A stretch of DNA of 14,052 nt from Oligoflexus sp. (GTDB lineage: Bacteria > Bdellovibrionota_B > Oligoflexia > Oligoflexales > Oligoflexaceae): positions 1 to 14,052 of the forward strand of contig JBGSTX010000194.1 of NCBI GenBank assembly GCA_041736305.1, read 5' to 3'. The stretch's first letter is position 1, and every line of letters starts with the position of its first letter. The notes under the pieces are model-generated. The model did not search any database. It saw nothing but the letters and a program-made list of their open reading frames with translations, and was not told the origin of the DNA. A program made the position numbers and the translations under genes. This document shows, piece after piece, positions 1-14,052 of this stretch.

Positions 1-2
1 CT

Positions 3-1385
3 GCTCCCCTTGCCTGTCCCCTCGATACCTCTGCACCGGCGCAGATCGCTGCCTGGCGCTCCGAGGCTTCCGAGCGTCTCGTGGCCAACGAGCTCAGTGC
101 GTCGACGGTCTCGAGTCGCCTCGCCTCTTGCTTTGGTCCAAGCGTTCCGGTTTGCCTCGACCGTCTCCAAGCCTATGCAACGCGAGATGTGCTCGCTCCA
201 CCTTCGAGCGATCCCTCAGTGACGCCCGAGAAGCAAGCGCCGCGCGAGCTGGCTGCTCCCAACGGCCGGGCAAATAACTACATTATTCCCGAGAATATCG
301 AGGAAATCGCCGCCGCCAATGGCTGGCCTGCGGTTCGCTATAAGAGTCGCCATGCGGGGGGTTTTGATACCGAAACACCTTCCCTACTCATGGTTTACGT
401 TCCCGGCAACAAGCTGCAACCTCCCCTTCCCTATGACCGCTGGTTGAACTTCGCACTGCCGGCTGATGAAGGTTTCGAGGCTCTCATTCCTACCCCGCAG
501 GCAGCGATACCATCGACCGATGATTATGCTGCCGAGCGAGCGGGTGGAACTAGCCTTCCGCGTACCTTTACGATGGTGAGCTTGACTCGTGCTGCAGGCA
601 CCGCGCCAGGCGAAATTTACTTCCAGAAGTTTTACCGCTCTCAGCTAGGTAGTCCGGTTTTTACACCCGAAGAGACTTCTAACCTCAAAACCTGCATCGG
701 TTGCCACCCTAATGGTTTACGAGCCATCGCTCCCCTCGGCTACCATACCAGCGATGGTGAGGAGCAGCTTGGCCTAAGGGAAACCAAAGCCGTGGCCGAG
801 ATCAACAAGGCGATGATAGATGCGGCTGGCAACAAGCCTGTGAACTGGCGTGAAGTGAATGTGGGTGGAGTCACTAAGAAACTTCTTAAGCCTGAAGCAT
901 ATGGTCCCTTTGTAGGACCAATCACGCCTCTCAATCTTACGACCCGTTCACGGGAGTTCATTATGGGAGGTCGCTTGCCTGATGGCAGGCTCGCGGCGGG
1001 ATGCTATAAGAATCGCTCGACTGTCAACGTTCGCGATATATTCGGCCGAGCTCCCGGTGCGAATAACGTCTATAGTTTGTCTCGTTCGCCGAGTATTCGC
1101 TGGGAAAAAGTTCGTGACTCCATGCGCTGCAGCGGCTGTCACAACAATCAGCTACGTGGGGCGATCAATACTCTGACGAATTGGAATCAGGTGGATTTCA
1201 AGATCTTGGTCGATCGTTCGATGCCCTTGGGGGCGCATGGCAATCCTTTAGAAGAGGGCGATGCGGCTCAGCGGGATAACCTGAGCCTGGATGAGAGGAT
1301 CGCGCTTGCCAACTGCTTAAAAGCTGAATTTGAAAGCGAGCAAAGAGATCTCGCCGCGTGGCTCAGTCAACCCGTCTGCCGTTAA
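3..1385 (+). CDS. Putative di-heme c-type cytochrome / extracytoplasmic protein, 5'-truncated by the window
   Basis: The frame is open from base 3, so the GTG at 81 is probably not the true start. Two CxxCH motifs: CIGCH 693-707 and CSGCH 1128-1142. The second is followed by a class I cytochrome c-like tail 'RSMPLG...LSLDERIALANCL' with a candidate axial Met. Confidence 0.7.
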   Translation, partial: APLACPLDTSAPAQIAAWRSEASERLVANELSASTVSSRLASCFGPSVPVCLDRLQAYATRDVLAPPSSDPSVTPEKQAPRELAAPNGRANNYIIPENIEEIAAANGWPAVRYKSRHAGGFDTETPSLLMVYVPGNKLQPPLPYDRWLNFALPADEGFEALIPTPQAAIPSTDDYAAERAGGTSLPRTFTMVSLTRAAGTAPGEIYFQKFYRSQLGSPVFTPEETSNLKTCIGCHPNGLRAIAPLGYHTSDGEEQLGLRETKAVAEINKAMIDAAGNKPVNWREVNVGGVTKKLLKPEAYGPFVGPITPLNLTTRSREFIMGGRLPDGRLAAGCYKNRSTVNVRDIFGRAPGANNVYSLSRSPSIRWEKVRDSMRCSGCHNNQLRGAINTLTNWNQVDFKILVDRSMPLGAHGNPLEEGDAAQRDNLSLDERIALANCLKAEFESEQRDLAAWLSQPVCR

Positions 1386-1402
1386 GCTTCAGCTCGCCGA
1401 GA

Positions 1403-1423
1403 GCGGGCAGAAAAGCTGCCCGC
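1403..1423. terminator. GC-rich stem-loop between convergent genes (possible terminator)
   Basis: GCGGGCAG-AAAAG-CTGCCCGC, a perfect 8-bp stem between the cytochrome gene and hemH stops. There is no clear downstream U-tract on either strand. Confidence 0.45.
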
Positions 1424-1442
1424 AAAATCTCTCAAACTAGGC

Positions 1443-2507
1443 TCAGTGCACCGCGCGAGCGGCTGCACCCTCCGTCTGCAGCTTCAGTTCGTCTTTGCGA
1501 ATCCATCCTGTAACAGCATCGCACCAGACATCATCGGCGTTCAGCGAGTGGATCAGCTGTAGGGATTCCCCGCCGAGCTTGTGCCAATCTTCAGCGGCCC
1601 GCATGGCGATTTCTTCGAGAGTTTCGAGGCAGTCGGCGACGAAAGTCGGACACATGACCGCAAGACGGCGAACGCCGCGCGCCTTGAGATCGGGCAGTAT
1701 CTTATCAGTGTAAGGTTTGATCCATTCGGCTCGCCCTAGTCGAGACTGAAACGCAGTGCTATAAGTTCCCGGACTCAATCCAAGGCCCTCCGCCAGCGCT
1801 CTGCTTCCGGCATAGCACTGCGCGCGATAGCAGTAGCGATTAGCCTCGACGATGCTGTCGCAGCAGCTCTCGCTCTTGTGACAGTGCTGACCTGTGGGAT
1901 CCAAGCTGGTGACCTGATGCACGGGAAGTCCGTGATAGCTGAAGAGGACGTGATCTGCTTTAAACGATTTGAGCTGAGGCTTGCCTACTTGGACGAAGGC
2001 GTTGATAAAAGCTGGATCGTTATAAAAATCGCGGATTATGCGCACATGAGGAACGGCGGTCTTAGCGCGTAATTCTTCGAGCACGACGTCTATCGCTGAG
2101 GCAGTGGCGGCTGTCGAATACTGCGGAAAGAGTGGCAAGACTGTCAGCTCTTCAATTGTCGTCGTACGCAGGCGTCGGATGGCTTCGGCCAATGAAGGCT
2201 GACCATAGCGCATACCGAGAATGACCTGATAATCGGCACCGAGTCGCTCCTGAACCTTCGCTGCCAGCTGCTGACCCACGACGACAAGCGGCGAGCCCGA
2301 AGGAGTCCAAACCTTTTGGTAAGCATGAGCTGAAGTTCGCGAGCGAAAGGGTGCAATAATAAAGTTGACTAAGAGGAAACGAGCGATGGCTGAGGTATCG
2401 ATCACGCGGGGATCGGAGAGGAACTGCCTCAGGTAACGACGGACCGCAGGTACAGTTGGAGCGTCTGGACTACCCAGGTTGATCAGAAGTACAGCGCGCT
2501 TAGCCAT
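1443..2507 (-). CDS. hemH: Ferrochelatase (protoporphyrin IX ferrochelatase), [2Fe-2S]-motif type, 354 aa
   Basis: Hallmark motifs LLINLGSPDAP, FLSDPRVID, GSPL, MRYGQPS, LPLFPQYS, LFSYHGLP, FQSRLGRAEWIKPYT and FVADCLETLEEI. ATG at 2507 is preceded by the RBS AAAGGA, so the ORF-track extension to 2642 is rejected. Confidence 0.97.
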   Translation of the reverse strand: MAKRAVLLINLGSPDAPTVPAVRRYLRQFLSDPRVIDTSAIARFLLVNFIIAPFRSRTSAHAYQKVWTPSGSPLVVVGQQLAAKVQERLGADYQVILGMRYGQPSLAEAIRRLRTTTIEELTVLPLFPQYSTAATASAIDVVLEELRAKTAVPHVRIIRDFYNDPAFINAFVQVGKPQLKSFKADHVLFSYHGLPVHQVTSLDPTGQHCHKSESCCDSIVEANRYCYRAQCYAGSRALAEGLGLSPGTYSTAFQSRLGRAEWIKPYTDKILPDLKARGVRRLAVMCPTFVADCLETLEEIAMRAAEDWHKLGGESLQLIHSLNADDVWCDAVTGWIRKDELKLQTEGAAARAVH

Positions 2508-2664
2508 GCAAGGGTCCTTTCTTCGAGTATCGGTCCAGCTGCGCGAACGCAAGAAGTCGTTCGAAATCCGGCCGATGTGACGGCCATCGGTGTATGGCAT
2601 CAGCTTTGAGCAGTTTACAAGATAGGGGTGAAGACGCAACACGCTCTTGAAGTTTTTATGGGAC

Positions 2665-3549
2665 TCAAGCTTCCGTGCGCGGACGCAGGTGTTCTTTGAG
2701 CGCGACCAGGGTGAGGACGAGGATGGGTAGAAGCAGGATGCTGGCCTGGAACAGATGATGACCTAGGGTGCCGATGACACCACCGGCGATAAAACTGAGA
2801 AAGATGATCGACTGGAACGCAAAGCGCCCCCCGCCGAGTCGATGCGCGAAGGCAGCAAAAAAAATCAAAAAACCCTTCATCCAGCCGCTTCTCCGCCAAA
2901 GATGAAGAGCACTGCTCAAAGCTGCGCCCAGTTCGATGCCGATATCCGTGGCGACGCCAGTCATGTGGGTCGTCCGAACGATGGCCCCCGAGGCCTGTCT
3001 GAGCATCGCATTCTGCATCCCCATGGCCGTCGAGAGGAGGAGCGTGACCTGCCCGTTCCCCTTGCCTAGCCTATTGACGGAATACATGAAGAGGAGAAGC
3101 AAGGCGGCTTCGATGAGCACTGGCGAGGTGTATTTGACCCGAGACGAGGCCGCCGTATGCCCGCGGAGCAGCAAAGAAGTGAGTAAGGCTCCAAAAATAA
3201 AACACAGGATCTCGAAGAGGAAGATTAGGGCTAGACTGCCGTGAGACGTTGCATACTCGATAGCTACGTGAGTAGCATTGCCAGAGATATGGGACACGAA
3301 AGTCCCAAATTCAAGGAAAGATATGGCATTCACCAATCCAGCCACCACGGCGAGAACGGTTGCGAGTTGGAGGTTTTCTTGAAAGCTACGCAGAAAGCGC
3401 TTGGTGCCGCGGGCCATCTGATCGGCAATGGGTCCGAGCTGCGAGGACGTGCGGGTGGGTCTGGGAATCAGTCGTTTCCCGTGAGATTCCACATCTGATT
3501 CGACCTGCGGTGCACCGGAGTTCCGGTTCCGCCTGGAACTGTTTTGCAT
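2665..3549 (-). CDS. YoaK / DUF1275 family integral membrane protein
   Basis: Family motifs 'LAVVAGLVNAISFL..FVSHISGNAT', 'AMGMQNA' and 'VRTTHMTGVATDIG', plus several hydrophobic helices. The start is uncertain (TTG 3606, ATG 3549 or ATG 3417). Confidence 0.88.
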   Translation of the reverse strand: MQNSSRRNRNSGAPQVESDVESHGKRLIPRPTRTSSQLGPIADQMARGTKRFLRSFQENLQLATVLAVVAGLVNAISFLEFGTFVSHISGNATHVAIEYATSHGSLALIFLFEILCFIFGALLTSLLLRGHTAASSRVKYTSPVLIEAALLLLFMYSVNRLGKGNGQVTLLLSTAMGMQNAMLRQASGAIVRTTHMTGVATDIGIELGAALSSALHLWRRSGWMKGFLIFFAAFAHRLGGGRFAFQSIIFLSFIAGGVIGTLGHHLFQASILLLPILVLTLVALKEHLRPRTEA

Positions 3550-3678
3550 AGAGCCCGCTCTAGAGTTGCTGTATTCATTGTAAGACAGCTCCCTTGCGCT
3601 TGCCAAGCCAGTGCCCGAATATACTCTCCCTCTTCGCTCACTGAGCTGTGCTTCTGAGGGAAGGGATTTTCGAGCTTG

Positions 3679-3771
3679 TTAAAGTTGTTTAAAAATGCTG
3701 TAGAGCGTAAAGATGAGGAAGATGGAAATAGCGATTTTGCGAGCGTATTTCTTGATGGTGTACCGACGCAT
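3679..3771 (-). CDS. Putative 30-aa small membrane protein (MRRYTIKKYARKIAISIFLIFTLYSIFKQL)
   Basis: ATG preceded by AAAGGACCTT, nearly identical to the hemH RBS context AAAGGACCCTT. The RBS overlaps the TAA of the upstream lipoprotein gene. Basic N-terminus followed by one hydrophobic segment. Confidence 0.55.
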   Translation of the reverse strand: MRRYTIKKYARKIAISIFLIFTLYSIFKQL

Positions 3772-3779
3772 AAGGTCCT

Positions 3780-4232
3780 TTAACGGAGGCAAATATTGCG
3801 GTAAATCATGGTCGTTGGCCGAATTTCGATTTCTATTTGATTGCTTACGCCACCTGCGAAGGCCTGTGCTTCGGCTGTCCACACACCAAAGATCCCAGCC
3901 TCTACGCCTGGGACGGGAGTCACATCGCTCAGTTTCTTAACGAGTTGAAATTCACTCGCACTCAGAACGAGACTCTGCTCACTCTGCAATTCGTAGTCTA
4001 AAGCCAAAGAGACAAAGCTGATTTCGCAAGGAGTGATAATATCGCTCCGCTGTGTTGGACCAGCTTCATCTATAATAATCTGTTTTGCCGAAACGTTGAA
4101 GCGGATGCGGCCTTCGGTACTCACGGTATCCTTGGTGGGAGCATAAGGGCCACCGTCTTCAGCACCGCAGGCAAGTAGAGTGACCGTCATTAGCAGTAAG
4201 CCGAGGCTGGGACGCTGAAGAATTGCGCGCAT
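3780..4232 (-). CDS. Hypothetical lipoprotein, 150 aa
   Basis: ATG 4232 with a GGAG RBS. Signal peptide MRAILQRPSLGLLLMTVTLLA-C with lipobox LLAC. The mature region looks beta-rich. Confidence 0.75.
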   Translation of the reverse strand: MRAILQRPSLGLLLMTVTLLACGAEDGGPYAPTKDTVSTEGRIRFNVSAKQIIIDEAGPTQRSDIITPCEISFVSLALDYELQSEQSLVLSASEFQLVKKLSDVTPVPGVEAGIFGVWTAEAQAFAGGVSNQIEIEIRPTTMIYRNICLR

Positions 4233-4305
4233 AGTCTGTCTCCACCATTGATAATCAGATCTAGCTGATTTTCCCGAGGGAGGCAAGCGCCGAGGATCTA
4301 CTACC

Positions 4306-5733
4306 CTAGGGCGTGACAAGGCTTTGGAAGTAAGAATCGTCGACCTCTTCGACCAGTCCTCCGGAATCCTTGCTTTTTGGCTTGAGTTCGGTATTTTGTT
4401 CGTTTGGCTTATTTAGAACCGGAGGGCTCTTAGAAGCCAAAACATCGGCCGGCATCCCATCCAGTTGCTGGAGGGCCGCGCTCGCTGCAGATAAATTTCC
4501 TCCGCGCCGCAGGATCGACTGCACGACCGCGAGATTGTGCTTGGCCTTGCGCAGCTTAGGGTCAAGGCTGTTCGCTCGTTCGAAGGCGGCGATTGCGGTC
4601 TTGCCTTTCCCCCATTTTACGAGCCCAAGACCCATATTAAACAAGACCCGAGCGACCACGGCATTATCTTTATTCACCATTCCGATAGCGGTTTTATAGA
4701 GGCTGAGACCCTGTTTGAAGTGCTGGTGCCGTATAGCAAGGATAGCTGCCCCATTGAAAATGGCGGCGATTTCTTGAGGATTCTCCATCTGGCCGAGGAG
4801 TTTCATGGCTTCATTGAGATGACCGCCCAGTAGGTCGCACTGCGCCTTGCCAACTTTGGCATCTTGAAAGTCTTTATCGACTTTGAGAGCGTTGTTGAAG
4901 CTGCCTAGAGCGTCATTGACTTTATCGAGATTCAAGAGTACGCGCCCGAGGTCGACGAGGCGTTCGACGTTGTGCGGACTGATCAGATTAGCTTGTTTGA
5001 GATAGGCTTCGGCGTCGGCAAAACGTCCGACTTTCATTGCGCAGCGGGCGAGCAGATGTTTCGTGCGGAGGTCGCCCGGAAACTGCGCTGCTGTATCCTT
5101 GAGCCAGCGTTCGGCTTCTTCGAGTTTGCCGGCTTCGGAGAGACTGTAGCCGTATTCAACGGCAGCCCGTAAATTATCTGTTTCGCTGAGGCAAAGCTCT
5201 TTAAGGCAATTGGCTGAGCCTTCCCAGTCACCGTTCTTTCTATATTCGCCCGCCTGCCGAAAGGCTTCATGACTGGCTTCACTGACGAGAGTGAAATTGA
5301 GGAGTTCGTCGAGATTTTTGACAATCTGTGCCTGGGATATTTCCCCGGTATGAATCTGCATGACATTGTACTCGCCTGCCACTGCTACGACGCGTTCGGA
5401 AACATCCAAGGCGATGAAATAGATAGGCCTGGTGTCGACGCGATTCGGTCCTTGCGCCGTGCGCAAAGCTTTGACGACTTTCTGCTCGCCGCATTCCCAG
5501 TCGATGACCAGCATGCTCTCCGGGTTTTGCCGCAGATCATCGCAGCACTCCTGCAAGGTTTCAGCTACTTTAAGCTCGAGAATGCCATACTGTTTCAGCT
5601 CGCGCTGCATTACCGAACGCACAGTGGTTCGGCTGATGAAGAGCGATGCGCGCGCCACACTCAAACGATTGTGTCGCTTCTCACCTTCAAGGCCACTGGC
5701 CTGTGCGAAATCGAAAGCTTTGGCAGCACCCAT
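4306..5733 (-). CDS. Atypical receiver (CheY-like) domain + TPR repeat protein, 475 aa
   Basis: N-terminal alpha/beta segment with 'MLVIDWE' and 'PIYFIA' in REC-like spacing, followed by multiple TPRs (e.g. RLVDLGRVLLNLDKVNDALGSFNNALKVD; VLFNMGLGLVKWGKGKTAIAAFERANSLDP). ATG 5733 has AGGA upstream. Confidence 0.8.
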   Translation of the reverse strand: MGAAKAFDFAQASGLEGEKRHNRLSVARASLFISRTTVRSVMQRELKQYGILELKVAETLQECCDDLRQNPESMLVIDWECGEQKVVKALRTAQGPNRVDTRPIYFIALDVSERVVAVAGEYNVMQIHTGEISQAQIVKNLDELLNFTLVSEASHEAFRQAGEYRKNGDWEGSANCLKELCLSETDNLRAAVEYGYSLSEAGKLEEAERWLKDTAAQFPGDLRTKHLLARCAMKVGRFADAEAYLKQANLISPHNVERLVDLGRVLLNLDKVNDALGSFNNALKVDKDFQDAKVGKAQCDLLGGHLNEAMKLLGQMENPQEIAAIFNGAAILAIRHQHFKQGLSLYKTAIGMVNKDNAVVARVLFNMGLGLVKWGKGKTAIAAFERANSLDPKLRKAKHNLAVVQSILRRGGNLSAASAALQQLDGMPADVLASKSPPVLNKPNEQNTELKPKSKDSGGLVEEVDDSYFQSLVTP

Positions 5734-5860
5734 AAATTCAATTCCTAAACAGCTTCTGGTGAACGGCAATCAAGACATTGTCTGGGTCTTGGGTTTCCTT
5801 ACCTCAGGTAAGGTTGAGCTAGTTAGCCCGTTGGCTTACTAACGCCGGCTGATATTATAA

Positions 5861-5887
5861 AATTCGGTGTTTTGCATACAGGCTTTA
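5861..5887 (-). promoter_or_regulatory. Possible sigma28 (FliA)-like promoter for the receiver-TPR gene
   Basis: The minus strand reads TAAA-N15-ACCGAATT against the consensus TAAA-N15-GCCGATAA. Spacing is exact but the -10 match is partial. Confidence 0.3.
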
Positions 5888-6072
5888 TAGGGGATGCCAT
5901 TACTGGGTGATACTACGGACTTGCAGGAGTCTTATTATTGGGGCTCGCTGTGAAAAACTCTGAGAATGCTCTTAGGCAGTTCAACTCTGCTAAGGCGTCT
6001 TTATCTCGATACTTGCTCAAGATGGTGCTTCAATTCACCGAAAGAGAGTATGCGAGAGAAAGGGATTAGTAC

Positions 6073-8379
6073 ATGTTATTCGGCCAGGCCCAAGTTCAGC
6101 TCAGCTATAATGCTCGACTCCGCCGGGCCCGCATATCTTTTGTCGCTAGTGACTGTTTCAAGTATCGCCAGCCTCCCCTTAAACTCTTGCAGAAAATGCA
6201 GCAACGCTTTGAGGAGGATAAGGAAGACGGACATATTGAAGCCTATGCGATCTTCACGAGCCGCCTAAAAGAGCTTTGGCAGCATGTTGGCGGACTCGAA
6301 GGTGAGCTCGATCCTTCCCACGAGATACGAATGACCATCGGCCAAGGCGGTCGGATATATAACGAAATCCGCGTTAGACCCGCTGAGGGAGAGGAAATAG
6401 CCCGCATCACTTGTGATTTTGGAGATAGACGAGTTCCCCTCATTCCCTTCAATGCTTTTGTTTTCAATGTGATTTTAGGTTTAGAAGCTCTGAAGTGTGG
6501 CAAGAAGGTCGACCGGGCCCAGCTCCGCTTTCTCTATCTCCTGGTCCAGAGCGGGCAGAAGCTGAATGCAGTTCCTTTGCAAGCGGCACCCGTAAACTCC
6601 GATGTACCTCTGATGATTCGTCTCGATCAGCAGCAAAAATATGCGACGCTTCATCTTTTCGATCATCGCTGGCTCAAAAGCAGCCAAAATCGGGAAGCGA
6701 TCTGGAAGAAGGCTGTGCGCGAACTCAATCGACTCAACAAACAAAATCTGCAACTGTATCTCTTGCGGGAGCACAGCTTAGAAAAGCTTGCCTCTCTGGC
6801 CAGCAAGATGCAGGGCACCGGCTTCAATATGCCCTATGATCTGCTCATTGCTTACGACAAAGCTTATCGTTTTGAGGTGCCGAAGATTCACAAGGAAAAA
6901 TCTCCCGGGCTCGAAGTTCAGGAAGATATCGTACGCTGGCGATCAGAGTCGCAGAGAAAGAGCCCGTATTTTGATGTGGCTATCGCTGCCGATGGCATGG
7001 GCGCTCGGCTTAGCGCTGTTAATAGTAAAGCCATTGAGAAACTCCGTGCAAATCATGGTATCACGCGCTCCTGGCTGCTCGAGGAACTGGCTAAGCTCGG
7101 CATAGTTCATGGCACCGAAGCTTTTGAAGCAGCCTTACTGGATGCGATCCAGCAGAAACGAGAGCTGGTCGGACTAAGCGTGGCCGCCGGTACTCCAAGC
7201 CTTCGAGGTGAAACCCCCTACCTCCACTATTTCAGTGGCGAGCGTAGCCCTGCAGAAGGCGCGAATCAAGACGTGCGCCAGAGCCAAAACTCCCAACTAG
7301 TTCGACGTGGCTATCTGATTGCCGAAGTACGCTTCAAGGAGGGGCTGCCTGCTATTACGGTCAAGGGCCAGAAGCTCCATCTTAGAGCTCCAGCTTCAGC
7401 AGAATGGAAAGCCGGTGAGGGAGTGAGGCTTGAAGAAAATTCTCGTTTCTATGCTACACGTGAGGGCCTTCTCAGTGAACACGCGGGGCAGCTCTCGATT
7501 GAAGAGGCCTATATTCACGAAGGTTCGGTAAACTTAAGCAGTGGCAACCTGTCTTTTGAAGGATCCGTGGTCATCAAGGGTGACATCGAAGCTGGAGCCA
7601 CTGTGCGGGTGAACGGCCAGCTGCTTGTGGAAGGCATGATTGCTCAGGCGATGGTCTACGTGAAAGGACAGCTCGCGGTCAAAGGTGGGATTATTACGGG
7701 ATCCAATGGCAGGGTTGAAGTCGAAGGTGGCCTCAGCTGTAATTTTATCGAACAGAGTGAGATCCAGGTGCGTGGCGATCTTCTTGTCGCGCGCTCGGTG
7801 CTCAACAGCCATCTTGTTGTCGGAGGAGCCATCCTGCTGAAAGACAGCCGAAGCCAGATCTCAGGAGGACAGGTCAGCAGCACGCGGCTGATCCGCACAG
7901 CTCAACTAGGGAACGATCAAGGTTCTCAAACCGAATGTCGCATCGGTGCCGACTTCGATTCCGCTGTTCGCCTTCGGCACGCCAAAGCTCGTAGCCAAAA
8001 GTTTAAAGATCTGCAAAAGAAACTAGAAATTTCTATAGAAGCAGAGTCAGCTGCCACTGAACCGTCGAAAAACGCTCAGCATAAGCTGCGCCTTGAAAAG
8101 TTAAAACGTATTGTGGAGCACACGCAGCAACGCTGCGTCTACCTCGAACAGCATATGAAATGGAACCACGATGCCTGCTTGCTGGTCTCGCGCATGCTCG
8201 ATAAAAACGTGCTGCTTATCGCTGCGGGCCAGCGGGTGCCCCTTGCGAACAACCTCACTTCGGCTTTGATCACTGGGCATGCTTTCCAAGGTCGCCATAT
8301 TTTAGATCCAGGAGAGTTCGGTGCCTTCCAAAGCGCGCATCCGGAGATTGATCTCCTTGGGCTCAAGAAGGCAGGCTAA
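6073..8379 (+). CDS. FapA / DUF342 family protein with a long N-terminal extension, 768 aa
   Basis: DUF342 signature 'GSVNLSSGNLSFEGSVVIKGDIEAGATVRVNGQLLVEG..AMVYVKGQLAVKGGII', beta-helix repeats and a C-terminal coiled coil. FapA-N-like 'VAIAADGMGARL...LAKLGIVHG...VAAGTPSLRG'. AGGGA lies upstream of the ATG. Confidence 0.88.
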   Translation: MLFGQAQVQLSYNARLRRARISFVASDCFKYRQPPLKLLQKMQQRFEEDKEDGHIEAYAIFTSRLKELWQHVGGLEGELDPSHEIRMTIGQGGRIYNEIRVRPAEGEEIARITCDFGDRRVPLIPFNAFVFNVILGLEALKCGKKVDRAQLRFLYLLVQSGQKLNAVPLQAAPVNSDVPLMIRLDQQQKYATLHLFDHRWLKSSQNREAIWKKAVRELNRLNKQNLQLYLLREHSLEKLASLASKMQGTGFNMPYDLLIAYDKAYRFEVPKIHKEKSPGLEVQEDIVRWRSESQRKSPYFDVAIAADGMGARLSAVNSKAIEKLRANHGITRSWLLEELAKLGIVHGTEAFEAALLDAIQQKRELVGLSVAAGTPSLRGETPYLHYFSGERSPAEGANQDVRQSQNSQLVRRGYLIAEVRFKEGLPAITVKGQKLHLRAPASAEWKAGEGVRLEENSRFYATREGLLSEHAGQLSIEEAYIHEGSVNLSSGNLSFEGSVVIKGDIEAGATVRVNGQLLVEGMIAQAMVYVKGQLAVKGGIITGSNGRVEVEGGLSCNFIEQSEIQVRGDLLVARSVLNSHLVVGGAILLKDSRSQISGGQVSSTRLIRTAQLGNDQGSQTECRIGADFDSAVRLRHAKARSQKFKDLQKKLEISIEAESAATEPSKNAQHKLRLEKLKRIVEHTQQRCVYLEQHMKWNHDACLLVSRMLDKNVLLIAAGQRVPLANNLTSALITGHAFQGRHILDPGEFGAFQSAHPEIDLLGLKKAG

Positions 8380-9692
8380 AGCGAAGGCGAGGCTGAGCCA
8401 CTGATTGCCTCCTCTAATTTCTTTTGAAAGAAATCGTCGCTGATGTCCAGGAAGTAGCGTTGGATTCTGACGATATGCCGCATCACTGCCTGCTTCTCCG
8501 AAGGAGTCTGACTATGCTGCATGATGGCCCGAAACGCCAGGAGCATCTGAATCAGCACATCCGGATGCTGGCGCGCGTGGTAAATGAGTCGGCCGATGGA
8601 CAGATCGAGAAGCTCAACAAAGCTAAAGGGTTCGGCATAGAGTCGCGGGACGCCGTTGGCATCCTGACGATAAGCTGCCGGTCTCGGCCGCACTGCAAGG
8701 CGACAGAGTCCCTCGCGAAGACGGTCGATGCACTGGGTGGCCGTCACGGGATTGTTAATTCCTGGAGATAAGGCCCTCGTTCCGAGTTCAACCAGTGTTT
8801 CGATACCGAAAGAAACGTCCTGGTCTATCGTGCGCTCGTTGCCAAAAACAAATGCGGAACGCACCCTCTTGCATAGATCATCGTTAATGTCCCGTGCAGG
8901 ATCCGATGATGTGAGCAAAGCCAGCTCATCTCCACTTCCCACAAAGGCTCCCGGTCTGACACGCATCACAATCAAAAGGTCATGTTCTGCACCGAGACGA
9001 ACCAATTTTTCACCATCGACCCCCTGCAAATATCCAGGATCCGTGGTTTTAATAAGTCTCCCTAAGGATGGCGGCTGAGTATCGTCACCGAGAGAAGGTT
9101 CAGCTACCTCTTTTGGAAAAAGCCGATCGATGGCCACTAAGAAATCATTGCCCGATCGCGCAACTAAATTGGAAGACCTAATAGAGTGAGCCAAGTGATG
9201 GATGAAATAAATAAGATAACCAAGACTGATCATCGCCAAAACAAGCCCCAACGTTACCCCTATGTAAGGGATAAACTGGGATGATTCAAGACCATCATCA
9301 CCGCCACGCACCGAGCGGAGCACCATGAGGCAATAGATGAAAGTCGAAAGAAACGCGCCTAATACTGCCTGATTTCCACGATCCTGCATGAAGCTGCGCA
9401 GGATATATGTCCCAAACTGCTGAGTGGCTAATGAGAGAATCACAACGGTAATCGAAAAGACCACGCCGGCAACATTAATCATCGAAGAAGCGACCACGCT
9501 CAGAACCGCGCGAGCGCCATCGGGCCCCCCGGTATATCCAAGCCACCACGTGTTCACCTTTTCGTTACTCACCCTCACGTCCAGGAGAACCGTACAGTAT
9601 GCGATCCCTACCGCTGCCAAAGCCATCACCGAAGGGATCAGCCAGTAGCCGCTGCGGAGTCGACTCCATATAATGCGCAAGCGCTCACCCAT
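8376..9692 (-). CDS. DUF2254 family predicted membrane protein, 438 aa
   Basis: Family motifs 'YWLIP', 'ARAVLSVVASSMINVAGVVFSITVVILSLATQQFG', 'QAVLGAFLSTFIYCL', 'GYLQGVD' and 'RALSPGINNPVTA'. ATG 9692 has a GGAG RBS (alternative ATG 9713). Its stop overlaps the FapA stop (4-nt convergent overlap). Confidence 0.9.
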   Translation of the reverse strand: MGERLRIIWSRLRSGYWLIPSVMALAAVGIAYCTVLLDVRVSNEKVNTWWLGYTGGPDGARAVLSVVASSMINVAGVVFSITVVILSLATQQFGTYILRSFMQDRGNQAVLGAFLSTFIYCLMVLRSVRGGDDGLESSQFIPYIGVTLGLVLAMISLGYLIYFIHHLAHSIRSSNLVARSGNDFLVAIDRLFPKEVAEPSLGDDTQPPSLGRLIKTTDPGYLQGVDGEKLVRLGAEHDLLIVMRVRPGAFVGSGDELALLTSSDPARDINDDLCKRVRSAFVFGNERTIDQDVSFGIETLVELGTRALSPGINNPVTATQCIDRLREGLCRLAVRPRPAAYRQDANGVPRLYAEPFSFVELLDLSIGRLIYHARQHPDVLIQMLLAFRAIMQHSQTPSEKQAVMRHIVRIQRYFLDISDDFFQKKLEEAISGSASPSL

Positions 9693-9739
9693 ATAATTCT
9701 CCCAAAAAGCCATAGTACACCAGTCCAGGGCTTGATTCT

Positions 9740-9757
9740 TTCAGAATATACTCTGAA
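9740..9757. promoter_or_regulatory. Palindromic candidate operator TTCAGA-N6-TCTGAA
   Basis: Perfect 6-bp inverted repeat just upstream of the DUF2254 gene in the divergent intergenic region. Confidence 0.3.
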
Positions 9758-10125
9758 CTTCCTGAACAAGGCATGACACTTTCGAGTGGGTATGCCTTGG
9801 AAAAATGATTATGAGTCATCTCGTACTCCTTGTCCCGCTCTGATTACAGCTCCGGAAGTCCTTTGCTGCTTCCTGAGGATCCTGACGTCGCTTCGCAAAA
9901 TATCGCGCAATGCTCACAAACAAGACTTCTTTCAACTGATTCAAGACAATCAAGAAAACCTCATGCAAACATTTTTCCAAGATTCAGATTATTTGGCGAA
10001 TGTGGTGCATTCTGCTCATGTCATAATACAAATCATAAGCAGCGCGTTAAAACATTCATCATTGGTATAATGAATGCATGTAAACTCAGTCACGAAGTTT
10101 GATTTGTTTCGGCAGGAGAATATGC

Positions 10126-11160
10126 ATGGAAGAGATTTTCGCGGTCGGTCCGCAAGGTACACTTCACATACTCGGCATCAAGCTGGTCGGCCTCAATGCC
10201 GAAAATGCTGGCAAGCTCCTGATCACGGTAATCTTCATCAGCCTCACACTTCTCGTGGCGAAGCTCTTCCGAAGCCTTGCTCGCCATACACTGAAAGGCC
10301 GCAGCAACGTCAAATTCATTTTCTGGACCCGTCAGGGGATCAACCTGGCATTGGCGCTGATTCTAATTTTAGGCGTGTGTTCCATATGGTTTGATGACCC
10401 AAGCCGACTGACAACGGCTGTCGGATTAATTACGGCAGGTCTAGCCTTTGCGCTTCAGCGAGTCGTGACGGCTTTGGCCGGTTACCTTGTTATCCTGCGC
10501 GGCAAAACCTTTGGCGTGGGGGATCGGATCGTGATGGGCGGCGTGCGAGGCGATGTGGTTGCGTTAGGTTTTATCCAAACTTCGATCATGGAAATGGGTC
10601 AGCCGCCTGGAGTTCAATCGGATCAGCCGGGCATGTGGGTGAGGAGTCGTCAATACACAGGGCGTATCGTGACAGTGCCTAACAGCAAAATCTTTGATGA
10701 GCCCGTTTATAATTATACGCGAGATTTTGGCTATATTTGGGAGGAAATGAATCTACCCATATCCTACACAGCCGATCGCAAAAAGGCGGAACAGATTCTT
10801 TTGGAAGCAGCCACACGTCATCAGGCCAAGATCGATTCCCTGGAGAAAGGTGATATTGAGGAGCTTCAACGCCGCTACTACGTCGTCAATCTTCAAGACT
10901 TTCAACCGCGCGTCTTCTATAGAATGACTGATAACTGGCTGGAACTTTCGGTGCGTTTTATCACAGAAGCTCATGGTGTGCGCAGCGTGAAAGACAGAAT
11001 TTCTCGCGAGATGTTAGATGCCATGGAGGCAGCTGGGATTGGGGTTGCTTCAGCAACGTTTGAAGTAGTGGGTCTTCCCCCCTTGCGGATTGAATCGGAT
11101 GGGCTCATATCTCGACAGAAAAGTAGTGAAACGGCAAACGCACGCGTGGAACTGTCATGA
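10126..11160 (+). CDS. mscS: Small-conductance mechanosensitive channel (MscS family), 344 aa
   Basis: 'GLITAGLAFALQRVVTALAGYLVILRGKTFGVGDRIVMGGVRGDV', 'GRIVTVPNSKIF' and 'NYTRDFGYIWEE'. ATG 10126 has AGGAG 7 nt upstream. Confidence 0.92.
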   Translation: MEEIFAVGPQGTLHILGIKLVGLNAENAGKLLITVIFISLTLLVAKLFRSLARHTLKGRSNVKFIFWTRQGINLALALILILGVCSIWFDDPSRLTTAVGLITAGLAFALQRVVTALAGYLVILRGKTFGVGDRIVMGGVRGDVVALGFIQTSIMEMGQPPGVQSDQPGMWVRSRQYTGRIVTVPNSKIFDEPVYNYTRDFGYIWEEMNLPISYTADRKKAEQILLEAATRHQAKIDSLEKGDIEELQRRYYVVNLQDFQPRVFYRMTDNWLELSVRFITEAHGVRSVKDRISREMLDAMEAAGIGVASATFEVVGLPPLRIESDGLISRQKSSETANARVELS

Positions 11161-11167
11161 GGTCAAA

Positions 11168-11671
11168 ATGATTTTTGAAAGCTGGCAAGGAATTTTGCGC
11201 GTTCTTATTCTAGGCTCATGTGCCTATTCAGGCCTTGTCCTGATGCTGCGGATATCAGGAAAAAGAACCCTTTCGAAAATGAACAGTTTTGATCTCGTCG
11301 TGACGATTGCTTTAGGATCGACTCTTGCCACGATCATTCTTTCAAAGAGCGTCGCGCTGGCAGAAGGGTTGACGGCCTTTGCTCTACTGATTGGGCTTCA
11401 GTTCACCGTGGCTTGGCTTTCCTGCCGTTCACGCATGTTCAATCGTATTATTAAAAATGAGCCTGTCCTGCTCGTACGAGGTGGTCAATTGCTTAGAGAT
11501 GCTATGTACAAGGAACGGGTGACGGAAGAAGAAATTCTGCAGGCCATTCGCAATCAAAGTGTTGCTGCATTGAGTGAAGTTGAAGCTCTTGTTATGGAGA
11601 CTGACGGTTCCATGTCAGTCATCAGCAATTTAGCCCAGAAACCCGCTTCTTGGCATAATGTTAAGTCTTGA
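11168..11671 (+). CDS. DUF421 / YetF-YcaP family membrane protein, 167 aa
   Basis: 'LRISGKRTLSKMNSFDLVVTIALGSTLA', 'EPVLLVRGG' and 'VMETDGSMSVI'. ATG lies 7 nt after the mscS stop with a GAGG RBS, consistent with an operon. Confidence 0.92.
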   Translation: MIFESWQGILRVLILGSCAYSGLVLMLRISGKRTLSKMNSFDLVVTIALGSTLATIILSKSVALAEGLTAFALLIGLQFTVAWLSCRSRMFNRIIKNEPVLLVRGGQLLRDAMYKERVTEEEILQAIRNQSVAALSEVEALVMETDGSMSVISNLAQKPASWHNVKS

Positions 11672-11849
11672 TGGCTTGCAAGGCGCGTTGCTATGAAATA
11701 CGTTTCTAGGATCCCCTGCTTAATCTCGTGAGAGATTTCGATAATGGACGTTCAATTGCACATGATAGAACCGGCCAAGCTACGTCTTTCCATCTGGGAA
11801 AGCAGCTAAGGGAATTGACAATAGTTTCAAACAAAAAGAGAGGCTCAGC

Positions 11850-12263
11850 ATGAGAATTCATATGCTTCGCAACTGCATCTGCCTTTGTGCACTGCATGCT
11901 TTCTTCGTTGGCTGCAATAGAAAAACTTACCAGGCAAATGAGTATAATGCCCCCTTGACCACGCCTGTACCTGTCGCCGAAGGCGACTATTCCAATCCAG
12001 CGGCAAGCACACCTGCGCAAGTGGCACCCATCAATCAAGATAGCAAAGTTCCTGACGATGAGACGGTCGAGCAGAACAGTCTTCCTGGCTATCATAGCCA
12101 CTGCCCTCCTCCAGGAACAACTCCCCCATCAGCCGATGTGGTGAAAGAGGGAAGTTCGATCGAAGCTATTGACTGTCCTCCTGGAGATCCGAATGCTGCC
12201 AGCAGCCGAATGGGCCTTCCAGGGACGCCTGCTGAATCTGAGGAAGGTGCTTTGAATAGGTAA
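11850..12263 (+). CDS. Pro-rich, probably disordered lipoprotein, 137 aa
   Basis: GAGG upstream of the ATG. Signal peptide ends in the lipobox FVG-C. The mature part is Pro/Ala/Ser/Glu-rich with two CPP(P)G motifs. Confidence 0.7.
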   Translation: MRIHMLRNCICLCALHAFFVGCNRKTYQANEYNAPLTTPVPVAEGDYSNPAASTPAQVAPINQDSKVPDDETVEQNSLPGYHSHCPPPGTTPPSADVVKEGSSIEAIDCPPGDPNAASSRMGLPGTPAESEEGALNR

Positions 12264-12316
12264 GCACGTTACCCTCGAATCTCAGGTACGAACATACATT
12301 AGCCGCTGACAGGAGA

Positions 12317-12340
12317 AGAGTGCGGCGAACGCTGCACTCT
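12317..12340 (+). terminator. Stem-loop downstream of the lipoprotein gene (possible terminator)
   Basis: AGAGTGCGGC-GAAC-GCTGCACTCT, a 10-bp stem with one G-U pair and a weak U-tail. It can be extended to 12302-12353. Confidence 0.45.
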
Positions 12341-12704
12341 CTTAGTAGACGGCATCAAGGCAAACGGCTGCCGAAGACAAGTTGCAGAGCCATGCTTCTT
12401 GGCAAACTGTGTGGCTACTGTTTCAGTCCTCTGACTACAGGCAATGAGTCAAACTCTGCTCTTAAATAAGTTTCCGTCGAATAAAAGATCTTCATATATT
12501 ATTTTAAGCATAATCTCACTGTCAGCCGTGATTTCTAAAGTGAATGCTTAAAGAAACAGTGTCGGTAGTGTCGATGATACATCAACTTTTGGCGCAAATA
12601 GATTACGTGCGTAGCGCAGTAGATCACATCTCAGATGCCGCTAACGCGAGCAAAAAATTTATTAGCGGCCTTAAAAAATATTTGTGCTGGATTCAAAAGA
12701 ACTA

Positions 12705-12735
12705 AGAGCCCATCCGAAAATTTCGGATAGGCTTT
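12705..12735. repeat. Near-perfect inverted repeat AGAGCCCATCCGAAA-A-TTTCGGATAGGCTTT
   Basis: 15-bp arms abutting around one base. ATCCGAAA/TTTCGGAT and AGCC/GGCT pair perfectly. Confidence 0.75.
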
Positions 12736-13071
12736 GCTGCCTTCGCTCTGCTGCTCGTTGGCCCAAGCAAAATCTGCTGCTCAATCCTCTGCTCTTTCTT
12801 CAACGAGTTCTCAAGTAGGCTCCAAAAAGAGTGAAAAAATCACAGCGAGAAATATCAATATAGAGGCAGATCTACCTCTCTTTGCAGATAAGTCTACTGG
12901 GAGTAGCACCGCTATAAAATCTGATCCAGAAAAGAACCTACATAAGAAACAGTGAAGCAACTTCACTACTTCACTTCCTACCTTCGCTTATAGATTTTAG
13001 AATTGGAAATTCCAATGCATTTATTTTTTATGTCGGATAAGCCGAATCAAAGCGAGTCCGGATTAGTGAGA

Positions 13072-13088
13072 TTGGCTTGGTATTTGCT
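13072..13088 (+). promoter_or_regulatory. Putative sigma54 (-24/-12) promoter
   Basis: TTGGC-TTGGTAT-TTGCT has GG at 13074-75 and GC at 13086-87 (exact GG-N10-GC spacing), about 105 nt upstream of the 13194 ATG. An AT-rich tract and palindromes lie further upstream. Confidence 0.55.
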
Positions 13089-13193
13089 GACCTTGAATGC
13101 GAGGCTCGCATTATTTCTATCTCAATGGTTTTGATAGAGCTTCCTTAACACCTACGATTTGTCGAAGAAAACCTGTCGGAAGGAGATACTCTT

Positions 13194-13850
13194 ATGAACA
13201 CGGTCAAAGGTCTTATAGCAAGTGCTTGCTTCGGCAGCATTCTGAGCGCCGATGCCCTGTTAACTCAGGTACAAGCTCAAGACAAGGAAAGCAAGCCTGA
13301 CAAAGCAAGCACGACAAGTGCCGGTTCGCCATCGGAGACTCAAACACCGGCTCCCAGCACAATTCGATTTGTTACGGTTTTTTTTGAAAGGTTGGAGAAA
13401 GATTCGGCAACAGTCAATTTCTCAAAAGGTACGGCTGAACTAGTTCCTGCGGAACAGGAGAAACTTAAGTCCCTGATACCAAATTATAGGAATGATAAAG
13501 AGGTTGATAAGATATATGTAGCCGCCTGGGGCGATCGGCCTTATCCATCGGAAAAAGGCGACAAGTTGCCAGATGCCGAAGAAAAGCTAGCTGAGCAACG
13601 TGCCGAAAAGCTGGAGGAGTTCTTGGAAAAGAACGGTGTCAGTGATGTCGAGAAATTTACCATGGCAGAGAAGCCCAGTTGGATTGCTAAGGCCTTCCAT
13701 CTTGACTCTGCTCAAGTTAAAGGAGCAGCACAAAATACGGGTACCGATAGCCTTAACGAAGATAGGATTGAAAAACTTTTGAATCAAAAGGGTGGCCCGT
13801 CTAAGGCAGTCGTTATCGTGAAACACAAACAGGAAATGAAGAATTTCTGA
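13194..13850 (+). CDS. Secreted protein with an OmpA C-terminal-like domain, 218 aa
   Basis: AAGGAG RBS, N-terminal signal peptide ending around VQA, Ser/Thr/Pro linker, then 'TVNFSKGTAELVPAEQEKLKSL...IYVAAWGD...KLAEQRAEKLEEFLEKNG', matching the OmpA_C layout (F..g.a.L / v.G.tD / Ls..RA..V..yL...G). Confidence 0.7.
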   Translation: MNTVKGLIASACFGSILSADALLTQVQAQDKESKPDKASTTSAGSPSETQTPAPSTIRFVTVFFERLEKDSATVNFSKGTAELVPAEQEKLKSLIPNYRNDKEVDKIYVAAWGDRPYPSEKGDKLPDAEEKLAEQRAEKLEEFLEKNGVSDVEKFTMAEKPSWIAKAFHLDSAQVKGAAQNTGTDSLNEDRIEKLLNQKGGPSKAVVIVKHKQEMKNF

Positions 13851-13906
13851 AAAGGTTTACTCACATCGGGGAAGCTTATTGGTCTGTCTTCAAAGCTTTG
13901 TGTTTC

Positions 13907-14052
13907 ACACGAAAGGGAGAACTATTGTCAACTACCCGCCCCTAAAGGGGCGAGCTTGTAAGGAGAAATCCAAGCAGTCTTCACGTTGACCCGACTCAGC
14001 AAGGGATTCATATCCCAAGCTATGTTAGGAGCAAATATATAGGTACCCCCGG
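13907..14052 (+). ncRNA. Putative omegaRNA (HEARO-like): 5' guide (~13907-13926) plus partial scaffold
   Basis: GTCAAC (13927-32) pairs with GTTGAC (13985-90), enclosing hairpins CGCCCC/GGGGCG and GCTTG/CAAGC. Next come GACTCAGC, the GGGAT-TCAT-ATCCC hairpin, CTATGTT (cf. CTACGTT) and ATAGGTACC, in the order I recognise from IscB omegaRNA scaffolds. The guide boundary is inferred. Confidence 0.72.
13927..14052 (+). mobile_element. End of an IS200/IS605-superfamily (IscB-type) element, truncated by the window
   Basis: GTCAACTACCCGCCCCTAAAGGGGCGAGCTTG, with subterminal hairpin CGCCCC-TAAA-GGGGCG (13937-13952), is the characteristic start of IscB/RRXRR-associated elements. No transposase or iscB ORF is visible in the window. 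Confidence 0.8.

Follow-up and report, generated by a model that had tools for sequence, protein, structure and literature searches.

The window analysed here is a 14,052-nt stretch that constitutes the entire contig C363 of a 5.02-Mb Oligoflexus assembly with 392 contigs. It breaks off at position 14052 shortly after a series of nested inverted repeats, which raises the question of what kind of RNA or mobile element is cut off at this point, and whether a gene for an RNA-guided nuclease belongs to it. A preliminary description had read the repeats as an IscB omegaRNA scaffold lying at the window edge, with its guide in the preceding host DNA. The four stems that it claimed are all present in the sequence at 13927-14021, and the window end is composed as follows.

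13927..14052, + strand: 5′ part of an omegaRNA (HEARO) scaffold, beginning at the transposon left boundary (Rfam HEARO and covariation)
13927..13990, + strand: outer stem, GTCAAC (13927-13932) with GTTGAC (13985-13990), enclosing two hairpins
13937..13952, + strand: hairpin CGCCCC (13937-13942) with GGGGCG (13947-13952), loop TAAA
13954..13975, + strand: hairpin GCTTG (13954-13958) with CAAGC (13971-13975), read from the sequence
13998..14021, + strand: hairpin GGGAT (14003-14007) with ATCCC (14012-14016), extended by AGC (13998-14000) with GCT (14019-14021), giving AGC-AA-GGGAT / ATCCC-AA-GCT
14020..14047, + strand: CTATGTT (14020-14026) and then ATAGGTACC (14039-14047), 3′ of the stems

The window end belongs to the HEARO RNA family

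In a permissive Rfam search of positions 13800-14052, the HEARO family (RF02033) matched 13927-14052 on the plus strand over model positions 1-102 of 211, with 32.8 bits (E 2e-5) and a match truncated at its 3′ side. When the entire window was searched at gathering scores, which for HEARO is 83 bits, 0 matches were returned, because just 126 of the approximately 235 scaffold bases lie inside the window. The sister copies on contigs C12 and C65, which are 98-99% identical to the window over the common part and cover approximately 232-238 nt of the repeat up to their contig ends, matched the full model at 110.8 and 109.8 bits, respectively; the covariance-model check proposed in the preliminary description thus gave a 3′-truncated match below the gathering score at 13927-14052 and full matches above it in the sisters. 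The full model was matched in all six loci searched (103.6-134.8 bits), among them C12, C65 and the leaders of two intact iscB genes on C219 and C254. Genome-wide, 14 HEARO matches were obtained at E ≤ 0.001, eight of them above the gathering score, while none of 14 control genomes gave a HEARO match. Further matches in the genome are located at C59:3643-3885 (125 bits), C310:2-215 (70 bits) and C216:1309-1458 (30 bits), and that on C59, which has no nearby RRXRR match, is probably another ORF-less copy.

Covariation was evaluated in a MAFFT alignment of 17 copies from the window's genome and its relatives. The proposed stems were paired in 85.2% of the cells, compared with 30-40% when the partners were slid against each other, changes on both sides were found at 16 of 25 pairs, and none of 500 shuffles reached any of the five measures. 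The outer helix GTCAAC/GTTGAC was paired to 99% over the 17 sequences, with exchanges of CG to AU and of CG to UA, and the hairpin at 13998..14021 had both-side changes in each of its eight pairs with 96.5% of cells paired. In hairpin 2, four of six pairs changed on both sides. The low pairing of the GCTTG/CAAGC helix, 56%, arises because MAFFT misaligns this indel-rich stretch. At 14020-14026, CTATGTT occurs in the window and C12 copies, and the other 15 of the 17 sequences, as well as the HEARO consensus, have a C at the corresponding position (CTACGTT in 13 of them).

The plus strand was predicted to fold at −45.4 kcal/mol (z −2.76), a stability reached by none of 200 shuffles, and the minus strand gave z −2.51, with 2 of 200 shuffles as stable. 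Since both strands fold about equally, folding alone does not assign the strand. We regard it as secure that 13927-14052 are the first 126 nt of an approximately 235-nt omegaRNA (HEARO) scaffold.

Copies of the scaffold share one left boundary and lie in different flanks

A BLAST search against the window's own genome located the scaffold at 14 places including the window itself, namely four near-identical copies (97.6-100%) on C363 (the window), C12, C65 and C217, eight further places with 70-78% identity, and two short stubs on C51 and C150. The 30-nt 5′ flanks differed in all 14 copies, with the divergence falling exactly before GTCAAC at 13927. This is what the preliminary description had predicted, both in expecting other genomic copies with different 5′ flanks and in setting the guide/scaffold boundary at 13926/13927, and its overall reading of an IscB omegaRNA scaffold at the window edge is borne out by the HEARO match, the covariation, this boundary and the copies. 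The two stubs (C51:373-407 and C150:4661-4706, 35-46 nt) comprise the first stem and hairpin only and then pass into unrelated DNA; the C51 stub is also a loose end among the contigs of the likely source metagenome.

In this metagenome, the sequence directly before 13925-13927 is a different one in at least seven contigs, and the word depth climbs from 8.3 (flank) to 37.6 (13974-14052), which is a summed depth and not a strict copy number. Both the depth rise and the alternative flanks fit several copies. With approximately 4-5 nearly identical copies, short-read assembly breaks inside the element, and therefore the contig, and the window with it, ends at 14052; the element likewise explains several assembly breaks in this genome. 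Scaffold DNA was detected in 8 of 13 other Oligoflexus genomes and in 0 of the 27 genomes searched outside the genus.

At the opposite side of the elements, 17 right ends followed by diverse downstream DNA were collected. Their junctions continue as ATGAA in 16 cases, and the 17th, a divergent copy on C284, continues as GTGAG. No repeat of the left flank was present at the right side, that is, no target-site duplication was visible. By eye, hairpins were recognized in the right end (CCACG...CGTGG and CTCC...GGAG) and in the left end (CGCCCC/GGGGCG). According to the available portion of Kapitonov et al. (2016, PMC4810608), ISC transposons have 5′-GTCA termini, leave no target duplication when they insert at N|ATGA, and owe their mobility to Y1 transposases acting in trans. 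The ATGAA junctions fit this published ISC target site, and it is on the basis of the same available text (PMC4810608) that ATGA is counted as part of the host DNA. As a possible source of mobilisation, the Y1_Tnp profile gave four partial matches:

C337:2942-3130, partial Y1 (TnpA) profile match
C300:8-112, partial Y1 (TnpA) profile match
C53:11289-11372, partial Y1 (TnpA) profile match
C165:10755-10937, partial Y1 (TnpA) profile match

These span at most profile positions 31-121, three of the four are placed at contig ends, and a complete gene was not seen in the assembly. This suggests that the fragments represent another collapsed multi-copy IS200/IS605 element, which could mobilise the IscB elements in trans.

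The empty-site allele by which the preliminary description had hoped to define the boundary was not recovered, as none of four related genomes (80-94% complete) contains the flank 13100-13926. An empty site was also sought by means of an IS5-like repeat beside the C371 copy of a second scaffold subfamily; the repeat starts 63 nt beyond that element, and thus the element is not inserted in the repeat. An IS5-family-like transposase fragment lies there at 682-1362 of locus L009 (C371, − strand), with a second copy at C9:7613-7749.

Probable linkage of the window scaffold to an iscB gene

The scaffold very probably terminates, on the iscB-proximal side, a non-autonomous element of this Oligoflexus genome that belongs to the ISC2 (IscB) type within the IS200/IS605 superfamily. 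By homology to O. tunisiensis, the full element would likely measure approximately 1.7 kb and would consist, in this order, of the scaffold, a spacer of approximately 30 nt, an iscB gene of approximately 427 codons and a right end of approximately 85-95 nt that contains a subterminal hairpin; the insertion point of the whole would lie directly before a host ATGA(A). That the window copy itself belongs to such a complete element, with scaffold, spacer, iscB and right end, is likewise highly probable, as judged from sequence comparison of its separated parts.

All four window-type left ends (C363, C12, C65 and C217) run off contig ends, C363 before any iscB codon is reached. The assembly lacks the middle of the window-type element, between scaffold position 240 (approximately) and the HNH domain, and with it the N-terminal RRXRR and RuvC-I half of this iscB. 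Five right ends show no difference over 78 nt; four of them open the contigs C255, C217, C31 and C30, the fifth lies within C109, and in front of each stands the end of an iscB frame. On C109 this frame is open over 239 codons and contains an HNH domain (Pfam 3e-12). When compared with solved IscB chains, the C109 fragment matched TbaIscB (1.4e-12) and HfmIscB (7e-10) and aligned through the region after HNH, and its best relatives in species-representative genomes are from Oligoflexus. A tblastn search of the genome with O. tunisiensis IscB returned only the C109 fragment, starting from residue 194, and the RRXRR matches in the genome fell only in two other iscB genes:

C219:25609-27033 (L012), iscB gene of 377 aa with RRXRR and HNH, preceded by its own third-subfamily HEARO leader (full match)
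C254:3247-4724 (L013), iscB gene of 394 aa with RRXRR and HNH, preceded by its own third-subfamily HEARO leader (full match)

The two encoded proteins are 78% identical to each other and each approximately 35% identical to the O. tunisiensis-type IscB.

The connection was more complete in the relatives, where a full-length 427-aa IscB lies directly downstream of the window-type scaffold in six of eight loci, including that of O. tunisiensis:

L027, IscB element of O. tunisiensis Shr3: HEARO at 3177-3411 (130.9 bits), IscB at 3443-4726 (427 aa)

One of the two remaining loci is at a contig end, and the other (L107) is without IscB. A synteny link from the window to one of the five right-end contigs was sought by tblastx with the three best orthologous loci of the host ORF at 13194-13850 (47-53% identity), which gave no match to these contigs. 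Among the Logan contigs, which are too fragmented for this purpose, none carries the window copy into iscB; run X6 yielded only 2 partial contigs and run X21 none. A metagenome scan with a 26-mer specific to the window-type scaffold yielded 0 matches, and with a 39-mer common to O. tunisiensis it yielded one contig (L126), which carries an ORF-less copy whose start is cut off.

If the window copy carried no iscB at all, it would be an ORF-less PATE-like derivative, made of an omegaRNA and transposon ends, which is mobilised and whose RNA is used only in trans. Such elements occur in the same genome, where the second scaffold subfamily includes complete ORF-less copies inside contigs (C371, 400 nt; C342, 401 nt) and the ORF-less copies on C178 and C179 are followed directly by host genes. 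No IscB is found near the window-type locus L107 of a relative, the metagenome contig L126 is also ORF-less, and PATEs encoding omegaRNAs are mentioned in the available portion of the Meers et al. preprint (10.1101/2023.03.14.532601). Nevertheless, iscB coding sequence precedes all five right ends that are matched to the window-type scaffold through the O. tunisiensis homology, the count of four left ends against five iscB right ends leaves little room for an ORF-less window-type copy, and among the genome's right ends an ORF-less one of the window type was not seen; we therefore consider this derivative improbable. Only slightly less improbable is a decayed relic, in which the scaffold would still be recognisable and the RNA or its iscB would no longer function. 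A C-to-T change in the conserved ACGUU motif of the window and C12 copies, the absence of the N-terminal half of the cognate IscB from the assembly, and the truncated 35-46 nt stubs on C51 and C150 would agree with decay, but they stand against left ends (n = 4) that are 97.6-100% identical and right ends (n = 5) that are 100% identical over 78 nt, which points to recent spread, against the intact state of all stems in the window part, and against the C109 iscB frame, open over 239 codons with a detectable HNH domain.

A reading in which the repeats form no omegaRNA, and represent another structured repeat (REP or MITE), a riboswitch or an attenuator, could appeal to the empty Rfam result for the entire window at gathering scores and to a reverse strand that folds nearly as well. 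It is, however, exceedingly unlikely in view of a HEARO match that is strand-specific on the window and extends to the full model in the sister copies, of the same scaffold standing before complete IscB genes in relatives, and of HEARO matches in 0 of 14 control genomes. Among other candidates, the 5′ end of a group II intron, a riboswitch and a plain IS605 tnpB end were rejected with no supporting evidence, and a CRISPR repeat was rejected on a match of only 13.8 bits (E 5.1). Of the two continuations named in the preliminary description, an iscB ORF or a non-autonomous derivative, the former is strongly favoured for the window copy.

Predicted guide and its proposed transcription from upstream host DNA

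The host DNA in front of the scaffold contains the following features.

13194..13850, + strand: upstream host ORF of 218 aa, co-oriented with the scaffold (ORF list)
13907..13926, + strand: predicted guide, host DNA outside the element, reading ACACGAAAGGGAGAACTATT
13911..13926, + strand: the 16 nt nearest the scaffold, GAAAGGGAGAACTATT
13915..13919, + strand: Shine-Dalgarno-like GGGAG, 7 nt before the insertion point (read from the sequence)

A guide of 16-20 nt, reaching up to 13926, is predicted, and the 16-mer at 13911-13926 has one occurrence in the assembly at 0-1 mismatch. In the available portion of the preprint by Meers et al. (10.1101/2023.03.14.532601), a transposon end delimits the HEARO-like region that lies upstream of iscB, transcription must begin outside the element because the guide lies outside it, and IscB elements are reported to share, by preference, the orientation of the upstream gene. 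A scan of 13600-14052 for sigma-70-like promoters and terminators found none, and transcription into the guide may start in the ORF at 13194-13850 or its promoter. This ORF matched Pfam OmpA at 21.7 bits, below the cut-off of 27.2. The GGGAG at 13915..13919 is probably the orphaned ribosome-binding site of a host gene whose ATGA start was the target, in which case the window copy would have inserted just before the start codon of the gene that follows the ORF at 13194-13850 and cut it off from its ribosome-binding site, a placement that we consider probable. In the RNA library of a freshwater metatranscriptome, one contig of 272 nt spans 13927-14052 with 2 differences and ends exactly at 13927; as it comes from another habitat and may stem from library DNA or from a relative, it provides a weak hint of expression. 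Further upstream in the window, an MscS-like channel ORF (10099-11160) and a YetF/DUF421 ORF (11090-11671) overlap by approximately 70 nt in different frames.

Based on the published IscB/OMEGA model, we propose the following course for the window element. Transcription would enter from the upstream host DNA, that is, from the ORF at 13194-13850 or its promoter, and would produce an RNA composed of the guide (5′ 16-20 nt, to 13926) and the IscB-bound scaffold. A Y1 transposase acting in trans would excise the element and leave a resealed donor site consisting of the guide-match followed by ATGAA. IscB would then cut this resealed site, with the ATGAA-like sequence serving as the target-adjacent motif (TAM), and recombination with a sister copy would restore the element. 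The excision and cutting steps follow the donor-joint model, as given in the available portion of Meers et al. (10.1101/2023.03.14.532601). Since excision in this model recreates the guide-match next to ATGAA, the TAM is expected to be ATGAA-like; expression and activity of the element are likewise predicted.

Comparison with known IscB and omegaRNA systems

The window RNA agrees with HEARO RF02033 in sequence and structure, in the position of the scaffold upstream of iscB in the relatives, and in a guide taken from DNA outside the element; it differs in that the window holds the 5′ half only and in the single C-to-T change in the conserved ACGUU motif. HEARO is not mentioned in PMC2864571. 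Compared with the ISC2 elements described in the available portion of PMC4810608, the elements found here have the GTCA start and 5′-GT terminus, many copies, no visible duplication and ATGA(A) junctions in common, as well as a single iscB gene, whose linkage is for the window copy a predicted one. In contrast to that available description, the Oligoflexus host lineage is new, and a fifth base, A, is conserved after ATGA.

The closest counterpart is the element of O. tunisiensis Shr3, whose scaffold is 86% identical to the window type and whose IscB is 75% identical to the C109 fragment, and which has a similar right end followed by the host gene start ATGAAG. With the scaffold query, a single copy was found in that genome, as against approximately 4-5 copies plus ORF-less relatives in the window's genome. 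Among proteins of known structure, OgeuIscB (7xht, 7utn) as well as 9k30 and 9k2z were matched by O. tunisiensis IscB at E 6e-42 to 8e-30, a relationship that is distant. For OgeuIscB, the TAM given in the available portion of PMC12660989 is NWRRNA, compared with the ATGAA-like TAM expected here. The PATE-like IS200/IS605 derivatives in the available text of Meers et al. (10.1101/2023.03.14.532601) resemble the 400-401 nt elements of this genome, which have a full scaffold, hairpins and no ORF; unlike those PATEs, however, the elements here carry omegaRNAs of the IscB type and not of the TnpB type.

Each feature of the reading given here, a HEARO/omegaRNA, the ISC2-type IscB element that it borders and an N|ATGA target, is already in print, and the main finding leaves the knowledge of OMEGA systems unchanged. 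New are the host lineage, the particular IscB family, which matches its closest solved relatives only distantly, and the abundance, in this genome, of ORF-less omegaRNA elements at start codons. The preliminary description, which had considered an uncharacterised ortholog from a poorly sampled lineage, was fair in respect of the lineage, the genus Oligoflexus within Bdellovibrionota, whereas the kind of element is well known. The Oligoflexus elements add an uncharacterised family of IscB and omegaRNA, with a TAM that can be inferred as ATGAA-like and with natural examples of guides, which may be of interest to collectors of compact RNA-guided nucleases.

ORF-less omegaRNA elements often abut host start codons

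The second scaffold subfamily was found in the window's genome as the following ORF-less elements, together with more partial copies on C79, C80, C68, C161 and other contigs.

C371:29319-29718 (L009), ORF-less element of 400 nt with a full second-subfamily HEARO scaffold
C342:16766-16366 (L010), ORF-less element of 401 nt, abutting the ATGAA start of etfB
C178:1-341 (L101), ORF-less partial copy, abutting the start of an ilvE-like aminotransferase gene
C179:1-340 (L102), ORF-less partial copy, abutting the start of a secreted protease-like ORF

Each element is built from a full HEARO scaffold, a hairpin resembling a terminator (GCCGG...CCGGC, then a run of T) and a hairpin at the terminus. Their sequence ends with GAGG plus 6 nt directly before ATGAA. 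An iscB gene with a scaffold matching this subfamily was not found in the assembly. To place the junctions in relation to reading frames, ORFs opened by the junction ATG were counted at 16 junctions, leaving out the divergent C284 with its GTGAG. The junction ATG opens at least 97 codons at eight of the 16 and at least 100 codons at seven, against a genome background of 20.2% of ATGAA sites (2485/12292). By eye, a Shine-Dalgarno-like motif was recognized 5-7 nt from the junction in 7 of 14 left flanks, the GGGAG of the window being one of them.

We tentatively raise the possibility, which we hold to be rather less than an even chance, that the ATGA target leads sense-oriented elements to land exactly between a host ribosome-binding site and its start codon, with three consequences. 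Transcripts of the guide and the scaffold would come from the host promoter and 5′ UTR; the 3′ end of the element, with GGGAG or GAGG 6-9 nt before the junction, would act as a replacement ribosome-binding site, and essential genes such as etfB and ilvE would stay translated; and the 400-401 nt ORF-less derivatives, with their own terminator-like hairpin, would form a trans-acting guide pool for the window-type IscB or, alternatively, would regulate the genes that they precede. No mention of start-codon placement was found by full-text literature searches or in the available portions of PMC4810608 and the Meers preprint; Weinberg 2009, Altae-Tran 2021 or supplements may well cover it. If it holds, the placement of the element and its ORF-less relatives at start codons of housekeeping genes would be a small, testable point on how guide transcription is secured and harm to the host is limited.

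A similar arrangement was observed in the metagenome contig L126 (Ga0163110_10070219, reverse strand), in which an ORF-less element ends with ...TTTTTTG directly before ATGAAA, and the junction ATG starts an ORF with a signal-peptide-like N-terminus.
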